Sequence record: OR192075.1
DNA: 64,000 nt
Origin: Escherichia phage MIZ6
Direction: 5' to 3' (one strand)
Shown here: positions 1 through 64,000 of the stretch, one piece after another
How the letters are laid out: each line of letters opens with the position of its first letter
How positions within the stretch are numbered: the first letter of the stretch is position 1
Translations under genes and position numbers: made by a program
The notes under the pieces: generated by a model
Databases searched by the model: none
What the model was told of the DNA's origin: nothing
The model's input: the letters and a program-made list of their open reading frames with translations, nothing else

Positions 1-121
1 CTTCGCTCATGAAAGAGCACTGTTTGCCTATGGTGTAGCGTACACGCTGTAATTTCAGTTTACGGAAGCCTTTAACGTTCAGGTCTTTAGCGATTTTCTT
101 TGCGGTTTCGATGTTAGCCAT
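1..121 (-). CDS. hypothetical protein, partial (C-terminus lies beyond window start)
   Basis: ATG at 121-119 behind AGGAGAATCAAACA RBS and promoter cassette; frame open to window edge. Confidence 0.5.
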   Translation of the reverse strand, partial: MANIETAKKIAKDLNVKGFRKLKLQRVRYTIGKQCSFMSE

Positions 122-161
122 TGTTTGATTCTCCTAAGTGGTATCTCGTCTTGATGGTTGT

Positions 162-191
162 ATTGTAGGGGATCTCCCGATCCCCTGTCAA
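162..191 (-). promoter_or_regulatory. sigma70-like early promoter (-35 TTGACA, -10 TACAAT) with GGGGATC-N4-GATCCCC palindrome in spacer
   Basis: hexamers read on minus strand, about 40 nt upstream of ATG at 121. Confidence 0.5.
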
Positions 192-205
192 CACTTTTTA
201 TAAAA

Positions 206-373
206 TTATTTGTTAATTTCTGGTGCGTTGCTCGGATAGTAACCTTCTTTAACACCAAGATATTTTGCAACCATTCCTACAATCTTCTGTGCTACTACAA
301 TGTCAAATTTCAGATAATCTTCGCCGTGGGTTTCAATGATATATGCTTCACATGCTGCTTTAGTCTCGAACAT
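206..373 (-). CDS. small hypothetical protein (55 aa), paralog of 4524..4691
   Basis: hand-translated ORF (MFETKAACEAYIIETHGEDYLKF...); RBS GGAGAATCAAA; below 60-aa track cutoff. Confidence 0.5.
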   Translation of the reverse strand: MFETKAACEAYIIETHGEDYLKFDIVVAQKIVGMVAKYLGVKEGYYPSNAPEINK

Positions 374-406
374 TTTGATTCTCCTATTTCGTTTCGTTAT
401 GTGTGT

Positions 407-435
407 ATTATAGGGGATCTCCCGATCCCCGTCAA
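407..435 (-). promoter_or_regulatory. sigma70-like early promoter (-35 TTGACG, 17-nt palindromic GATC spacer, -10 TATAAT)
   Basis: rc of attata at 407-412 and cgtcaa at 430-435. Confidence 0.5.
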
Positions 436-448
436 CAACTTTTTAAAA

Positions 449-922
449 TTATTTGCACCAAATTCGAATGATTTCGTCTCGTTCAAATTTTTGCCAGATT
501 ACTCGGTCGCCCGCTGCCATAATACTGACAAATCCAGTTATATTTCCGGTGTACTTGCTTTTAGTTTCTGCATCATATTCAAAGAATGGAGCTTTAAGAT
601 CGCTAAACTCATCTTTTCCCACAAACTTCATAACATGACGGTGTGCGTAATATTCGCTTCTTAGTGTTGTTGTGATAGTTCCGTCATCATTTGATTTCAG
701 ATGCAATTCGGCATCTTCATAAAGACTTGCATCTCGTTGTTTACTTTCGATACCATCATTATATGTTGATTTGGTTGCACTCCAACATTGATATGTCTTA
801 TCTACATTTTCGATCTTTTCCTGTGTCATGTCAAAAAGCGGCGCAACCTTTTTCTTAGCCGCGTGCGCAACGTTGGTCATAGACAGTGCCGCAACAACCG
901 CAATAGCAATAATTTTCTTCAT
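449..922 (-). CDS. secreted hypothetical protein with Sec signal peptide
   Basis: N-terminus MKKIIAIAVVAALSMTNVAHA|AKKK; RBS AGGAGATGA. Confidence 0.6.
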   Translation of the reverse strand: MKKIIAIAVVAALSMTNVAHAAKKKVAPLFDMTQEKIENVDKTYQCWSATKSTYNDGIESKQRDASLYEDAELHLKSNDDGTITTTLRSEYYAHRHVMKFVGKDEFSDLKAPFFEYDAETKSKYTGNITGFVSIMAAGDRVIWQKFERDEIIRIWCK

Positions 923-983
923 AATATCATCTCCTTTGGTTTATATGGCGGGAGTATCTTAGCAATACTCCCTTAATACTATA

Positions 984-1265
984 TTATTCGTGATTAGTTT
1001 CGATGTTGTGCATTTTGCACCAGTTCAGCCAATCGCCCAGATCTTGATAGTTGATGCTTTTATCTGCTGCCATCGTTTTTGTCTTGATACCCATATGTGC
1101 GTTATGAGTAAGCATTTTTACAGTGAACTCAATTTTATCGCCTTTAGCTTTAACATCAACCAGTTTGGTCCACTGGCTACCAGCGCCGCGAATGTTCATG
1201 CCAACGATGTTTCCGATGTATGCTTCTTTGTTTTTCAGGATTTCGGTTGCTTTGATGAATTTCAT
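984..1265 (-). CDS. hypothetical protein
   Basis: ORF behind promoter cassette and GGAGAATCAAA RBS. Confidence 0.55.
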   Translation of the reverse strand: MKFIKATEILKNKEAYIGNIVGMNIRGAGSQWTKLVDVKAKGDKIEFTVKMLTHNAHMGIKTKTMAADKSINYQDLGDWLNWCKMHNIETNHE

Positions 1266-1335
1266 TTTTGATTCTCCAGTTCGTTTCGGTATGGGTGTAT
1301 TATGCTATGTTCTTACTTTGGTGTCAACAACTTTT

Positions 1336-1605
1336 TTAGATATTTTCAGAAATAAATTTTAAAACTTGACGTAAATGTTTCTCATCTTTGATAGTCGCCG
1401 GAAGTTCTTCTTTTACTTCCTGTGCAAGATAGATATTTCCGTTCCAAGTGAAAGATCCGTCTTCGTTTACGCGATAGCTGAACATCCACTCGCAATCATT
1501 TTCGATTTCATATACACACAGAAGGGTGTAATCGTTAAAGCTATTGATTTCAAGGTCGAAGCCGTGACGTTTTGCAAAGTTGGTAGTGGTTTTAGTCAGT
1601 GCCAT
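1336..1605 (-). CDS. hypothetical protein
   Basis: ORF behind promoter cassette; same 5'UTR as gene ending at 121. Confidence 0.55.
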   Translation of the reverse strand: MALTKTTTNFAKRHGFDLEINSFNDYTLLCVYEIENDCEWMFSYRVNEDGSFTWNGNIYLAQEVKEELPATIKDEKHLRQVLKFISENI

Positions 1606-1695
1606 TGTTTGATTCTCCTAAGTGGTATCTCGTTTCGATGGGTGTATTATGCTATACACAGGATCTGGTGTCAACAACTTTTTTAAAAAATAGGC

Positions 1696-1722
1696 AATAA
1701 AAAAGCCGACACTATGGTCGGC
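1696..1722 (-). terminator. rho-independent terminator
   Basis: hairpin GCCGACACTATGGTCGGC followed by T-run on minus strand. Confidence 0.6.
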
Positions 1723-1727
1723 ACATT

Positions 1728-2045
1728 TTAAAAATTCTTGCTATATATGCAAGCCTCATAATCTAGAGGATGACCGCCAATCCTACCAGGCTTAATATTC
1801 CAACCGCATCGATATTTGCTGACCATGCTAACCGTTTCGGTTCTTAGAGCATTTCTTTGCAAATCATACCCCCTAAATTCTTGTCTATAAGGACAGTCCG
1901 CTTTGCAAGTTGGCGGTTCTACGTCATTTAGCGGGTCAGAAGCAGTTGGCTTTATTATCAATTCTTTGTTTGCAATAATCATAAGCACATCCCATTGAAG
2001 GCAATTTAACATCTTCGCAATAAGTGTTGAATCCGTCAAATACAA
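1728..2045 (-). CDS. hypothetical Cys-rich protein (start uncertain; TTG at 2045 or ATG at 2012/1982)
   Basis: ORF track; overlaps upstream gene. Confidence 0.35.
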   Translation of the reverse strand: MYLTDSTLIAKMLNCLQWDVLMIIANKELIIKPTASDPLNDVEPPTCKADCPYRQEFRGYDLQRNALRTETVSMVSKYRCGWNIKPGRIGGHPLDYEACIYSKNF

Positions 2046-2115
2046 TCACTTCGTATTTGACTCCATCGGCGATAGCTTTTACTTTATACCATCCATGCTT
2101 GTATAAAATCTTCAT
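1936..2115 (-). CDS. hypothetical protein (59 aa)
   Basis: ATG at 2115 with GAGGG RBS behind promoter cassette. Confidence 0.45.
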   Translation of the reverse strand: MKILYKHGWYKVKAIADGVKYEVIVFDGFNTYCEDVKLPSMGCAYDYCKQRIDNKANCF

Positions 2116-2200
2116 CTTTATTTCCCTCAATCTCGTTTCGATTGGTGTATTATGCTATAGGCGTGAACTGGTGTCAATGCCTTTTTTTAAAATTTTATGC

Positions 2201-2227
2201 AATAAAAAAGCCGACACTAAGGTCGGC
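2201..2227 (-). terminator. rho-independent terminator
   Basis: hairpin GCCGACACTAAGGTCGGC plus T-run on minus strand. Confidence 0.6.
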
Positions 2228-2235
2228 TAATAAAA

Positions 2236-2544
2236 TCATTTAGACAAATAATCATTCTGTGCAATCCGGTCGGCGTATGCTGGTGTTATGTCAATCGCCA
2301 GCACTTTAACGCGTGCTTTCTTGCGACCTGGGTTTTCTCGTAACCAGTGCTCATGACCGTGAACATTTTTATACTTTGATGCTGTTTCGAAAGTACGGAT
2401 CGGACCTGGGTAATCAGCGTAAAGGATCTCTAGATCTTCGGTGATGTAAAAATATACATCGTAATTGCTGTTCTCTAGCTTAAGCAGAGACTTTCGGAAC
2501 ATTGGGAGATTTTCGCGGGTAAATTCAAAGATATTATCTTTCAT
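2236..2544 (-). CDS. HxHW-family small protein (paralog 1 of 6)
   Basis: motifs YFYITEDLEI, HGHEHW, VLAIDI; RBS GAGGATAA. Confidence 0.6.
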   Translation of the reverse strand: MKDNIFEFTRENLPMFRKSLLKLENSNYDVYFYITEDLEILYADYPGPIRTFETASKYKNVHGHEHWLRENPGRKKARVKVLAIDITPAYADRIAQNDYLSK

Positions 2545-2565
2545 AGTATTATCCTCAATAGTTGG

Positions 2566-2589
2566 ATGAAAAGGGGCGTTAACGCCCCC
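2566..2589 (-). terminator. putative terminator hairpin
   Basis: GGGGCGTTAACGCCCC plus short T-run on minus strand. Confidence 0.45.
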
Positions 2590-2594
2590 ATATA

Positions 2595-2882
2595 TTAAAA
2601 CAGTCCTTCCTGTACACCGTAGTAGAGTTCGTCGCTGATAATTTCATTAATGCGACGGTGTGCATATTCCTGATTTGCGAAGTTGTCAGCAAGTTCTACT
2701 TTAGTTTCGCCGTCATGAGTCCATTTAGTGATAACTTTACCATCTGCAAATTTGAAGTTGAACTCTTTAGCTACTGCATCGCGTACCAGACGTGCAAACT
2801 TATTGTTGCGGATTGCATTGTCGGTTTCGTGTGCAGCGTGAGCAAATTTGTTAACTTTCAGAGTGATAGTGATGTATGCCAT
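2595..2882 (-). CDS. hypothetical protein, paralog family A (with 5887..6198)
   Basis: shared motif AIR..VR.A.AKEFN.K; promoter cassette upstream. Confidence 0.55.
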   Translation of the reverse strand: MAYITITLKVNKFAHAAHETDNAIRNNKFARLVRDAVAKEFNFKFADGKVITKWTHDGETKVELADNFANQEYAHRRINEIISDELYYGVQEGLF

Positions 2883-2963
2883 AATTTGATTCTCCTAGTT
2901 AGAAAGTGTATCTCGTTTCGATGGGTGTATTATGCTATACACCCGATCCGTTGTCAACACTTT

Positions 2964-3242
2964 TTATAAAATAATTTTTTGATATTTTTCTATGATGTTT
3001 GTGTAGGTCACATCAACCGCTAGCACCGTTGCTTCGAATCCACCGTTTAGCCAATGGCTATGGTCATGATCGTGAAAGAAACCAAGACCAGTACGAAGAC
3101 CTTCTTTATATTCGGCGCGTACATTTAGATCATCATCGATAAACAGATAAAACCATGAATTTTTACTAGGATTGATGATACAACCTTTCAGATTAGGGAG
3201 AATATCACGACTAAGAATAAACTTATCACCTACTTTTAGCAT
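2964..3242 (-). CDS. HxHW-family small protein (paralog 2)
   Basis: FYLFIDDDL, HDHDHSHW, VLAVDV; internal ATG at 3242 with RBS GTGAGGAAAA. Confidence 0.55.
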   Translation of the reverse strand: MLKVGDKFILSRDILPNLKGCIINPSKNSWFYLFIDDDLNVRAEYKEGLRTGLGFFHDHDHSHWLNGGFEATVLAVDVTYTNIIEKYQKIIL

Positions 3243-3256
3243 AATATTTTCCTCAC

Positions 3257-3565
3257 TTATAAAGTTTGACCGTTGTTTTTCGCGTAATGCTGAATGCGTG
3301 CTTGATCTGCTTCCGCTGGTGATAGATTCCATGCGATCACTACAACTTCTGACGCATCATGATCATTATCACTTACCCAATGATTATGATTCATACAATT
3401 GTTTGCTATCGCGTGAGAAAATGATCTCATTACCGGAGACGTATAATCATAGTAACGGATTTTCAGATTTTCATCAACGTACAAGTAGATCGTATACGGC
3501 TTATATTCAGTAACCAGTAACAGACAGTTACGCAATTCTGGGAAAATCTTTTTAGTTAATTTCAT
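3257..3565 (-). CDS. HxHW-family small protein (paralog 3, divergent)
   Basis: YLYVDENL, NHNHW, VVIAWN; ATG at 3565 with RBS GAGGATTATAAA. Confidence 0.5.
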   Translation of the reverse strand: MKLTKKIFPELRNCLLLVTEYKPYTIYLYVDENLKIRYYDYTSPVMRSFSHAIANNCMNHNHWVSDNDHDASEVVVIAWNLSPAEADQARIQHYAKNNGQTL

Positions 3566-3566
3566 T

Positions 3567-3797
3567 TTATAATCCTCGGTCGCGGCTATAGTACACGGTA
3601 CGCCATACAATTTCATGTTTCGTGTCGCTCCAGCACACGATCTCATTTACTCTTAAATCTTTGTTATCAACAAAAGATGAACATTGTGACGCTTCTTTCA
3701 TCATTTTATCTGCTGTTTTCTCATCAAATACAGCACAGATTTCTTTATACACTCGATAATCTTTGAATTGACTCTGGATACCCATAATTAACACCAT
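3567..3797 (-). CDS. hypothetical protein, paralog family B (with 3745..4008); start uncertain
   Basis: shared FK.YK.Y..I..V....F.EKMM..AS.C.SF motif. Confidence 0.45.
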   Translation of the reverse strand: MVLIMGIQSQFKDYRVYKEICAVFDEKTADKMMKEASQCSSFVDNKDLRVNEIVCWSDTKHEIVWRTVYYSRDRGL

Positions 3798-4008
3798 TCC
3801 AACCAATTGTTTTTGAGAAAACGTTTATCCACTGTTGAGTGTAGCATGTTTCTTTCCATGATACAATACGAGTAGAATAATGGTTTTTGTTTCCAGAAAA
3901 GGACGGGCATTTTGATGCATCTTCCATCATCTTTTCGGCGAACTCTGGTGCGTATACTCGCAGGATCTGTTGATATGCTTTGTATTCTTTAAATTTGCTC
4001 ATAATCAT
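3745..4008 (-). CDS. hypothetical protein, paralog family B
   Basis: ORF; similarity to 3567..3797 product. Confidence 0.5.
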   Translation of the reverse strand: MIMSKFKEYKAYQQILRVYAPEFAEKMMEDASKCPSFSGNKNHYSTRIVSWKETCYTQQWINVFSKTIGWNGVNYGYPESIQRLSSV

Positions 4009-4267
4009 TCACTACCTTATCAGCTTCTTTTGTTGTTTTTACATCAACTGCGATAACTCGTAAAGGTTCGTCATGGTTCCACCAGTGGTCATGAATATCA
4101 GCTTGTGATTTATCACCAAAGGAATCACGAATATCATTTTTACATTTATAGCTAATGTGACCTTCATAGTCAACATAAAGGTAATTATCGAAAATCGGCG
4201 TTTTTAAGATCATACCGAAAAATCTTTCTTTGTGTGTCTTATCCAGCGTTGCAGTAATTCGCATCAT
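3989..4267 (-). CDS. HxHW-family small protein (paralog 4)
   Basis: YLYVDYEGH, IHDHWW, VIAVDV; RBS AAGAGGAA. Confidence 0.55.
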   Translation of the reverse strand: MMRITATLDKTHKERFFGMILKTPIFDNYLYVDYEGHISYKCKNDIRDSFGDKSQADIHDHWWNHDEPLRVIAVDVKTTKEADKVVNDYEQI

Positions 4268-4279
4268 AATATATTCCTC

Positions 4280-4459
4280 TTAGAAAGGGATGGTCATTTC
4301 TTGAGCTTGTACGTTCTCGTTAGGATTAAACTTCATCCAGCCGATATTGTCTACCAGCATATGCACATTTTTATCATATCCTACGTGGGTAGTCAATACT
4401 GTATGTGCTTTACCTTCAATGATGAGTTCCATGTACTTCTGAACTTCGATAGCTTTCAT
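4280..4459 (-). CDS. small hypothetical protein (59 aa)
   Basis: hand-translated (MKAIEVQKYMELIIEGKAHTV...); promoter cassette and GGAGAATCAAA RBS; not in ORF track. Confidence 0.5.
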   Translation of the reverse strand: MKAIEVQKYMELIIEGKAHTVLTTHVGYDKNVHMLVDNIGWMKFNPNENVQAQEMTIPF

Positions 4460-4523
4460 TTTGATTCTCCGTTTGTTGTCTTGATGGGAGTATCTTACTA
4501 CTCCCTTTAATCATTGTCAACTA

Positions 4524-4691
4524 TTATTTGTTAATTTCTGGTGCGTTGCTCGGATAGTAACCTTCTTTAACACCAAGATATTTTGCAACCATTCCGGTGA
4601 TCTTCTGTGCTACTACGATATCGAATTTCAGGTAGTCTTCACCGTGGTTTGCTACAATGTATGCTTCGCATTCTGCTTTAGTCTGGAACAT
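4524..4691 (-). CDS. small hypothetical protein (55 aa), paralog of 206..373
   Basis: hand-translated (MFQTKAECEAYIVANHGEDYLKF...); about 90 percent identical to 206..373 product. Confidence 0.5.
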   Translation of the reverse strand: MFQTKAECEAYIVANHGEDYLKFDIVVAQKITGMVAKYLGVKEGYYPSNAPEINK

Positions 4692-4757
4692 TTTTGATTC
4701 TCCTATCTCGTTGGTATGTGTGCATTATAGGGGATCACCGATCCCCTGTCAACAACT

Positions 4758-5051
4758 TTATAATGCTTTATATGCGTATTTCATAAATTTGTCTGCCACT
4801 TCATTGGCATGTTCAGATTCTACGCCTGATTCGAGAACAATAGCTAGGTCGGTTTCGTCATTCCCGCCGTACCAATGATTTGATGTTCGATTTTTTTCAA
4901 TTGGAAATTGGTCACTTTTATCTGTGCGACAAAATACATCTAAATGCTCGTCGATGTAAAAGATCCAATCTTCATAAAGAATAACGGTATTAGCCAGATT
5001 TTTATTGCCTTCAACGAAAGGTTCGGCTACAAACAAATTAGTATGTTCCAT
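4758..5051 (-). CDS. HxHW-family small protein (paralog 5, degenerate: single His, NHW)
   Basis: FYIDEHLDV, NHWYGG, LAIVLE; ATG at 5051 with RBS GAGGAAAA. Confidence 0.5.
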   Translation of the reverse strand: MEHTNLFVAEPFVEGNKNLANTVILYEDWIFYIDEHLDVFCRTDKSDQFPIEKNRTSNHWYGGNDETDLAIVLESGVESEHANEVADKFMKYAYKAL

Positions 5052-5067
5052 AGTATTTTCCTCAAAA

Positions 5068-5259
5068 TTATACAGCTTCGTAAACTTCCCAATGTCCAAC
5101 ACCAGCACGCTTAACGAAAAGGTTTTCTTTTATGTTATTCATAAACGTCTGGATGGATTTAATGCGGTTTGAAGGTTTCCATTCTTCGTTGGTATTGCGT
5201 CGATACATCATAACATTACCAGTTCGCTTATATTCAGCAACCATTTTAAGACCACACAT
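5068..5259 (-). CDS. hypothetical protein
   Basis: ATG with RBS GAGGATAA. Confidence 0.5.
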   Translation of the reverse strand: MCGLKMVAEYKRTGNVMMYRRNTNEEWKPSNRIKSIQTFMNNIKENLFVKRAGVGHWEVYEAV

Positions 5260-5315
5260 AATATTATCCTCAATTTGTGGGAGAGTATTACCCTCCCGAT
5301 TATTGTTATACTACA

Positions 5316-5618
5316 TTACGCAAAATGGCGTGTCAATGCTTCTTTTGCTGTTCCGCTAAGATTCTCGATCTCTCCTGGCATAACATCAACCGCAAGAACT
5401 TCTACAACATCCTCTGATCCTAACCAGTGAGTATGACCTTTGTAGAACTTGATATCCCATTTATCGCTATCGCTAGCCCACCACACATCACCGTCGATAA
5501 AGTTGATGTAAAGCACACTACGCCACATTGAATTAATTACTTTCAATACTGCGCCTTTCATCTCTTCCACGGTGTGGTCTTCCATTTTGAAGACCTCACC
5601 TACCTGAACTTTTGCCAT
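5316..5618 (-). CDS. HxHW-family small protein (paralog 6)
   Basis: YINFIDGDV, GHTHW, VLAVDV; RBS GAGAGGTGA. Confidence 0.55.
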   Translation of the reverse strand: MAKVQVGEVFKMEDHTVEEMKGAVLKVINSMWRSVLYINFIDGDVWWASDSDKWDIKFYKGHTHWLGSEDVVEVLAVDVMPGEIENLSGTAKEALTRHFA

Positions 5619-5635
5619 TTAGTCACCTCTCTTTA

Positions 5636-5815
5636 TTACATAACAATCACGCCAGCCGTTGAAAGTTGATGTTTCAACTGAGCATTTTCTGCTACCGTCA
5701 AATCAATGATTTCTTGTGACGCTGCAATCATATAGCCATTGGTGATATTGTTTTGCATCAGTTCAATGGTTTCTTCGTTGTAGCGGATTTTAGCGATGAT
5801 TTCGTTGAAGTTCAT
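5636..5815 (-). CDS. small hypothetical protein (59 aa)
   Basis: internal ATG at 5815 directly behind GGAGAATCAATT RBS and promoter cassette. Confidence 0.5.
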   Translation of the reverse strand: MNFNEIIAKIRYNEETIELMQNNITNGYMIAASQEIIDLTVAENAQLKHQLSTAGVIVM

Positions 5816-5886
5816 AATTGATTCTCCTAGTTCGTTTCGGTATGTGTGTAGTATAGGGGATCGGTGATCCCCTGTCAACAACTTTT

Positions 5887-6198
5887 TTAAAGTTTTTCCA
5901 TGATAACGGTCATAATTACATCTTCTGCGCGAGCGGTCAGATTATCAGCGTCAGCATGTGGGCGGCTGGTTGTTACAGAGATAACACCGTTGCGCACTGG
6001 TTTGATGTTGATATCAAGATGATCCGCGAAACGTTCGCCAGTTACAGAATGAATTTTGGTGTTAAATTCTTTTGCCAGTGCCTTGCGAACTTCACGAATC
6101 AGGGTAGCGTTTTTCAGTTGGTTCTCCGCGCTCATGGTCTTCTGGGTGTTCATGGTTCCGTCGAAGTCAATCATTGGCAGCGTTACGATGTATTTCAT
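5887..6198 (-). CDS. hypothetical protein, paralog family A
   Basis: ATG at 6198 behind GGAGAATCAAAA RBS; similarity to 2595..2882. Confidence 0.55.
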   Translation of the reverse strand: MKYIVTLPMIDFDGTMNTQKTMSAENQLKNATLIREVRKALAKEFNTKIHSVTGERFADHLDINIKPVRNGVISVTTSRPHADADNLTARAEDVIMTVIMEKL

Positions 6199-6284
6199 TT
6201 TTGATTCTCCGTTTAAGAAAGTGTGTTTCGTTTTGATGTGTGTAGTATAGGGGATCACCGATCCCCTGTCAACAACTTTTTGAA

Positions 6285-6761
6285 TTATTTTTCTTGATGC
6301 TCGCGATCGTACTTTTCGAAATAAAATTCTACTGGCTGGTCGTGGATTGACAGCAAGCCAAAGCGTTTAGCCGCTCGCAATCCCATATTGCGCTGAATGT
6401 ACTTCTGGAAGTTCTCGCGTATACACTTACGCCAGTATTCTAAGCCCATACAGCTTTTATAAAGATTGCATTGCACACACGCCGGATTCATGTTATAAAG
6501 TATATCATGCTCCGGTTTATGCATTCCTACAACCTTATATTTCCATGATCCATCATCATTACGGGCAATTCGTCCATTTTCATCATAGACTACCTTTGAG
6601 CGTCGCAATACTGGTTTGATGTGGTCTGCGTGCCAGCGATCCCCTAGTTCCTCGCCACAATAGGCACAACGTCCACCATATTTCATTTTCAGGATCTGGC
6701 GTTGCTCTTTCTTTGACAATTTTTTAGGTTTAGGGGCTTTCGCCCCTTCATTATCACACAT
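6285..6761 (-). CDS. HNH endonuclease (putative homing endonuclease)
   Basis: CAYCGEEL...HADHIKP...CVQCNLYK HNH/zinc-finger motifs; start overlaps ligase stop. Confidence 0.7.
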   Translation of the reverse strand: MCDNEGAKAPKPKKLSKKEQRQILKMKYGGRCAYCGEELGDRWHADHIKPVLRRSKVVYDENGRIARNDDGSWKYKVVGMHKPEHDILYNMNPACVQCNLYKSCMGLEYWRKCIRENFQKYIQRNMGLRAAKRFGLLSIHDQPVEFYFEKYDREHQEK

Positions 6762-8250
6762 CGAATACCTCTTTTACTGTATTTGCAGTGGTCTTGTCGT
6801 AGCGAATACGTTTGATGATTGGGAGAAATAAAGAGAACTCCGGTTCATCTTCTTTACGTGATTTGCTGCGGATATACCCGTTGCATGTCATCTCAATAAC
6901 TTTTCCAATCAGGTTATGACGGTCAGCCCATAACATTTCTCGGTCGAGTTCATTTCGACGATCGAACGGAATTACACGTTCAGTACCATCATCACCTTTT
7001 TCGGTTGTAGTGTCGGTTAATCCCGATCCGGTGTTAGTCATCATTCGTCCGCACGCACTACGGACAGTAAAACCGCCTACCTTATTGGGGTCTTTACTAT
7101 GCGGATATACATCAACAATTTCCGCGTCGAAGTCAATCACTTCTTTAAATTTAACCTGATCTTTACTACGGCGATCTTCAAATACACCATGTAAATTTTT
7201 AAGGATAATACCTTCTAAGCCCATGTTGACATAACGATGATATACTTCGCGAGCTTCATCGATATTGTTAACTACAGTGTTTTCGATGATCTGAACACGA
7301 GGATCGTTAAGTTCTTCAACAATCTGTTTTAGTTCTTCGAATCGATCTTTATATTGCTTCGTTGCTTTCTCGTTTCCGTAATACACATCACGGTCGATAA
7401 CATCCCAGACAGTGTAAACAATACATTGGGCTTCTTCTTTTGGAATAGTTCCTTTAAGTGATTTGTTGAGGATACCATTTCCGGTCTGACGATCTGCAAC
7501 AACGGATTCTTTCACTGCTTCCGCTACTGGCGTTAATGGCATTTCCTCTTCTTCAAATATCCATGACAGAGTACCATCATAAACGCTTTCAACGAAGTTC
7601 TGCGCTGGTGTTTGCGAAAGGGTAGGCATATATACCAATTCGCCATCTAGAACAATTCCACGGCCTCGTAGACGCTCTAAAACCGCAAACAAATCATCAA
7701 GCCCTTGATAGGTATTACCTGAGCGGGTATAGATTGCTAATGTTTCCCCGTCAATATCAGCCATACCACGAGCGCCATCGCTTTTAAGTTGTGCATACGC
7801 CGGATACTTGATATTAGCAATAGTCTTATCAGAACATGACGATGCAAGGTGGCACGGCTGCTGGGGGATCAGTTTCTTCCATACCTTGTTTGCAGTAGTA
7901 GCGGAACAACCACATTCCAGATCACGATTCAGGACCATCATTGCAACTTTAGCATCATCTTCTGACAAGCAAGTCAGAGTATCGGTAACTAGCTGTAATG
8001 CTGCATTACCAGTTACTTGACGCGTGGCAAGTTTATTTTTAAAGACCTGTAATGCACCGGATAAAGACAATACAGACGAATAGCGAGACGGTTTATCGTA
8101 TTTCTTTACGCCAAACGTAACCTGTTTGCAATATGCCAGATAAAAGCATTCTTTCAGCGTTTCATTGCTCGCGGATTCTTTCAGAATCTTTTCTTTCAGC
8201 GATGTTTTGTCTGTTGCTGCAAGCTGATTAATGATATTAAGAATTGACAT
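6754..8250 (-). CDS. 30: ATP-dependent DNA ligase (T4 gp30-like)
   Basis: KxDG adenylation motif (QLKSDGARG); T4 gp30-like length and C-terminus; ATG at 8250 with RBS GAGGTGAAA. Confidence 0.9.
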   Translation of the reverse strand: MSILNIINQLAATDKTSLKEKILKESASNETLKECFYLAYCKQVTFGVKKYDKPSRYSSVLSLSGALQVFKNKLATRQVTGNAALQLVTDTLTCLSEDDAKVAMMVLNRDLECGCSATTANKVWKKLIPQQPCHLASSCSDKTIANIKYPAYAQLKSDGARGMADIDGETLAIYTRSGNTYQGLDDLFAVLERLRGRGIVLDGELVYMPTLSQTPAQNFVESVYDGTLSWIFEEEEMPLTPVAEAVKESVVADRQTGNGILNKSLKGTIPKEEAQCIVYTVWDVIDRDVYYGNEKATKQYKDRFEELKQIVEELNDPRVQIIENTVVNNIDEAREVYHRYVNMGLEGIILKNLHGVFEDRRSKDQVKFKEVIDFDAEIVDVYPHSKDPNKVGGFTVRSACGRMMTNTGSGLTDTTTEKGDDGTERVIPFDRRNELDREMLWADRHNLIGKVIEMTCNGYIRSKSRKEDEPEFSLFLPIIKRIRYDKTTANTVKEVFDV

Positions 8251-8716
8251 TTTCACCTCGTTTTGTTAAACGTTCACGAATATCATTGAGGATACTACAA
8301 AATTCCGATTCAGTCAATATAGTCTTTAACGGATCAGTTCCACCTATGCTATGACGTAATTTCTTATTTCCGGTAGAGAGTAATGCTTTACAAAATTCTG
8401 GGTTATTCCGTGCCATCGTAACAAATGCCAGATGTACCAGTCTGTAATAATGCTCACTCATTCGATGAATCGGGCGACCCTGAAAATATAACATGTGATT
8501 CTCAATCTTTTCAGTTCTTCCGGTTCTTTTTGCTTTGCCACCGTGCATCAAAAAGATTTCTCTTTGTCTCTGAGGGTTCTTAAATCTTAGCCCCTGTAAA
8601 AATCCTTCTGTGCTGTTAATATCGCAACCAAATAGACGGAATGGTCTTTTATTGAAATTACTCAATTCACCCGATGGATAAGGTCCACCCGCATAGATAT
8701 CAATTTCAGAAGTCAT
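8237..8716 (-). CDS. NADAR (YbiA/DUF1768-like) domain protein
   Basis: GELSNF ... FLQGLRF ... SEHYY motifs resembling E. coli YbiA. Confidence 0.6.
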   Translation of the reverse strand: MTSEIDIYAGGPYPSGELSNFNKRPFRLFGCDINSTEGFLQGLRFKNPQRQREIFLMHGGKAKRTGRTEKIENHMLYFQGRPIHRMSEHYYRLVHLAFVTMARNNPEFCKALLSTGNKKLRHSIGGTDPLKTILTESEFCSILNDIRERLTKRGENVNS

Positions 8717-8870
8717 TGAAACTAATCTCGCTAATCAGAGAGAACGGATCATAATCGTCATTAGGAATATCGATAGTAATCGAATGAGGGTTTACCCATA
8801 CACCAAACTGGTCTTCTTCGGTGAATACTTCGGTATGGATTTCGTGGATGTTTACATTCATAGTTTTCAT
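8706..8870 (-). CDS. small hypothetical protein (54 aa)
   Basis: hand-translated; RBS AAGGAAAT; stop overlaps NADAR start. Confidence 0.45.
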   Translation of the reverse strand: MKTMNVNIHEIHTEVFTEEDQFGVWVNPHSITIDIPNDDYDPFSLISEISFNDF

Positions 8871-8910
8871 AATAAAATTTCCTTAATAATCAATAACTTA
8901 CAAAATCATA

Positions 8911-8942
8911 TAGCCAAAATATAGGCGGGATTATTTCCCGCC
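8911..8942 (-). terminator. putative terminator
   Basis: hairpin GGCGGGATTATTTCCCGCC then T-rich tract on minus strand. Confidence 0.45.
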
Positions 8943-8953
8943 GTTTAAAATCA

Positions 8954-9277
8954 TTAACCGTAAACTACCACAATATTCTGTTTGTGCGTTACAGTCCATT
9001 TCAGGTCGATCTCTTCTTCCTTCTTAACGCCGTTAATAACGTCTGGATGAGGAACTTTATTCATCTTGCCATGTGGCAGTAAAACAGTTTTACCCAGCAA
9101 TTCTTTATCTACCGTTTCACCGATATCAATAATCTTACCTACCAGCGGAATCTCGCCCATAGTGCGCTTTTGCTCAATAATGATCCCCATAGAGCTTTTT
9201 ACTTCTGTCCCTGCGCTTTCTGCTTTAGCTTCAATAATCACATAGTCACCAAGTGCTTTAGGAGTTTTAACGGTCAT
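8954..9277 (-). CDS. 31: co-chaperonin GroES-like (T4 gp31-like)
   Basis: about 107 aa, GroES-like pattern; synteny between cd and 30; RBS AAGAGGTAA. Confidence 0.7.
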   Translation of the reverse strand: MTVKTPKALGDYVIIEAKAESAGTEVKSSMGIIIEQKRTMGEIPLVGKIIDIGETVDKELLGKTVLLPHGKMNKVPHPDVINGVKKEEEIDLKWTVTHKQNIVVVYG

Positions 9278-9318
9278 AATTTTATTACCTCTTCAAATCA
9301 ATACAGTTTAATGATGAA

Positions 9319-9633
9319 TTATTTATAAATTTCGACGATCTGCGCTGGAGTCAGCCCGTCTACATTAATCAGACTATCAAGCCCAAAACTACGGAAACCT
9401 TCAACTGCAATTTCATATACTGGCAAAGATGTTTCTGATTCTTTACGCGGTTTTTCAACATTAGGAACTAACCACTTTTCGTATGTTTCGAAAGGCATCA
9501 GTGCCGGATCTCGCGTGGCGATCATCTCACGGACAGTACCATCTTTCTTAGTAAACTGCAAAGAGTGAGTACCGACCGAAAACATTTTCTTTAGTGCTTC
9601 ACGAAGTGCGATATTATCAACTTGTTCAGTCAT
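9319..9633 (-). CDS. hypothetical protein
   Basis: ORF; ATG at 9633. Confidence 0.5.
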   Translation of the reverse strand: MTEQVDNIALREALKKMFSVGTHSLQFTKKDGTVREMIATRDPALMPFETYEKWLVPNVEKPRKESETSLPVYEIAVEGFRSFGLDSLINVDGLTPAQIVEIYK

Positions 9634-10132
9634 TATCAATACCCTTCAAATCAGTCAATAATGCTTTTGGAATACGCGTGATCGTAATATCTGCATTATT
9701 CAGAATATCAGCCCAATCACGCCCACCATTTCGATCATATGTGTCGCAATAGTATAGATGTTTAATTCCACTGTTTGCAATTGCTTTAGCGCAATCTGGA
9801 CACGGTGAAGCAGTACACCACATACTAGCGCCTTCAATCGATACACCGCTACGTGCAGCAAACAAAATAGCATTTAATTCAGCGTGGATTTCGTTTTTCT
9901 GTGACCATGCGCTATGTTCTGGTCGTTTTTCTGGGATCATTTTGCCGTCATCATCCAGCCAACCGTTTTTATGTGCATGACAGCTACAATTTACTTGCCC
10001 TGCTGGAGTTCCGTTAAATCCAGTAGAAATGATTCGCCCGTCTTTTTCAATTAGTGCGCCTACCTTCCACGAAACGCATTTAGAGTTCTTTGCGATTAGA
10101 TAGGCGATCTGCATGTAAGTTTGTGACAACAT
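9626..10132 (-). CDS. cd: dCMP deaminase
   Basis: HAELNAI and PCPDCA zinc-binding motifs; aligns to T4 Cd N-terminus (QIAYL...SKC.SWKVGA.IEK.GRIISTG.NG.PAG). Confidence 0.9.
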   Translation of the reverse strand: MLSQTYMQIAYLIAKNSKCVSWKVGALIEKDGRIISTGFNGTPAGQVNCSCHAHKNGWLDDDGKMIPEKRPEHSAWSQKNEIHAELNAILFAARSGVSIEGASMWCTASPCPDCAKAIANSGIKHLYYCDTYDRNGGRDWADILNNADITITRIPKALLTDLKGIDND

Positions 10133-10158
10133 AATATAATCCTCACATCACATATTAA

Positions 10159-10362
10159 TTAACCGTATACGCGAAAGTATTCTACTGATCCGTCGCTATA
10201 CTGTTTTACATTGAATGTATTCACACCATGATTATTTCTCATGATGACATATACACTGCGACGTTCATCGCTAAACGGCATAACTGGCGCTGGTTCAATA
10301 TCAACACTAAAACCACGTTTAGCAAGTGCTTCGCCTAATTGCTTGAGTTTATCGGTAAACAT
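10159..10362 (-). CDS. hypothetical protein
   Basis: ORF; ATG overlaps pseT stop. Confidence 0.5.
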   Translation of the reverse strand: MFTDKLKQLGEALAKRGFSVDIEPAPVMPFSDERRSVYVIMRNNHGVNTFNVKQYSDGSVEYFRVYG

Positions 10363-11240
10363 TAAAAGTCTCCGTAGTTAACCTGAAAACATTCTACACC
10401 AATTGAGCGGTACATGTCAACCACTTGATCACGGTCATCTACTGCCAACACAACATGATAACGCGGTGCAATTTCAGAGAAGAAAATCTCTTTCTTCACT
10501 TCATGATCAGGACGACGATCATTAGTTTCACGTTGAAAATGATCGCTAGGTTCAATACCCTGTTCACGCAGCCATTGCAGAGTATCTTCTTCGCAAACAT
10601 CCTCACGCCCTGAGCATGTAATGATACGATAACCATTATCACGATACAGTTTAAGCATTTCGATCACTTGCGGACGCGGTTTATCTTCTTTGACCTTTGT
10701 CCAGTCAAACGGATGACGACCGCCCTTATCCGCTAATGTTCCATCAATATCAAAGATCACTGCCTTCGGCAGCATGGTATTCGGTTTGTATACTTCTTGA
10801 CCCATATATTCCTGCATCAGATAAAATTGGTTGCGCAAATTAGAAAGTGGAATTGCTTTCTCGCCGCGATAGAAATTACGTTTCTTTAGTGTCTCAAATG
10901 ATTCATTGAACACTTGTTCAGTATACACCGCGTTAAATTCTTTTGCAAGTTCTTTGTAGAATACACGATGTTTTTCTTTCAGGTTGGTATCGGAGATAAT
11001 GATACTCAATCCGCGTGATAGAGTCTCACGAGCAATCATTCTCTGAATAGACTCTACCAGCTTTTCTTTTTCCTTAGTATACTTGTATTTCAAATGTGAG
11101 TCAACACCAAACAACATAAGACGAAGATCATCACGATTCACATTACGATAATTACTAAACCGTTTACACGTTTCCATAGCCCATGTAGTTTTACCGGACC
11201 CAGAACAACCAACGGTTAAAATCACTTCACATTTCGGCAT
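10362..11240 (-). CDS. pseT: polynucleotide 5'-kinase/3'-phosphatase
   Basis: P-loop GCSGSGKTTWA near N-terminus; HAD motif DIDGTL; T4 Pnk-like length; ATG at 11240 with RBS AAGGAGAAATA. Confidence 0.9.
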   Translation of the reverse strand: MPKCEVILTVGCSGSGKTTWAMETCKRFSNYRNVNRDDLRLMLFGVDSHLKYKYTKEKEKLVESIQRMIARETLSRGLSIIISDTNLKEKHRVFYKELAKEFNAVYTEQVFNESFETLKKRNFYRGEKAIPLSNLRNQFYLMQEYMGQEVYKPNTMLPKAVIFDIDGTLADKGGRHPFDWTKVKEDKPRPQVIEMLKLYRDNGYRIITCSGREDVCEEDTLQWLREQGIEPSDHFQRETNDRRPDHEVKKEIFFSEIAPRYHVVLAVDDRDQVVDMYRSIGVECFQVNYGDF

Positions 11241-11692
11241 TATTTCTCCTTCGGTTTGCACCGTTCCTCATTAAGTTCTTTTCGATAATAACACATGATC
11301 AACTTACTTTCAAGTGTATATCTCTTAATATCCGCAAGCCAGACTCTGAATTTTTGGGAGTCCTCCCACGACATAGAAACTCTAGGTTTACCGTCTATTG
11401 TATCCACTTTCAGGTCAATGTCAACTTTTTCTATTGGTGCTGGTAGTTGAGGATGTAATTTCGGTTCCTGTGAATAATGGTCCATTGTACACGAAGAAAG
11501 AGCAAATACAATAGGTACAACGAAGACATGGATTATTGCGGTCTGAAAATTCTTATGTGCTTTCTTAAACATCCAGTGTATCACGAAAATTGAAAACACC
11601 ATCAGGATAATAATGCTTGCACATATCCCCAGATAATCAACCAGATTAAAATTGCTTATCTGCTCTTGCGTAGGCAATATTTCTATGCTCAT
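11240..11692 (-). CDS. membrane protein with internal lipobox (putative o-spanin-like, T4 PseT.2 position)
   Basis: two hydrophobic segments; lipobox ALSSC; translationally coupled to upstream TM/coiled-coil gene; RBS AAGGAGG. Confidence 0.4.
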   Translation of the reverse strand: MSIEILPTQEQISNFNLVDYLGICASIIILMVFSIFVIHWMFKKAHKNFQTAIIHVFVVPIVFALSSCTMDHYSQEPKLHPQLPAPIEKVDIDLKVDTIDGKPRVSMSWEDSQKFRVWLADIKRYTLESKLIMCYYRKELNEERCKPKEK

Positions 11693-12012
11693 TTAGTAGC
11701 CTCCTTTAATTCTTCGGTAAACTCCTTAAATGAATCATTAAGCTGTTTCTCTACCAACTTGGGTTTTTGTGCTACTACATAGCCTCGTGTAGCGTCTTTC
11801 ATTGCTTTGTTTTGTTCTTCTGCAAACTTAGTTCTTATTCCGTACATATCCTTTTGTAGTGAGTCTACGACCTTCATCTTTTCATCTGTCTTTTTCTTAT
11901 ACTCTGTAAATTCCTGATTCAGTCGATCTACCTCCTTTTTATTTTCCCACCACATATTGCCACCTACCCCCAGCAACACAGATATGATAACAATGTATAT
12001 CAGCTTTGACAT
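11689..12012 (-). CDS. putative i-spanin-like protein (T4 PseT.3 position)
   Basis: N-terminal TM (LIYIVIISVLLGVGG) then charged coiled-coil; synteny with T4 spanins between rnlA and pseT. Confidence 0.45.
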   Translation of the reverse strand: MSKLIYIVIISVLLGVGGNMWWENKKEVDRLNQEFTEYKKKTDEKMKVVDSLQKDMYGIRTKFAEEQNKAMKDATRGYVVAQKPKLVEKQLNDSFKEFTEELKEATK

Positions 12013-12023
12013 ATTACCCCCAA

Positions 12024-12050
12024 CGACAAAAGGCGGGGAACTAGCCCCGC
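12024..12050 (-). terminator. rho-independent terminator after rnlA
   Basis: hairpin GCGGGGCTAGTTCCCCGC plus T-run on minus strand. Confidence 0.55.
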
Positions 12051-12056
12051 TTATTA

Positions 12057-13226
12057 TTACCAATCAATCTTATCAGCCGGAATCAGTTTCTTATAATTCC
12101 GTAGATAGTAAGTTTTCATTGAATCCAGAATACGGTCATAATCAAGACCATCAAATGCAATCATCAGACACATGAAAATATATGCTTGTGCATCACCATG
12201 TTTACGTGATTCGATAGTCGCATTGGATGCATATGTCTTTCTGTCTTCTCCCGCGTGTGCGTTATAAAATTCTGTTGCTGTCGTGAAGGCATTGCGAAGA
12301 ATAGACCTGAATGCCTCCTCGAATAGCTCGATTCGTTCCAGTGCTTCCGGTTCGCCTTCATATGCAGCACGCAAATCATCGGTTTCGCTTTCTACGACAT
12401 AGTAGATCAGATTATTAGGAAACATCGATGTGTTTTTAATGTTATGCACACCAATATACCATTCACTCTTCACTTTGAACATTTGACCGTCTTTAGTGCG
12501 TGCAACAATTCCTTCGATACCTTCTGCGGTCCGAACTTCATCAAGAATATTGCTAAAACGCGCTGAATCAACCTGTAACGCATTTACCAGATGAGGACGT
12601 AGGATTGCGTCAGCAAATAGCATTTGATGCGGTACGTACTCTCCTGTGACGTTATGGCGTACATTCAGAAGTGTTAGCGACGGTTCAGAATATTCTACAA
12701 CAATTCGGTTGCTGGGTGCTGTATATTCAAAGTTGAAAGTATAATCAGACCCAATATCAGCAATCTTAGCGCGTAGATCCGCATACTTCTCTGAATACAG
12801 AAGACCGTTTGCTCTCTCTGCCTGGCTTGAGTACAAGGCCGCTTTAGACTTCAACTGAACATAGCCGTTATCAATGTAGGTGCTTACTAGACTACCGTCC
12901 ATTTTGTCCATGACCATTTCCACATCTTCCGGCTTAAAGCGAGCGCGATCATTCTCGCCTAAATTAAAAAACTTCTCCATAGGACGAGATGCAATGCGGA
13001 CCGGACGACCTTTATCGTCAATTTCAAACATGATCCCGCGACACTCTAACGCATCTGGTTTATTCCACATTTCCGGTTTGCTCAAGTACAGATAACTAAA
13101 AATGCGCATACGGGTTTGCATCGCCGTAATTTCATCTTTGTAATAGAACGTATCAGATCCGTCACATAGTGCCATCAGATTTTTGAACAATGCTAAAACT
13201 TTTTTGTTGTTTTCTTTTGTTGACAT
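12057..13226 (-). CDS. rnlA: RNA ligase 1
   Basis: aligns to T4 Rnl1 (ALECRGIMFE...RIASRPMEKFFNL.EN; KxDG as DKMDGSL). Confidence 0.9.
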   Translation of the reverse strand: MSTKENNKKVLALFKNLMALCDGSDTFYYKDEITAMQTRMRIFSYLYLSKPEMWNKPDALECRGIMFEIDDKGRPVRIASRPMEKFFNLGENDRARFKPEDVEMVMDKMDGSLVSTYIDNGYVQLKSKAALYSSQAERANGLLYSEKYADLRAKIADIGSDYTFNFEYTAPSNRIVVEYSEPSLTLLNVRHNVTGEYVPHQMLFADAILRPHLVNALQVDSARFSNILDEVRTAEGIEGIVARTKDGQMFKVKSEWYIGVHNIKNTSMFPNNLIYYVVESETDDLRAAYEGEPEALERIELFEEAFRSILRNAFTTATEFYNAHAGEDRKTYASNATIESRKHGDAQAYIFMCLMIAFDGLDYDRILDSMKTYYLRNYKKLIPADKIDW

Positions 13227-13623
13227 AATTTGTGTTCCATTCTGGTTTAAATTTGGTGATCAAAACAGGTTCTTCGATATCGGCAGTGCTTATAATATCC
13301 TTACCCGTTGGATTCTCGATGTACAACTCAAAGCACTGTCGGTAATAGAATGTTACTGTCTTACCTTCCTCTAGCGCCTTATGAATATTCTTACTCTTGC
13401 GAGTATCCGCTGTTGGTGTTTGTCTGTTAATGCTAGTCCGGTAATAATTGATCCGCTTTCTGAGATTGACAGTCTGACCAATGTATACCAGTTCATCATC
13501 AACAACAATAGCGTAAAGAACATTTAAACGGTTCTTCTGAGGCGGCAGAATCACATCACCATCTTTACACTCTAAACATGAATATTTAACGAATCCATAG
13601 TTTTCTATTAGCTCATTAATCAT
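13162..13623 (-). CDS. denA: GIY-YIG nuclease, endonuclease II-like
   Basis: VLYAIVVDDELVYIGQT.NLRKRINYYRT GIY-YIG core; position between nrdB and rnlA as in T4. Confidence 0.6.
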   Translation of the reverse strand: MINELIENYGFVKYSCLECKDGDVILPPQKNRLNVLYAIVVDDELVYIGQTVNLRKRINYYRTSINRQTPTADTRKSKNIHKALEEGKTVTFYYRQCFELYIENPTGKDIISTADIEEPVLITKFKPEWNTNYVNKRKQQKSFSIVQKSDGTM

Positions 13624-13639
13624 TATCCTTTCCTCACGT

Positions 13640-13666
13640 CACAACAAAGGCGGGATTTCTCCCGCC
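13640..13666 (-). terminator. rho-independent terminator
   Basis: hairpin GGCGGGAGAAATCCCGCC plus TTTGTTGT on minus strand. Confidence 0.5.
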
Positions 13667-13673
13667 CACCTTA

Positions 13674-14072
13674 TTAACTTTCCAGAATATCGCGAGCTTC
13701 GTTACGCTCCTTGATGATTTTCAGGACAAATTCCAGTTTTTCTTTGTTCAGTGTTCCGTTTTCCATTGCTTCTTTGACGGTAAACACTCCGCCACCTTGC
13801 CCGTATACAGTGACAGTGATTTCACCTAACATCGTGGTATGAAAACCGCCAATTTTCGGTGATTCGAAAGAAACAATTACCTCGCGAACAGTATTACCGT
13901 CGTTGATTTCTGAGAGGGTAATGTCGTTTTTGTAGGCGGTTGCTTTAACCATACGGATCAGCATAGTCTGATCTGGGGAGATGGTCATTTTGTCCATTGC
14001 ATGTTGCAATGCAGCGTAACCGAAAACTTTAACGAAGTCCAGAACATCTTTGCGAGTTTGAAATTTAATCAT
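13674..14072 (-). CDS. hypothetical protein
   Basis: ORF with RBS AAGGAGTACC and promoter cassette. Confidence 0.55.
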   Translation of the reverse strand: MIKFQTRKDVLDFVKVFGYAALQHAMDKMTISPDQTMLIRMVKATAYKNDITLSEINDGNTVREVIVSFESPKIGGFHTTMLGEITVTVYGQGGGVFTVKEAMENGTLNKEKLEFVLKIIKERNEARDILES

Positions 14073-14142
14073 CTTGGTACTCCTTAGTTGTTTTGGTGTG
14101 GGAGTATCTTACTACTCCCGTGATATGCTGTCAACTGCTTTT

Positions 14143-14292
14143 TTATGCAACCGCAAACATCAACATTTGAACATTCTTGGCTGTCTGGCTTTCAAAGTTC
14201 TGACATTCTTTGATAATGTCCTCTACTTTCTCGCCGGAGATCTCCGCGTAAGTTTCGATTGCCATTTTCAGTACCGCGTCAAAGTTGTTCAT
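14143..14292 (-). CDS. small hypothetical protein (49 aa)
   Basis: hand-translated; GGAGAATCAAA RBS and promoter cassette; not in track. Confidence 0.45.
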   Translation of the reverse strand: MNNFDAVLKMAIETYAEISGEKVEDIIKECQNFESQTAKNVQMLMFAVA

Positions 14293-14361
14293 TTGATTCT
14301 CCTTAAAGTGTATTTCGTTTCGATGGGGGGGTATATTACTACCCCCGTTTCATGCTGTCAA

Positions 14362-14580
14362 CTACTTTTTAATGACAAGTTCGAATTTTGCTACCTTGCG
14401 TCCTCGTTTATTGAAAGCAACCCACGGACGGTTTTCAATGTAGAACAATTCTTCACCAATAATGAATACTGGCTGATTGTAAAGGCGACCCATCAGGTCA
14501 CGCTGGCGAATGGTAGTAGATTCGTATACTTCGCCTACTACAAAGTGTTTGCTGATAGAGTCGGTGCAAGTAAATTTCAT
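14362..14580 (-). CDS. hypothetical protein
   Basis: ORF; promoter cassette. Confidence 0.5.
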   Translation of the reverse strand: MKFTCTDSISKHFVVGEVYESTTIRQRDLMGRLYNQPVFIIGEELFYIENRPWVAFNKRGRKVAKFELVIKK

Positions 14581-14648
14581 TTTGATTCTCCTTTGTTTTC
14601 TTGATGGGAGTATCTTACTACCCCCCGTTATTCAGTGTCAACTACTTT

Positions 14649-14867
14649 TTACTTGTTGTATTCATTCCACCACTGGGTGAGCTTATCAATTATTTTTGTG
14701 TTTCTATCCAACTTCTCCCACCGTTTTCTATGGTTTATCAACCGGAATAGGTAAGGTGTACTTGTTAAGTGAACTCGGTCAATGTAGTGATTGATGTACT
14801 GCTTTTCGATTCTAAGTTTCATCTTTTTACGATGAAAATATGCAATGACTTGTTCTTCTGTTTCCAT
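14649..14867 (-). CDS. hypothetical protein
   Basis: ORF; RBS GGAGGAA; promoter cassette. Confidence 0.5.
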   Translation of the reverse strand: METEEQVIAYFHRKKMKLRIEKQYINHYIDRVHLTSTPYLFRLINHRKRWEKLDRNTKIIDKLTQWWNEYNK

Positions 14868-14927
14868 ATGTTCCTCCGTTTCGATGGGTGCATTATGCTA
14901 TACCCCGATCCGATTGTCAACACCCAA

Positions 14928-14956
14928 TAACAAAAAAGTCGCCACTATGGGCGACT
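14928..14956 (-). terminator. rho-independent terminator
   Basis: hairpin AGTCGCCCATAGTGGCGACT plus T-run on minus strand. Confidence 0.55.
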
Positions 14957-14967
14957 TTGAACAAACA

Positions 14968-15444
14968 TTAATCATGACCGTGATTTGCAATATCCGCTCG
15001 CGTCTTATCTTTGTGATTTCCTACGTCAAAGACACGATAACCATTTTCACGCAAAACTTTAATCACTTCTGGGTTATCCTCAAAGACTCCGACAACTTCA
15101 TCTTTATCAAAGGATTTAATTACCTCTAATTTGATGTGATAGTCTTTACGGGAATCGGTACGGCCTCTCATAAAGATTTTATCAAAACACACCCCGTTAG
15201 AAATTAACCAATCAATTGTTTCCATGTAAGCATGTGAACTTCGTCCGGTGAGGATGTAAATCAAATGCCCGTTGTCGGAAAGAGCATTAATAACACGAAT
15301 TACATCGTAAATGGGGGAATCTCCCCCACATGCCTTGTTATATTCGATCCATGACTCGACTTTATCAAGATTTTCGGTTGGCATCTTTGCTAGTCGATGC
15401 GTTGGATCTGTGATCGTAAAATCTAAATCGACAAAATATATCAT
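14968..15444 (-). CDS. HAD-superfamily phosphatase-like protein
   Basis: N-terminal DLDFT (DxD) motif; start coupled to nrdB stop. Confidence 0.45.
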   Translation of the reverse strand: MIYFVDLDFTITDPTHRLAKMPTENLDKVESWIEYNKACGGDSPIYDVIRVINALSDNGHLIYILTGRSSHAYMETIDWLISNGVCFDKIFMRGRTDSRKDYHIKLEVIKSFDKDEVVGVFEDNPEVIKVLRENGYRVFDVGNHKDKTRADIANHGHD

Positions 15445-16604
15445 AGATATTTCCCGAATCGGTTGTAGTCGTCGTCTGTTAAATCGGTATTAACCTGAGA
15501 TACCAGATACATGATCTCTACTTCCTGCGCTGCATTCTGTACTTCGTCAGAGTTCAACCATTTACGCATCCACGGTAACGGATGACGACGAACACTAAAC
15601 GGGCTTTTCAGTCCGGCAGCACGCATACGGGAATCTGCCAGGTATTCTATATAGGTTTTCAGAATTTCCGGTGACAGGTTAGGAATTGCCCCCATTGCGA
15701 ATAGGTGGTCTACCCATTCTTTTTCTTGCTCGACAACATCCAGAAAGATTTTCGTTGCTTCGCCTTCAAGTTCTTCCGCAATCTGTTTCCACTCATCACC
15801 ATCAACCCCCGTTTGCCATTGACGAATAATGTATTGTGTGCCTTTTAAGTGAAGTTGTTCATCACGCGCAATAAATTTCATGATCTTCGCGTTACCTTCC
15901 AGTAAACCACGTTCGGCAAAGCTGAAAGTACATGCAAAGGACACATAAAAACGGATTGCCTCCAGTGCATTAACGCAATGCATACACAGATAGAGTGATT
16001 CCATCAGATTGCGTTTAGTTTCTTCCACGTACGAAATGCTATCAGAATATGCATCAAGGTCAAATTCATTTTCAGAAGAACGACTAAAACTTTCTTTAGC
16101 GTCCTCGTATTCACGGATTTTCACCAGAACATCATCATAATATTTCCCGATAGATTCCGCTCGCTTCATGATAGCAGGGTTATCGATGATCTGGTCGAAC
16201 TCACTAGCCGGATCAATGAAACAGTTACGCATAATGTGTGTATAGCTTCGGCTATGAATCGTTTCGCTGAATGTCCATGTTTGCAACCATGTATCGAGAG
16301 TTGGATCAGATACAATTGGACCAAATGCTGCGGACGGTGCGCGACCTTGAATAGAATCAAGTAATGTCTGATACTTCAAGTTTTCAGTAAAGAAACGCTT
16401 TTCAACGTCACCCATATTAAGATATTGAATGCGGTCGGTTGCAAGTGAAATTTCTTCTGGACGCCAGAAAAATGACAATTGCTTTTCGATCAGTTCTTCA
16501 AATACTTGATGACGCTGAATATCATAGCGAGCTATACCCAACCCACTACCCAGAAACATCGGTTCGTTCATAATATCAACATGTTCGCGGTTAAATACGC
16601 TCAT
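15441..16604 (-). CDS. nrdB: ribonucleotide reductase beta subunit
   Basis: T4 NrdB-like length (387 aa), ferritin-like diiron-site motifs; adjacent to nrdA. Confidence 0.9.
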   Translation of the reverse strand: MSVFNREHVDIMNEPMFLGSGLGIARYDIQRHQVFEELIEKQLSFFWRPEEISLATDRIQYLNMGDVEKRFFTENLKYQTLLDSIQGRAPSAAFGPIVSDPTLDTWLQTWTFSETIHSRSYTHIMRNCFIDPASEFDQIIDNPAIMKRAESIGKYYDDVLVKIREYEDAKESFSRSSENEFDLDAYSDSISYVEETKRNLMESLYLCMHCVNALEAIRFYVSFACTFSFAERGLLEGNAKIMKFIARDEQLHLKGTQYIIRQWQTGVDGDEWKQIAEELEGEATKIFLDVVEQEKEWVDHLFAMGAIPNLSPEILKTYIEYLADSRMRAAGLKSPFSVRRHPLPWMRKWLNSDEVQNAAQEVEIMYLVSQVNTDLTDDDYNRFGKYL

Positions 16605-16619
16605 TAATTCACCTCACTA

Positions 16620-16787
16620 TCACTTTTTAACACAAAAGAACTTAGTATTTCTGTTTATTTCGCTATCCTGCTGCAATTCCTGCACAGCTTCAAAACAATT
16701 TTGATATGATGAAAACTCTACGCTGGTAACAGTTCCTTTATTATATACGCCTACGCTAACGGAAAGCAATAACCATAATGTAGTCAT
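16620..16787 (-). CDS. small hydrophobic-N-terminus peptide (55 aa), paralog of 16787..16960
   Basis: hand-translated MTTLWLLLSVSVGVYNKG...; RBS AAGGTGA. Confidence 0.45.
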   Translation of the reverse strand: MTTLWLLLSVSVGVYNKGTVTSVEFSSYQNCFEAVQELQQDSEINRNTKFFCVKK

Positions 16788-16960
16788 TAGTTCACCTTTT
16801 GTTTTTCAACGCAATATAGATTCATAAAGCGTTTATTGTCTTCGCTGATAATCTCGCGAGCTTTAACGCAATCCTGCTTTGTTGCAAACTCAATGCTTGA
16901 CATATTTCCGTAATTATACATTGAATTGCTTATTGCAATCAATAACCATACAGTAGCCAT
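16787..16960 (-). CDS. small hydrophobic-N-terminus peptide (57 aa), paralog of 16620..16787
   Basis: hand-translated MATVWLLIAISNSMYNYG...; RBS GAGG. Confidence 0.45.
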   Translation of the reverse strand: MATVWLLIAISNSMYNYGNMSSIEFATKQDCVKAREIISEDNKRFMNLYCVEKQKVN

Positions 16961-17127
16961 TATCCGACAACCTCAAAACATTTATCATCAGGAAGAATCG
17001 CCCATTCTACACCGTATTCATCCTCGACGTAGTAGCAAGTCCCATCATGTCGAGCATCATATTCATCACCAACAACAAAGCTATCAGCTAGTTCAAAATC
17101 TACAGCAACACATTTTAATTTGGTCAT
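16960..17127 (-). CDS. small acidic hypothetical protein (55 aa)
   Basis: ATG at 17127 with RBS GTGAGGATT. Confidence 0.5.
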   Translation of the reverse strand: MTKLKCVAVDFELADSFVVGDEYDARHDGTCYYVEDEYGVEWAILPDDKCFEVVG

Positions 17128-17158
17128 AATAAAATCCTCACTTGTTTTTGATGGTTGT

Positions 17159-17187
17159 ATTATAGCGGGGATTTCTCCCCGCGTCAA
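17159..17187 (-). promoter_or_regulatory. sigma70-like promoter (TTGACG, 17-nt palindromic spacer GCGGGGATTTCTCCCCG, TATAAT)
   Basis: hexamers on minus strand just downstream of nrdA stop. Confidence 0.5.
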
Positions 17188-17195
17188 CACTTATT

Positions 17196-19439
17196 TTACA
17201 GCTTGCAAGATGAGCACTCGCTAGAGTCTTCCGTACCATCTGCACCGTCGCGAACGTTCGCATAATACAGGGTTTTCAGACCGTAATATTGAGCAAACAA
17301 CATATCATCTAAAACATCAGCAATATCGACTTTACCCGTCTTATAAGTGCTTGGATCGTAGGATGTGTTGGAACTAATCGCCTGATCTACAAACTTCTGC
17401 ATGATCGCTGCCAGTGTCAGATAAGGCTTGTTACCTTTCTTGATCAGTGTCCAAAGCAGGTCAATAACATCAGCATTATTCTCTACGTTCGGAATAACCT
17501 GATTAAATTGCCCTTCTTTCGATCCTTTAACCGATACAATACCGCGAGGCGGTTCAATACCGTTTGTGCTGTTAGATACCTGAGAAGACGACTCACAAGG
17601 CATCAGAGCCGAAAGCGTACTGTTACGAATGCCATATTTTTTCAGGTCTTCGCGCAGTTCTTCCCAATCCATCTCATATACCGGATCAACCAGTTCATCT
17701 ACTGTCTTTTTGTACCAGTCGATAGGCAGTTCACCGCGACCATAACGTGTTTCGTGCATCAGTTCGCAAGCACCCTTCTCTTTAGCCAGTTGCACACTAG
17801 CCTTAATCAGAGCATATTGCAAGCGTTCAAACGTTTTATGCGTAAACTCGTTAGCGTCTTCATATGTGAAGAAATTATCCGCGAGATACGATGCAAAGTT
17901 AGTCACCCCAACACCCAGAGAGCGACGTTTTTTGGCTGTCAGAGCTTGCTCTACAGGATAATCCTGGTAATCTAACAGGTTGTCAAGTGCACGCACCATA
18001 ACCATAGCAATGCGTTCTACTTCTTCCATATTTTCGATATCAAAGTTTCCTAAAACATATGCTGCCAAAGTACATAGGCTGATCTCTGAATCATCACGAC
18101 CCATCGGTTTTGTAGGCAGAGCAATTTCACAACACAGGTTGGATTGTTTAATCGGTGCTACATTACGAATAAACGCCCCGTGATTGTTCATGTTGTCTGT
18201 GAACGTTGGGTAGATTCGACCAGTGTTAAAACGTTCAATTGCCACCGCTAAAAACAGGTCTTCGGCTTTAACACGAGTTTTACGAACACTCGGATCTTTT
18301 TCCAGTTTTTCGTAAAGCTGGCGGAAACCTTCCTCATCTCGGAAGTATAGATCCCACAACAAGCCACCTGCAACATCTGGACTAAACAGAGTAATGTAAT
18401 CCCGTTTAAGGAATCGCTCTACCATCAGGTTATTAATCTGTACGCCGTAATCAAGATGACGAATGCGGTTATCTTCCACCCCCTTATTGTTCTTTAACAC
18501 AATCAGACTTTCAAACTCTAAATGCCACATTGGGTAATAGAGAGTCGCCGCCCCGCCACGAATACCGCCTTGTGAGCATGACTTAACGGCAGTCTGAAAA
18601 TGTTTCCAGAATGGGATAACGCCAGTATGACGAACTTCACCATGCCCGATCTTAGATCCTTCCGCGCGAATCATGCCAGCGTTGATACCGATACCAGCAC
18701 GCTTGCTAATATACTTGATGATTGCATTTGCTGTTTCGTTGATGCCCTGCAATGAGTCATCACTTTCAATCACCACACACGAACTAAATTGGCGTGTTGG
18801 GGTACGCACACCTGCCATAATCGGAGTAGGCAGAGAGATTTGCTTATTCGCAACAGCATTATAAAAATCAATCACATGTTCAAGTCGATTTTCGGTCTCT
18901 TCTTGATGCAAGCACATACCGATCAGCATATACGCAAATTGCGGTGTTTCGATGATTTTCTTAGTGCTGCGATCCTGAACAAGATATTTCTCTTTTAACT
19001 GCATCGCACCAGCATAGGTCATTTTAAAATCAAGTTTATGGTCGATGAATTTCTCCAGATATTCCACTTCTTCACGGGAATACTTTTGCAGAATTTCGCG
19101 ATCATATTTTCCGATTGCAATATTACGCTCAATATGGCTATAAAAATCAATAGGTTGGAATTGACCGTATACTGATTTACGAAGCGCGAACATTGCAAGG
19201 TTACTTGCTACATATTGATAATCGGGTGTTTCTACCGTGATGTTATCTGCGGCGACCTTAATCAATACTTTCTGGATATCATTGGTAGACATACCTTCTG
19301 TCAGAAGTGGTTCAACCATATCAAACAATTCATATGGATCAACGTTATGACCTTCGGCTGCCGCTTCCAGAATTTTCATTACTTTTTCTTTTTCAAACGG
19401 AACAGTCAGACCGGAAGACTTAACAACATTTTTAATCAT
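17196..19439 (-). CDS. nrdA: ribonucleotide reductase alpha subunit
   Basis: 747 aa, class Ia NrdA-like with C-terminal Cys pair (SSECSSCKL). Confidence 0.92.
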   Translation of the reverse strand: MIKNVVKSSGLTVPFEKEKVMKILEAAAEGHNVDPYELFDMVEPLLTEGMSTNDIQKVLIKVAADNITVETPDYQYVASNLAMFALRKSVYGQFQPIDFYSHIERNIAIGKYDREILQKYSREEVEYLEKFIDHKLDFKMTYAGAMQLKEKYLVQDRSTKKIIETPQFAYMLIGMCLHQEETENRLEHVIDFYNAVANKQISLPTPIMAGVRTPTRQFSSCVVIESDDSLQGINETANAIIKYISKRAGIGINAGMIRAEGSKIGHGEVRHTGVIPFWKHFQTAVKSCSQGGIRGGAATLYYPMWHLEFESLIVLKNNKGVEDNRIRHLDYGVQINNLMVERFLKRDYITLFSPDVAGGLLWDLYFRDEEGFRQLYEKLEKDPSVRKTRVKAEDLFLAVAIERFNTGRIYPTFTDNMNNHGAFIRNVAPIKQSNLCCEIALPTKPMGRDDSEISLCTLAAYVLGNFDIENMEEVERIAMVMVRALDNLLDYQDYPVEQALTAKKRRSLGVGVTNFASYLADNFFTYEDANEFTHKTFERLQYALIKASVQLAKEKGACELMHETRYGRGELPIDWYKKTVDELVDPVYEMDWEELREDLKKYGIRNSTLSALMPCESSSQVSNSTNGIEPPRGIVSVKGSKEGQFNQVIPNVENNADVIDLLWTLIKKGNKPYLTLAAIMQKFVDQAISSNTSYDPSTYKTGKVDIADVLDDMLFAQYYGLKTLYYANVRDGADGTEDSSECSSCKL

Positions 19440-19507
19440 ATTACCTCACTTCATATTTTAGCAGGAACAAGTTTATCCTCCATATTGGGGGCTTTCGCCC
19501 CCTTTGT

Positions 19508-20740
19508 TTATACTGCCATTTGAGCGGTGATCGCTGGATGGCTTTGATAGTTGTGAATTTTAAAGTCTTTCGGAGTCTTTGTCAATACCTCATCTAAAGA
19601 TTTAAATTCCGGCAACTCAATTGTTGGTTTATCAAACGGAACACGGCTTAACTGTTCCATAACTTGATCAAAGTGGTTTTTGTAAATGTGAGTATCTCCA
19701 CCAGAGAAAATCAGTTCTCCTACCTCAAGATCACACATTTTCGCTATGATGTGAGTTAACAGCGCATAGCTGGCAACATTAAAGGGCAAGCCCAAAAAGC
19801 TGTCTACGCTTCGCTGAAACCACATACAAGACAGTTTACCTTCATTGACGTAGAATTGCACGAAAGGATGACATACACCCAATACAGCATTATGTGTTCC
19901 TTGTACGTTCCATGAGTCAATGATGATACGTCGATCCGTTGGATTGTTTTTAATTTGTTCAATCACGTTTTGTAACTGGTCTTCCCAAATCTTCGGGCGA
20001 TAGACATATTCTTCATCGTCTTTAGTGCTCGATGTGTCTACGTCCATACTAGCAAAGATCGTGGTATCTGGTGCTAAAATATCCCCACCCAGATAATCAC
20101 TATCAAGTAGATAACCGAAATAACCATCATCTACCCATTCCTGGAATCCCCACAAGCAATATGCATCATTAACAAAATTAGATTGAGTCTTCCAGTGATC
20201 TGCTACTAAGAATTGATTATATTCAGAATCAAACTCTTCATAACGCATACCACGCCAGATAGCACATAAACGGTCTTCTGTGTCGTTGGTTGGCGTAAAG
20301 TCTTCTACCCACGGGTGTTTAAATGTATGTGTATATTTGCTCTTAACGCGCTTAATTTTGATTTCACCGTGTGGATGAATCGGTTTGCGTCGCCATGCCA
20401 TACCATACATATTGCCGACATTATAACCATTGAATCGCAAAGGATTCTTTTCTTTCATATCAAGACAGTTGCCGCGCCAAATGTCGAAGGCTTCTTCGTC
20501 AAACTTTCCGCGTGTAATTTCCTGTAAGCGACGGCGGTCAAGTGATCCCTCCATAAACCATAGCAATTCGCCAATTACAGAGGCTGTAGCCATCTTTTTA
20601 GTGGTCAGTAACGGAAACCCCTTGCTTAAGTCAATTCGCATCTCTGCGCCGAATTTAGAGAGCGTACCTACCCCCGTTCGGTCTTCACGAGGCCAACCGT
20701 TATCAAGAACATCACGCAATAGTTTCAAATATTCTTTCAT
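19508..20740 (-). CDS. td: thymidylate synthase with large internal insertion
   Basis: ThyA motifs (DRTGVGT, catalytic CH in VCHPF, LGLPFNVASYALL) plus an extra ~125 residues after YGMAWRR. Confidence 0.85.
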   Translation of the reverse strand: MKEYLKLLRDVLDNGWPREDRTGVGTLSKFGAEMRIDLSKGFPLLTTKKMATASVIGELLWFMEGSLDRRRLQEITRGKFDEEAFDIWRGNCLDMKEKNPLRFNGYNVGNMYGMAWRRKPIHPHGEIKIKRVKSKYTHTFKHPWVEDFTPTNDTEDRLCAIWRGMRYEEFDSEYNQFLVADHWKTQSNFVNDAYCLWGFQEWVDDGYFGYLLDSDYLGGDILAPDTTIFASMDVDTSSTKDDEEYVYRPKIWEDQLQNVIEQIKNNPTDRRIIIDSWNVQGTHNAVLGVCHPFVQFYVNEGKLSCMWFQRSVDSFLGLPFNVASYALLTHIIAKMCDLEVGELIFSGGDTHIYKNHFDQVMEQLSRVPFDKPTIELPEFKSLDEVLTKTPKDFKIHNYQSHPAITAQMAV

Positions 20741-20981
20741 CCCACATCACCTTTTTCTTGTTGATTGCTTTCTTACGCAGTTTTGCTACTGTCTCGTCAA
20801 TATCGATAAAGACAACGCCACGGTCGAATACAGTAGCAGGTCTTGAGATATCGCTATTTTCTTGCACAGGAAGCCATGATGCGCTCGCTTCATCATAGAG
20901 ATATTGTAAACCGTAATAATCTACGGCTACTGCGTAGTTTTCACTGGTAGCCGTCCATAATTGAATAATACCGACTTTCAT
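20712..20981 (-). CDS. hypothetical protein
   Basis: ATG at 20981 overlapping upstream stop as TAATG. Confidence 0.45.
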   Translation of the reverse strand: MKVGIIQLWTATSENYAVAVDYYGLQYLYDEASASWLPVQENSDISRPATVFDRGVVFIDIDETVAKLRKKAINKKKVMWDERIFETIA

Positions 20982-21073
20982 TATTGTTCCCGTCCGCAAT
21001 GTAAGCACCGACTACCAGCAAACATTAAAGATTCACCACAATGTTTGCACTCATAATCTGTCAGAATTTTCAT
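20981..21073 (-). CDS. zinc-ribbon miniprotein (30 aa)
   Basis: hand-translated MKILTDYECKHCGESLMFAGSRCLHCGREQ; RBS GAAGG; TAATG coupling. Confidence 0.4.
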   Translation of the reverse strand: MKILTDYECKHCGESLMFAGSRCLHCGREQ

Positions 21074-21074
21074 G

Positions 21075-21644
21075 TTACGCCTTCTTACGTTCTAAAATTT
21101 GTTCGCTGATCAGGTAATTATCAAGGAAGTAATTATGTTCTTCTTTGGTTACAAAGTCAAAATATAATTCCTGAATCATTTCCTTAGAGATACCAACATC
21201 ATATTCAAATGGATCGTTGATCCCTGAACGTTGAACATACGTTAACACAATACGGTCCGCAAAGTCAACCGCTTTTTCAATCAGGGAAGGTCCGCCGATA
21301 ACACTTACCAAACCTTGCGTTTTCTCTAGGGCTTTTAACAGATCCTTCAATTCAATTCCAGTATACACATCAGGTTGGTCGCCATTTTTAGCTTTCGGTT
21401 CTGGCTTGCTGGTATCGGTGCTAATAACCACATTCAAACGTCCCCAAAGTGCTTTAGGCAGACTTTCAAAGGTATTACGTCCCATTACTACCGCAGCAAA
21501 ATCAACCTCGCCAATAGTGCGGATTTTAAAGTTTTCCATATCTTTTTTGATTGGACGCCCCCACGGTAAACCGCCTTTAAAACCAAAAGCCCAATTTTCA
21601 TCCGACATTTTAGTGTCACCAATCGCAAATACACATTGAATCAT
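21075..21644 (-). CDS. frd: dihydrofolate reductase
   Basis: aligns to T4 Frd (GLPWGR, VMGRNTF, VIGGP); RBS AGGAGA. Confidence 0.88.
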   Translation of the reverse strand: MIQCVFAIGDTKMSDENWAFGFKGGLPWGRPIKKDMENFKIRTIGEVDFAAVVMGRNTFESLPKALWGRLNVVISTDTSKPEPKAKNGDQPDVYTGIELKDLLKALEKTQGLVSVIGGPSLIEKAVDFADRIVLTYVQRSGINDPFEYDVGISKEMIQELYFDFVTKEEHNYFLDNYLISEQILERKKA

Positions 21645-21659
21645 AATATAAATCTCCTA

Positions 21660-21989
21660 TCAAATCAGTTTAAAGAAGTTTTCGTTTACATTTTCTTCTG
21701 TGATTGCTGTCTTAAATTCTTGACCGTTATCCGGTGTGATGAAATAACGGTCAGAATAATCACGAAAACGTTTTAAGTGAGATACCCCAACATTAACACC
21801 ATTTTCCCAAAAACGAAAGGTAATCATTTTTGGTTCATATCGATAGTCGCTGGTTAACACAGTACCATCACCGCGACGGGCTTCATAAACCGTAATACAT
21901 TCACGATTAGCGGCTTTAAGGCATTCTTCAATAGTGCCGCACGAGATAATACTTACTTTTTCATCTACGATTTGTTCTACAGTCCACAT
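21660..21989 (-). CDS. hypothetical protein
   Basis: ORF; RBS GAGAGGATTA; promoter cassette. Confidence 0.55.
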   Translation of the reverse strand: MWTVEQIVDEKVSIISCGTIEECLKAANRECITVYEARRGDGTVLTSDYRYEPKMITFRFWENGVNVGVSHLKRFRDYSDRYFITPDNGQEFKTAITEENVNENFFKLI

Positions 21990-22044
21990 AATATAATCCT
22001 CTCTTTGTTTTGATGTTTGTATTATACACTATTGCGTTGCGCTG

Positions 22045-22374
22045 TCAACCTTTTTGTTCCATGAAAAGCGGTGCTGTTTCTTCTTTCAGTTTAATAACTA
22101 GCGCGGAAACTTCATCAAGAAAATCTTTTTCCATATGAGCAAGCATTGATTTAGAATCTTTGATGACTTTCAAAGAATATTCACTTAGATTTCCTTGTCC
22201 TAACAATAATGCAGGATACACACTATGTGGGATCTCGATTTCATGATATTCGCTCATATTATAATATTTGTGAATTTTTAAATCTATATTTCTTCGTTGT
22301 ACGTCCACATCAGCAATGACATACAGAAGTTCGATTTTATCACTTTTCTGGGAAAGGGTAGCATTCAAAAACAT
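22045..22374 (-). CDS. hypothetical protein
   Basis: ORF; promoter cassette. Confidence 0.55.
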   Translation of the reverse strand: MFLNATLSQKSDKIELLYVIADVDVQRRNIDLKIHKYYNMSEYHEIEIPHSVYPALLLGQGNLSEYSLKVIKDSKSMLAHMEKDFLDEVSALVIKLKEETAPLFMEQKG

Positions 22375-22454
22375 TGTTAATCCTCCGTTGTTTCGATGAG
22401 TTCATTATACATTACCTCGCCAACATGTCAATACATTTTCATAAAATTTTAGGC

Positions 22455-22483
22455 AATAAAAAAGCCTCCCCGAAGGAAGGCTT
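22455..22483 (-). terminator. rho-independent terminator after gene 32
   Basis: imperfect hairpin AAGCCTTCC..GGGAGGCTT plus TTTTTATT on minus strand. Confidence 0.5.
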
Positions 22484-22492
22484 TAAAATTCA

Positions 22493-23461
22493 TTACATCC
22501 CTAACAGAGCGTCAAGATCATCCAGATCAGAAGCGGAGGAAGTACCGCCACCCAGGTCCAGAGATGCCATCAGGTCATCAGCGGAAGAATCTAACGCCGT
22601 GCTAGCTGCGTTAATACCAACTACAGTGCTAGCTGCGGTAGTACCAGCGTCGAATGCATTCATCTGTGCGTCAAAATCATCAAGCTGGCTGTTAATCGCT
22701 GCCGCAGCACTGGAAGCCGCAGCACCAGCTACCATAGAAACGCCCATAGTTTTCTTAAATTTGGTTTCCAGTTCATCGAACGGTTTAAACTGGCTAGGCG
22801 CTACAATCTCACTCAGATCAACCATGTTTTCCATCAGATATTTCTGATATGCTTCGTCTTCAATTTTCGGAAGCTGTGATTGCTGCATGAAACGAGAATC
22901 ATCATAGTTCTGGTGTTTATCAACCTTCTTAGCTTTCAGGAGGAAGTTAGCACCGGAGAACACACAAGTTACATCTACCGGAACTTCGCCCATGTCGGTA
23001 TTCACGTTCACCATTGCAACGATCTTATCATAAATTTTCTGACCGAAGCGGAATTTGAATACCTTACCTTCATTTTCTGGTGCTTGAGGATCTTTCAGTA
23101 CCAGAATGTTTGCGTAGTAAGACGCTTTACGCTTAATCAGTTGCCATTCGGTTTTATCGGTATTGTATAGGTCTTTTTCGTTAATATATTTGCACACAGG
23201 GCAAGAATCAAAATCACCGTGGGTGCTGGAGCAGTTTTCCCAATACCATTTACCATTAACTTTGAAGGAATGGTTTACCAGTTTCACAATCGGCAGACCG
23301 TCTTCTGTCTTAGACGGCAGGAAGCGAATCAGGGCTTCACCGTTACCTGCTGCATCAGTCTTAATCTTCCACTCTTTCGGATCTTCTTTGGAGAAACCGT
23401 TGCCACCTTTCAGTGCGGCCAGTTGAGCTTGCAGTTTGGAAGAATCTTGGCGTTTAAACAT
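22493..23461 (-). CDS. 32: single-stranded DNA-binding protein (T4 gp32-like)
   Basis: near-colinear match to T4 gp32 (LPSK, CSSTHGD.DSCPVC zinc site, acidic C-terminus). Confidence 0.93.
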
Positions 23462-23497
23462 ATTCACTATTCCTTCTTTTGATTAATTTACTAGACT

Positions 23498-23525
23498 ATT
23501 ATACAGATTTAAATTTACTTGTCAA
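23498..23525 (-). promoter_or_regulatory. sigma70-like promoter upstream of gene 32 (TTGACA, 16 nt, TATAAT)
   Basis: hexamers on minus strand; -35 overlaps stop of gene 59. Confidence 0.5.
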
Positions 23526-24202
23526 CTATTTGTTTCGGCTTTTAATTGAGATATTTCTTTACACTCTTTAACTACTTTAACAAATAATGCTCTTGCTTTT
23601 GCGGCGTCAATAACAAGTAGTTTCTTGTACGCCTTCATTTTAACACTATAAGTTTGCCAAATCAAGTCTTTGGCTACCTTGTCGTGTTCGTCGATTATAT
23701 TTAGAAAGCTATCTAACAACATAAAAGACTCAAACGATATAATCCGATTTTGCAGTAGTTTAAAGATACCGCTAGTTTCGGTTGCGGGATTGTATGTGAT
23801 TAGCTCTTTAAGAGTAACCCCGCGTTTCTCGGAGAAGTATACCAGACTTTTAATGTCATCGTCAAATCGTGTTGCTGCATCGGTTATCTTTCCTATGTAT
23901 TCCATATAAAAGCCGTATGCGTCAACATCAGTGATTTCACCTACCCATGCATCGGTATTGGCTACCAGATTGCTTAGGAATAGGAAGTATAGTTCTCTTA
24001 GATTGTACTTTTCCGCTAATTTTGCGAAATAATACTTATCTCTGCGTTTATTGAATGCGGCATCAGACAACCGCATCCTCCAATTGTATTTTACACAATC
24101 ATAACGCCCGTTCATATGAGCTTTCATCATGCAATATAACATATACACAGATTTAGCATTAATTCGCATATCTGGATCTGGAGGAAGACGGTTTCTGATC
24201 AT
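23522..24202 (-). CDS. 59: helicase loader (T4 gp59-like)
   Basis: aligns to T4 gp59 (KSVY.LY.M.K.HMNG.YD..KYNW.MR.SDAA..KRRDKY). Confidence 0.9.
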   Translation of the reverse strand: MIRNRLPPDPDMRINAKSVYMLYCMMKAHMNGRYDCVKYNWRMRLSDAAFNKRRDKYYFAKLAEKYNLRELYFLFLSNLVANTDAWVGEITDVDAYGFYMEYIGKITDAATRFDDDIKSLVYFSEKRGVTLKELITYNPATETSGIFKLLQNRIISFESFMLLDSFLNIIDEHDKVAKDLIWQTYSVKMKAYKKLLVIDAAKARALFVKVVKECKEISQLKAETNS

Positions 24203-24211
24203 ACATACCCC

Positions 24212-24481
24212 TTAAATATCGAGAGTGTTGGTCGGTTCGTCGATCACTCCCTTCCTGAGCGTTCTATTTACTATACATTCTTGTGTGATCTTGTCAATAA
24301 TGGACACCGGAATATACTTCTGATAGTGACCATATTCGATAGAGTTTTCCTCTACAAACTGCGTTGTCGCTTCAAGATAAGTCAACCCCTCTTCAACAAC
24401 CAGTTTTTCGATTGCAAGACCGTTTGCTGTTTTATTCGCGGCTTTTACCGCATGTTCATTAAGCATTGAACACCCGATCAT
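24212..24481 (-). CDS. hypothetical protein (gp33-like by position only)
   Basis: synteny between 59 and dsbA-like; no motif confirmation. Confidence 0.35.
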   Translation of the reverse strand: MIGCSMLNEHAVKAANKTANGLAIEKLVVEEGLTYLEATTQFVEENSIEYGHYQKYIPVSIIDKITQECIVNRTLRKGVIDEPTNTLDI

Positions 24482-24734
24482 AGAGTTCTACTGCTTCATC
24501 GCGTTCTGCTTCGAAGGTTTCGCGCTGTTGTTGGTGATACAGTTTAAACAGAATGCCCCACATTTTACCATCTACGCCTAATTCTTCTTTAGCACGCTGC
24601 TTGATCTCTTTGATCTTATCGCCGTATGCTTCTTGAATGGTTTTCTGATCGCTGGCTTCTTTAATCAGTTGTGCCAGGGTATTTCCGTGCACTGCTTCGT
24701 CAAATACTACTTTTTCTTTTTTCTGTTCAGTCAT
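24459..24734 (-). CDS. hypothetical protein (DsbA-like dsDNA-binding protein by position)
   Basis: 91 aa, RBS AGAGGGTTAA; synteny. Confidence 0.4.
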   Translation of the reverse strand: MTEQKKEKVVFDEAVHGNTLAQLIKEASDQKTIQEAYGDKIKEIKQRAKEELGVDGKMWGILFKLYHQQQRETFEAERDEAVELYDRVFNA

Positions 24735-24738
24735 AATA

Positions 24739-25335
24739 TTAACCCTCTTTCGTCATTAATTGAAAACCACGTTCAGCTTTTGAGATTTCGCTAGGACTTA
24801 AATCGTCACCAACATATTCTAGCATCATTTCTCGGATAATGTCAAGTGCTTTTTCATCACCTGATTTTAACTCGAACTCAAGTTCATAGTGAGCATCTCC
24901 AATTCCTTCGCCTAAACGTCGATAATAGAAAGTGTCTTTGCACATTTCCACTATACCACAACCCATATCTAGAGTCAATGACTTGCGATGTGTCATTATT
25001 TGCATTAGAGGAATGACATGTTCTGAGTTCACCCCTAGACTATCAACAAAATGGGCGAACTCATCCCATTTTGAAAACGTCATTTCCTCACGGTTGAACA
25101 GTCCAGATTCACCATCGACAATTTTGACCATGACTAATGTTCTATAAACGTCAAGTCGTGCATAAATTCCTTTTCGACGTAGTGCATGGTCTTCGGTATC
25201 ATAATAAAATTCGTGTTTTAATATGTTATCTCGGTCGACGAGATTGTACCCGTCATACATTGCCACCCACACATCACAGATTGTTTCCACGCCTTCATGT
25301 GAATGAGCATAGTATTTTAATTCAAGCTCTCTCAT
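24739..25335 (-). CDS. CYTH-like triphosphate tunnel metalloenzyme domain protein
   Basis: N-terminal E-x-E-x-K (ELELK) and C-terminal E-x-E-x-E (ELEFE) signature; Arg cluster LRRKG. Confidence 0.4.
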   Translation of the reverse strand: MRELELKYYAHSHEGVETICDVWVAMYDGYNLVDRDNILKHEFYYDTEDHALRRKGIYARLDVYRTLVMVKIVDGESGLFNREEMTFSKWDEFAHFVDSLGVNSEHVIPLMQIMTHRKSLTLDMGCGIVEMCKDTFYYRRLGEGIGDAHYELEFELKSGDEKALDIIREMMLEYVGDDLSPSEISKAERGFQLMTKEG

Positions 25336-25345
25336 ATGTCAACCC

Positions 25346-26293
25346 TTAGAACTCACCAATTTTCTGCAACATTTTAACTAACGCATTTGTTACAAAATAG
25401 TTATAAATTTTACCGCGTGGTGCTGGTTTAGATTTTTCCCATGCTAACAAAATTTCATATTCGATGTTATCGGGAATAAATTCAAAATCAATAAGTTCGC
25501 GGTTTTCGTCAAAGCGTCGTGCTTCTTCCTCTGTCATCAAAGACTTTGGATCTTCGGCATCGAAAATTTGCTCTAACCATTTGGTTGCAATTGGTTTAGC
25601 TCGTTCCCCTTCCAGTCGTGAGATAATGAAATCGCTACGGCACTTGATAGAAGCTACACCGTCTTTTGCGTCACCCTTAACACATTTTACCATAAGGTCT
25701 TTGTAAGGGCTACCGTATTTGCATTTCTTCCATGCTTTCTGTACTGGTGCCCACTGTTTCACGTTTTTGTATTTGTGCAACTGTGTGTAGTCACCATCGC
25801 CGGAGTTGATTAGCACCTGGCGACCTTCTACAGAAAACTTTTTAGTTAATACAGCGATTATATCATCCGCTTCAACTTTGTCAACCTTAATAACGTGATA
25901 AGGCATGTTCTCTTTAAACTCTTCGGTGATCTTATTGATCGCAGCAAAGATCATCTCCCAATCACGCGGATCTGCGTCTCGTTTTTCCTTACGGTTGCGT
26001 TTATAGTAAGGGGCGATATCACGTCGCCAGTAACCTTTACTTGAATCAAAGGCAAGTACCGTAATTGGGTATTGCTCTTTGAATTTTGTCATATTATAAC
26101 GCATGGTGTCAAGGATAAGATGACGGATCATGCCTTCATTAATAGGATCTTCCGGTTTAAAGGTATGCGAGATAGTAGCAATCATAAGCTGCGACATATC
26201 AATCAAATGCACACCTTCCGGCAGTTTATCTTCTGGATCATCGAAGAAATCATTAAGTGTAGCGGTAGTTTTTGTAAACGGGTTATACGTCAT
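25346..26293 (-). CDS. rnh: RNase H / 5'-3' flap exonuclease (T4 Rnh-like)
   Basis: near-colinear match to T4 RNase H (MIRHLILD, GYWRRD, KVDKVEADDIIAVL, DGDYTQLHKY.NVKQW, RGKIYNYF). Confidence 0.93.
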   Translation of the reverse strand: MTYNPFTKTTATLNDFFDDPEDKLPEGVHLIDMSQLMIATISHTFKPEDPINEGMIRHLILDTMRYNMTKFKEQYPITVLAFDSSKGYWRRDIAPYYKRNRKEKRDADPRDWEMIFAAINKITEEFKENMPYHVIKVDKVEADDIIAVLTKKFSVEGRQVLINSGDGDYTQLHKYKNVKQWAPVQKAWKKCKYGSPYKDLMVKCVKGDAKDGVASIKCRSDFIISRLEGERAKPIATKWLEQIFDAEDPKSLMTEEEARRFDENRELIDFEFIPDNIEYEILLAWEKSKPAPRGKIYNYFVTNALVKMLQKIGEF

Positions 26294-26295
26294 AA

Positions 26296-26481
26296 TTAAG
26301 TTCTCTCCACTCTCACAACAACATATTCACCAAACGAGTTAGATACTTCACGGTCATACCCGTACTTTTCCATAACTCGCAGAATTGCATTGTTTAATTC
26401 GGCACGGAAATAATTATAATCCTTATCAGGGATTCTGTCAACTACCCATTTTGCACCTTCTGACAAATCAACTTTAACCAT
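26296..26481 (-). CDS. hypothetical protein
   Basis: ORF with RBS AAGAGGATGA. Confidence 0.5.
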   Translation of the reverse strand: MVKVDLSEGAKWVVDRIPDKDYNYFRAELNNAILRVMEKYGYDREVSNSFGEYVVVRVERT

Positions 26482-26519
26482 AATATATCATCCTCTTTTG
26501 TTTCTATCAAGCCTTATTT

Positions 26520-26527
26520 TATAAATA
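26520..26527 (+). promoter_or_regulatory. T4-type late promoter -10 element TATAAATA upstream of gene 34
   Basis: exact TATAAATA about 28 nt upstream of ATG 26556. Confidence 0.5.
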
Positions 26528-26555
26528 TGAACATACTATAAAAGGAGACCCAATA

Positions 26556-29500
26556 ATGGCAGATTTTTCTCAACATTTCAAGGCCACATTTGGCTTTGAC
26601 GCTGGTAATGAAAAGGTCGTCAATGTAGCATACGCAGATAAAAACACATCAACGGATGCGGTCAACGTTGAATTTTTCAATTACCATAATGGTATTACTC
26701 AGTATGACACAACTCGCGGTTATGATCAATACGGAACTACAATCTATCAAAACCGTCCGTATTATGCAAAAGAAGATATCACAAAGCCAGCAGGTGATTT
26801 TGACCCGACTAAATGGCAAGCACTGCGCACCGATCCACGTTGGGATTATATTGCAGCAACTTCCGGTGATACTCCTTTAAAGTCTGGTGATTATATCGCA
26901 GCAGATGGTCAATTTGCAAACTTGACTTTCTCTATGCCAACTAAACCAGCAGAGGGAGACACTATAACAGTAAAAGATATCGGTGGCAAGTGTGGTGTTA
27001 ACGAATTATCGTTCTTGAGTTCAGGACATGAGTTTTACCATAACGGTAATGTGTATAACCGAAAATGGTATTGCACTACCCCGTATGCAATGAACTATTT
27101 CATCTTTGTTCGGAATCGTTGGCATGTTTATCAGACGGGAACAGAGCCGCGCGGTGTGTACGCACAGCCAGCGATTGATGCTATTCAAATGCAGAATGGT
27201 GACCAGGTATTTCGTCGTAGTTCGTTGGGTAATATTACCTTAGTGCTTCCTAAGTTTGCCAACAATGGCGACATGATCCAGACTACAGACCTTGACGGAT
27301 TAACCGCAACCAACCACGTTACGGTTAAAGTTCATGAGCACGCAGAAGAACAATCAATTGGCACGTCCGGTCTAAAAGAGATTATCGGTAAGCGTAGCGG
27401 TCATGGTGTATTCATCTTTGACAAGACGGAAAACTTATGGCGTTTGTGGGATGGTGATCAGTCTGTTCGTCTTAAACCGATCATCGATGACACTCGCTTG
27501 CAACCTAATAGCTATGTTGCTGTATTTGGTGATCGTGATGTTACTCTGACGCTGCCGACCAATGTCGAGCCGGGTGATCGTATTCAAGTTTCTATGCAGT
27601 ATATGCACGGAAACCAGAATTGCCGTATTATCACCCCCACAGAGGATACAAAAATCCTTATGCAGAAAAACATGGTTCAGTTTCCTAAGCGTAGCGAGTA
27701 CCCATTCAACGGGACCGACACATGGAAGGAAGTGTCTGAATTGTCGTTCAATGCGGCTAGTGATTATGTACCTTATCTGGAGTTCTCTTATTCAGAAGGT
27801 GATGATGGTAAGAAACATTGGCTGGTAGCACACTCTCATCCGATCGTCGAACGAGTAGACCCTACTCGTAAAGAGCGTGTTGGTGTAATTGCACTGGCTA
27901 CCCAGGATGAAACAAACAAAAACCATGAAGATAATCCTAGCGACGAAGTTGCGGTGACTCCAAAGGTTCTGGCTAATAAAACAGCCAACGAAACTCGACG
28001 CGGTATTGCTCGCATTGCAACTCAAGCGGAAACGCATCAAGATACTGGTTCCAACTTCCTGGATGATGTTATCGTTACGCCTAAAAAGTTAAATGACTGT
28101 GTTGCTACCGAAGCCCGTCGTGGTGTGATGGAAATTGCAACCCAGCACGAAACCAATGAAGGTTTAGACGATACCCGCGCTATTACTCCTAAGAAATTAG
28201 AAGAACGTCGCGCTTCCGAAGATCTCGCTGGTATTGCTGAAATTGTTCAGGTTGGCGGTAGTGCTGCCGCTCGACGTGGCGAAGCTGGTACAGGGATCTA
28301 TAACATCAACGACCATGCTAAAATTGTTACGCCAAAAAACATCAACGAGGTCAAGGCGACCGAAACTTCCCGTGGTGTTGGCTATCTGGCAACTGACGCG
28401 GAAGTGCAAGGGGCTACAGAATCAACCCCGCAAGATGCTTTACTAATCACGACTCGCACGCTAACGAAACGTACTGCTACCGAATCGCGCACTGGTATCG
28501 CTGAAATTGCAACTCAGGAAGAAACAAACTTAGGTCAAAGTGATAACCATATCATCACGCCTAAAAAGCTGCATACTCGCCGCGCAACGGAAACTTTACA
28601 TGGTTTAGCAGAAATTGCAACTCAGCCGGAATTTGACGCAGGTCTTGACGATGCTCGCATTTCTACTCCATTGAAGATTAAAACCTTCTTTGAGAATGCA
28701 CAGCGTTTGAAAGTAGATCCGACTCAGGGGCTTAACCTTACTGGTGATTTGTGGCAAGGTATCATGATCAGCGGTCTGGATGCAACCGAAGACACAAAAG
28801 GTGTCGCTAAAGTTGCTACTACTCAGCTTACGGATGCTGGTCAAGATGATACTACAATCATCACGCCTAAAAAGCTGCAAGGCAAAAAAGCCACCGAAGG
28901 TAAAGAAGGTATTATCCGCGTTGGTACTCAAGCCGAAACCGTGGCTGGTACACTGGCTAATGTAGCAATTTCTCCGAAGAACTTCAAATATGTTGTTCAG
29001 ACAGAGGATACATGGAAAGCAACCGAAGCTCGTCGTGGTTTCTTGAAAGTTGCTACTCAGGAAAACTGTTTTGTTGGTGACAATCTGCAAGGTTCTACTC
29101 AAGAACTAGGAAACTACCAGCATGACGGAATTGCTGTTACTCCGAAAGGATTAAACTACGCACTTGCTAATTTCTTACCTAAGATGGCAACCGCTCAGAA
29201 TAGTTTGAAATTGGGTAACGTAGAGGCCGCTAAATGGGCGCGTAGAGACATTGACCAGACCATAGAGAGCAATTACACGTTTAATAAAAACGTTAACGTG
29301 AAGGGCGATTTAGGGTGCTTAAAATCTGGTTCCTTTGAAACTCTTTCTGTGACTAAGAACTCTACTGATGTTCCGAGTAATGGTCATCTGGTGTTGGGTA
29401 AGCGTGGAGTTGACGGTCACACCGGAATTACTCTGCATGGTACAACCGCATCGGAAGGCATGAAAAACTCGTGGTCTATTATCGTTGGTGGTACTGGAAC

Positions 29501-30296
29501 AGCGCAAGTTGTTGATAGTGATGCTATCGCTTTCGGTCAAATCAATGATGGTGGAGTCGTCGAGCATTACGCCTTTGCTGTGGAACACAATGGCGACGCG
29601 ACAGCATATAGAGACTTTATTGCAGGTCGTAACCTGTATGCGAAACAAGGCGGTTTATACATTGTTGACCAGTCTAATCCGGCAATGACTCGTTCCCCAG
29701 ATGGTATGCTGAATATCGGTCACGGTGGAAGTGTTAACATCAAGGCAGGTCATCAAACGTTAACTACCGAGATCGCCGGACAGAAATATCAGATCGTACA
29801 CGCAGGAAACGCTGACGAAGTTCTTAACCGTCAGTTTGTTAAGAATGCTGGCGATACAATGGTCGGCAAGCTGACTATGGATAATGCGCCTATTGTTTCT
29901 GTTAAGCATGAAGCTAGCGCGGCAACCGCTCCGGCAATCGGCAACATCGGTTTCTGGAATATGCGAGTTACTACCCAGAACATCAAAGAAACTTATCCAG
30001 AGAAGAAAAACGGTACTCTGATGCAATGGGGTACTGACGCGGACGGGCTTACCCAGCTTTGGTCCCCTGATGGTACTCATAAACATTATATCCGTTCCGG
30101 TACTGGTGGTCAATGGACCGCATGGGGTGAAATTTACACCAAACAGAATAAGCCTACCGCTCAGGAAATCGGGGCAGTAGTTGCAGAAGGTGGTTTAATG
30201 AACTCTATGACGGTTCGTGATTGGATCAAAGTTGGTAATGTTAAAATCATCGCCAATAATCTGACTCGTACCGTAGACTTTATCTGGGAAGACTAA
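26556..30296 (+). CDS. 34: long tail fibre proximal subunit (T4 gp34-like)
   Basis: 1246 aa; N-terminus and repeated ATQ/ITPKKL motifs match T4 gp34. Confidence 0.9.
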   Translation: MADFSQHFKATFGFDAGNEKVVNVAYADKNTSTDAVNVEFFNYHNGITQYDTTRGYDQYGTTIYQNRPYYAKEDITKPAGDFDPTKWQALRTDPRWDYIAATSGDTPLKSGDYIAADGQFANLTFSMPTKPAEGDTITVKDIGGKCGVNELSFLSSGHEFYHNGNVYNRKWYCTTPYAMNYFIFVRNRWHVYQTGTEPRGVYAQPAIDAIQMQNGDQVFRRSSLGNITLVLPKFANNGDMIQTTDLDGLTATNHVTVKVHEHAEEQSIGTSGLKEIIGKRSGHGVFIFDKTENLWRLWDGDQSVRLKPIIDDTRLQPNSYVAVFGDRDVTLTLPTNVEPGDRIQVSMQYMHGNQNCRIITPTEDTKILMQKNMVQFPKRSEYPFNGTDTWKEVSELSFNAASDYVPYLEFSYSEGDDGKKHWLVAHSHPIVERVDPTRKERVGVIALATQDETNKNHEDNPSDEVAVTPKVLANKTANETRRGIARIATQAETHQDTGSNFLDDVIVTPKKLNDCVATEARRGVMEIATQHETNEGLDDTRAITPKKLEERRASEDLAGIAEIVQVGGSAAARRGEAGTGIYNINDHAKIVTPKNINEVKATETSRGVGYLATDAEVQGATESTPQDALLITTRTLTKRTATESRTGIAEIATQEETNLGQSDNHIITPKKLHTRRATETLHGLAEIATQPEFDAGLDDARISTPLKIKTFFENAQRLKVDPTQGLNLTGDLWQGIMISGLDATEDTKGVAKVATTQLTDAGQDDTTIITPKKLQGKKATEGKEGIIRVGTQAETVAGTLANVAISPKNFKYVVQTEDTWKATEARRGFLKVATQENCFVGDNLQGSTQELGNYQHDGIAVTPKGLNYALANFLPKMATAQNSLKLGNVEAAKWARRDIDQTIESNYTFNKNVNVKGDLGCLKSGSFETLSVTKNSTDVPSNGHLVLGKRGVDGHTGITLHGTTASEGMKNSWSIIVGGTGTAQVVDSDAIAFGQINDGGVVEHYAFAVEHNGDATAYRDFIAGRNLYAKQGGLYIVDQSNPAMTRSPDGMLNIGHGGSVNIKAGHQTLTTEIAGQKYQIVHAGNADEVLNRQFVKNAGDTMVGKLTMDNAPIVSVKHEASAATAPAIGNIGFWNMRVTTQNIKETYPEKKNGTLMQWGTDADGLTQLWSPDGTHKHYIRSGTGGQWTAWGEIYTKQNKPTAQEIGAVVAEGGLMNSMTVRDWIKVGNVKIIANNLTRTVDFIWED

Positions 30297-30301
30297 TTAA
30301 A

Positions 30302-30317
30302 GGGGGCGAAAGCCCCC
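30302..30317 (+). other. intergenic stem-loop between genes 34 and 35 (no T-tract)
   Basis: GGGGGCGAAAGCCCCC palindrome immediately before RBS of gene 35. Confidence 0.4.
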
Positions 30318-30329
30318 TATGGGGTTATT

Positions 30330-31469
30330 ATGACACAAGATATAGAATTACGCAACACTGGAATTAGGTTTGCGCATTTCGACGAAGACTCTGCGACATT
30401 TACCAGCATTTCAGAAAATAACTCTGTGATGTATAAGCTGGAAGTGCGCGGATCTAATGCGGATTCTACCAAACCAGCAAGAATTAGATTTAATGGAGTG
30501 GAGATCGTTGGCACTGGCTATGAAAATGGCCTAAATTTTAAAGTTCTTACTCCAACTGGACAACTACACGAAGAAAAGGTATTCTATGGTCGCGGTGCTG
30601 TTTTGGCAATGCGTGATTATCTTTCTTTGCTGAAAGGTGACTATATCATTGCGATGGCAACGCATGGAGAATTGTTTGCAGATCCGATAAGTGATGTTGT
30701 ATTTTCTAAGATGGGATCTGTATCATTCCCGAATCACATTTTGCTACAGCAAATGCCTCGCGTATCCTATGCAGCAATTTATTCTACTAAAATGGGTAAA
30801 ATTGTGTGCGAAGGGATGCAAGCGACCCACGGGGAAGGACAAGATTCATCTATACAAATTGAGAAGGTTTATGATACTATAGATGATCTTGCTATAACAG
30901 GAACACCACAACGATTTTTAGATTATCCGGTTGAGTATGTTAGCGAAGATGCCGAACATTTCGAGCTAATACAATGGCCTCGTGATGAGACCAGCGCACC
31001 ACTTGAGGATTTTAACATAAAGGCAGGTGACAAACTATCAATATCCTTTGAATTGTTCCGTGATAGTGCCGCAGCCGCAGCCAACGTAACAGCGCGTTTC
31101 TATCACAACTACTTCACCGATGGACAATATCAAACTGGTGTTCGATACAATGCCAGCAAAAAAGACCAATGGGAAAAGTTTGAAGCCGTCTATACCGTAC
31201 CGGAAGGTGTCGATAGTGTAGTAACTGGTTGTATCAGATATCCAACCAACTCCAATGAAGGTATTGTTAAAATTAGAAACATACTAATAACGCCGATCAG
31301 TGGAGTGGTCAAAACTACTGGTCCTACTTCATTTGGTGTTAATGGTGTTAGAACAACTCATATTCAGGATAACGGTGATTTTACTAACCCTGTAATGAGT
31401 CTTCTTAAGCTGCCTAGAGACAATAAACATATCACATCCAACAACTTTAAAGAGTTCGATGTTGATTAA
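30330..31469 (+). CDS. 35: long tail fibre hinge protein (T4 gp35-like)
   Basis: 379 aa (T4 gp35 is 372 aa); position between 34 and 36. Confidence 0.75.
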   Translation: MTQDIELRNTGIRFAHFDEDSATFTSISENNSVMYKLEVRGSNADSTKPARIRFNGVEIVGTGYENGLNFKVLTPTGQLHEEKVFYGRGAVLAMRDYLSLLKGDYIIAMATHGELFADPISDVVFSKMGSVSFPNHILLQQMPRVSYAAIYSTKMGKIVCEGMQATHGEGQDSSIQIEKVYDTIDDLAITGTPQRFLDYPVEYVSEDAEHFELIQWPRDETSAPLEDFNIKAGDKLSISFELFRDSAAAAANVTARFYHNYFTDGQYQTGVRYNASKKDQWEKFEAVYTVPEGVDSVVTGCIRYPTNSNEGIVKIRNILITPISGVVKTTGPTSFGVNGVRTTHIQDNGDFTNPVMSLLKLPRDNKHITSNNFKEFDVD

Positions 31470-31481
31470 CATTTTTAACAA

Positions 31482-31510
31482 GCCGATCCATGTGGTCGGC
31501 TTTATTTTTA
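31482..31510 (+). terminator. rho-independent terminator after gene 35
   Basis: hairpin GCCGATCCATGTGGTCGGC followed by TTTATTTTTA. Confidence 0.65.
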
Positions 31511-31515
31511 TACAG

Positions 31516-31534
31516 TTGGTTAAAATGTAACCAA
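31516..31534. promoter_or_regulatory. perfect palindrome TTGGTTA-N5-TAACCAA (possible operator)
   Basis: seen in 34/35 to 36 intergenic region. Confidence 0.3.
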
Positions 31535-31631
31535 AACGAAGAAAGATCTTTAGAATAATAGAAAATTTGTTTCGGTTAAAAATTAGTCAGTGCCTCCGGC
31601 ACGTCGCGAAGCGATATTTTTGTTAACATTC

Positions 31632-31639
31632 TATAAATA
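31632..31639 (+). promoter_or_regulatory. T4-type late promoter -10 element TATAAATA upstream of gene 36
   Basis: exact TATAAATA about 33 nt upstream of ATG 31673. Confidence 0.5.
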
Positions 31640-31672
31640 CTCGGAACTATAACTAATTTTTGAGGTTACTTT

Positions 31673-33163
31673 ATGGCAGATTTGAAATATGGATCTACTG
31701 TAGGTGGATCTCCCATTTGGACGCAAGGAAACTTGACGATCCAGCCAGCGGGGGATCAGCTTTTCTACAAAGGTCATAAAATCTATACCGCTTTTGATAG
31801 ACCTTCGGCTACCGATTTTGATGCTGTTAGTGCATCCGAAGGTGGCACATTTCAAAAGCAAGTTCATTTCGAGGAAGGTTTAAGCGTAGGTAGCGCATCG
31901 GCTGGAGAAACCAAAAAGAATGGTATCTTTAAAGGTCAGAGTGACGCTGCTAATTTTGACGGCGTAAGCTGGGGTTTGCATTCATGGAAGTCAATCGGCT
32001 TTGTTAATGCCCGTGATGGCGTTATTATGGCGTATATTGACACCACAACGGGCGAATTTAAGTCTAAAGGGACTATCGAAGGGACAACCATTAAAGACAC
32101 AGGTCAACGCGTCTATAGCCCTGTTAATAAACCAACGAATAATGATTTAGATTTGGTGTCTCGTCGCGGTGATACCCTCACAGGAACATATAATTTAAAC
32201 ACCGTCACTGTTAAACTATCGGTTGATTCGAAATTAATTGCAAGGGAACGTGATTTAATTAATTTTGATGCGACTAAGATCTATTATGGTAACGTTCTTG
32301 ATACGTTGGTCTTCCGAAGTAAAGATGAGCCTACCATTTTTGTTAATGGCAAAGAAGGTCGTTTTTATCACACCAACAATAAACCAACTAAAGCCGATGT
32401 TGGACTAGGCAATGTCACCAATGATGCACAGGTTAAACGTGCTGGTGATATTATGGAAGGTAACTTGCAAGCGCCTAGAATGTTGGCGACAAACGATCCT
32501 GCTGGTCCGAATGAATTGGTTCGTTTGAGCTACTTTGAGAGAAAATCAATGGTAGCAAATCCAACCATCATAGGAAACGTTGATTGGAACACTCTTATTA
32601 ATCGCGGTATCTATCGTGTGGAAAATGCTGGGTCGGGTACTAATAAACCGTCTGATAGCTATTATAACGGCGTTTTGATGGTATATCGCCCAGAAGATGC
32701 GGTCGGTACTCGTCGAATTGTTCAGGTGTATTATCCTGAATCTATTGACCATCCGATGTGCTGGCGTTCTTGTTCTAATGAATCATGGACTGCATGGAAC
32801 TATGTAGATCACCGTAAATTAGCCGATATTCGCTATGTTAACGTAACTGGCGATACCATGACAGGACCGTTAACTGTTCCGGCTGCAAACGGTGTTAGAA
32901 CGGCTAAAACTAACTATAACGGGGATAACTGTTATGCGGCGTTAAGCGGTGCTGATGGTACTGCTATGATTCACCGCATTAGTGATATTAAAGGGACCGA
33001 AAAGCTGGGGATCACCCACGACTCAAAGGTCGTGTTTTTCCGTTCTAGAAACAATACTCAAACCGTGGACCGCTATCAGCTTTATCATGAAGGTAATAAA
33101 CCTACTCCGGCTGATGTTGGAGCGGTTCCACTTAATGCGGTGATTGATTTTGGTACTTTCTAA
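31673..33163 (+). CDS. 36: long tail fibre distal connector (T4 gp36-like, enlarged)
   Basis: N-terminus MADLKYGSTVGGSPIWTQGN matches T4 gp36; 496 aa versus 221 aa in T4. Confidence 0.8.
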   Translation: MADLKYGSTVGGSPIWTQGNLTIQPAGDQLFYKGHKIYTAFDRPSATDFDAVSASEGGTFQKQVHFEEGLSVGSASAGETKKNGIFKGQSDAANFDGVSWGLHSWKSIGFVNARDGVIMAYIDTTTGEFKSKGTIEGTTIKDTGQRVYSPVNKPTNNDLDLVSRRGDTLTGTYNLNTVTVKLSVDSKLIARERDLINFDATKIYYGNVLDTLVFRSKDEPTIFVNGKEGRFYHTNNKPTKADVGLGNVTNDAQVKRAGDIMEGNLQAPRMLATNDPAGPNELVRLSYFERKSMVANPTIIGNVDWNTLINRGIYRVENAGSGTNKPSDSYYNGVLMVYRPEDAVGTRRIVQVYYPESIDHPMCWRSCSNESWTAWNYVDHRKLADIRYVNVTGDTMTGPLTVPAANGVRTAKTNYNGDNCYAALSGADGTAMIHRISDIKGTEKLGITHDSKVVFFRSRNNTQTVDRYQLYHEGNKPTPADVGAVPLNAVIDFGTF

Positions 33164-33168
33164 TTTTA

Positions 33169-33192
33169 GCGGGGATTATCTCCCCGCTTTTC
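33169..33192 (+). terminator. putative terminator after gene 36
   Basis: hairpin GCGGGGATTATCTCCCCGC plus TTTTC. Confidence 0.5.
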
Positions 33193-33233
33193 TAAATAAT
33201 ATTATTCTAATAACCGTTTAAGGATTTTATAAA

Positions 33234-35990
33234 ATGGCAGATTTAAGCAGAATCCAATTTAAACGCACTAGCACTAAAGGTCGTAAACCTGATGCTAGTG
33301 CGATGAATCCGGGGGAATTGGCAATCAACCTTGCGGATCAATATCTTCTTACTAAAAATGATTCCGGTGCTATTATCAATTTAAGTTGTCCTCCGGTGTA
33401 TGACCGACAAGTTAGATTCGCTGGTAAGGTTGACGGTGACAACTATATTTTAGGTAAAACTGCTAACTATATGGATGATTCAACCGCTCGCGACCTTAAC
33501 AAATTTGGTGCGTTTCGAACGAATAATGCTGATGGATGGTCTAACTTGATTCTGAACATTCCTCATTCTAGCGGTAAAGCACACGGTCGCGGGTTTGAAT
33601 TTCAATATGGTTCTAGTTCCTCTCAGGTTAAAACCTATGGCTTTGATCAGGATGGTAACAAGAGATTCAGTTACCGCATGTATCATGAAGGCGATAAACC
33701 TACACCATCGGAATTGAACGTTTACAGCAAACAAGAAGTAGATAGAATGTTTGTTAAAAACGTTAAAATGTCTACTCCTCCCGATGTAAGTCGAGGATAT
33801 TTCAAAATTGCTACCGCCATGATCCCCCAGCAAGGAAAAATGGCATTTATTCGTATCTATGGTGGTAATGGATATAACGTTAACTCTATGGATCAAGTTG
33901 ACTTTGTAGAAATCGTGATTCGTGGTGGGAATGGAAATCCTAAAGGTGTTAGTATTGCAGCATATCGACGAAATGCTTTAAATCAGCTTGAAGTATTTGC
34001 TATTAATACATCTGGTGATAACTATGATATCTATGTAAAATATGGTCGATACACCGATAACGTTATTGTAGAATTTGGAAAAACGGTCGATGTTAATTTA
34101 ACTGTTCATGATGTTCCGGCTTTTTCGGAAGCAAAACCTGCTGGTACTACCTTTGAAGGTCGTGTTATTACGATGTTCAACACCGAAAACAAAGCCGGAA
34201 CGTTGATGTTTGATAATAACTCACAAGCAACCTATGATATTGTGAGCCTTAGCAATGCACCTGATAATAGCCGAAATTATCTGCGTAAATTCCGTAGCAA
34301 AGCGAATGAAACAATATGGCATGAAACTGTTCAAGGTGATGTGTATCGTCTGGCTACTGGTTCCACCGACCAAAAAGAAGTATTAAAAATTGTTGGTAGT
34401 GATGGTTTATTTGTCAATAGACTTCATCTGCAAGGCAATAACGCGATTCGTATGTGGCGTCCTACTGGTTGTAGTAACTATTTTGAATATATGGATCAGC
34501 GAGACGGGGCTAATAAACGTCAAGGCTGGTTTGGTTTTGGTTCTACAGAAACCAACGATTTTCAATGGTATAGTGACGAAGGTAAAAACTTTGTTAAGCT
34601 AGAAGCAAGTGGTCAAGTATCTTTAAGCGCAGGTGCAACCAAAATTGTATACACTAATGGTCAATATGTAGCTGCCAATTCTGATGCATACCGTATGATC
34701 TTTGGTAATTATGGTGCATTCTGGCGTAATGACGGCACTAAAGTTTATCTTCTTTCTACTGCCGAAAATGATCGTTTTGGTGGATGGAATAGCTATCGTC
34801 CATTCATTTATGATTTAACTTCCGGTAACGTTCAATTAGGCGGTGATGGTAACGAAGATGCATTAACGTTAGAATGTGCTTCTCGTGCCGCTCGCTTTAG
34901 TAATGACGTTTACATTAAGAAAGGGCTTTTGACTTTCGACGCTGGGCGATTAAATTCCCGCGATTACTTCCGGTTTAACCATTGGGGCGATAGCAATAAC
35001 GGTCGCGATAACATCCTACAGATTGAAGACAGTCAGGGCGCACATTTTATCACTGAACGTGCTATGGGTACTGGTAACATAACAACACGTTTTAGAGGCT
35101 TTGTACGTGTAGAATCTGGTGAAATTGCATTTGATGCTAACCGTGGTTCTTCTTCGCAATTTAGTCTCCATACATGGGGTAATGAATCACGAAAACAAGT
35201 TTTTGAATGTAAGGATGCAACAAGTTATCATTGGTATACCGAACGTACTGCGGGTGGCACTGGTCCGGTTAAGTTCTCTGTTGCAGGTTCTTTCTATAGC
35301 GGAAGCGATGTTAACGTAGGCGGTAGTCTGAATTTTGGTAATGCTATTCAACGCGGCGCTAGCGTCATTACTATAGATTCTGGTTCTGCGGGTGCTGGTT
35401 CTTTTGCATCTCAACATGATGATAACGTCAAAGCACCTATTTTCCAACGTTTAGACCGTGGTGATGCGTCTATATATGTTCCTTTGATTAAGCAACGTTA
35501 TGTTCAAGGTGCAGTAACATTCTCGTTGGGTATGCTTCTTAACGAAGGTTCATGGCGAGTTCATGTTAAAGGTTCTGGTGTTGAATCTAATACTACCTTC
35601 TATAAAAACGGCGATTTCCAAGCTGGACGCAATGGTAACTTTAACGACGTTTACATTCGCTCTGACTCTCGCCTGAAAATCAACAAGGAAGAGTATAAAG
35701 AGAATGCTACCGATAAAGTAAATAATCTTAAGGTATATTCCTACGATAAGGTTAAATCTTTAACCGACCGTACTGTAATCGCTCATGAAGTTGGTATTAT
35801 TGCTCAGGATCTTGAAAAAGAATTGCCGGAAGCAGTAACAACTTCTAACATCGGCGACCCAGATAACCCAGAAGAGATCTTAACAATTTCTAACTCTGCT
35901 GTCAACGCTCTTTTAATTAAGGCGTTTCAGGAAATGAGCGAAGAATTGAAAGCCGTTAAAGCTGAACTAGCGGAACTTAAAAAGAATTAA
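33234..35990 (+). CDS. 37: long tail fibre distal subunit (T4 gp37-like) with C-terminal intramolecular chaperone domain
   Basis: N-terminus and AGAGSFASQ..YVP.IKQRYVQG block match T4 gp37; C-terminal SDSRLK autocleavage-type motif and coiled-coil tail. Confidence 0.88.
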   Translation: MADLSRIQFKRTSTKGRKPDASAMNPGELAINLADQYLLTKNDSGAIINLSCPPVYDRQVRFAGKVDGDNYILGKTANYMDDSTARDLNKFGAFRTNNADGWSNLILNIPHSSGKAHGRGFEFQYGSSSSQVKTYGFDQDGNKRFSYRMYHEGDKPTPSELNVYSKQEVDRMFVKNVKMSTPPDVSRGYFKIATAMIPQQGKMAFIRIYGGNGYNVNSMDQVDFVEIVIRGGNGNPKGVSIAAYRRNALNQLEVFAINTSGDNYDIYVKYGRYTDNVIVEFGKTVDVNLTVHDVPAFSEAKPAGTTFEGRVITMFNTENKAGTLMFDNNSQATYDIVSLSNAPDNSRNYLRKFRSKANETIWHETVQGDVYRLATGSTDQKEVLKIVGSDGLFVNRLHLQGNNAIRMWRPTGCSNYFEYMDQRDGANKRQGWFGFGSTETNDFQWYSDEGKNFVKLEASGQVSLSAGATKIVYTNGQYVAANSDAYRMIFGNYGAFWRNDGTKVYLLSTAENDRFGGWNSYRPFIYDLTSGNVQLGGDGNEDALTLECASRAARFSNDVYIKKGLLTFDAGRLNSRDYFRFNHWGDSNNGRDNILQIEDSQGAHFITERAMGTGNITTRFRGFVRVESGEIAFDANRGSSSQFSLHTWGNESRKQVFECKDATSYHWYTERTAGGTGPVKFSVAGSFYSGSDVNVGGSLNFGNAIQRGASVITIDSGSAGAGSFASQHDDNVKAPIFQRLDRGDASIYVPLIKQRYVQGAVTFSLGMLLNEGSWRVHVKGSGVESNTTFYKNGDFQAGRNGNFNDVYIRSDSRLKINKEEYKENATDKVNNLKVYSYDKVKSLTDRTVIAHEVGIIAQDLEKELPEAVTTSNIGDPDNPEEILTISNSAVNALLIKAFQEMSEELKAVKAELAELKKN

Positions 35991-36030
35991 GGAAACTCCC
36001 AGGGAAGGGAACTACTAAGGAGAAACGGCT

Positions 36031-36270
36031 ATGGTCTATAATATCGTCATTGGCGCTTTGTCTAATTTCGGAATGAAATTATTGTCAAAGTTAATTAGTG
36101 AAAAGATGCTCACTAAAATTTTCTTCTATTGCGCTCGTCGTCTTGCGGCTTATACCAATACGCCAATTGATGATCGTTTTGTGGAAGAACTTTATAAGGA
36201 GTTTAATAAAGATCAGTCAGAAGATAGTAACGAGCAAGATAAATCTAGTGATAGTCAACTACCTAAATAA
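36031..36270 (+). CDS. hypothetical protein with hydrophobic N-terminus
   Basis: strong RBS AAGGAGAAA; sits where T4 has gp38. Confidence 0.55.
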   Translation: MVYNIVIGALSNFGMKLLSKLISEKMLTKIFFYCARRLAAYTNTPIDDRFVEELYKEFNKDQSEDSNEQDKSSDSQLPK

Positions 36271-36303
36271 GAGTACACTGTCATAGTTATCTTAGGGCAT
36301 TAT

Positions 36304-36960
36304 ATGCAAGTTTCTGAAAAAGGGAAAGACTTTGCTATCTCAAATGTCCTGCGCGCTATTTTCACAACTAAAAGCACGGAGTTGCTCGTACTTCGTGTTT
36401 TTGCTGCCGTCGTGTTGTCCATATTGGCATTTGTCGTTTATAGTAAAAACGAGTTATTTGCGCTTTATAAAGAGACTCGTTATGAGACTTATGCTCACAT
36501 TCTCCAGGTAGAGAAAGACCGCAATTTTGATAATGCAGCACAGGAGCAGTTACAGATAGTTCATGTGTCGGCTGATGCCGATTTTTCTGCTGTTTTTAGT
36601 TTTCGTCCGAAAAACCTAAACTATTTTGTTGATTTGGTGGCATATGAAGGAAAGCTACCACACACAATCGATGAAAAAAATTTAGGCGGATTCCCTATCA
36701 ATAAAACGAGTGAAGAATATCGTAGGCATCTTTTAGGTAAATCATATTTTACCGATAAAGATTTCCAGTATATTCCATCAAGAGAAAAGAAATTAGAGAA
36801 TATCGATATAGGTTTCATGTATTCTTGTCCTATATTCAATCTCGATAATGTCTATTCTGGTAGTATCGCCATTTCATGGAAGAATAAACCGGATATTGAC
36901 ATTGAGAATTTAGATACTCTTTGCAATCAATCTGCCAGAATCCTCGGAAGGATTAGATAA
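36304..36960 (+). CDS. t: holin (T4 t-like)
   Basis: 218 aa, colinear with T4 T holin (QLQIVH.S.EADFSAV.SFRPKNLNYFVD..AYEGKLP, ARILGR). Confidence 0.9.
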   Translation: MQVSEKGKDFAISNVLRAIFTTKSTELLVLRVFAAVVLSILAFVVYSKNELFALYKETRYETYAHILQVEKDRNFDNAAQEQLQIVHVSADADFSAVFSFRPKNLNYFVDLVAYEGKLPHTIDEKNLGGFPINKTSEEYRRHLLGKSYFTDKDFQYIPSREKKLENIDIGFMYSCPIFNLDNVYSGSIAISWKNKPDIDIENLDTLCNQSARILGRIR

Positions 36961-36966
36961 CTTAAA

Positions 36967-36998
36967 GGGGAAGCCTTTCGGCCTCCCCTTCTTTTTAT
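36967..36998 (+). terminator. rho-independent terminator, probably bidirectional
   Basis: hairpin GGGGAAGCC-TTTC-GGCCTCCCC followed by TTCTTTTTATT. Confidence 0.6.
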
Positions 36999-37243
36999 TG
37001 GCGCATAGACGCGCCTGAATCGCATTTTGACGCTGTATGATGAAAACAGGTAGCGTACCAGTCATCGGCTTGTTTGTCTTCGTCAGAAAACGCGTAATTT
37101 CGTTGTACGCCGTTTTCTACTTTGACCAGTGCGATAGCTGTTTCTGGAAGATCAATCAATCGGACAAAATCACCATCTTCCCACTCTACACGAGCAATAT
37201 CATAGCCCATCTCAAAGTATACAATCGCTTGTTCTAATTTCAT
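36995..37243 (-). CDS. DUF2829-like small protein (Tad2-like candidate)
   Basis: LEQAIVYFEMGYDIARVEW ... SDEDKQADDWY pattern resembles DUF2829. Confidence 0.4.
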   Translation of the reverse strand: MKLEQAIVYFEMGYDIARVEWEDGDFVRLIDLPETAIALVKVENGVQRNYAFSDEDKQADDWYATCFHHTASKCDSGASMRQ

Positions 37244-37563
37244 TCTGGAAACTTCCCGTAAACATTCTCTGCCAGCTTACGTGCGTCTTTTACAATATCT
37301 TTCATGTAATGACTATAATTTTTAGCTAGATCAATGATGCAATCAACAAAGAAGTAATAGCGTCGCAGTGCTACCATCTCAACATCTTCAAGATGACCAT
37401 TTTCTCCAATCTCTGAAATATGTTTAAATTCCTTTCGGATCGCGTCCATCGCGACATTAACTTCTTTTATAATATCTTTCGTATTATATGCACCTCGACT
37501 AATCAAAATTTTGGTTATGTCCTCTGCTTTTTCGTGAAAGTTGTCAATTTCAAACTCGATCAT
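37240..37563 (-). CDS. hypothetical protein, tandem paralog of 37678..38010
   Basis: ATG at 37563 with RBS GAGAGGTGATT; shared C-terminal motif AR..EN.(Y/F).KF. Confidence 0.5.
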   Translation of the reverse strand: MIEFEIDNFHEKAEDITKILISRGAYNTKDIIKEVNVAMDAIRKEFKHISEIGENGHLEDVEMVALRRYYFFVDCIIDLAKNYSHYMKDIVKDARKLAENVYGKFPE

Positions 37564-37677
37564 AATCACCTCTCATAATTTCACGCTGTTGTGTCAACAT
37601 TTTTTCGTGGTTTGCTAATTCTATACCTTGTAATAGCATAACCAGTGCAATTTTCAATGATTCATCATCTTTCATAA

Positions 37678-38010
37678 TCAAAATTTATCGAAAATATTCT
37701 CTGTCATAATTCTTGCTTCGTCGATTATTTTCGTCATGTTCATGGTGTAGTTATGATCATTTAGTGCTTTAATGACAACGAGCAAGGAATCTAAAAACAC
37801 TCGATACCGGGTATATTCTACGCTATTTGTGAATACCGATGTTTTCTCTACTTTATCGATCAGATAGCCTAAAACCGATAGCGCCTCGTTTACTTCCCTT
37901 GTTACTTTATCGGCGCTAAACAACACCGGATAAAGACGCGGTGTGATTAACCGCGCTGCCTCTTTCAATTCGGTCGCTTTCCAGGATTCATATTTGTCAT
38001 AGTTAAACAT
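37678..38010 (-). CDS. hypothetical protein, tandem paralog of 37240..37563
   Basis: ORF; similar length and C-terminus. Confidence 0.5.
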   Translation of the reverse strand: MFNYDKYESWKATELKEAARLITPRLYPVLFSADKVTREVNEALSVLGYLIDKVEKTSVFTNSVEYTRYRVFLDSLLVVIKALNDHNYTMNMTKIIDEARIMTENIFDKF

Positions 38011-38022
38011 TGTATAATCTCC

Positions 38023-38355
38023 TTACAGATGAAAACCTGTTACGATCACCGCATCGATCGTACCGCTAGGAATAAACGGTTCGCCCTCTTTTATTTCAAC
38101 TTTGAATTGATGCCATTTCGCTAATACTTCTTCCGGTACACCCAGCGATTCGGCGTCTGCTTTAGTTTCATCCATAATCCAACTAGGCTGCATGAGAGCA
38201 TAGTTTACATAGTCCATTTCTGGGGTCATGTCATCAATGTTAATATATTTGCAGTTGACGCGTTTCAGAATTTCAAATTCTTTATTGTCAACCTGTACCA
38301 TGTATAATTCAGTAGTTTCTGGAATCAGTTCCCAAACAATCAGTACATTTTTCAT
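38023..38355 (-). CDS. hypothetical protein
   Basis: RBS GTGAGGTGA. Confidence 0.55.
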   Translation of the reverse strand: MKNVLIVWELIPETTELYMVQVDNKEFEILKRVNCKYINIDDMTPEMDYVNYALMQPSWIMDETKADAESLGVPEEVLAKWHQFKVEIKEGEPFIPSGTIDAVIVTGFHL

Positions 38356-38363
38356 AGTTCACC

Positions 38364-38732
38364 TCACTTAACAAAGATTTTCTTTAATGCTTTCAGGATC
38401 GTTGCTTCCGGCGCTTCTTCCGGTGGAGGAAGCAATTCTACCACTTCCTCTTCCAACTCGATATAGTCTACCAGATATTCTACATAGAATGCAAGTGCTT
38501 CCATGAAATTAGATGCTACATCCGATTCACCACACGCACCTACATGCATTGTATAAACACCACTGCGATCAAGTTTGTGGATGCTTCCCAGATAGTTCCG
38601 GTTATACCAGACTTCCCACACTTTCAGCTTTCCAGTTTTTGTTGCTGTTTTATAATCGGTTTCGTAATGATGCAATTGACGTTGCAAATCATTGATAATA
38701 ACACATTTTTCGTAATTGTTTTGAATTTCCAT
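38364..38732 (-). CDS. hypothetical protein
   Basis: RBS GTGAGGATTA. Confidence 0.55.
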   Translation of the reverse strand: MEIQNNYEKCVIINDLQRQLHHYETDYKTATKTGKLKVWEVWYNRNYLGSIHKLDRSGVYTMHVGACGESDVASNFMEALAFYVEYLVDYIELEEEVVELLPPPEEAPEATILKALKKIFVK

Positions 38733-38742
38733 GATGTAATCC

Positions 38743-38934
38743 TCACTTATCGTTAAGAAGTTCTAAAACTTTCTGTCGTACTTTGTCAATATTGGTTGAT
38801 TCAAAAACTGTACGGTATCCCCAGCTTTGACCGTATGAGCGCGAGCAATCCCCATAACCCCATTGTTCAACCTGATAATATTCAAGGAATGGGTGCTGCC
38901 GAACTATGATACCATCGCGATTAAAAATTACCAT
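38743..38934 (-). CDS. hypothetical protein
   Basis: RBS GTGAGGATTA. Confidence 0.5.
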   Translation of the reverse strand: MVIFNRDGIIVRQHPFLEYYQVEQWGYGDCSRSYGQSWGYRTVFESTNIDKVRQKVLELLNDK

Positions 38935-38957
38935 AATATAATCCTCACGTCAACAAC

Positions 38958-39236
38958 TTATTTTCGGTTGTACTTCTGCCACTTTCGGTAATACTGCTTG
39001 TAATATTGTTTAATGTTTGGTGGTTCGTCACTATACATGTTATCAACCATCATGTCAATAAGACCTTCCGGTGTTTGATAGTTACCCGCTCGAATGAGTT
39101 CCTTAATCAAAAGATCTTGTGTCGCTTTATACTTGACAATAACAACTGTCTTTTCTGCCTTTCCAATTCCGATCCGGTCGTTAGCTCTCATAGCATCCCA
39201 CCAATCTTTTTTAAACTTCATGTTGTTAAATTTCAT
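38958..39236 (-). CDS. hypothetical basic protein
   Basis: RBS AAGAAGGG. Confidence 0.5.
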   Translation of the reverse strand: MKFNNMKFKKDWWDAMRANDRIGIGKAEKTVVIVKYKATQDLLIKELIRAGNYQTPEGLIDMMVDNMYSDEPPNIKQYYKQYYRKWQKYNRK

Positions 39237-39239
39237 AAT

Positions 39240-40040
39240 TTAACCCTTCTTATATTCGCAAACATATTGAGTACCATAATCATAGCTAATGCGACCTTTC
39301 TCGATGACTTCAAAGCGGATTTCATCGTTTTCCCCTACCCACATTTTGTACTCGTTGAAGTATCCTGCTACATCCGGTTTGCTCATACCAACAACCATAT
39401 TTTTATATTGTTTGCTGCGTGTCAGATTTGATTTAAACACTTCGCGCTCATCAACATATACGAAAGAAGACAATTCACCTTCGGTCATGGTCATTTTCAG
39501 CTTGCCGCCCTTGTTGCCATAAGTAGAGTTGCCATACAATGGATCTTTGCGGCTGTCTGTTTCAATACCATCAATGATTTTCCATGTAAATTTTGCAATG
39601 CACTGATAAGTGATAGATCCAGAGATTTTCTCTTCTTTCTTCTGTTCTTCCACCACTTTTTCTTCCTGTTTCGGTTGTTCTTCTTCAACCTTCGCAGAAG
39701 TCTCTGAATCGCTTTCTGACTCGGTTTCTTCTTTAGGTAATACATTCATCAAGTTTTGGATTTGAGCGTTGTATACAGCCTCCAGTGGCTGGATCTGTCC
39801 GATATTGATCATTGTATCACGAACAGTTTTATTCCAGTTGCGTTGCTCTTGTTTCAGAGACGGATCAATCTTAACAGCCTTAACATACACCTCATGAAGT
39901 TTCGAATCCAGTGCGGAGATTGACTCATTAGCACAAATAAACTTCTCTGATTTGGTAGTGGCTTTAGCGCAATCAAAGGACGCAGCATTAGCACCGAAAG
40001 CAGTAGCGGAAAGAACGATCGCAGCGATAATGTTTTTCAT
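39240..40040 (-). CDS. secreted protein with LprI/DUF1311-like N-terminal domain
   Basis: signal peptide MKNIIAAIVLSATAFGANA; DCAKATT..EKFICANE..ALD..L...Y Cys pattern; acidic linker. Confidence 0.5.
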   Translation of the reverse strand: MKNIIAAIVLSATAFGANAASFDCAKATTKSEKFICANESISALDSKLHEVYVKAVKIDPSLKQEQRNWNKTVRDTMINIGQIQPLEAVYNAQIQNLMNVLPKEETESESDSETSAKVEEEQPKQEEKVVEEQKKEEKISGSITYQCIAKFTWKIIDGIETDSRKDPLYGNSTYGNKGGKLKMTMTEGELSSFVYVDEREVFKSNLTRSKQYKNMVVGMSKPDVAGYFNEYKMWVGENDEIRFEVIEKGRISYDYGTQYVCEYKKG

Positions 40041-40114
40041 AATATATTCCTCAATGTTTTGTCTTGATGGGAGTATCTTACTACTCCCTTAATCCGGTGT
40101 CAACTACTTTTAAA

Positions 40115-40414
40115 TTATTTTCGCCATTCACCGGAAACAATAAAGTTTGTAAAGTGATCGTGGTCCGTGATAACGTCATTAAGTACCATATGTGGATACA
40201 CTTTAGTGATAATTTTACTAAGTACCATATGCGGATATGCTTTAGTGTAATCACGTTTACGATCAGTCATCCAGCCAACGAAAGTTGGTGCAAAGTACGG
40301 TACACCGTCAGACGATGCCATATTAAACCCTTTATCAACCATAAATGCAGCCGCCCTAAGATTTTTAATTGAAGTAGTGCGACTAATTTCAAAAACTTTA
40401 TCGGTAAAATTCAT
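40115..40414 (-). CDS. hypothetical protein containing internal tandem repeat (KAYPHMVL / KVYPHMVL)
   Basis: ATG at 40414 with G-rich RBS; 39-bp DNA tandem repeat inside. Confidence 0.5.
   Translation of the reverse strand: MNFTDKVFEISRTTSIKNLRAAAFMVDKGFNMASSDGVPYFAPTFVGWMTDRKRDYTKAYPHMVLSKIITKVYPHMVLNDVITDHDHFTNFIVSGEWRK
40181..40255. repeat. about 39-bp direct tandem repeat, 2 copies
   Basis: aagtaccatatg(t/c)ggata(c/t)(a/g)ctttagtg... repeated back to back. Confidence 0.6.
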
Positions 40415-40415
40415 T

Positions 40416-40625
40416 TTAAGCCCCCGCTCGTGCATTAATACGCATTTTCTGCATAGCCATGATCTGGTTTACTGCTTCTTCTTTACGTTCTTGCGTGATA
40501 ACGTGACCAGATTCCGCAAACTCTCCCGCAACTTCTTCTACGATCTCGCGAACTTGAGAACGTCCAAAGATGCGGTTTCCTTCGTAGCTCATAAACTCGG
40601 TTACTACTTGCTCGATAGATTTCAT
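40416..40625 (-). CDS. hypothetical protein
   Basis: promoter cassette and GGAGAATCA RBS. Confidence 0.55.
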   Translation of the reverse strand: MKSIEQVVTEFMSYEGNRIFGRSQVREIVEEVAGEFAESGHVITQERKEEAVNQIMAMQKMRINARAGA

Positions 40626-40691
40626 GTGATTCTCCTTTCGTTTCGGTGTGGGAGTATGTTAATACTCCCATTTCTTTACGTCAACCAGTTT

Positions 40692-40934
40692 TTAGAAATT
40701 TTTCGCTTCTTCTTCGGTCATCATCACCGCGCATTCGTGCATAACTTTGAAAACCGGGTCAATCATATCGAATGCTTCGCTGGACAGTTTACGAGAAGCG
40801 ATTTTGATTGCTTCAACGTCTTCTACTACAGGAACAAAAACAGTTTTCAGTTCGTCGAGCACGGCAGCTTCTTTTTCATTCAGGAAGATCCCAGCGTCGT
40901 ACAGTGCAACTTCGATAACATTAACTTTAACCAT
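40692..40934 (-). CDS. hypothetical acidic protein
   Basis: RBS GGAGGAAATAAA; promoter cassette. Confidence 0.55.
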   Translation of the reverse strand: MVKVNVIEVALYDAGIFLNEKEAAVLDELKTVFVPVVEDVEAIKIASRKLSSEAFDMIDPVFKVMHECAVMMTEEEAKNF

Positions 40935-40973
40935 TTTATTTCCTCCAGTTCGTTTCGGTATGGGAGTATAATA

Positions 40974-41198
40974 CTACCGATGACCTTTGGCGTCAACTGC
41001 TTTTTTATTATTTTCGTGAAAATTTTTCGTCGCCTCATGTGCTTTTCGCTGGGCTTCTTGTTGTGCTTGCTGGCGTGCTGCCTCTTGTGAAGCCATAACG
41101 GAAGCATTTGCAGCAGTTACAGCCGCTACCATCGCTGCGGTATTAGCATTTACAGTACATGCACTAGCCAGCAAAGCAATTGCAATCATTTTCTTCAT
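40974..41198 (-). CDS. small secreted protein or lipoprotein
   Basis: signal peptide MKKMIAIALLASAC; RBS AAAGGGGAAA. Confidence 0.5.
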   Translation of the reverse strand: MKKMIAIALLASACTVNANTAAMVAAVTAANASVMASQEAARQQAQQEAQRKAHEATKNFHENNKKAVDAKGHR

Positions 41199-41365
41199 AG
41201 TTTCCCCTTTAGGTTATCTTCGACCTTCACCCATTCCGCGTATTCTTGCGCGGCTACTTTCGGATTTAGTCCGTCTTCGTACATTGCTTCAAGTAATTCT
41301 TCGTCGGTGGGCTTATACCCTAGATAAGCCTCCACCTGATTTTTCCAAATTTTATACCAGTTCAT
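41195..41365 (-). CDS. small hypothetical protein (56 aa)
   Basis: ATG at 41365 with RBS GGTGA. Confidence 0.45.
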   Translation of the reverse strand: MNWYKIWKNQVEAYLGYKPTDEELLEAMYEDGLNPKVAAQEYAEWVKVEDNLKGKL

Positions 41366-41369
41366 ATTA

Positions 41370-41642
41370 TCACCAGTCAAGAGCGCGTGTCTCTGCGTCT
41401 TCCCATGCTTGATCCATAACAGCCTTGAAAACATATTCTAAAGTATCATCTTTAGAGAATCCGAAGACCTTAGACGGAATATCTTCAATTGCTACTCCCG
41501 CGACTTCTGCATTACGCGCTTGGCAATAATGCAACTCTAAGTTATCGAGATAGCGACCGCCTAATTTCTCCATATCATCCCAGCATTTCCAGTAACCTAC
41601 TTTATTTGCAATCGCTAACACCTTGCTGTTTTCGTTGTTCAT
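41370..41642 (-). CDS. hypothetical protein
   Basis: ATG at 41642 directly behind GGAGAATCAAAG RBS and promoter cassette. Confidence 0.55.
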   Translation of the reverse strand: MNNENSKVLAIANKVGYWKCWDDMEKLGGRYLDNLELHYCQARNAEVAGVAIEDIPSKVFGFSKDDTLEYVFKAVMDQAWEDAETRALDW

Positions 41643-41711
41643 CTTTGATTCTCCTTTTGTTTGGTATGTGTGTATTATGCAATGATGGATTTGTGAAGTC
41701 AACAACTTTTT

Positions 41712-41742
41712 AAAATAAAAAAGCCGACCACACGGATCGGCT
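41712..41742 (-). terminator. rho-independent terminator
   Basis: hairpin AGCCGATCCGTGTGGTCGGCT plus TTTTTTATTTT on minus strand. Confidence 0.6.
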
Positions 41743-41752
41743 TAATAATCAG

Positions 41753-42145
41753 TTACTTACTAAATTTCTTTTTGGCTTCGTCTACCGCATGAGATGCCAG
41801 TACCGCAGCCGCATGTGCACTTTTATCTGTGTTGCAGAGAACACCCAGATAAACATCACGCCAAAGTTTAATCATCTCGTAGATCATATCAATATCATTT
41901 TCTTGTTTGTTGGCGATGCTATTCGTCGTTATCTGGTAAGGTAACGGCTTAATCTGTACTGGTTCCGCCATCGGGCTAAACGGTTTCGGATCAGTCATCG
42001 GATTAATTGATGGCGATGTTTTCCATACGTCATTATTCCACGGTTTAACGGTTGTACCGTATATTTTATAAGGATTTTTGTCTGGATCAACCATCCATGC
42101 ATGATGGATACCTAAACCATTTGAAGTGATGCGTCGTTCAGTCAT
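41753..42145 (-). CDS. hypothetical protein
   Basis: RBS GAGGGGG. Confidence 0.55.
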   Translation of the reverse strand: MTERRITSNGLGIHHAWMVDPDKNPYKIYGTTVKPWNNDVWKTSPSINPMTDPKPFSPMAEPVQIKPLPYQITTNSIANKQENDIDMIYEMIKLWRDVYLGVLCNTDKSAHAAAVLASHAVDEAKKKFSK

Positions 42146-42344
42146 GTTTTACCCCCTCTGATAATTCTTTCATCAAGCTGTCGATCTTTGCTCTGTGTTC
42201 TGGCGTGTTTGTCATCTCTGCTAATTTGCTCAGAGATTCACTGGTGATCCGGTTGGATTCTTCCAGTGTTTCAACGACAATTGGCACAATCTTTTTATTG
42301 TTGTACAGAAATGCAATATAACCGCCTTCTGGATATTCTTTCAT
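42138..42344 (-). CDS. hypothetical protein
   Basis: ATG at 42344 with RBS AAGAAGGG. Confidence 0.5.
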   Translation of the reverse strand: MKEYPEGGYIAFLYNNKKIVPIVVETLEESNRITSESLSKLAEMTNTPEHRAKIDSLMKELSEGVKHD

Positions 42345-42346
42345 AA

Positions 42347-43711
42347 TCAACCCTTCTTAAGTTCTTTAAGATCTTTCTTATATTCCTTCATTGCGGTCGT
42401 CTTTGTCCAATACTCATATTCACTATGATGTTTCTCGGCATCTTTGACCAGTCGATCATACTCTTCTTGAGTAACGCTATACAATGGCATAGAAACTAGC
42501 TTATCGGCGTATGGACGCAGTTTTTCATGTCCATTGATGGATTGCATTACATCGGCCTTTTTCTTTCCCTGTAGCTCGATTTCGCCATTAATTACGAGAT
42601 CGATAAATTCGGCTTTAGCCATTGCATAATTGTATGCTTCCAGCGTTTCCGCTTGCATCAATTCAATGCGTTTATCGACATACCCTAATCGGATTTCGAC
42701 GAATCGACGGATCAGATCGCTCGCTTTCTCGAATACTTCTACTAAACCACGTTCATTAACCACTACGATATTCTGGGCTACTAACTGTGTTAGTTTAAAA
42801 TCCTTCATGATTTGCTCATGTCGAGCGGATTCATCTTCGCTTTTGAAATAATCGCGTTTCAGTGTTACTTCAAATCTGAATCCATCCTTAGAGCAACGGT
42901 CATTATATGAGACAATCAGATCTTTTTCTTCCAGTGCATCCAGTACCGCTACATATTCTTCACGGTCGAACTTATAAGGGACTTCTGATATTGTCAGCTT
43001 AGTCTTGCCGTTTAGTTCATATGTACCCTCAAGAATCACACCATCGCGATCATCTCGCGGGATAACTTTACCCGTGAATTTCGGGAATTGAACACTAGGT
43101 TCTTTATCCAGTTTTCCGGCAAGTGCTAGCTCTGTGCATTCAATGAGGCTTTCCAGTGAATGCGGTAAAATGTCAGTTTTATACCCTGTAGCAATACCAC
43201 TAATACCATTAGCCAATACCATTGGCACAACTGGCAAGTAGAACGCTGGCGGGATGTGTTCCAGATCTTCGTGCTTAGGTGCGCAATTCATATCTTTATA
43301 GATTTTAAAGAAGTTTTCATGCACGCGAGCAAAGATATAACGTGCCGCACCTGCTTTCTGGACTAAACGCGATCCGAAGTTACCTTGACCGTCAAGCAGT
43401 GGAGTATTATTGCTCCATGTATTCGCCATAAGTGATCCGGCTTCTACGGCATTAGTTTCCCCGTGGTGATAACCCAACTCGGCAACACCAGATCCAATAT
43501 CTGCCATCTTACGGAATTTCTTACGGTCGCCTTTACTCTTTTGCAAAGCACATTCCATAACAAAGCGTTGCACTGGTTTAAGCCCATCCACTAATTGAGG
43601 AATCCCGCGTTCCTCGGCAGAATAGATCGCATATTCCTTAGCTTCATTATGTACAATGCTTTCAAGGCTGCGGTAAGTAAATGTGTTTACAATTTGACTA
43701 ATTTTATCCAT
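42347..43711 (-). CDS. 52: DNA topoisomerase II medium subunit (T4 gp52-like, GyrA-like)
   Basis: GLKPVQRFV active-site region; colinear with T4 gp52; ATG at 43711 with RBS GAGGTGAAG. Confidence 0.9.
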   Translation of the reverse strand: MDKISQIVNTFTYRSLESIVHNEAKEYAIYSAEERGIPQLVDGLKPVQRFVMECALQKSKGDRKKFRKMADIGSGVAELGYHHGETNAVEAGSLMANTWSNNTPLLDGQGNFGSRLVQKAGAARYIFARVHENFFKIYKDMNCAPKHEDLEHIPPAFYLPVVPMVLANGISGIATGYKTDILPHSLESLIECTELALAGKLDKEPSVQFPKFTGKVIPRDDRDGVILEGTYELNGKTKLTISEVPYKFDREEYVAVLDALEEKDLIVSYNDRCSKDGFRFEVTLKRDYFKSEDESARHEQIMKDFKLTQLVAQNIVVVNERGLVEVFEKASDLIRRFVEIRLGYVDKRIELMQAETLEAYNYAMAKAEFIDLVINGEIELQGKKKADVMQSINGHEKLRPYADKLVSMPLYSVTQEEYDRLVKDAEKHHSEYEYWTKTTAMKEYKKDLKELKKG

Positions 43712-43718
43712 CTTCACC

Positions 43719-44081
43719 TCATACACGCTTACAAATCACATTCTTTACTTTATCAGATTTATCAGCCCAATCCAATAGCCATTTTAACGGAAGGATTGAC
43801 ACAATAAACGGGGCAGCAATCAAAGCAAACATGATACACCTGATAATCAGGAAAACGCAAGTGACAAAACTAGCGATAGTGATCCCGACAAAACAAAATA
43901 CCATAGAAAACAGAGTAATGATATAGAAAGGCCAGAATACCCACTCCCGCATCTTAACGCCTTTGTATTCTCTGAATTGCTTAAAATCTACAAACAACTC
44001 TCGGATAGACGCGTACAGGACCGAAAAATCATCTTTCATTGCTCTGAATGAGCAATCTTCTATTTTAGAATGACCTAGCAT
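43719..44081 (-). CDS. membrane protein (2 predicted TM helices)
   Basis: hydrophobic segments WVFWPFYIITLFSMVFCFVGITIASFV and FALIAAPFIVSILPL. Confidence 0.5.
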   Translation of the reverse strand: MLGHSKIEDCSFRAMKDDFSVLYASIRELFVDFKQFREYKGVKMREWVFWPFYIITLFSMVFCFVGITIASFVTCVFLIIRCIMFALIAAPFIVSILPLKWLLDWADKSDKVKNVICKRV

Positions 44082-44083
44082 TA

Positions 44084-44377
44084 TTAACCGCCTTTCATCA
44101 TTGATACTGGAATTGTTTTCTGATTTGTGTATAACTGGCCTACTTCAATTTTTTCTTGAATCACCACGACGTTACAATATCCACTGTCTTTAAGTTTTCT
44201 GATAATAACTCGCTTTTGTTCGTCGGTGATAGGATTGACTGTTCTCACCAATTCACCGCAAATAATAGCACCATCTTTACAATTACCAGTAACTTTCATG
44301 CTACGACCGTGAACAACAACCACATCACCGTAAATCACATTTTCGTCGTCGTATTTGGTAATAACCGTGACCGTCAT
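44084..44377 (-). CDS. hypothetical protein
   Basis: RBS AGAGGGAA. Confidence 0.5.
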   Translation of the reverse strand: MTVTVITKYDDENVIYGDVVVVHGRSMKVTGNCKDGAIICGELVRTVNPITDEQKRVIIRKLKDSGYCNVVVIQEKIEVGQLYTNQKTIPVSMMKGG

Positions 44378-44389
44378 AATGTATTCCCT

Positions 44390-44415
44390 CTAAGAAAGGC
44401 CGCGCAAAGCGGCCT
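44390..44415 (-). terminator. putative terminator
   Basis: hairpin AGGCCGC-TTTGC-GCGGCCT plus TTTCTTAG on minus strand. Confidence 0.45.
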
Positions 44416-44422
44416 ATGTTGA

Positions 44423-44749
44423 TTATTGTTCTACAGTATAGCCGTTGTTTTCAAGCCATGCAATAACAATCTTTTCGCCAATTTCATCGAGCATTTCATC
44501 AGCGCCATATTCTTTAATGAAAGTCGATGGATCATTATTGCTTACTACGTGCTGGATCACAACATGTTCAGGAATTGCGTCTAGCAGTTCGCTATGATCA
44601 TACTCATTAACGATATCTTCAACACTAACATTATTAACCAAATCAACATCATCCATAGTCACAGTAACGCGACCGGACGGACGCAATGAATATTGGCTAC
44701 TTTCAACTTCAACATGTGCACTTTCGCAAGTAACTTTCATATCAACCAT
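44423..44749 (-). CDS. hypothetical acidic protein
   Basis: RBS CAGAGGAATTAATT. Confidence 0.5.
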   Translation of the reverse strand: MVDMKVTCESAHVEVESSQYSLRPSGRVTVTMDDVDLVNNVSVEDIVNEYDHSELLDAIPEHVVIQHVVSNNDPSTFIKEYGADEMLDEIGEKIVIAWLENNGYTVEQ

Positions 44750-44763
44750 AATTAATTCCTCTG

Positions 44764-45756
44764 TTAGTAATGGCTAAAACCTTCGGTTACATCTTCAACC
44801 ACATAGTAACGATGACAGCGCATTTTGGCATTCGCATAATCTTTCGGGATACTTACAACGTGACGCGGATCAACTTTACATTTAATGATTCGGCCTCGTC
44901 CACCGCCATAGTGCGGAATATAGTGTTTCGCTGCAACGTGGAGTCCATTAGAGCAAGTGCGATCATCATCTGGGTCCACGTCTTTACGCTTCATTTTAAC
45001 CGTGCGCCCTGGGCTATTATCAAACGTATGCGTAAAGAAATCTTTATAATCAACATCAACACGTTTCCATGCATAGAAACAACCATCTTCCCCGATCTCA
45101 ATGTCGTTGTGCTCTAAGAAGTCAAATAGACGATCTACCGCCTTACGGCTAGGGTTTTTCTTGCACTTCTCAAAGAAGTTCAGATAGTGCGTATATGGCT
45201 TATTCTCTTTAATCGACTCCACAACTCGACGAGTCAGATTATTATCAAGAACAATATTATGATAATACACAATACCATTTTCGATACGGAAAGCGCCGTG
45301 ATAATATACTTCAACCGCTTTCTTAATGTCAATCAGCGTAATAGCTTTGATGAAATCATTATGTTTAATCGCTTCCAGTGCTTCATTAAAGTTAACATGC
45401 GACGGATCAGCAGTATAAACAATGTCACCACATGTAATAGTAATAAACTTAGTTGAGGCTATTGCTACGATTTTTGAGGAAGTAGTCACGGGCTTTTTTG
45501 CGCGTTCACCTCCTTTTCCTTTACTGGTTTTACGGCGTGCTTTACGTTTTTCTAGTGCCTTGCGACCTTCCGCTACTGCGTCTTTCTGAATCAGTAATAC
45601 ACGGGAAGCAGTACGACGAGATACCCCAAATGCTGCCGCAAGTGCTTCGCGGGTAGTAAACTTACCTTCGCCCCACTGTTTAGCCAGTTTGATTTGTTTT
45701 TCAGAATCCAGGCATTGAACGTTACGGTCAGAGACGGTGATTTTTGCTTTAGTCAT
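44764..45756 (-). CDS. rIIB: rIIB protein with N-terminal HTH extension
   Basis: colinear with T4 rIIB (SRKAVDRLFDFL, YAWKRV, CSNGLHV, PRHVVSIP.DYANAKMRCH.YYVVEDVTE). Confidence 0.88.
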   Translation of the reverse strand: MTKAKITVSDRNVQCLDSEKQIKLAKQWGEGKFTTREALAAAFGVSRRTASRVLLIQKDAVAEGRKALEKRKARRKTSKGKGGERAKKPVTTSSKIVAIASTKFITITCGDIVYTADPSHVNFNEALEAIKHNDFIKAITLIDIKKAVEVYYHGAFRIENGIVYYHNIVLDNNLTRRVVESIKENKPYTHYLNFFEKCKKNPSRKAVDRLFDFLEHNDIEIGEDGCFYAWKRVDVDYKDFFTHTFDNSPGRTVKMKRKDVDPDDDRTCSNGLHVAAKHYIPHYGGGRGRIIKCKVDPRHVVSIPKDYANAKMRCHRYYVVEDVTEGFSHY

Positions 45757-45818
45757 AGTATTCATTCCTCTATTAGTTGGGCGACTATCGCCGCCCGATT
45801 CACATCATTATACCAGAA

Positions 45819-45950
45819 TTATTTTGCTTCTACAACCTTGCGGATTGTGCGGTCTGATACATTATAGATTCGTGCCAGTTCGCCTTTAGTCAAGCCGCGA
45901 GCGTATTGTTTACGGATGGTTTCTTTCTGGATAGCGGTCAGTTTAGTCAT
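45819..45950 (-). CDS. small helix-turn-helix protein (43 aa) resembling the rIIB N-terminal HTH
   Basis: hand-translated MTKLTAIQKETIRKQYARGLTKGELARIYNVSDRTIRKVVEAK; RBS GAGGTGA. Confidence 0.5.
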   Translation of the reverse strand: MTKLTAIQKETIRKQYARGLTKGELARIYNVSDRTIRKVVEAK

Positions 45951-45961
45951 AATATCACCTC

Positions 45962-48070
45962 TTAAAATTTAACATTCTTAACCAGTTTCATAAAGTCTTG
46001 TGCGCGTTTGTCGTTATGCAGAATACGATACCAGTTATCTACAATATCATACAGTAACGGGCTATTCTCTTTAAACTTAGCACAAACTGCTTTAATTCGT
46101 TCGTTTGCTGCCGTGAATTTTTCATCACAGATCTTTTTAGTTTCTTCGTCCATAATCCAACGAGTACGAAGGAGTAACTTGGAAACCTCTTTATTATAAT
46201 GACGACCGTACAGTCTGTCAATAAATTCTGGAACACAGCGTTCTAATTCATCGTCATGATACAACATAGTGATCACACCCAGATATTCGCCATACCCCAG
46301 ATGATTGGTCTTAACCTTCTTAGCCAGACCAGCCAGCTTACCGCGAACAAATTCTAGCGCACATTCCAATTGTTCGTCAACGAGATATTTTTGTGTCTCG
46401 TTTCGAGTAATAATATACTTTGTTACCCCGAAGTAGTCAAGCGCCGTGTGTAATGTATTTTCATTATAGATCGATTGACGGCTACGGCTTTCGAATGCAT
46501 CACCTACGCGGAACATGTGCAAGCCTGATAACTCGCGAATCTCTGCCGCTTTCATGTGATGGCTGGTTTTATGCCAACTGTCACCAATCTTTTCCATGAT
46601 ATACACGTTAGGCAGCTTGGGAGTAGCTTCACGTTGTGTACGCTCGGTCTTCTCCGGCTTAACTGCTTTAGCACGCAGATCATCGGCCTCTGATACCTTA
46701 ATCACGGTCATTTCAGATTCATCATAATACTGTTTGATGTACTCGAAAGTCTCCATATGTTTTTCGTTGCGCTGACGGAACACCAGTACCTTTTTATTAA
46801 TGCCGTATTCCTGGACCATGCCGTTAAGAGTCAGTGCACGCAGTTTCGGTTTATCGGTATCATCAATAAGACACGTAATATCTTCTTTATGCATCCATAC
46901 AAAATGCGTAATATTGTATTGACTGCTAACGAAAGCAGGTCGCAATTTGCTGATTGTGTGTCGATGATGATACAGAGTATACACCTGACCTTCTACGTCA
47001 TTAGGCGAATCTTTACCCGCATTCACAAACTTATTATAGATTGCTACCGGATCATCCCACTGTCCGATCTTACCCATCTTGCTAATAATATTGCGTTGCG
47101 TCGATGAATACTCGCTCATAAATTGCGCAAGTTTACGCTCTGTTTTAATGTTGGCGATCTTCTCTTTAACCTTTTCCAACATCATTTCATTGATTTCTGC
47201 AATGCGTTTTTCGATGTTCGCTTTAGTCTCAATTGACAAGTGAACTTCTTCACGCGATGGCATCAGGTCCAAATCACCCAACTCAAAATTAATGTAAATG
47301 GTCTGGTGCTGGCGGTTTACAGCTTCTAACCATGTTCCGCGAACATATTCATACGGGATCGGATACTGGATCTTACCCATGATTGCATATACTACATAGG
47401 AATCGTTATCACGCCCATTACAAACATAATAATTATCAAAGCTAGGGAAATAATTAATTTCGATTGCATTGATATTAGGTTTGTGTTCACCAAAATGACG
47501 CAGTACAAACTGTGCTTCTCGATGCCATGTCTGAATGTCTTTTTCTTTCACCGGAATAGTGATTTTCAGACCATTGTCTTCATAGGTCGGTTCGTCGAAA
47601 ATCTGCACCATTTTCGGCATAGAGTTTTGCACAAATGCCGTAAAGCCATAAGCGCGACCATTGTAGTAGTTTACGATTGTAAAGGTGTCGGTGTAGCTAT
47701 AAGCAGATTTCGCACCCAAACCAAAAGATCCGATATAATCATTAGTTTGGTCTTTTGTTGATTCAAAGTAAACCGTAAACAGTTGTTCTAATTCTTTCTT
47801 AGACGGAATACCAGTACCATAATCACGCACAGAAAAATACGGTTCGATTGCAGTTGGTAAATGAATATCAAACGGACGATCTAAGGTTCCGGCTTCTTTG
47901 TGAGTGTCGGTAGCATTGCACGAATACTCACGGACACAAGCACGTTCACAATATTGATAAGTGTTCTTAGAAAGCACCATAAAAGCCTTGCTACTTGCTT
48001 TCAGTGAAAAATCAACCGCACCGCTCAAGTCACTGCCAAATACTTCTTCATTATCAATATGCATTTTCAT
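45962..48070 (-). CDS. rIIA: rIIA protein
   Basis: colinear with T4 rIIA N-terminal ATPase-like region (DYGTG, NDYIGSFGLGAKSAYSYTDTFTI). Confidence 0.9.
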   Translation of the reverse strand: MKMHIDNEEVFGSDLSGAVDFSLKASSKAFMVLSKNTYQYCERACVREYSCNATDTHKEAGTLDRPFDIHLPTAIEPYFSVRDYGTGIPSKKELEQLFTVYFESTKDQTNDYIGSFGLGAKSAYSYTDTFTIVNYYNGRAYGFTAFVQNSMPKMVQIFDEPTYEDNGLKITIPVKEKDIQTWHREAQFVLRHFGEHKPNINAIEINYFPSFDNYYVCNGRDNDSYVVYAIMGKIQYPIPYEYVRGTWLEAVNRQHQTIYINFELGDLDLMPSREEVHLSIETKANIEKRIAEINEMMLEKVKEKIANIKTERKLAQFMSEYSSTQRNIISKMGKIGQWDDPVAIYNKFVNAGKDSPNDVEGQVYTLYHHRHTISKLRPAFVSSQYNITHFVWMHKEDITCLIDDTDKPKLRALTLNGMVQEYGINKKVLVFRQRNEKHMETFEYIKQYYDESEMTVIKVSEADDLRAKAVKPEKTERTQREATPKLPNVYIMEKIGDSWHKTSHHMKAAEIRELSGLHMFRVGDAFESRSRQSIYNENTLHTALDYFGVTKYIITRNETQKYLVDEQLECALEFVRGKLAGLAKKVKTNHLGYGEYLGVITMLYHDDELERCVPEFIDRLYGRHYNKEVSKLLLRTRWIMDEETKKICDEKFTAANERIKAVCAKFKENSPLLYDIVDNWYRILHNDKRAQDFMKLVKNVKF

Positions 48071-48084
48071 AATATAATCCTCAC

Positions 48085-48342
48085 TTAATTAAAATCTTCT
48101 TTGTCCATCTCTGCGTAGATTACATCCCACGCCCATAAATCAATAAACGCATTATATGTCACGGTGCAATCGTTGTCAATCACTTCTTTCGCATATTTCT
48201 TGATGTTTTCGTAGGAAACTTGCGGGTCAATTTTGTGTTTACGAAGGTGCGCATATTCATATCTCAGACATTTCATAAATAGGTCCATCGATTTCTTTTC
48301 TCGATGACACTTGGCGATCATAAAATCAAAACTTCGACTCAT
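48085..48342 (-). CDS. hypothetical protein
   Basis: RBS AAGGAGTAG. Confidence 0.5.
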   Translation of the reverse strand: MSRSFDFMIAKCHREKKSMDLFMKCLRYEYAHLRKHKIDPQVSYENIKKYAKEVIDNDCTVTYNAFIDLWAWDVIYAEMDKEDFN

Positions 48343-48353
48343 TTTTCTACTCC

Positions 48354-48548
48354 TTATACATTTTCAATTACCCATTGCAGATGGGCTTCTGCGTCAACCA
48401 GTTCAGCGCGGCTTTTCTCTAAGCACTTGCTGTATTCTTTACGTTCCCACTCGGCAATTTCGTTTTTCAGGACTTCTTCATAGTAAGCAATTACGCCTTT
48501 CAGGTCTGAAACTTTACGGCTTGCCAATTCGATGTAATGGTTACGCAT
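48354..48548 (-). CDS. hypothetical protein
   Basis: GGAGAATCAAA RBS. Confidence 0.5.
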   Translation of the reverse strand: MRNHYIELASRKVSDLKGVIAYYEEVLKNEIAEWERKEYSKCLEKSRAELVDAEAHLQWVIENV

Positions 48549-48735
48549 TTTGATTCTCCTTTGTTACTAGATAACGAATTTGGTCTTGCATTGCGATCAG
48601 TTCCCAGCGTGCTACTTTCATCATGGAAACTGACTCTTTGAACATAATATTAGCTTTTTCCTTCTCCCCTGTCAAGTAGATTTCTGCAATTTTTTCACAA
48701 AATTTTTGAGTTTCTTCATTCTTAAACGGTTTCAT
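48541..48735 (-). CDS. hypothetical protein
   Basis: ATG at 48735 with RBS AAAGGTTGA; promoter cassette. Confidence 0.5.
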   Translation of the reverse strand: MKPFKNEETQKFCEKIAEIYLTGEKEKANIMFKESVSMMKVARWELIAMQDQIRYLVTKENQNA

Positions 48736-48801
48736 ATAAGTCAACCTTTTGTTTTCGATGGGGACATTATGATATATCCCCGATCCAGTGTCAACAGATT
48801 T

Positions 48802-49101
48802 TTAATCTTTTTTCAGTGCATCCATTACTCGCTCTGCGATCAGTTCTCGTAAGCACTGATAACCATGATATTTGATGGCAATGTCACGCAGATCATTAAC
48901 CAGTTCCCGTACTTCATGGTCTTTCAGATCGTCTCTGTATTTCGATTTAACCGTGTCTTTAGGTGGATTGCGGATAACCTGAAAACCTTGTTCTGCAATC
49001 ACTGCGGCTTCGCGCTGGCGTTCATGTTGTACTGTATTTTTGATCAGGTCTGCTTCCATGAACTTTGCCATACTCATCATCATGTTATTCTTTTTGCTCA
49101 T
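48802..49101 (-). CDS. hypothetical protein
   Basis: ATG at 49101 with RBS GAGGATTTAATA; own promoter. Confidence 0.5.
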   Translation of the reverse strand: MSKKNNMMMSMAKFMEADLIKNTVQHERQREAAVIAEQGFQVIRNPPKDTVKSKYRDDLKDHEVRELVNDLRDIAIKYHGYQCLRELIAERVMDALKKD

Positions 49102-49135
49102 TATTAAATCCTCATAAAAGAAAAGGGAGACTCCC

Positions 49136-49163
49136 ATTATAGAGAATCTCCCTTGTATGTCAA
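49136..49163 (-). promoter_or_regulatory. sigma70-like promoter (TTGACA, 16 nt, TATAAT) overlapping a terminator-like hairpin
   Basis: hexamers on minus strand between topoisomerase stop and next ATG. Confidence 0.5.
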
Positions 49164-49166
49164 GTG

Positions 49167-50990
49167 TTATGATTGCATCCAAATTTTGCGCTGATCTGCA
49201 TCTTCACTATAGAGCAAATCGAATAGCTCTTTATAGTTTTCCGGTAACGTGATGATCTCCATGACAGGATCGTTGATCACGCGATGATAGTCTGATTCTG
49301 TGAGCGATGCTAAACCTTTGATATATCGAATGTTGTAACCTTTGATATTATCTCGGTCGTTCTCGAAATCTTCTAGGTCATAATACCATCGAACATCATC
49401 ACCTTTCTTTGGTTCAGCAATGATAATAGGTGTTTTGATAAACCGGATTCGTCCATCTTCGAACAATTCAGGCCAACGTGCAAAGAAAGAGATCAGACTA
49501 GGTTTAATAGACCCGATCCCGTCAGTATCAGCGTCTGTCATAATCGCAATATTTTTGTATTGCATAACTTCCAATGCATCAACACCAAATTGCAAGCCAG
49601 TGATCGCCATGATGTTAAAAATTTCGGCGTTCTTAACGATCTTTGCCTCCGGTTGTTCCCACGTTGTAAGAGTTTTGCCTCGCAACGGGAAACCTCCATG
49701 TAAATCTTGATCGCGTACAGAGATCAGATAGTTGATCGCGGAATCACCTTCCGTCAAAAACAGGGTAGTTTCTGCGTCAGTTCCAATAAGGTTAGCTTTA
49801 ACGTGTTTTGCCACCTTAGCCCGTTTCGCTGCCTTTGCTGCCTTAGTCGCTGCCGCTTTATCTGCTGCCTCTTTGCGTGCCAGGACTACAGCAATAATAG
49901 GCATGATAATGTTTTCTTTCTTAGCAATGACTTTAGCCAGCTTTTTAAAATCAAGATCAATATGACGCTTGATATCACCAGTTGGATTAGTCAATCGTTC
50001 TTTTGTCTGTGAATCAAAACGAAGGTTAGGCAATTCACGAACAATAAGAATACAGGTCAATCCAGACTTAACCGCAGCTTTAGTAACATCAACCTTATAT
50101 TCTTTCTTGATTCGTTTTACAATCTCTTCACAAAGATCATCTGTCACATAATCAACGTGTGTTCCCCCGTTTTTGGTAAACAGACCATTAGCAAAGGATA
50201 CTGATTTAAAACCTTCTCCCTCGACCGCAGGAACTAGGGCAAGTGAAAAGTTTTTATCTTCAATGACAAACGGATCATCATTGTATAGTTTAGCATAATC
50301 CTTGAACTTGCTGGTTATCTTTTTGCCATTAAACTTAAACGTGATCTTAGGAAAGATTACACTCAATGAATACATTCGATCGCAAATCACATCTGAAATT
50401 TCTTGTGACATGATCATACCTTCAAAATGATCGAAATCGGGGCAGAACGTAACCTTAGTTCCTTTCAGTTTTGACGGCTTAGATGACCAGCTAATATTTT
50501 CTGCACCATTGGTACATTGAACGGTCAGTTCATTCTCTCCGTCACACGTCACACCAGTAAACCAGGACGAGAAAAATGATGTGAGCGCGCTTCCGATCCC
50601 ATTCATACCCATAGTAACACGATTTGTATCATCAAAGTTAGACCCTGCTTTAGCTCGTGTCCATGCAGCAACTGGTTGTGGAATCTGTTTCCCTTCTGGC
50701 GTCGTAACAATATGTTGCGGAATACCGCGACCATTATCTGTTACTGACACAATGTTATCTTTTATATCCACACTAATAACATTAGCGTACTCAAAATTAG
50801 TGCGGATCGCCTCGTCTACAGAATTGTCGATAATTTCATCAATAATTTTAACTAGACCGGGAACGTATGAAACTTTGGTCCATTTTCCAAATAGGAAACG
50901 ATTGTGTGATTCATAAGTCGTTGACCCGATGTACATTGAAGGCCTCTTAAGACAGTGAGCGCGATCATCCAACAGCAAAAATTCAGACAT
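49167..50990 (-). CDS. 39: DNA topoisomerase II large subunit (GyrB-like; T4 gp39 plus gp60 equivalent in one ORF)
   Basis: colinear with T4 gp39 (PSMYIGS, DNGRGIP, LTEGDSA); 607 aa continuous. Confidence 0.9.
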   Translation of the reverse strand: MSEFLLLDDRAHCLKRPSMYIGSTTYESHNRFLFGKWTKVSYVPGLVKIIDEIIDNSVDEAIRTNFEYANVISVDIKDNIVSVTDNGRGIPQHIVTTPEGKQIPQPVAAWTRAKAGSNFDDTNRVTMGMNGIGSALTSFFSSWFTGVTCDGENELTVQCTNGAENISWSSKPSKLKGTKVTFCPDFDHFEGMIMSQEISDVICDRMYSLSVIFPKITFKFNGKKITSKFKDYAKLYNDDPFVIEDKNFSLALVPAVEGEGFKSVSFANGLFTKNGGTHVDYVTDDLCEEIVKRIKKEYKVDVTKAAVKSGLTCILIVRELPNLRFDSQTKERLTNPTGDIKRHIDLDFKKLAKVIAKKENIIMPIIAVVLARKEAADKAAATKAAKAAKRAKVAKHVKANLIGTDAETTLFLTEGDSAINYLISVRDQDLHGGFPLRGKTLTTWEQPEAKIVKNAEIFNIMAITGLQFGVDALEVMQYKNIAIMTDADTDGIGSIKPSLISFFARWPELFEDGRIRFIKTPIIIAEPKKGDDVRWYYDLEDFENDRDNIKGYNIRYIKGLASLTESDYHRVINDPVMEIITLPENYKELFDLLYSEDADQRKIWMQS

Positions 50991-50996
50991 ATTATA

Positions 50997-51740
50997 TCAT
51001 TCTCCGTCAGTTCGTTTCAGGTATTCCAATGCCGCATATAATCTTTGAGGATCGTCTTTGAACATCCCTAATCCGGCATTACATTTTCCACAAAGAACAC
51101 CTCTTATCTTACCAGTCTTATGATTATGGTCAAGATGTTTCCACTTTTGGCGTTTTCTCACGCCGCATCGTTCATTTATGAATTTTACACCGCATATCTC
51201 GCAATTGTCAACTCTTCCTAAAATTTCTAACGCTTCTCTTTTTGATATTTTTATACCATTTTCGGCATGATGATATGGCCTATCTAGTTCTCGCTCTCGC
51301 TTCTCAAACAATCGACACTCATCAGAACAATACTTTTGAGATACGTTTATTGCAACAAATGGTTTACCACATTTAGCGCATTCTCGTTCAATCTTTATGT
51401 TTTGTGCCTGGTCCAACGATGCGCAACGAGAACAGCAAAATTTATGATAGCCTTTAGAGTATGTATGATAATTTACAGGATTTGGGCATCTTGCACATTT
51501 AACTATTCCTGTTATTCCGTGGCGCAATCTATAAACAGCCTCGTTATATGGTTGTTGATTTCTGAGACCTCCATTACAGAACTTAAACTCATTCCTTATA
51601 ATCTGAAATTCCGCAGGATACAATTTTTCCATTTCAGGAATTTTATTTTCTTTAAAAAGATTTGAGTTTAGTCTATTTCCGCTTTTCGCCTCCAGAACAT
51701 CAACAATAAACTTTTTGATGTTCACTTTTTCTCTCTCCAA
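50997..51740 (-). CDS. HNH homing endonuclease-like protein (start uncertain, TTG or internal ATG)
   Basis: multiple CxxC pairs and DHNHKTGKIRGVLCGKCN HNH motif; beside topoisomerase gene as mobA is in T4. Confidence 0.6.
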   Translation of the reverse strand: MEREKVNIKKFIVDVLEAKSGNRLNSNLFKENKIPEMEKLYPAEFQIIRNEFKFCNGGLRNQQPYNEAVYRLRHGITGIVKCARCPNPVNYHTYSKGYHKFCCSRCASLDQAQNIKIERECAKCGKPFVAINVSQKYCSDECRLFEKRERELDRPYHHAENGIKISKREALEILGRVDNCEICGVKFINERCGVRKRQKWKHLDHNHKTGKIRGVLCGKCNAGLGMFKDDPQRLYAALEYLKRTDGE

Positions 51741-51832
51741 TTCATAACATAACCATAACTTACTGCAACCGCCACAAAGACGGCTGCAACAATCATATTA
51801 AAAATTGAGTGATTGTCAAGTATATGACTCAT
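51722..51832 (-). CDS. putative 36-aa transmembrane peptide
   Basis: hand-translated MSHILDNHSIFNMIVAAVFVAVAVSYGYVMNWREKK; ATGA coupling to upstream stop; no clear RBS. Confidence 0.3.
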   Translation of the reverse strand: MSHILDNHSIFNMIVAAVFVAVAVSYGYVMNWREKK

Positions 51833-52002
51833 GACACGCGCACATTTTTATCGTAATACCCGCCATTAATCCCGCGCGGGGCAGTTAATCCCTGTTTGCA
51901 TTCTTTACCACATTCAGGGCATTCTGCCTTTTCACGCTCGGAAATTTTGCGGATTTTCTGAAATTGACCGTGTTCTTCACAAGAATAATCATATAATGGC
52001 AT
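51829..52002 (-). CDS. zinc-ribbon protein (FmdB-like)
   Basis: YDYSCEEHGQF...CPECGKEC; ATG at 52002 with RBS AAAGGGGATAATA. Confidence 0.5.
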   Translation of the reverse strand: MPLYDYSCEEHGQFQKIRKISEREKAECPECGKECKQGLTAPRGINGGYYDKNVRVS

Positions 52003-52003
52003 A

Positions 52004-52672
52004 TTATCCCCTTTGTTTCTTAACTGAATTTGGATCTGGATTTTCTGGCAAGTCTTCCAGACCCATAGCATAACGTTGTGCATAGATTAGCATAAGAATA
52101 TCGCGAGCGCAATCATGAATTGCATCATGTGCGATAAAACCATCTAGCGTACCCATTGGTAACGGACACTCACACATCCCGCGATGCATCAATGTACGCT
52201 CAATGGCGGTGCGAACATCTCGGATGTTCCAGAATCGCACAGGTTCAAGATTGAACGTCTCTCGTGTATTGTGTGCACGGCGGATCATATCAACTAGTAA
52301 CGGAATATCAAACGCATTACCGCGTGACCACATTACGGATTTAACCGGATCTACTCCTACGGCTTCACAGAATGCGTTAAAACGCGCTAAACCTTCTTTA
52401 GTTGATACTTCCGTACCATTTGTGATTAATTGCTTTCTCATGCCTTCTGAGGCGGTATTCTTCCACCATTCAACCACACCATGATCAAACACCCTTACAC
52501 CTTTCTGGGAAGGAATATCAAATTTTACCAGAAAGGAATTGTCAACCAGTTCTTTAAATGTAGGTGGATTGTGCGGATCTTCTTTAAATCCGATTGCCGC
52601 CATATTGATAACCGCCCCATCAGGCGGATAACCTAAACTTTCAAAGTCAATCATTAAATCCACTGGAAGCAT
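52004..52672 (-). CDS. dexA: exonuclease A (T4 DexA-like)
   Basis: colinear with T4 DexA (IDFE, KFD..SQKG...F....EWWKN, TLDGF.AHD.IHDCA.DI.ML.YA.RYAMGLED); ATG at 52672 with RBS GGAGGA. Confidence 0.88.
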   Translation of the reverse strand: MLPVDLMIDFESLGYPPDGAVINMAAIGFKEDPHNPPTFKELVDNSFLVKFDIPSQKGVRVFDHGVVEWWKNTASEGMRKQLITNGTEVSTKEGLARFNAFCEAVGVDPVKSVMWSRGNAFDIPLLVDMIRRAHNTRETFNLEPVRFWNIRDVRTAIERTLMHRGMCECPLPMGTLDGFIAHDAIHDCARDILMLIYAQRYAMGLEDLPENPDPNSVKKQRG

Positions 52673-52673
52673 T

Positions 52674-52916
52674 TTAAATATCCTCCGCGATATGCCGGAA
52701 CAACTCCAGATCGTTTTTATCCAGAATGAAACCGCTACAATCAATAATCCCGTTACCGTAATTATCGGTTAACAGTCGTTCCGTTGCCATGTATGCGCGT
52801 ACTTTGTTGTTAAAATTCATTACATGTTGTGCATAGTCACAATGAATCTTTTGACGGTTCCACGCGACAATTGATTGTAGATGTATTACATTAGCCACAT
52901 TATTAATAACAACCAT
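52674..52916 (-). CDS. hypothetical protein
   Basis: ORF adjacent to dexA start. Confidence 0.45.
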   Translation of the reverse strand: MVVINNVANVIHLQSIVAWNRQKIHCDYAQHVMNFNNKVRAYMATERLLTDNYGNGIIDCSGFILDKNDLELFRHIAEDI

Positions 52917-52917
52917 A

Positions 52918-53085
52918 TCAAAACCCTCGCTTAGTGAAATATTCGATCATTTTATTGATACATTCAGCTTCACTGTCGCCGGATACGTTCCATCCATAAT
53001 GACCCCAACTAAAACACATGGTAACAGTTCCATTGTGACGGCGTACCGTCACATCATCAAATTCTGGGATACTTCGCATAATCAT
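52918..53085 (-). CDS. small hypothetical protein (55 aa)
   Basis: hand-translated; RBS GAGGAAATTATT. Confidence 0.45.
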   Translation of the reverse strand: MIMRSIPEFDDVTVRRHNGTVTMCFSWGHYGWNVSGDSEAECINKMIEYFTKRGF

Positions 53086-53095
53086 AATAATTTCC

Positions 53096-54487
53096 TCAAA
53101 TATAGTCTACTCGATACCGCGCACGGGTAACACCCACATATAATAACTGCATTGCCAATTCAAAGTCAACATTGTCTGTACACATGCAAGGAGTATACAG
53201 GAACACGCGGTCTACGCTGATCCCTTGTGACTTATGAATGGTGCAAGCTGGTAATGCTTTTACATTCAAGAACATACGCTTCATCGTCCAGAATGAATCC
53301 CAATCTGGTTTAAATTTTGGATTCTCTTTCTTCATTTCGCGATATTGTCCGGCGACCGTATTCAGATAGATAGAGAAAATGTTCTTCTGACGTTGTTCTG
53401 TCAGAATGTTGATTTCTACTAAATCTGGTTTATCTGTAGTGATTCCGACTGCATCTAAACCTACTTTCTGATTTAGGATTTCTTTGTCTTCGTCATCATC
53501 GACGCTTTCCACTTTCAGAGTATATCCTAAAACTGGTTGCGGATCTACCCCCGTGCAACGTAATGTAAATTCACGCGGGATGACCTCTTTAACTCGGATC
53601 ATCTCACCATTGTTAAAAATAACATTGGGAATCTTCTTCCCGCGTTCATCTCGCAGATATTCGATCAATGGTTCCTGAGTAACCAGAATTTCATCTACAA
53701 TCACTGGTTCATCGGTGTTATAAACGCGCTTACGTACAATTTCATTGAGTTTTTCGACGCTCTTGTTAGTGTAGGCCAGAATACGGTTTTCTAGAAGGTC
53801 TTCCGGCGTTTTAACGGTTTCGAAATAATGTTTCATAAACTCCGGCAGAGTTGAGCTATGGAATACACCCTCGTTACCGCACTGTTTTTCGAATACCCAT
53901 TTACCGTTACGGACAGCGGTCGCCACATCAATGATCGGTGCATTAGATCGTTTAATTTCTGTCAACTCCACGTTTTGAAAATTTTCATCCGTGAAGAAAG
54001 GAGAAATTGACGTTGCACCGCTCGGATCAACTGGTCGTAACTGGTGCGGATCGCCAACTGCAATAACAACAATTCGACCGTTGATACTCTTCATGAGAAT
54101 ATCAAATAGTTTCTTATCGACCATACTCGCTTCATCAACAATGATGATCTGAACATCATCTAGTTTAGGAGTATCTTTTTGTTCAAATACTTGAGTATCT
54201 TCATAGTTGGTCGGGTTAAGACGCAATAAAGCATGTAAAGTAAATGCTTGACGACCTACCGCCTTACTCAAAACTTTTTTAGCCTGATGGGTAGGCGTTG
54301 CCAAAACCACACCAGTTACACCACGGCGGACCATTTCCTGAACAATGAATTTCATCATTGCGGTTTTACCAGTACCCGCCGCACCACGGACAGTTGTATG
54401 CTTCTTTTGTTCAATGCGTTTCATTAGAACATCAAAAGCATGTTTTTGTCCGTCTGTTAACATATCGAAAGTTAATACTCTGCTCAT
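53096..54487 (-). CDS. dda: DNA helicase Dda (SF1)
   Basis: colinear with T4 Dda (GAAGTGKT Walker A, NAPIIDVATAVRNGKW, YVGVTRAR). Confidence 0.92.
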   Translation of the reverse strand: MSRVLTFDMLTDGQKHAFDVLMKRIEQKKHTTVRGAAGTGKTAMMKFIVQEMVRRGVTGVVLATPTHQAKKVLSKAVGRQAFTLHALLRLNPTNYEDTQVFEQKDTPKLDDVQIIIVDEASMVDKKLFDILMKSINGRIVVIAVGDPHQLRPVDPSGATSISPFFTDENFQNVELTEIKRSNAPIIDVATAVRNGKWVFEKQCGNEGVFHSSTLPEFMKHYFETVKTPEDLLENRILAYTNKSVEKLNEIVRKRVYNTDEPVIVDEILVTQEPLIEYLRDERGKKIPNVIFNNGEMIRVKEVIPREFTLRCTGVDPQPVLGYTLKVESVDDDEDKEILNQKVGLDAVGITTDKPDLVEINILTEQRQKNIFSIYLNTVAGQYREMKKENPKFKPDWDSFWTMKRMFLNVKALPACTIHKSQGISVDRVFLYTPCMCTDNVDFELAMQLLYVGVTRARYRVDYI

Positions 54488-54801
54488 TATCCTAAAATCC
54501 TCACCTTGCGAACACAGATAGTATTGAGTTCTCGCCGTACCCGTTCTTTTTCATATTCAGGAATTTTATATTCGATACCATCCCGAACAATTTCAGAAGA
54601 CCGGATTATACCAAATTTTCTTTTAGGCACAACCTTGTATTTCGGTTCACCTGCCAATAGACTCTCACAATAATCTATCTGATCACACATTGACGCTAAC
54701 GCAGCATCATGTGTTTCGCAAGTTAGGACGCGACCCTTCGCGTCCACTGAGTATTGAAAGAATCCGTCTTTATCACGATAACATACAGCAAATACATGCA
54801 T
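54487..54801 (-). CDS. hypothetical protein
   Basis: ORF coupled to dda. Confidence 0.5.
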   Translation of the reverse strand: MHVFAVCYRDKDGFFQYSVDAKGRVLTCETHDAALASMCDQIDYCESLLAGEPKYKVVPKRKFGIIRSSEIVRDGIEYKIPEYEKERVRRELNTICVRKVRILG

Positions 54802-55556
54802 TATAAACCTACCTTAGCTTTCATCAATTCAATCCACGACGCATCAATCGGAAGCCCGTATTTCACGCGTTCTTTTTGTGCTGGCGTTAAGTTCTCATAC
54901 TTAGAAAGAGATTCAATCAAAACGCTGGTATATTTTAGCACGATTTCGGCATTGTTTGCAATAGCCTTAAGTTTTTCTTCTTTCTTGTTGATTTCGCTAA
55001 GTGCTTGCTTGAGATCTGCAATTTTCTGATAACGTTCTTCCATACGGAAGAGAGTATTTTTAATCGCTCGCTCTGCTGCCTCTGCTTTCTCCGGTTCGTT
55101 GTGCTTTTTGTGGCGCTCGATTGCTAATTTCTTTTCTTCAATTGCCATTTCCTGATTTTTGATGCGATTCTCGTTAAGTTCGATCCACTCGATGTACTTC
55201 GCACGTAGGGCAATTTCATCATCAGAAAGTTTACCGTTAGTTCCTAGTTCCTGGATCTCTTTAAGAGATTCGATAGTGTGATTGCCACGGAAAGAATTAT
55301 ATTTCAGTTTAACCGGAATTACATTGCCATCAACATATCCCAGATTGCAATCAATGCGCTCTAAGGAGAGTCCGTCATCACCTTCACCGAAAGCCTCACC
55401 TGAATAGGCGCAATGAGTCTGACGGTAAATGTTACGCACTGTGACTAAGCTCATAGAGAAGTCTTTGTTGCGACGTGAAGCGCCAGCCATGATAGAGTTC
55501 AGACGGAAAACAACCAGTGCCAATTCTTCGTTAGATTTAAAAGCAAACAGTTTCAT
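54801..55556 (-). CDS. hypothetical protein: degenerate HNH_3-like N-terminal motif plus C-terminal coiled coil
   Basis: HCAYSGE...LSLERID...GYVDGNV pattern; Lys/Glu-rich heptad-like tail. Confidence 0.35.
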   Translation of the reverse strand: MKLFAFKSNEELALVVFRLNSIMAGASRRNKDFSMSLVTVRNIYRQTHCAYSGEAFGEGDDGLSLERIDCNLGYVDGNVIPVKLKYNSFRGNHTIESLKEIQELGTNGKLSDDEIALRAKYIEWIELNENRIKNQEMAIEEKKLAIERHKKHNEPEKAEAAERAIKNTLFRMEERYQKIADLKQALSEINKKEEKLKAIANNAEIVLKYTSVLIESLSKYENLTPAQKERVKYGLPIDASWIELMKAKVGL

Positions 55557-55618
55557 AATTGATTCTCCTTAGTTGGTATGTGTGTATTATTGTCTATCTT
55601 GGTTTGTGATGTCAACAC

Positions 55619-56122
55619 TTAAATTAAAGAAAATTTGTAAATCTCTATCAGATCGCCGTTACACGCGTAAACTTCCTCGATCTCATCAAGGATCATGGTC
55701 GTTCCTGTCTTGTATATGCACTCGCGCTCGTCTGCCAACATAGCATACAAAGACAGTCGAGTAGTCGGATTGTCATACTCTTTAGACACCACTCGGTCAA
55801 TAGCATGTTCGTAATAATTCATGCAAGGCTTGGTTGGTTTTATCGCAATAATCTTTCCTGTTGCATAAACATCGGTTGCAAAGTCCTCTGCTGTTGATTG
55901 CAGCGGTGTAAAGCTCATAGGACGCTCTACAACGAAAGAATCACCTACAATTAAGGTATCCAACTTACGGCCTTCTCTTTTGCTCACACCGCGATACAAG
56001 GCTTCATGATGCACTAACCGTTCAGTCTTTTCGATCAATCCATTAAGGATCGACATATCGATATTTTCTTTAGAGTTCATCACTTCATCAATGATGTTAA
56101 GTTCTTCTGGTGTAAATTGCAT
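55619..56122 (-). CDS. putative ADP-ribosyltransferase (Alt/ModA/ModB-like)
   Basis: R (LYRG) ... S-x-T (MSFTPLQST) ... E-x-E (DERE) order and spacing; position near 56 and dda as T4 modA/modB. Confidence 0.45.
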   Translation of the reverse strand: MQFTPEELNIIDEVMNSKENIDMSILNGLIEKTERLVHHEALYRGVSKREGRKLDTLIVGDSFVVERPMSFTPLQSTAEDFATDVYATGKIIAIKPTKPCMNYYEHAIDRVVSKEYDNPTTRLSLYAMLADERECIYKTGTTMILDEIEEVYACNGDLIEIYKFSLI

Positions 56123-56123
56123 A

Positions 56124-56155
56124 ATAAAAAAGCCTCCAATCTTTCGACGGGAGGC
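56124..56155 (-). terminator. rho-independent terminator after gene 56; its 3' stem contains the GGAGG RBS of the next gene
   Basis: hairpin GCCTCCCGTCGAAAGATTGGAGGC followed by TTTTTTATT then ATG at 56122. Confidence 0.55.
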
Positions 56156-56191
56156 ATAATAAAACCATTATAGAGTAGTGTCAACTAATTT

Positions 56192-56710
56192 TTAGTAGCC
56201 GCGTTCTTGACGGGCGAAGTTTTCAGCATTTTTCAGATAGTACAGCTTGAAGATATCCTTAGCGGTTAAACCTAAGCCCAGCATTTTAATCAGCACAAAA
56301 TGCCAGATATCGATCAATTCCATCGCAATTTCGGTTTTATCGTCATCTGACAGATCAGCAAATTTACGCGCTCGTGCTTCGCCGTGGTTCTTCTTCCACA
56401 CTTTAGTAATTGCGCTTGCATCTTTGCCATTTGACATGCCACCCAGGGCAACATAAAGTTCTCGTGTCTCGTCGTCGATTGCGTCATCCCACAACTTCAT
56501 CCAGTCAAGGATCTCCCCGCAAGTTTCCAGCTTATCAGGATGCGGCACCCACTCAAATTTATCAGCTAGTGCGACCTGTAAGCCTTTTTGCATATCTAAC
56601 ATTACTTGCAGCGGGTCTTTGCCGCTAGTGATTGCCTCGGAATACGCAATACCAGCTTTAGACATAGTTTCGTCGCTAACCAGACCAGCACAAGAATTAA
56701 ATTCTGACAT
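56192..56710 (-). CDS. 56: dCTPase/dUTPase (T4 gp56-like)
   Basis: colinear with T4 gp56 (KDPLQVMLDMQ, HPDKLET, ELIDIWHFVL, FKLYYLKN.ENFARQ.RGY). Confidence 0.92.
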   Translation of the reverse strand: MSEFNSCAGLVSDETMSKAGIAYSEAITSGKDPLQVMLDMQKGLQVALADKFEWVPHPDKLETCGEILDWMKLWDDAIDDETRELYVALGGMSNGKDASAITKVWKKNHGEARARKFADLSDDDKTEIAMELIDIWHFVLIKMLGLGLTAKDIFKLYYLKNAENFARQERGY

Positions 56711-56724
56711 ATTCACCTCATTAA

Positions 56725-57753
56725 TTAAAATTTACAATATTTCATAAACCGCATTTTAGCCATCAGACCTTGTACGGTGTTCTCTTTGATATATTCCATG
56801 ATCTGGTCGCGTGTAGCGCCCTCGTCCTGAATCATGGCGTTAACGTCTTTAGAATGCCACGGGCAACGGTCCCACAATACAATCTTTTCCCCTGCATTGA
56901 TAAACTTTTCCAGTCGGTGCATTGTATCGGCAGACCGTGGTTCCGCATCAAGTACAAACACTCGCTGGTCTGGGAAAGGTATTTCATCTAATCCCAAAGT
57001 ACCGCCAGTAATTGCACACCCGTTATCAATAAACAATGAATCGATCGGACCTTCTAAGAAATACACTGGTTTACTCGGATCGGCGCGTTCAAGACCATAG
57101 ACCTTACTCGCTAACTCATGAGTTTTAATCGTCATATATTTGGTCTTTCCGTAATCCTTTCTCAATGCTCGCCCCTGAATGGATTCTATCTTGTTCTCGC
57201 GGTTAAAGATAGGAATCACTAAACGCGGTTCAGGTTGTGGATTCTTGAAAGTATCAGCCTTAATGTGATTTGCTACCTTTTGCCATTCTCTCGTGAAATA
57301 CAGAAGATCCCATTTATCGTGGGGAATGCAACGATCACTGACATACTTTATTATAGGATGATTAGCCGGGAGAGTATCTAACCTCTCACAGAAAGGCAAT
57401 GTTTGCACTTTCTTAATCTCCGGCTTTTCTACCTTTTTCAGTGGCTTGAACGTGGTGTTCTTGTGGTCGCCTTGTTCCTTCCGTCGTTCAATAAGCCATT
57501 CCCTGAATAGGTCCGGCTTATATTGTTTGAGAAATTCACCTAACGGCTGATTGTAGTTACAGTTGAAACAACCGCATCGCAAACTATCCTTATAGGTATA
57601 GATACGGAATCGCGCTTGAGTATGATTTTTCTTTGAGTCACCGCAGATCGGACAACTACAGACCAGCGTAAATGAGCTAGTATGCAACCGTTTAAAATTT
57701 CGTTCGCCGTATATGGCTTTTTCCGCTATTTCATAATCTGCGTAGTAAATCAT
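56725..57753 (-). CDS. 61: DNA primase (T4 gp61-like)
   Basis: 342 aa as T4 gp61; N-terminal CxxC...CxxC zinc ribbon; TOPRIM-like acidic motifs. Confidence 0.88.
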   Translation of the reverse strand: MIYYADYEIAEKAIYGERNFKRLHTSSFTLVCSCPICGDSKKNHTQARFRIYTYKDSLRCGCFNCNYNQPLGEFLKQYKPDLFREWLIERRKEQGDHKNTTFKPLKKVEKPEIKKVQTLPFCERLDTLPANHPIIKYVSDRCIPHDKWDLLYFTREWQKVANHIKADTFKNPQPEPRLVIPIFNRENKIESIQGRALRKDYGKTKYMTIKTHELASKVYGLERADPSKPVYFLEGPIDSLFIDNGCAITGGTLGLDEIPFPDQRVFVLDAEPRSADTMHRLEKFINAGEKIVLWDRCPWHSKDVNAMIQDEGATRDQIMEYIKENTVQGLMAKMRFMKYCKF

Positions 57754-57762
57754 AATAACCTC

Positions 57763-57966
57763 TTATAGCTCAAATTTCATGAAAGTTCCTACACTTTCAT
57801 TTTCATTCTCTCCGTTCTCATCTAAGCCAAATTTGTAGACACTACCATCTGGCGCTGTGTAAGAGAATACACGAAAACGGCCTACCGGATCAAGTTCTGT
57901 AAATTCATATTCTTTTCCGGCTTCAAACAGTGCATATGTGCTCTTAAGACATTTCATCGTAATCAT
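57763..57966 (-). CDS. hypothetical protein
   Basis: ORF. Confidence 0.5.
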   Translation of the reverse strand: MITMKCLKSTYALFEAGKEYEFTELDPVGRFRVFSYTAPDGSVYKFGLDENGENENESVGTFMKFEL

Positions 57967-58106
57967 TTAAGCGCCACCGACAACAGAATTAGAACTACAC
58001 CAACATACATTGTGATCTCGGATAACTTTTCTGTTTTTGTTTTGTGTCCAGATAATCCGAAAACAACAACACCGATAATAGCGGACAGCAAGCCAACGAT
58101 AAACAT
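57963..58106 (-). CDS. small membrane protein (47 aa)
   Basis: hand-translated MFIVGLLSAIIGVVVFGLSG...; ATGA coupling to downstream gene. Confidence 0.4.
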   Translation of the reverse strand: MFIVGLLSAIIGVVVFGLSGHKTKTEKLSEITMYVGVVLILLSVALK

Positions 58107-58113
58107 GATGATA

Positions 58114-58290
58114 CTAAGCACCGTCTTTCTCCTTTTTGCGTTTTTCTTTACCCGCTACACTAGGTCCACGATTGGTAATAGATCCGCTCGTTTCACCTGC
58201 TGCGATCTTCTCAGGATTGCCGCCAGCATCACCAGCGGTCATATCTTCTTTGAGTTTATTTTCTTCAACAAACTGTTTAAATCCAATCAT
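58114..58290 (-). CDS. small hydrophilic protein (58 aa)
   Basis: hand-translated MIGFKQFVEENKLKEDM...; ATGA coupling with upstream gene. Confidence 0.4.
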   Translation of the reverse strand: MIGFKQFVEENKLKEDMTAGDAGGNPEKIAAGETSGSITNRGPSVAGKEKRKKEKDGA

Positions 58291-58664
58291 AGAATAATCT
58301 CTTTCAGTAAGTCAACAATCTGGTCTTTCGTCAGTTTATCCTGATTCTCTACAATCTTGATAACACAAGCGTTAACATCTTTTCGAGTCACGCGGGAGAT
58401 CGTTTTAATCCGGTTAAATGGTTCGTAGAAATATACTGCTTCATTATAGAGAGCGGATACTTTACGACGCATTTGATCTTTATCTGACAAGAAAACAAGT
58501 GCTGTTTTATGACCTTCTACACCCGCCACGTTATATAGTTCAGCAACACCCCAGCGACCTTCCGGTTCAATCATTCCGGCGTGTTTACCGTCGATAAAAA
58601 TCAGAATATCTCCGTTGAATGCGGTTTTGAATGCTACATCTTCCGGCGTAATCATATTTTTCAT
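58287..58664 (-). CDS. hypothetical protein
   Basis: ORF. Confidence 0.5.
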   Translation of the reverse strand: MKNMITPEDVAFKTAFNGDILIFIDGKHAGMIEPEGRWGVAELYNVAGVEGHKTALVFLSDKDQMRRKVSALYNEAVYFYEPFNRIKTISRVTRKDVNACVIKIVENQDKLTKDQIVDLLKEIIL

Positions 58665-58694
58665 GATATAGTCTCCTTAGAGTTTCATTATAAA

Positions 58695-59330
58695 TTAATC
58701 TAATGTAGAAAGCAAATGTTTTGTTTCTTTCAGTTGTCGTTCAAGATTTTTGCGTTTCTCTTTAAGTTGCATTTTAGCATTATTTCGCTCTCTTGTAACC
58801 TCTTTATCAATGCTCTTATTCCAGTTATCAATATCAGAATAAGTTGGCATACCCAATTCTAGACCTAATGCGGTTGGATGCAGGGTAACAGTCCATAAAC
58901 CGCTAATCTTCTTAAACAGGTCGGGGTGTAGTGTACTATCTACATCTTCCGGTGTCAACTCTTTTTCTTCTTTCAGTGGTGGGATCTCGTCATATGGTTC
59001 CAGTGCATTTACTTTAATATCAGATACCTCATCAAAGAATCCGCGTACATCCGCAGGAAATACACAAGCAATTTCCCAACCGTGATCACGCAGAGAAGTA
59101 ATATTTTTCACTCCCCCACCATGTGTGATGATTGATGTGACATTGCCATCAAGGTCCACCGAATTTACGAGAAATGGCTTATCGTCTGTCAGATCATTAT
59201 AAAACTGTGCTTCGGCTGTAGTCATCTCCAGAAACAGATCTCGGATCGGACGACCATCAGGTGCGTTACCTTCCTTGAGAGTATAAAAGCGACTTACGAT
59301 CCATTTTGGCGGTAAAGAATTAGCGATCAT
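58695..59330 (-). CDS. hypothetical protein
   Basis: ORF. Confidence 0.5.
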   Translation of the reverse strand: MIANSLPPKWIVSRFYTLKEGNAPDGRPIRDLFLEMTTAEAQFYNDLTDDKPFLVNSVDLDGNVTSIITHGGGVKNITSLRDHGWEIACVFPADVRGFFDEVSDIKVNALEPYDEIPPLKEEKELTPEDVDSTLHPDLFKKISGLWTVTLHPTALGLELGMPTYSDIDNWNKSIDKEVTRERNNAKMQLKEKRKNLERQLKETKHLLSTLD

Positions 59331-59380
59331 GTTATATCTCCTATCAAATCATTCACCAGCGCCCCGCAGGGCGCATTTTA

Positions 59381-60793
59381 TTAGAAAGTCATGTTATTTG
59401 CTAGCTCGTCGAGTTTTTCTCGTTTCTCGGCTTGCTGTGCGCTTTGTGGTTTAACTTGTGCATTCTCCTGATCTGCGATCTGGTTTGGTACTTCATACCA
59501 ACGCTGATTTCCTTTTTTCACACCAACGTTAAACCGTGAATAATAGTTCTTGTCACCGTAACGAGACTTGATCTGCTTCATGAGTTGAACGCCCATTTTA
59601 GCCAGGTCTTCGGTTTCGATAACACCCAACATAAAATCGGCTGTAGCCGGAAGACCTGCTGATTCAGCGGTATCACTCATGTTAAGGTCGGAAGCATCCC
59701 AACCCGCGCGGGTAGTCTGTGCCGCAGTCCAACCAACAACATCCCACTTAACAAAAAATCCTCGCAGTTCTTCCGCAATCGCCTTAACTAGTGTGTAACT
59801 ATTTTCAGAGTATACACGCAAGCGAGACGATGCGCAAATCCCCAGATAGTCAACAATCACAACATCAGGTTTAAACTGTTTCTTGAGTCGCAATTCATTC
59901 ATTAACGCCTCAAAGTGATTGGAGTTTGCGCCACCAGTCGGATACTGCTTGATCATCAATTTTCCAACCGGACGATCTCCGATCTTCTTATTCTTAACAC
60001 GCTTCATACGTGCGGAATATTCCGCAAAAGAAACATTACCATTATCCAATTCATCTAATGTAATGTCAAGCAAGTTTGCGTCGATACGTTTGGCTACGAC
60101 ATGCTCTGCCATCTCCATTGAGATATACAATACATCATAACCACATTCCATATAATCCGCAGCAAGAGAACACAAGCCAAGCGATTTACCAACGTTTACA
60201 CCAGCAAGCAACACATTTAGCGTTTTTCTTTCCGCCCCTCCTTTCGTGATTTTATTCAACATCGGCAGCTTAAACGGGATCTTATTCGCCTTAGTCTGAT
60301 ATAGCAAGAATCGTTTTTCAAAGTCATTAAACCAGTCATGACCTACATCAGAATCAAACGTAATGGATAGTGCTTCCTGCATAATTTCAGGAATAGCGCC
60401 CTCACTAGGCAATTTCTTATTCTGTTTCTCTTTTGGTAGTTGTGCGTTCGCCTGAATCTCTAGCGCCCGTGACATTGCATTATACATGGCACGGTCACGA
60501 ATAAATTTTTCGGTTTCCTTCATTAACCAATCAAGGTCTTCCGGTGTATTCTCCAGCGAATCGAGAAGAGTTTTAGCCCCTTCATATGTTGTCTGATTGC
60601 CTCTCTCCTTGTCCAAAGCAATCTGTAATGCAGTTGGCGTAGGAATATTGGAATATTCGTCTACGTGCTTTTTAATCAGCTTATAAATCAGTTTTTCTTC
60701 GTCTTCGGTGAAGTAGTCCGCTTTAAGGTGAGGCCATACATTCGTAAAGAATGCGCCATTGTAAATCAACTGTGAAAAGATAGTTTTAATCAT
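59381..60793 (-). CDS. 41: replicative DNA helicase (T4 gp41-like, DnaB family)
   Basis: 470 aa; Walker A GVNVGKS; position between uvsX and 61. Confidence 0.9.
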   Translation of the reverse strand: MIKTIFSQLIYNGAFFTNVWPHLKADYFTEDEEKLIYKLIKKHVDEYSNIPTPTALQIALDKERGNQTTYEGAKTLLDSLENTPEDLDWLMKETEKFIRDRAMYNAMSRALEIQANAQLPKEKQNKKLPSEGAIPEIMQEALSITFDSDVGHDWFNDFEKRFLLYQTKANKIPFKLPMLNKITKGGAERKTLNVLLAGVNVGKSLGLCSLAADYMECGYDVLYISMEMAEHVVAKRIDANLLDITLDELDNGNVSFAEYSARMKRVKNKKIGDRPVGKLMIKQYPTGGANSNHFEALMNELRLKKQFKPDVVIVDYLGICASSRLRVYSENSYTLVKAIAEELRGFFVKWDVVGWTAAQTTRAGWDASDLNMSDTAESAGLPATADFMLGVIETEDLAKMGVQLMKQIKSRYGDKNYYSRFNVGVKKGNQRWYEVPNQIADQENAQVKPQSAQQAEKREKLDELANNMTF

Positions 60794-61107
60794 ACATAGC
60801 CCCCAACTACACGCATAACAAAGGTCTTGAGTTTATACCAGAAAGTTTCTTTTTTCAACTTTTCTTCTGCTTCTTTGATCTGCGCGGTTAACGCCTTAAT
60901 GACGTGTGGATATACCACATCACGATCTGACGGCGTGGAGTAGTCGACCACAATACCTTTAGTGTCTGGATCGTATTCAACATTATGAATATAGACAATA
61001 TGATGTTCTCCCTCTTCATCAACAATTATCAGTTCCTGGATAACTGTCTTCATTGCTTCTTGAATCAAGCCGTGTGCTTCTTCTAAACTTGTTGGCTTCT
61101 TATCCAT
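60790..61107 (-). CDS. hypothetical protein (gp40-like by position), hydrophobic C-terminus
   Basis: synteny between 41 and uvsX; C-terminal FWYKLKTFVMRVVGGYV. Confidence 0.35.
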   Translation of the reverse strand: MDKKPTSLEEAHGLIQEAMKTVIQELIIVDEEGEHHIVYIHNVEYDPDTKGIVVDYSTPSDRDVVYPHVIKALTAQIKEAEEKLKKETFWYKLKTFVMRVVGGYV

Positions 61108-61125
61108 AATATAATCCTCTCTAGA

Positions 61126-61150
61126 TATGAAAAAGGGGCACGTAGCCCCT
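61126..61150 (-). terminator. rho-independent terminator after uvsX
   Basis: hairpin AGGGGCTACGTGCCCCT plus TTTTTCAT on minus strand. Confidence 0.6.
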
Positions 61151-61162
61151 TTACTACCATTG

Positions 61163-62233
61163 TTATGCTAACATATCTTCGATTTCTTTGTCAACTGCTT
61201 CGTCGCTGATCACTTGCCCCAGCTTATAATGATCGTTGATTGCTTCGTTAAACTTATCGTTTGTCAGAAGTGGTTTCCAGAACTCAATGCTATTGGTTTC
61301 TTTAGCACGGAACTTGCGTTCTTCGGTTTCCATCTCTCCGGTCTCGGTATTTAGGATTGAACGAGAATACCAGCCGTTTGACGGTTTCACTACCCAGCCT
61401 AACTCTACAGCCAATTCCAGCAAGCCGGAATAAGGATCGATGCCACCGCTAAATGTTACGCTAATCGGGAACTTCGATTTTTCTTTAACGGTTCGCGATT
61501 TTTCCGCATTCAGGATAAAATCATAACCAGTAATTTCGGTTCCTTCTTTCTGCTGACGACGACCAATAATGAAAACTTCATTGGCTGAATACATCGCGCC
61601 CGTACCGCCGGACATAACGGTTTTACTAAACATTTCTTGCGTTTCGTAAGTGTGGTTAATAGCGATGCACGGGATATCATTCATAGTCAGATACGGCGTA
61701 ACCATACGGAACAAGCCTTTAAGTGCTTTAGCTCGCGTCATATCCTGTGCGGATTTCTCATTAATCGCGTCTTCAACTTCTTTTTTACTTGCTAAGTTAC
61801 CGATTGAGTCAATAAAGATGATCACTTTATCTTCACGGGTAATTTGCTCAAGCTGGTTCATGATTTCAAATTTAAGTTCTTCGATGTTCTTGATCGGAAC
61901 ATGCACCACGCGATCAGGATCTACACCCATAGATTCAAGATAAGCGGATGTAATACCGAACTCAGAATCAAAGAACAAACACGCCGCATCAGGATTCTGT
62001 TTCATGTATGCACTAACGCAAGTTAATCCCATGTTTGATTTAAAGTGCTTAGACGGACCAGCAAAGAAAATCAGACCAGATTGAAAGCCTTTTTTAAGAT
62101 CACCTGAAAACGCAATATTCAGCATCGGGATCTTAGTGCGAGTATTTGTTTTTTCGTTAAAGAAGCTGGATTTAGACAGTACCGCAGTAGTTTTCAGGGT
62201 AGAGTTCTTTTTCAGTTTTTCCAGTACAGACAT
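61163..62233 (-). CDS. uvsX: recombinase UvsX (RecA-like)
   Basis: near-colinear with T4 UvsX (GPSKHFKSN Walker A, PCIAINHTYETQEMFSKTVM.GGTG). Confidence 0.94.
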   Translation of the reverse strand: MSVLEKLKKNSTLKTTAVLSKSSFFNEKTNTRTKIPMLNIAFSGDLKKGFQSGLIFFAGPSKHFKSNMGLTCVSAYMKQNPDAACLFFDSEFGITSAYLESMGVDPDRVVHVPIKNIEELKFEIMNQLEQITREDKVIIFIDSIGNLASKKEVEDAINEKSAQDMTRAKALKGLFRMVTPYLTMNDIPCIAINHTYETQEMFSKTVMSGGTGAMYSANEVFIIGRRQQKEGTEITGYDFILNAEKSRTVKEKSKFPISVTFSGGIDPYSGLLELAVELGWVVKPSNGWYSRSILNTETGEMETEERKFRAKETNSIEFWKPLLTNDKFNEAINDHYKLGQVISDEAVDKEIEDMLA

Positions 62234-62244
62234 TATTAATACCT

Positions 62245-62472
62245 CTATTCAGTTAATCCGTAATACTTTAATTGCTTCATTGTTATTCGATCTTTGTAGT
62301 GCTCTTGAATTAACTTTTTCATCGCATCAACATCGATCGTCACAAATACTTCGTTGCTGTGATTTCCGTGAACTTTCTTGAAATGCTCTATGCCTTCCTC
62401 ACGTTCACGTTTAATCTTTTCAATGTCTCTCATAATATATTTCTCACGTTGGCGGGTATCGTCACCCAACAC
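62245..62472 (-). CDS. small hypothetical protein (probably starts at ATG 62433)
   Basis: RBS GTGAGAAAT before internal ATG. Confidence 0.45.
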   Translation of the reverse strand: MLGDDTRQREKYIMRDIEKIKREREEGIEHFKKVHGNHSNEVFVTIDVDAMKKLIQEHYKDRITMKQLKYYGLTE

Positions 62473-62494
62473 CCGCCATTATACACACTTTATC

Positions 62495-64000
62495 TTAAAT
62501 GTCAAACAGGTCCGTAAGCGATGCCACCTTTTCATATTGCAGCTTTGCAGCCGTGGTAATGTTCTCCAGTGGTTTGACGAAAGTCTTATTAAACAACAAA
62601 GGCCAGTCTAACCACTTCAACACTTCTGATTCAATTTCTGGCGGAATACGAGTACCAGACAACCAACCAAAACAGATTTCTCCAAACGGATTTCGATCTT
62701 TAAGCGGTACAATCATAACCTTCTCGCCTTCACGAATCGGATCTAGTCCGAATTTTCGAGCATTACGATTATAACACAATACACTCTTAACCGCATACGG
62801 ACAACCCTTAATCGGATACCCGTTTGAATCGCTGTATTTCTGTAGGTTGTTTGCCGATGATACCGCAGCAACCTCAAGATAGTCAAGTTTTCTAAACTCT
62901 TGCTCAAAAATACCGTAGTATTCCTGCAATGACTCTTCCCCTTCCTGCAACATACGGCGAATACATTCTTTCAGTGATTTCTGACATGCTTTAGGGGTAG
63001 AGCTACGTTGCGTTTCCAATCCCATGATTTTTAGCTTAGGTTCAGCAAAGCGCGTTCCTTCCATATCCCAAACATTAAGAGCATAACGCTTTTTACCAGT
63101 CCAGAATCCACCGATACCCGCAGATTTCAACGGAGGACCAGCAATTGCCTCACGGTCCATAAACATCAAGTGCTCATAGTTATTCATGTACTCGCATAAC
63201 TCGCGATATCCCTTGTCGATAATAGGTTCCATTCGATGTTTACCGAAATTATCAAGGAAGTCAACAAGTTTTTCGGTATCGTCGAAACGGTCTTCCCCGC
63301 CAACCTTATCAATAACATTGTTAACCAGCACATAAACGGAGTCAGTATCACAATAACGAACATATGCAAAATCGGTTGTTCCGCAAAGCTCGTTTAAGTA
63401 TTCGTTAATCTTACGCTCAATCCACTGAATTGCAAGCTGACCAAACAAGGTGATCGCACTAGCGTTACGGAGATCATAAAAACGGAATTTAGGATTCCCC
63501 AACGCACCATAAAGGGAGTTGATCAAAACTTTACGAGAAAGCTGGTTTGTATTGCACAAGATCGACTCGTCTTTACATTCTTCCAGCAATTTCTCTAAGG
63601 CATCTTTACTTAATTCAGAAAGCATCGATTTAAACGCTTCATCAAAGTCGTGACGCACTTCAACGCTATAGCTAATGGTTCCCCCATAAACATGATTTTC
63701 ATCGTGTAGAATCGCTTTACATAGTTCAGCATTGCGATCACATGCCAACATCATGTTTTTGTACTGCTTGCGCTGGTCGAATACCTTTTTAATCTCAATC
63801 GGTACGATACCATGAATATCTTTTCGATACATCCACCCGTTAGGCGAGCAAGAATACTCATCACTCGGACGTGGTGCAGTTTTATTGATATACTCGTGCA
63901 TCGGTGCAGCATCAAAAGATCCAGCGATTGTTTCAGGCGAAATATTAACCTGTCGAATAATAGATGGATACAGACTTGTCAAGTCAAAGCTCATCATCCA
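62495..64000 (-). CDS. 43: DNA polymerase family B (T4 gp43-like), C-terminal part; 5' end beyond window
   Basis: motif A DLTSLYPSII; frame open to window end. Confidence 0.9.
   Translation of the reverse strand, partial: WMMSFDLTSLYPSIIRQVNISPETIAGSFDAAPMHEYINKTAPRPSDEYSCSPNGWMYRKDIHGIVPIEIKKVFDQRKQYKNMMLACDRNAELCKAILHDENHVYGGTISYSVEVRHDFDEAFKSMLSELSKDALEKLLEECKDESILCNTNQLSRKVLINSLYGALGNPKFRFYDLRNASAITLFGQLAIQWIERKINEYLNELCGTTDFAYVRYCDTDSVYVLVNNVIDKVGGEDRFDDTEKLVDFLDNFGKHRMEPIIDKGYRELCEYMNNYEHLMFMDREAIAGPPLKSAGIGGFWTGKKRYALNVWDMEGTRFAEPKLKIMGLETQRSSTPKACQKSLKECIRRMLQEGEESLQEYYGIFEQEFRKLDYLEVAAVSSANNLQKYSDSNGYPIKGCPYAVKSVLCYNRNARKFGLDPIREGEKVMIVPLKDRNPFGEICFGWLSGTRIPPEIESEVLKWLDWPLLFNKTFVKPLENITTAAKLQYEKVASLTDLFDI

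Follow-up and report, generated by a model that had tools for sequence, protein, structure and literature searches.

A ModA/ModB-type ADP-ribosyltransferase gene of Escherichia phage MIZ6 and a promoter-terminator-RBS leader predicted to sort its transcripts by origin

The mod locus and the layout of its leader

The stretch of DNA analysed here, hereafter the window, consists of 64,000 nucleotides of Escherichia phage MIZ6 (record OR192075.1), an RB49-like Krischvirus that, in a comparison of 1,001 bases, is 100% identical to MIZ2 and MIZ3. It carries a single Mod-like gene, mod, which is read from the minus strand and separated from the preceding gene 56 by a leader in which a promoter, a hairpin and a ribosome-binding site (RBS) are packed against one another. 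The features concerned, in the direction of transcription and with the codons of the catalytic residues at the end, are as follows.

56192-56716, minus strand: gene 56 (dCTPase / NTP pyrophosphohydrolase), with its stop codon at 56192-56194; its transcripts are predicted to be terminated by the hairpin
56185-56194, minus strand: A/T-rich UP-like tract TAAAAATTAG, overlapping the gene 56 stop codon and fitting the description of promoter-early stem-loop (PeSL) cassettes in PMC2839356
56179-56184, minus strand: -35 hexamer TTGACA, found by promoter scan, with a 17-nt spacer to the -10
56156-56161, minus strand: -10 hexamer TATTAT, found by promoter scan, recorded as minus_10_signal in GEC-3S and kept in JSE and in metagenomic relatives
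56148-56149, minus strand: predicted transcription start, the seventh or eighth base past the -10 and 3' of the 5' arm of the hairpin
56132-56155, minus strand: hairpin, predicted to act as a terminator and to mask the Shine-Dalgarno sequence (SD); 5' arm GCCUCC at 56155-56150, inner GUC/GAU stem with GAAA loop at 56149-56138, 3' arm GGAGGC at 56137-56132
56133-56137, minus strand: SD GGAGG, inside the 3' arm of the hairpin and 10 nt ahead of the AUG
56123-56131, minus strand: terminator U-run that doubles as the spacer between SD and AUG, TTTTTTATT / UUUUUUAUU, kept in relatives; the ATG begins at 56122
55619-56122, minus strand: mod, an ORF of 167 aa with an ATG start, encoding an arginine-type mono-ADP-ribosyltransferase of the ModA/ModB family, labelled 'modB' in RB49
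55991-55993, minus strand: codon of R44 in the motif L-Y-R44-G, the equivalent by alignment of R73 in T4 ModB and R72 in T4 ModA, on model strand 42-45
55913-55915, minus strand: codon of S70 in the motif S70-F-T72 (the 'STS' position), an invariant column, on model strand 69-72
55721-55729, minus strand: codons of E132-R133-E134, the ExE motif, aligned with EQE of both T4 ModA and T4 ModB

The leader thus reads TTGACA-17-TATTAT, GCCUCC-c-GUC-GAAA-GAU-u-GGAGGC, U6AUU and AUG. Its sigma-70-type promoter (56184-56156) matches the consensus at 11 of 12 positions, and the -10 ends exactly where the hairpin starts. The promoter is also annotated in GEC-3S, and the RB49 early-promoter model Pe:9496, an independent prediction, spans 9446-9496, which corresponds to 56148-56198 of the window given a coordinate offset of 46702 between the two. 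The original prediction for this locus made no mention of the TTGACA-17-TATTAT promoter. A TATAAT within the spacer (56172-56167) was considered as an alternative -10 and rejected, as it lies 6 nt from the -35, has no TG extension and is conserved neither in JSE nor in the relative L007. A transcription start lying at least 6 nt further upstream would place the whole hairpin on the mRNA of mod itself.

The hairpin stem has ten positions, one of them a C-U mismatch; its six outer pairs comprise five G-C pairs and one U-A pair, and UUUUUU follows. It folds with -15.0 kcal/mol (z = -4.0), a stability reached by none of 200 shuffled sequences, and the G/C-rich stem with a directly adjoining U-run downstream of gene 56 has the makeup of a Rho-independent terminator. 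In RB49 the same element was predicted by TransTerm in 2006 as the terminator 'modB<--56' (9430-9453, 10 bp, confidence 100). A simple terminator scan of the window did not list it, because the internal mismatch turns the 'loop' into one of 12 nt under the loop-size rule of that scan, and Rfam returned no match at E <= 1 for 55500-56300. The placement of GGAGG in the 3' arm of a terminator hairpin after gene 56, as proposed originally, is borne out at 56137-56133, and gene 56 is indeed the upstream gene; the record of Ec_Makalu_001 likewise annotates an RBS that overlaps the terminator. Of the 69 ORFs in the window whose start is preceded by an SD, only 2 carry that SD within the 3' arm of a hairpin with a folding energy of -8 kcal/mol or lower, the hairpin of mod being the stronger of the two.

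An ADP-ribosyltransferase of the ModA/ModB family

Is the 167-aa product an ADP-ribosyltransferase (ART), as the original prediction had it? This assignment is fully supported. The PHROG 832 profile ('RNA polymerase ADP-ribosylase') matches residues 2-153 of the product with E = 1e-20, and the Pfam family PF26816 (Mod_ADP_RT) is recorded on relatives that share 38-74% identity with it, as well as, in the form of a precomputed accession only, on a 99%-identical protein (P0001). A local Pfam-A scan of the product gave only a sub-threshold DUF5507, with PF26816 absent from the output; a single-sequence search of the PDB found no match, and a profile search returned only sub-threshold matches, to Vis and XopAI, which fall exactly over the YRG, STS and ExE segments. 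By sequence profile, with T4 ModB-like sequences included, no strong match to a Mod-family structure was obtained in the PDB copy searched. Three relatives only were retrieved by a word-indexed protein search, and an exhaustive HMM search reached more distant ones.

The predicted R ... S-x-T ... E-x-E arrangement is present as R44, S70-F-T72 and E132-R-E134. Among 25 aligned family members, T4 ModA and ModB included, the only invariant columns are M1, K18, R44, G45, S70, E132 and E134, and because R44, G45, S70, E132 and E134 belong to this small set the motif matches are not attributable to chance. E132-R-E134 occupies a helix-to-strand junction directly ahead of model strand 135-137, so that the product combines a family profile match and an ART fold with the arginine of Y/F-R-G on beta-1, S-x-S/T on beta-2 and E-x-E ahead of beta-5 (ARTT loop). 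The double substitution R73A,G74A inactivates T4 ModB (PMC10468400). E147-I-E149 was entertained as an alternative ExE motif and discarded, since it does not align with the EQE of the T4 enzymes and E147 is not conserved.

The ART fold on which the original prediction had been staked was found by profile and by structure prediction alike. The AlphaFold model of the product (pLDDT 95.1, pTM 0.88) has 103 Foldseek matches in the PDB at E <= 1e-3, the best with E = 6e-7, and the best 50 of these 103 are all R-S-E ARTs (Certhrax, CDTa, iota Ia, VIP2, C3, ExoT, HopU1); in BFVD it matches models of phage modB and modA products with TM-scores of 0.84-0.93. With these C3-like and binary-toxin enzymes, and with ExoS, it shares the fold and the arrangement of the catalytic triad at 10-15% identity and a TM-score of about 0.5-0.6, but it is devoid of their translocation and binding domains, and whereas the toxins are secreted, it is an intracellular early protein of a phage.

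Closer to home, the mod product resembles T4 ModA and ModB in its R-S-ExE residues, its predicted fold and the early promoter directly upstream of its gene, and the neighbourhood (dda, dda.1, srd, mod ... 56, 61) is common to both. Sequence identity amounts to 33% with T4 ModB (113 aa aligned) and 23% with T4 ModA (159 aa aligned), and at 167 aa the product is shorter than the T4 enzymes (207 and 200 aa), without some 30 N-terminal residues and an insert of about 12 residues ahead of ExE. T4 carries a modB-modA tandem, whereas Krischviruses carry a single copy, at one place in each Krischvirus record listed. In T4, ModA targets R265 of the RNA polymerase alpha subunit, and ModB targets S1, EF-Tu and trigger factor and also performs RNAylation. 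On its sequence, the single Krischvirus copy would be compatible with either paralogue, as the sequence does not discriminate between ModA and ModB. As an early protein, Mod most likely modifies host proteins of transcription and/or translation with NAD. The identity of the gene is not new: the RB49 gene is annotated "ModB ADP-ribosylase", and the label ModB or ADP-ribosylase is found on its counterpart in dozens of GenBank entries for Krischviruses.

Transcript origin, conservation of the leader and its PeSL character

What might be the significance of burying an RBS in the terminator of the preceding gene? It had been suggested that translation of mod depends on RNA structure, and this holds insofar as the RBS lies inside the terminator stem; the mRNA of mod itself, on the other hand, is predicted to be open at the RBS, because its predicted start at 56148/56149 falls past the 5' arm. 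The calculated cost of opening the SD is 9.6-11.1 kcal/mol in read-through RNA versus 2.6-3.3 kcal/mol in RNA that begins at 56148/56149. The hairpin is predicted to discriminate transcripts by their origin rather than to serve as a switch within a single leader, and silencing probably affects read-through RNA only. Polymerases that come in from gene 56 would transcribe the complete hairpin and U-run and would mostly terminate just ahead of the mod AUG; the residual read-through RNA would have its GGAGG locked in the -15 kcal/mol stem and be translated poorly; and initiation by the sigma-70-type early promoter at about 56148/56149, past the 5' arm, would yield an mRNA that is neither terminated nor masked at its RBS. 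If so, these three predicted steps would tie Mod synthesis to its own immediate-early promoter and insulate it from upstream transcription. To the account as a whole, that is, an active mono-ADP-ribosyltransferase that is specific for arginine, belongs with T4 ModA and ModB and is expressed from a PeSL-type promoter-terminator-RBS leader, we assign a probability of roughly 0.7.

The leader is 94.7-100% identical in 58 of 58 matching phage records, all of them RB49-like coliphages. Beyond these, the succession of -35, -10, C-rich arm, G-rich arm, U-run and ATG is preserved in metagenomic relatives whose proteins are 74, 63, 49 and 40% identical, with 32-34 nt between the -10 and the ATG in all four. 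In the comparison of leaders 94% of the cells in stem columns are paired, and the central pair of the SD occurs as U-A, C-G and A-U, compensatory changes of the hairpin being seen in relatives of as little as 40% protein identity; this covariation rests on five distinct sequences, with 9 of 500 shuffles reaching the observed score. The cassette stays with mod in spite of a different upstream gene, which is a homing endonuclease gene in JSE, where BLAST homology resumes at the -35 past the inserted gene, a Mom-like gene in the relative L009 and a methyltransferase gene in the relative L010.

These features bear a close resemblance to the PeSL cassettes described in RB49 and phi1 (Arbiol et al. 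2010, PMC2839356; Comeau et al. 2014, PMC4122927), which combine a sigma-70-consensus promoter, an A/T-rich upstream tract and a G/C-rich stem-loop followed by SD and ATG in the intergenic regions of phages of the same genus. At mod, the sigma-70-type -35 and -10 are accompanied by the A/T-rich tract, a stable stem-loop is found in the intergenic space bounded by the gene 56 stop codon (56192-56194) and the ATG of mod (56122), and the layout fits the subclass with a stem-loop downstream of the -10 that is distinguished in PMC2839356. The motif also recurs, since dozens of minus-strand TTGACA...TATAAT sites with adjoining stem-loops are found in the window (e.g. 191, 435, 4752, 5878, 6272, 14134 and 40103), and the mod cassette, like PeSL cassettes, appears mobile. 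Where it departs from the PeSL description is that the 3' arm of the mod stem is itself the SD and is then followed by a U6 run. Of the 51 PeSLs listed for RB49 in PMC2839356, promoter and terminator activity was demonstrated only for PeSL 206/205 and 211/210, and the main text of that paper mentions neither RBS masking nor modB.

Masked leaders of other phage genes and competing explanations

Sequestration of an SD in long transcripts initiated upstream is known from the T4 genes e, soc, 49 and I-TevI (work of McPheeters/Gold, Mosig and Edgell; PMC3014915), where a promoter that lies within the 5' strand of the hairpin or adjoins it gives rise to a shorter, translated mRNA without the inhibitory arm (PMC3014915). 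The mod leader is an early-promoter variant of this T4-type RBS masking: its SD is paired, and its predicted start lies past the 5' arm. The bypass promoters of e, soc, 49 and I-TevI are late (gp55, TATAAATA) and delay expression, whereas the mod leader contains no late promoter TATAAATA, its promoter being of the early sigma-70 type. The bypass promoters of mod and of T4 modB are both of this early type, and the effect would therefore be to confine expression to the earliest transcripts. A further difference from the masked T4 genes is that the RB49-type hairpin is an intrinsic terminator as well.

T4 modB and six other Tevenvirinae mod genes follow the same logic with unrelated sequence. Hairpins of -16 to -26 kcal/mol (z = -4.2 to -8.4) precede T4 modB and the first mod gene of JS98, S16, myPSH1140, X20, PEi26 and pzk-kv8; in all seven the 5' arm is the -10 plus discriminator of an early promoter, the 3' arm comprises SD and AUG, and no U-run follows. 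Double changes affect 6 of the 16 pairs of the Tevenvirinae hairpin, and the 3' end of a primer sequence available for T4 coincides with the predicted start of T4 modB, which is consistent with that prediction but is not proof of it. The masking partner differs between the groups, being the -10 plus discriminator in Tevenvirinae and the segment just past the -10 in RB49-like phages, where the hairpin is fused to a terminator. We would give even odds to the broader proposal that mod genes of Straboviridae share a 'self-insulating' leader, in which the RBS is masked by pairing with the transcribed form of the early promoter of the gene itself and only transcripts from that promoter are translated.

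Does the overlap of SD and hairpin need a regulatory explanation at all? The hairpin could be a plain intrinsic terminator or insulator of a PeSL cassette, with GGAGG overlapping it out of compactness and masking having no selected role. TransTerm does score it as a terminator, PeSL stem-loops are abundant in the window, and their position relative to promoters varies, as also stated in PMC2839356. Moreover, L010 (38% protein identity) keeps hairpin and U-run and yet has a separate SD further downstream, and L009 keeps the stem while its SD has degenerated to GGUGG; these two leaders suggest that selection acts first of all on the terminator stem, and that masking of the SD may have come about as a side effect of compaction. 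Set against this are the seven Tevenvirinae leaders, where, despite the lack of a U-run, SD and AUG are still paired in a strong stem with the -10 region of the gene's own promoter, so that masking and not termination is what is conserved there, and the finding that the SD overlaps a hairpin at only 2 of 69 ORF starts in the window. On balance we consider the plain-terminator explanation unlikely, though it deserves more weight than either of the two that follow.

The original prediction implied that mod's own mRNA carries the hairpin and is translated upon regulated melting, be it by temperature, a phage factor or ribosome standby. The SD does sit in a stem, and were the promoter inactive, all mod mRNA would be read-through from gene 56. 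This is nevertheless very improbable: a near-consensus promoter, predicted independently and annotated by others, adjoins the stem and is conserved even where spacer and upstream gene differ, hairpin and U6 would terminate most such RNA ahead of the AUG, and neither an Rfam family nor a riboswitch-like element matches the region 55500-56300. Just as improbable, in our estimate, is that the inverted repeat is mainly a DNA-level recombination site for PeSL-mediated shuffling of mod cassettes, an idea that draws on the variable upstream neighbour (gene 56, homing endonuclease, Mom-like gene or methyltransferase), on the resumption of JSE homology at the -35 and on the PeSL-mediated exchange and mini-circles reported for RB49 and phi1 in PMC2839356. 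Strand-specific features favour a role at the RNA level, as the U-run is found on the coding strand only, the G-rich arm is the SD and G-U pairs are tolerated; recombination at the repeat would in any case be compatible with, rather than exclusive of, the preferred reading of a leader that sorts transcripts by origin.

In the literature examined, no description of self-insulating mod leaders was found, and a 2010 review of masked T4 genes names only e, soc, 49, I-TevI, mobE and segB (PMC3014915). The gene itself adds nothing new, and its leader makes a modest, incremental regulatory point in a case that is otherwise ordinary and largely known. What the leader would illustrate is how one 24-nt hairpin can do three jobs, namely terminate upstream transcription, mask the RBS in read-through RNA and be bypassed by an embedded promoter. 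The recurrence of such an arrangement before T4 modB and its relatives suggests that phages have a specific need to make these toxic enzymes, which reprogramme the host, from none but the first transcripts of an infection, and a self-insulating leader, if real, would restrict the toxic enzyme to a short immediate-early pulse. It may be speculated that the enzyme, if it modifies RNA polymerase alpha like ModA, could shut off its own UP-element-dependent promoter, and, equally speculatively, that the pulse could be cut shorter still by RegB cleaving the exposed GGAG. This bears on studies of ModB-driven ADP-ribosylation and RNAylation, among them the timing and dose of the enzyme and the design of phage mutants, and the leader might be of use to synthetic biology as a portable insulator part.

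The mod locus and its product

The source of the window is a T4-type coliphage, an RB49-like member of the genus Krischvirus. Over the 1,001 bases surrounding mod it matches Escherichia phages MIZ2 and MIZ3 at 100% identity and RB49 at 98%. The genes of the region all lie on the minus strand, in the order of the T4 dda-srd-mod ... 56-61 neighbourhood.

Genes of the mod region
53096-54487 (-), dda helicase
54487-54801 (-), dda.1/Y01A
54801-55556 (-), srd
55619-56122 (-), mod
56192-56716 (-), gene 56 dCTPase
56725-57753 (-), gene 61 primase

The mechanical call starts gene 56 at GTG 56716 (174 aa; region 56710-56716, minus strand); in the RB49 annotation the gene opens two codons further on, at an ATG that corresponds to window 56710 (172 aa). 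Because srd has its own promoter (TTGACA-18-AATAAT, 55586-55615, minus strand, beginning 4 nt past the mod stop codon) and is missing at this place in the more distant relatives of mod (L008-L010), where dda.1/Y01A directly follows mod, it looks like a separately inserted cassette.

The mod ORF encodes 167 aa, with no in-frame alternative start upstream of its ATG; it is annotated as "ModB ADP-ribosylase" in RB49 (AY343333) and labelled ADP-ribosylase in most other Krischvirus records. The original prediction of an ADP-ribosyltransferase (ART), made from an R / S-x-T / E-x-E arrangement, is correct, the motifs being LY-R44-G, S70-F-T72 and E132-R-E134, and the gene, already annotated as such, offers nothing new in itself. 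The protein matches PHROGs family 832 ("RNA polymerase ADP-ribosylase", E = 1e-20), and a 99%-identical entry in a large protein database carries a precomputed match to Pfam PF26816, named Mod_ADP_RT for relatives at 38-74% identity. R44 aligns with R73 of T4 ModB and R72 of its paralogue ModA, S70 with the serine of DSFTT/VSASY in the same two proteins, and E132xE134 with the EQE of both; in T4 ModB, the R73A,G74A mutation abolishes ADP-ribosylation and RNAylation (PMC10468400). The only invariant columns of a 25-member alignment, assembled by exhaustive HMM search, are M1, K18, R44, G45, S70, E132 and E134. In the AlphaFold2 model computed from this alignment (pLDDT 95.1, pTM 0.88), strand 42-45 carries R44, strand 69-72 carries S70, and the ExE immediately precedes strand 135-137. 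Foldseek returned 103 PDB matches at E <= 1e-3, and the best 50 of these are all R-S-E ARTs, among them Certhrax, CDTa, iota Ia, VIP2, C3, ExoT and HopU1; the top matches among viral models are phage modB and modA proteins (TM 0.84-0.93). Profile search and structure prediction, whose failure to show an ART fold would have overturned the original prediction, both bear it out.

Compared with T4 ModA and ModB, the product is trimmed: its N terminus is shorter by about 30 residues, and an insert that in them precedes the ExE is missing. Identity is 33% over 113 aa to ModB and 23% over 159 aa to ModA. The ModA type is associated with RNA polymerase alpha and the ModB type with S1, EF-Tu, trigger factor and RNAylation, and the sequence does not decide between ModA-like and ModB-like behaviour. 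No other Mod-like ORF occurs in the window, and tblastn found one matching place per Krischvirus record among the records listed.

A promoter/terminator cassette ahead of mod

An A/T-rich tract separates the gene 56 stop codon, located by direct reading, from a promoter that abuts the hairpin.

Elements of the mod leader
56194-56192 (-), gene 56 stop TAA
56184-56179 (-), -35 TTGACA, followed by a 17-nt spacer
56161-56156 (-), -10 TATTAT
56155-56132 (-), hairpin GCCTCC / C / GTC-GAAA-GAT / T / GGAGGC
56131-56123 (-), TTTTTTATT (U-run)
56122 (-), mod ATG

As had been proposed, GGAGG forms the 3' arm of the terminator hairpin after gene 56, with the U-run next to it; the fold (-15.0 kcal/mol, z = -4.0) was equalled by 0 of 200 shuffles. 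A Shine-Dalgarno (SD) sequence within the 3' arm of a hairpin at least as strong as -8 kcal/mol precedes only two of the 69 SD-preceded ORF starts in the window, mod being the strongest. The second, an AGGA in a -8.6 kcal/mol hairpin, belongs to a 702-aa ORF that starts at 48070 (minus strand).

The promoter scan scored TTGACA-17-TATTAT at 11/12 consensus matches, ending at 56156, the base preceding the hairpin; the GEC-3S record annotates identical -35 and -10 elements, and that of Ec_Makalu_001 a terminator and an RBS overlapping each other. In RB49, Nolan et al. (2006) described early promoter Pe:9496 (9446-9496) and the TransTerm terminator "modB<--56" (9430-9453; 10-bp stem, confidence 100), which correspond, at a verified offset of 46702, to 56148-56198 and 56132-56155, respectively.

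The leader is a promoter/terminator cassette of the PeSL (promoter-early stem-loop) type, a name given by Arbiol et al. (2010) to the combination of a sigma-70 promoter, preceded by an A/T-rich tract, with a G/C-rich stem-loop ahead of SD and ATG. These authors put the number of copies in RB49 at about 51, showed promoter and terminator activity for other copies, and recognised a subclass whose stem-loop lies past the -10 (PMC2839356). Such cassettes are dense in the window and fall into several subclasses.

PeSL-type cassettes in the window, by position of the -35 hexamer
191, 435, 4752, 5878, 6272 (-), GGGGATC...GATCCCC between -35 and -10
4520, 14134, 14641, 40103 (-), stem overlapping the -10
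62505, 51819, 5336 (-), stem downstream of the -10

Among the PeSL-type cassettes of the window, the mod copy alone carries its SD inside the stem.

Two predicted transcripts

From the position of the -10 (56161-56156), transcription is predicted to start at 56149 or 56148, downstream of the 5' arm, which is six bases long. Window 56148 is also the end of the RB49 promoter model, and CCC-G at the predicted start agrees with Nolan et al., who report that C is favoured from -3 to -1. RNA from the promoter itself would lack the hairpin, so that it would neither terminate nor mask its SD, whereas gene 56-derived RNA would either end in the U-run just ahead of the AUG or run on with the RBS closed. 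The computed cost of opening GGAGG is 9.6-11.1 kcal/mol in read-through RNA and 2.6-3.3 kcal/mol in RNA from 56148/56149. Where transcription starts, how efficiently it terminates and how differently the two transcripts are translated are inferred. The structure-dependent translation of the original prediction is therefore upheld as to the SD in the stem, but it makes sense only with the TTGACA-17-TATTAT promoter, which had been overlooked and whose own RNA is predicted to lack the 5' arm.

The leader belongs to a known class, in which RBS-masking leaders are bypassed by an internal promoter. The same logic is established for T4 e, soc, 49 and I-TevI, where, by contrast, the bypass promoter is late rather than early (PMC3014915); the early-promoter twist appears to be conserved for mod genes. 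What purpose could it serve? Both ModA and ModB are made early (PMC9697503) and are toxic to E. coli (PMC2988021; PMC3014915). Were only promoter-proximal, immediate-early RNA translated, the enzyme would be made in a brief pulse of limited dose, whatever the upstream content, which would also suit a mobile cassette.

Conservation of the leader design

T4 modB (L002, the T4 mod locus, 3376-3420) is served by an early promoter of its own and lacks a U-run; its -10 and discriminator, UAUGAUAGCUUC, form a -18.2 kcal/mol hairpin (z = -5.6) by pairing with SD and AUG, GGAGGCUAUCAUG, and RNA that begins past the -10 is unstructured. In JS98, S16, myPSH1140, X20, PEi26 and Klebsiella phage pzk-kv8, the first mod gene is preceded by a leader of the same design, whose sequence co-varies.

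Tevenvirinae mod leaders beyond T4
L011, 616-662
L012, 571-617
L013, 523-569
L014, 472-518
L015, 511-557
L016, 598-644

Across T4 and these six other genera, the hairpins range from -16 to -26 kcal/mol (z = -4.2 to -8.4), double (compensatory) changes occur at 6 of 16 pairs, and the predicted start lies in the hairpin loop; JS98 modA, driven by a promoter of its own, did not display the masking design. A T4 "modA_modB" circularisation-assay primer ends exactly at the predicted modB start, which is indirect evidence, and this transcript was reported not to be NAD-capped (10.1101/2024.04.04.588121). Mod genes are absent from the masked initiation regions in the 2010 review of T4 translational control (PMC3014915); this family-wide masking pattern is the single modestly new point. 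Only modB and mrh.2, two of nine SD-preceded ORFs at the T4 locus, have their SD in the 3' arm of a strong hairpin. That of mrh.2 (-11.8 kcal/mol; L002 about 1250-1312, soc to mrh.2 intergenic) lies downstream of soc and is probably the soc terminator, a second terminator/RBS overlap.

Among RB49-like coliphages, which account for all 58 matching phage records, leader identity is 94.7-100% (58/58). In phage JSE (L003 524-1444), a homing-endonuclease gene inserted on the opposite strand separates gene 56 from mod; BLAST homology with the window picks up again at the mod -35, and -35, -10 and hairpin are all intact, with a different spacer. The inserted gene overlaps the end of gene 56.

In metagenomic relatives whose proteins are 74, 63, 49 and 40% identical, the elements follow one another in the same order and 32-34 nt lie between -10 and ATG; the hairpins of L007-L009, folded one by one, reach -13.6 to -18.2 kcal/mol (z = -3.4 to -4.4). 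Stem pairing is 94% across five sequences; the mid-SD pair varies as U-A, C-G or A-U, giving the SDs GGAGG, GGGGG and GGUGG, and a second stem pair also shows a double change, covariation that, with five sequences only, is supportive rather than conclusive. The A-U variant weakens the SD and keeps the stem, and L010 (38% identical) keeps hairpin and U-run with a separate SD downstream; what is primarily constrained therefore seems to be the stem, in its role of terminator and insulator. Upstream of mod, L009 carries a Mom-like gene (72-746), and in L010 (1-1432) Mom-like, Tad2-like (weak match) and N6/N4 DNA methyltransferase genes replace gene 56, which points to a variable anti-defence/DNA-modification neighbourhood in distant relatives.

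Follow-up and report, generated by a model that had tools for sequence, protein, structure and literature searches.

The uvsX–gene 43 region of Escherichia phage MIZ6 carries neither a dCMP hydroxymethylase gene (gene 42) nor a beta-glucosyltransferase gene (beta-gt); their absence between uvsX and the DNA polymerase gene is real but ordinary for RB49-like coliphages, and already known. It is highly probable that the phage belongs to the RB49-like Krischvirus lineage, which has no hydroxymethylcytosine (hmC) pathway and contains ordinary cytosine, the chemistry having been measured in the relatives RB49 and TB34. The 261-bp interval itself is an early promoter and stem-loop of the PeSL type (promoter-early stem-loop; see below) followed by a genus-restricted ORFan, an arrangement already annotated in RB49. 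The stretch of DNA that was analysed, hereafter the window, comprises 64,000 nucleotides of MIZ6 (OR192075.1), and positions refer to it unless stated otherwise.

The interval between uvsX and gene 43

The gap between the two genes spans positions 62234-62494 (261 bases), which coincides exactly with the segment singled out in an earlier note on this DNA. It is bordered by the ATG start codon of uvsX (62233-62231, minus strand) and by the stop codon of gene 43 (62497-62495, minus strand). The window ends within gene 43, whose 3' part occupies 62495..64000 (minus strand); it is seen here as a 500-aa open reading frame ending at 62495, which the MIZ2 annotation names DNA polymerase and the RB49 annotation gp43. 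On the other side, uvsX (61163..62233, minus strand) codes for a RecA-like recombinase with 63% identity to T4 UvsX and 100% identity to RB49 UvsX. Read along the minus strand, the order of elements is the end of gene 43, which includes a −35 hexamer, a spacer, a −10 hexamer, a stem-loop, an ORF of 62 codons and the GAGG Shine-Dalgarno sequence of uvsX; by direct reading of the sequence, the latter (62242..62245, minus strand) overlaps the TAG stop codon of the 62-aa ORF. The earlier note had described the gap as holding only an ORF of about 62-75 aa and a hairpin; both are indeed there, but a perfect σ70 promoter had been overlooked. In the GenBank record of RB49, the same interval is annotated with a 'hypothetical early promoter' (−35 and −10 signals) and with RB49ORF025c, a hypothetical protein.

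The segment from 60500 to 64000 (3.5 kb compared) is 100% identical to Escherichia phages MIZ2 (OR167178) and MIZ3 (OR167179), both Straboviridae of the genus Krischvirus, and 98-99% identical to RB49 (98.3%), Phi1, JSE, GEC-3S and about 55 other phage records. Apart from one base, at window position 35911, the whole window corresponds to positions 32001-96001 of MIZ2. Relative to MIZ3 the offset does not vary, and the counterpart there is probably 32001-96000. The complete MIZ2 genome (163,666 bp) was used for the whole-genome searches described below.

Whole-genome search for hydroxymethylcytosine genes

Two kinds of search were applied to the MIZ2 genome. The first was a tblastn search (E <= 10) with the T4 proteins gp42, beta-gt, alpha-gt, gp56, Dam, Imm, Imm.1, SegA, Alc, DenA, DenB, Ndd, Arn, Cd, Frd, MotA and AsiA, and also UvsX, as the queries. 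In the second, HMMs built from proteins of T4 and of the Gelderlandvirus CGG4-1 were run, with filters off, against all 1591 stop-to-stop segments from the six reading frames; the T6-type beta-alpha-glucosyltransferase (TAGT) was sought by phmmer. No significant tblastn match to beta-gt, alpha-gt, alc, denB, ndd, arn, imm, imm.1 or segA was obtained in the MIZ2 genome; the best match of the alc, denB and arn set, for arn (E = 0.006 over 46 residues), lies inside a baseplate gene and was judged spurious. Likewise, neither the HMMs nor phmmer gave a match below E = 0.1 for beta-gt, beta-alpha-gt, alpha-gt or imm among the six-frame segments; for the glucosyltransferases, all matches by tblastn, HMM or phmmer stayed at or above E = 0.2. 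The searches with gp42 found td alone, and weakly (tblastn, E = 0.007; HMM, E = 0.013). Finally, a Pfam scan of the 30 largest hypothetical proteins of MIZ2, down to about 120 aa, revealed no glycosyltransferase and no second thymidylate synthase (TS)-like domain; smaller proteins are too short for a TS or glycosyltransferase fold.

The td gene (19508..20740, minus strand) is the only member of the thymidylate synthase superfamily in the genome. Its product is unusually long (410 aa) and was considered as a disguised dCMP hydroxymethylase. This candidate was rejected: Td matches the Pfam profile Thymidylat_synt with E = 1e-84, as well as the NCBIfam thymidylate synthase equivalogs, the catalytic Cys is present, and the dUMP-selecting position, in the motif LGLPFNVASY, is occupied by Asn, as opposed to the Asp found in gp42. 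As judged from these features, td is a true dUMP-specific thymidylate synthase.

The earlier note had left room for modification genes lying elsewhere. With respect to gene 42 and the glucosyltransferases this suggestion is refuted by the tblastn and HMM searches; a gene 42 homologue outside the interval, the finding that the note itself had named as contrary to its proposal, was looked for genome-wide and none was found. What the note had said of gene 42 and beta-gt in the interval thus holds for the entire MIZ2 genome. That a gene 42 homologue and DNA glucosyltransferases are nevertheless encoded at another locus, so that the phage still makes (glucosyl-)hydroxymethylcytosine, is prompted solely by the retention of gp56 and denA homologues (see below), and we consider the chance of it negligible: td, with its dUMP-specific Asn, stands alone in its superfamily genome-wide, no glycosyltransferase domain occurs among the 30 largest hypothetical proteins, and the published distribution of these genes agrees (PMC2993671; PMC12115623; PMC13390438). 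On the evidence of the genome sequence, the hmC pathway is absent, not relocated.

The nucleotide-metabolism genes that are kept

The earlier note had listed a denA-like nuclease, a dCMP deaminase, td and frd as present, and all four were found, on the minus strand. The denA (endonuclease II) homologue (13162..13623, minus strand) codes for a GIY-YIG domain protein with 49% identity to T4 DenA; cd (dCMP deaminase; 9626..10132, minus strand) for a protein with 56% identity to T4 Cd and a Pfam dCMP_cyt_deam_1 domain; and frd (dihydrofolate reductase; 21075..21644, minus strand) for a protein with 35% identity to T4 Frd and a Pfam DHFR_1 domain. The window also contains a homologue of gene 56, of the dCTPase/dUTPase family (56192..56716, minus strand), whose product aligns with T4 gp56 along the entire length at 51% identity (E = 2.5e-53) and matches Pfam dUTPase_2 and a PHROG of nucleoside triphosphate pyrophosphohydrolases.

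The note had implied a puzzle in the presence of denA, cd, td and frd despite the lack of gene 42. The puzzle dissolves when the relatives of T4 are considered together, since this set is common to nearly all of them, whether they make hmC or not (PMC2993671). Genes 56, cd, frd, td, nrdAB, tk, 1, denA and dexA are auxiliary-metabolism genes widespread among T4 relatives (Petrov et al., 2010; PMC2993671). Gene 56 is found in all of the phages listed in that work except the giant Aeromonas and Vibrio phages, and almost every relative of T4 has denA; the distribution of gene 42, denB and alc is restricted to the T-even, JS98, RB69, CC31, Acinetobacter-phage and 44RR groups (PMC2993671, Table 4). 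In a 2025 survey, Krischvirus was scored as positive for the dCTPase and denA and as negative for hmC, denB, ndd and alc (PMC12115623), a pattern that the gene content of the complete MIZ2 genome reproduces exactly. Thus, denA, cd, td, frd and gene 56 together present no paradox, because they are part of a general T4-like nucleotide-metabolism set.

The products of cd, td, frd, nrd and the gene 56 homologue would serve the general supply of dNTPs, with conversion of C to T nucleotides, and not the synthesis of hmC. More specifically, gp56, Cd, Td and Frd may form a route from dCTP and dUTP to dTMP, which would suit a genome with an A+T content of 59.5%; the part assigned to gp56 in this route is likewise putative. 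The retention of a homologue of the dCTPase gp56 in a phage with dC in its DNA is a point that counts against the explanation favoured here. On the published gene distribution, gp56 is not diagnostic of the hmC system, as it is also found in T4 relatives that do not make hmC (PMC2993671).

The state of cytosine in the DNA

The chemistry of the DNA has been determined directly in two close relatives. RB49 has neither the hydroxymethylase nor the beta-glucosyltransferase, and neither hmC nor ghmC is found in its DNA (Yaung et al., 2014; PMC4041780); in the same study HpaII and NheI, neither of which cleaves where cytosine is modified, digested the DNA of RB49 and left that of T4 uncut (PMC4041780). 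For the Krischvirus TB34, HPLC/MS of hydrolysed DNA revealed no detectable modified nucleoside, and in tests of the type IV enzyme BrxU this phage provided the control without modification (2026; PMC13390438). Of the two alternatives that the earlier note had offered, the first, unmodified cytosine, is therefore supported both by the genome-wide absence of hmC genes and by the measurements on RB49 and TB34 (PMC4041780; PMC13390438). Its view that the modification state is unclear does not stand, as the literature on RB49-type phages has been settled for years in favour of ordinary cytosine; the absence of hmC genes from phages of this type is itself already published and not new.

Ordinary cytosine would imply sensitivity to classical restriction and to CRISPR-Cas, and insensitivity to type IV enzymes of the GmrSD/BrxU type. 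It would also imply high-frequency generalised transduction, with a bearing on the safety of phage therapy; these consequences have already been discussed in the literature. In this sense the result re-derives the textbook difference between T-even and pseudo-T-even phages.

Cytosine that is not replaced could still be methylated at specific sites, and the genome encodes three DNA-methyltransferase-like proteins: Dam, an enzyme with an NPPF motif and a short protein resembling C5-cytosine methyltransferases (MTases). The Dam homologue, with a DPPY motif, shows 46% identity to T4 Dam. The NPPF-motif protein (CDS0259) has Eco57I and MTS matches, and its gene is embedded in the baseplate gene cluster. 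The third protein (238 aa) is encoded just upstream of the window, and outside it, at MIZ2 positions 30915-31631 (minus strand); the annotated start is 15 codons too short, giving an annotated form of 223 aa. The sequences FDGSG, PPC(T) and ENP of this protein are retained without change in 30 homologues, and we take them, having recognised them by eye, to be the C5-MTase motifs I (FxGxG), IV (PC, with the catalytic Cys) and VI (ENV), in the canonical order. The family comprises more than 7000 short proteins, some with a precomputed PF00145 match, and bears the UniRef name 'C-5 cytosine-specific DNA methylase'.

These observations raise the possibility, which we hold tentatively and as somewhat less than an even chance, that the DNA carries site-specific methylation giving partial protection against restriction: m6A, by Dam and the NPPF-motif enzyme, and possibly a C5 modification, by the short protein. 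In its favour speak the DPPY motif of the Dam homologue, the NPPF motif of CDS0259 with its Eco57I and MTS matches, and, for the third protein, the invariant motifs together with the domain and name assigned to its homologues. It sits less well with the TB34 nucleoside analysis, which detected no modified nucleoside (PMC13390438), and with the cleavage of RB49 DNA by HpaII (PMC4041780). C5 methylation in particular is weakened by the short protein itself: its 223-aa annotated form has no match to Pfam PF00145 at E <= 0.01 (the PADLOC profile MTase_II gives E = 3.6e-4), no obvious target-recognition domain is seen, and Foldseek returned generic Rossmann-fold methyltransferases only. The fold is that of a C5-MTase catalytic domain. 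Site-specific methylation is distinct from base replacement; it is compatible with a lineage that lacks the hmC pathway and keeps ordinary cytosine, and would refine that explanation.

The discordant report on phage SAP

One published result departs from this picture. For the Krischvirus SAP, which is 99.96% identical to TB34, about one third 5-hmdC and about two thirds alpha-gentiobiosyl-methyl-dC were found by HPLC/MS; no genes for this modification were identifiable, and the authors describe it as "as yet unexplained" (PMC13390438). In the interval studied here SAP is 98.1% identical to the window. Taken at face value, the report would mean that Krischvirus may carry hmC or glycosylated hmC through a pathway unrelated by homology to gp42 and to the glucosyltransferases, or one obtained in trans, a reading to which the sensitivity of SAP to BrxU lends further weight (PMC13390438) and which we nonetheless regard as very improbable. 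Seven T6-like Tequatrovirus phages processed alongside SAP in that study share its modification profile, and of the DNAs treated with BrxU that of SAP was cut least, although it is described as having "the same modifications as TB37" (PMC13390438). The measurements of RB49 and TB34 as unmodified also count against it (PMC4041780; PMC13390438).

The differences between the SAP and TB34 genomes, which we compared on the basis of the authors' published variant table, bear on the same question. Most of the entries are 1-nt indels (PMC13390438), which would frameshift the DNA polymerase, sliding clamp, gp47, topoisomerase, NrdB, uvsX and baseplate genes of TB34, a viable phage. The remaining variants are SNPs, all of the C>T or G>A type; 11 were mapped onto MIZ2, and the synonymous ones affect, in eight of eight cases, the middle position of a CCNGG pentamer. 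Both patterns, that of the indels and that of the CCNGG SNPs, look like sequencing artefacts. If the variants are artefacts, the genomes of SAP and TB34 are effectively identical, and a genetic cause of the chemical difference is therefore unlikely. We infer that the SAP result more likely stems from a sample mix-up, a mislabelled stock or a mixed lysate. We give very little credence to the broader proposition that hmC and gentiobiosyl-hmC can, in certain circumstances, take the place of all cytosine in the packaged DNA of RB49-like phages, with neither a gp42-type hydroxymethylase nor a known glycosyltransferase in the genome. Were it true, replacement of the SAP type would imply a pathway hidden among the ORFans, or supply in trans, for example from a co-infecting T-even phage. 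The SAP report is the only live question near the subject of this work.

The early promoter and the stem-loop

The promoter that precedes the small ORF (62478..62505, minus strand) matches the σ70 consensus at 12 of 12 positions: the −35 hexamer TTGACA (62505-62500) sits within the last codons of gene 43 and is separated by a 16-nt spacer from the −10 hexamer TATAAT (62483-62478). Against a chance expectation of 0.08, the window has ten such perfect promoters, each of them on the minus strand; when up to one mismatch is allowed there are 35 promoter-like sites in the window, again all on the minus (early-gene) strand, and many of them are accompanied by GGGGATC...GATCCCC hairpins.

Directly after the −10 box lies a 12-bp stem-loop (62450..62478, minus strand), with the arms GGCGGGTGTTGG and CGATACCCGCC, the core GGCGGG/CCCGCC and the loop GGUGA. 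In a 75-nt RNA context it folds with −25.7 kcal/mol (z = −5.4), and none of 200 shuffled sequences folds as well; the local hairpin energy at this site, −22.2 kcal/mol, is the lowest among the 35 promoter-like sites of the window. The stem-loop is identical in RB49. That the hairpin ends gene 43 transcripts in the manner of a canonical intrinsic terminator was considered and found to be unsupported: the stem is not followed by a T-run, and a terminator scan made no call at this position.

Read by the unmodified host RNA polymerase, the consensus σ70 promoter would initiate early transcripts that cover the 62-aa ORFan, uvsX and genes 40 and 41. No homologue of motA or asiA was found in the complete MIZ2 genome by tblastn with the T4 proteins (E <= 10), and it is because of this absence that we think the phage relies on σ70 promoters where T4 uses middle promoters; the data suggest that the former take the place of the latter in this phage. 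Transcription would start near position 62471, about 7 nt past the −10 box and within the 5' arm of the stem; with the start inside this arm, the complete hairpin could form only in RNA that reads through from gene 43. In such transcripts the stem-loop would act to attenuate, or to stabilise at the 3' end, the RNA coming from upstream, and the promoter would re-initiate transcription of ORF025c, uvsX, 40 and 41.

The small ORFan

The RB49ORF025c homologue (62245..62433, minus strand) is annotated as a hypothetical protein in both MIZ2 and RB49. Two start codons come into consideration, ATG at 62433, giving 62 aa, and GTG at 62472, giving 75 aa; the Shine-Dalgarno sequence upstream of the ATG (GAG) is weak. 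The 75-aa form was rejected: its GTG is part of the stem-loop sequence and does not lie downstream of the predicted transcription start, and the PHROG profile and both GenBank annotations have 62 aa. The protein matches phrog_12120 (PHROGs; no function given) over 62 of 62 positions (E = 4e-42), and no match was found in Pfam, NCBIfam or PADLOC. Its relatives in a collection of 5.8 billion proteins are only those at least 94% identical, near-identical copies from Krischvirus. At the nucleotide level, the whole 261-bp interval occurs at 97-100% identity in 58 phage records, of the genus Krischvirus wherever a genus is stated, and in no further phage of the collection searched. A single-sequence AF2 model of the protein, with three helices, is poor (pLDDT 66). 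Our best guess, by analogy with other ORFans linked to PeSLs (see below), is that it may be a small accessory protein expressed early; nothing that we have seen suggests a link to DNA modification.

Comparison with PeSL cassettes

About 50 PeSL cassettes have been described in RB49 and phi1 (Arbiol et al., 2010; PMC2839356; Comeau et al., 2014; PMC4122927). A PeSL consists of a near-perfect promoter of the form TTGACA-N17-TATAAT and a stem-loop, usually with a G-tract and a C-tract as its arms, and is located between an upstream stop codon and the Shine-Dalgarno sequence and ATG of a downstream ORFan (PMC2839356; PMC4122927). Five subclasses are distinguished by the position of the stem-loop, which in one of them closely follows the −10 box (PMC2839356). 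The element in the interval resembles these cassettes in its 12/12 σ70 promoter (here with a 16-nt spacer) and its GGCGGG...CCCGCC stem-loop, in its intergenic position between the stop codon of gene 43 (62495) and the ATG of ORF025c (62433), with a Shine-Dalgarno sequence present, and in having the stem-loop downstream of the −10 box, as in one of the five subclasses. It differs in two respects: the 'AT-rich region' found upstream in PeSLs is here the coding end of gene 43, and the ORFan is conserved throughout the genus and not variable. The element at 62450-62505, which has all of the sequence features of the PeSL class, thus fits this class, as a candidate assigned by those features; the list for RB49 holds about 51 PeSLs.

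For other PeSLs (193/192, 206/205 and 211/210), strong promoter activity of lacZ fusions and terminator-like attenuation have been reported (PMC2839356), and on this precedent promoter and terminator or attenuator activity are predicted for the element in the interval. In other relatives of T4 the gene 43 locus is plastic and associated with PeSLs (PMC2839356).

Comparison with T4 and its relatives

The flanking genes 43, uvsX, 40 and 41 are shared between this phage and T4, and what sets them apart is the hmC-specific part of the modification module of T4 and the Tevenvirinae (42, 56, 1, alpha-gt, beta-gt, alc, denB and arn). Homologues of gp56, DenA, Dam, Cd, Td and Frd are held in common, whereas gp42, the glucosyltransferases, Alc, DenB and Arn are lacking here, as are imm, imm.1 and segA of the T4 interval. 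The earlier note had rightly placed beta-gt and gene 42 in that interval, but the account was incomplete, segA, imm and imm.1 being found there as well: in T4 the order is 43, imm.1, imm, 42, beta-gt, segA, uvsX. At the same junction, the Gelderlandvirus CGG4-1, also of the Tevenvirinae, has 43, a hypothetical gene, imm, 42, beta-alpha-gt, beta-gt and uvsX. In the Pseudotevenvirus Miller and the Slopekvirus-like Klebsiella phage Roth26, T4 relatives counted among those with dC, uvsX follows 43 within about 75-80 bases, with no ORF in between; RB43-type phages are listed as lacking hmC genes (PMC12115623). Compared with Miller and Roth26, Krischvirus has an extra promoter, stem-loop and ORFan at the 43-uvsX junction. 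Within the sample examined, then, a modification cassette lies between 43 and uvsX only in the two Tevenvirinae, T4 and CGG4-1, and the junction is compact in the three other T4 relatives. The 42/beta-gt/imm cassette of the Tevenvirinae would simply not be part of the type of genome to which MIZ6 belongs.

The closest likeness is to RB49, Phi1 and JSE (Krischvirus, 'pseudo-T-even'), with 98-100% nucleotide identity and the same order of 43, early promoter, ORF025c, uvsX, 40 and 41. These phages likewise lack gene 42, the glucosyltransferases, alc and denB, and likewise have 56, denA, cd, td and frd; the difference from RB49 amounts to three substitutions in 296 bases around the interval, and to nothing of substance.

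Early-type promoter-like sites and a retained gp56 homologue

Sequences resembling sigma-70 promoters, with no more than one mismatch, occur 35 times in the whole window, and all 35 are on the minus strand (for example, at 4724-4752, 17159-17187 and 49136-49163). Ten of these sites are perfect, as compared with 0.08 expected by chance over the whole window. At many of the 35 sites a GGGGATC...GATCCCC hairpin lies between or over the hexamers, and the hairpin-bearing promoter sites belong to the PeSL (promoter-early stem-loop) family of RB49, cassettes formed by a sigma-70 promoter and an adjacent stem-loop. No homologues of motA or asiA, the T4 genes for middle transcription, were detected by tblastn in the whole genome of the Krischvirus MIZ2; their absence is consistent with consensus sigma-70 promoters replacing middle promoters of the T4 type.

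A full-length homologue of the dCTPase/dUTPase gp56, with 51% identity to the T4 protein, is encoded at 56192-56716 (minus strand). The gene is retained in a phage that needs dCTP for its own DNA. Retention of gp56 in such phages has already been remarked upon in the literature.

An insertion in td and a difference in the tail fibre

The thymidylate synthase gene, td (19508-20740, minus strand), codes for a product of 410 residues, a length due to an in-frame insertion of about 146 amino acids (approximately 19991-20428) that separates the YGxxWR motif from the DQ motif. Among the Krischvirus-type records that carry it, the insert is 92-100% conserved; regions annotated as HNH endonuclease in the Vibrio phages D181 and D69, as well as a protein annotated as hypothetical in Klebsiella phage phiKp_21, are about 33% similar to it. 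The insert may be a domain derived from a homing endonuclease, either domesticated or a relic.

The sole difference between the window and MIZ2 is at position 35911, where MIZ2 has one extra G, within the ORF for the distal long-tail-fibre protein (33234-35990, plus strand). The extra G shifts the frame in which the C-terminal end of the protein is read, so that the protein has 918 residues in the window and is annotated with 895 in MIZ2. The difference could be due to an error in sequencing or to variation in host range, and it suggests that the window corresponds to phage MIZ3.

Methyltransferase-like genes and the comparison of SAP with TB34

Outside the window, a three-gene cluster (MIZ2 30066-31631, minus strand) codes for a short C5-cytosine-methyltransferase-like protein of 238 residues (15 codons are missing from the 5' end of the annotated gene), a Cys-rich ORF of 109 residues and a 172-residue DUF262/GmrSD_N-domain protein that matches PADLOC NsnA and PD-T4-2_A. 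The GmrSD-N-like domain could, in a phage with unmodified DNA, be directed at the modified DNA of competitors. An N6-adenine-methyltransferase-like gene with an NPPF motif and Pfam matches to Eco57I and MTS (MIZ2 153144-153983, plus strand) is found on the late strand within the baseplate gene cluster, an unusual location for a DNA methylase.

The differences between the Krischviruses SAP, reported to contain hydroxymethylcytosine, and TB34, reported with canonical cytosine, are mostly 1-nt indels, the remainder being C>T or G>A SNPs (PMC13390438, Table S5). Such indels would cause frameshifts in essential genes, and uvsX of TB34 is apparently split by one of the same kind. Among the SNPs mapped onto MIZ2 (including dam c.57, gp44 c.156 and portal c.1044), the synonymous ones all lie at the central base of CCNGG (8/8). 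The pattern of differences looks like systematic sequencing error, which undercuts a genetic explanation for the hydroxymethylcytosine reported in SAP.
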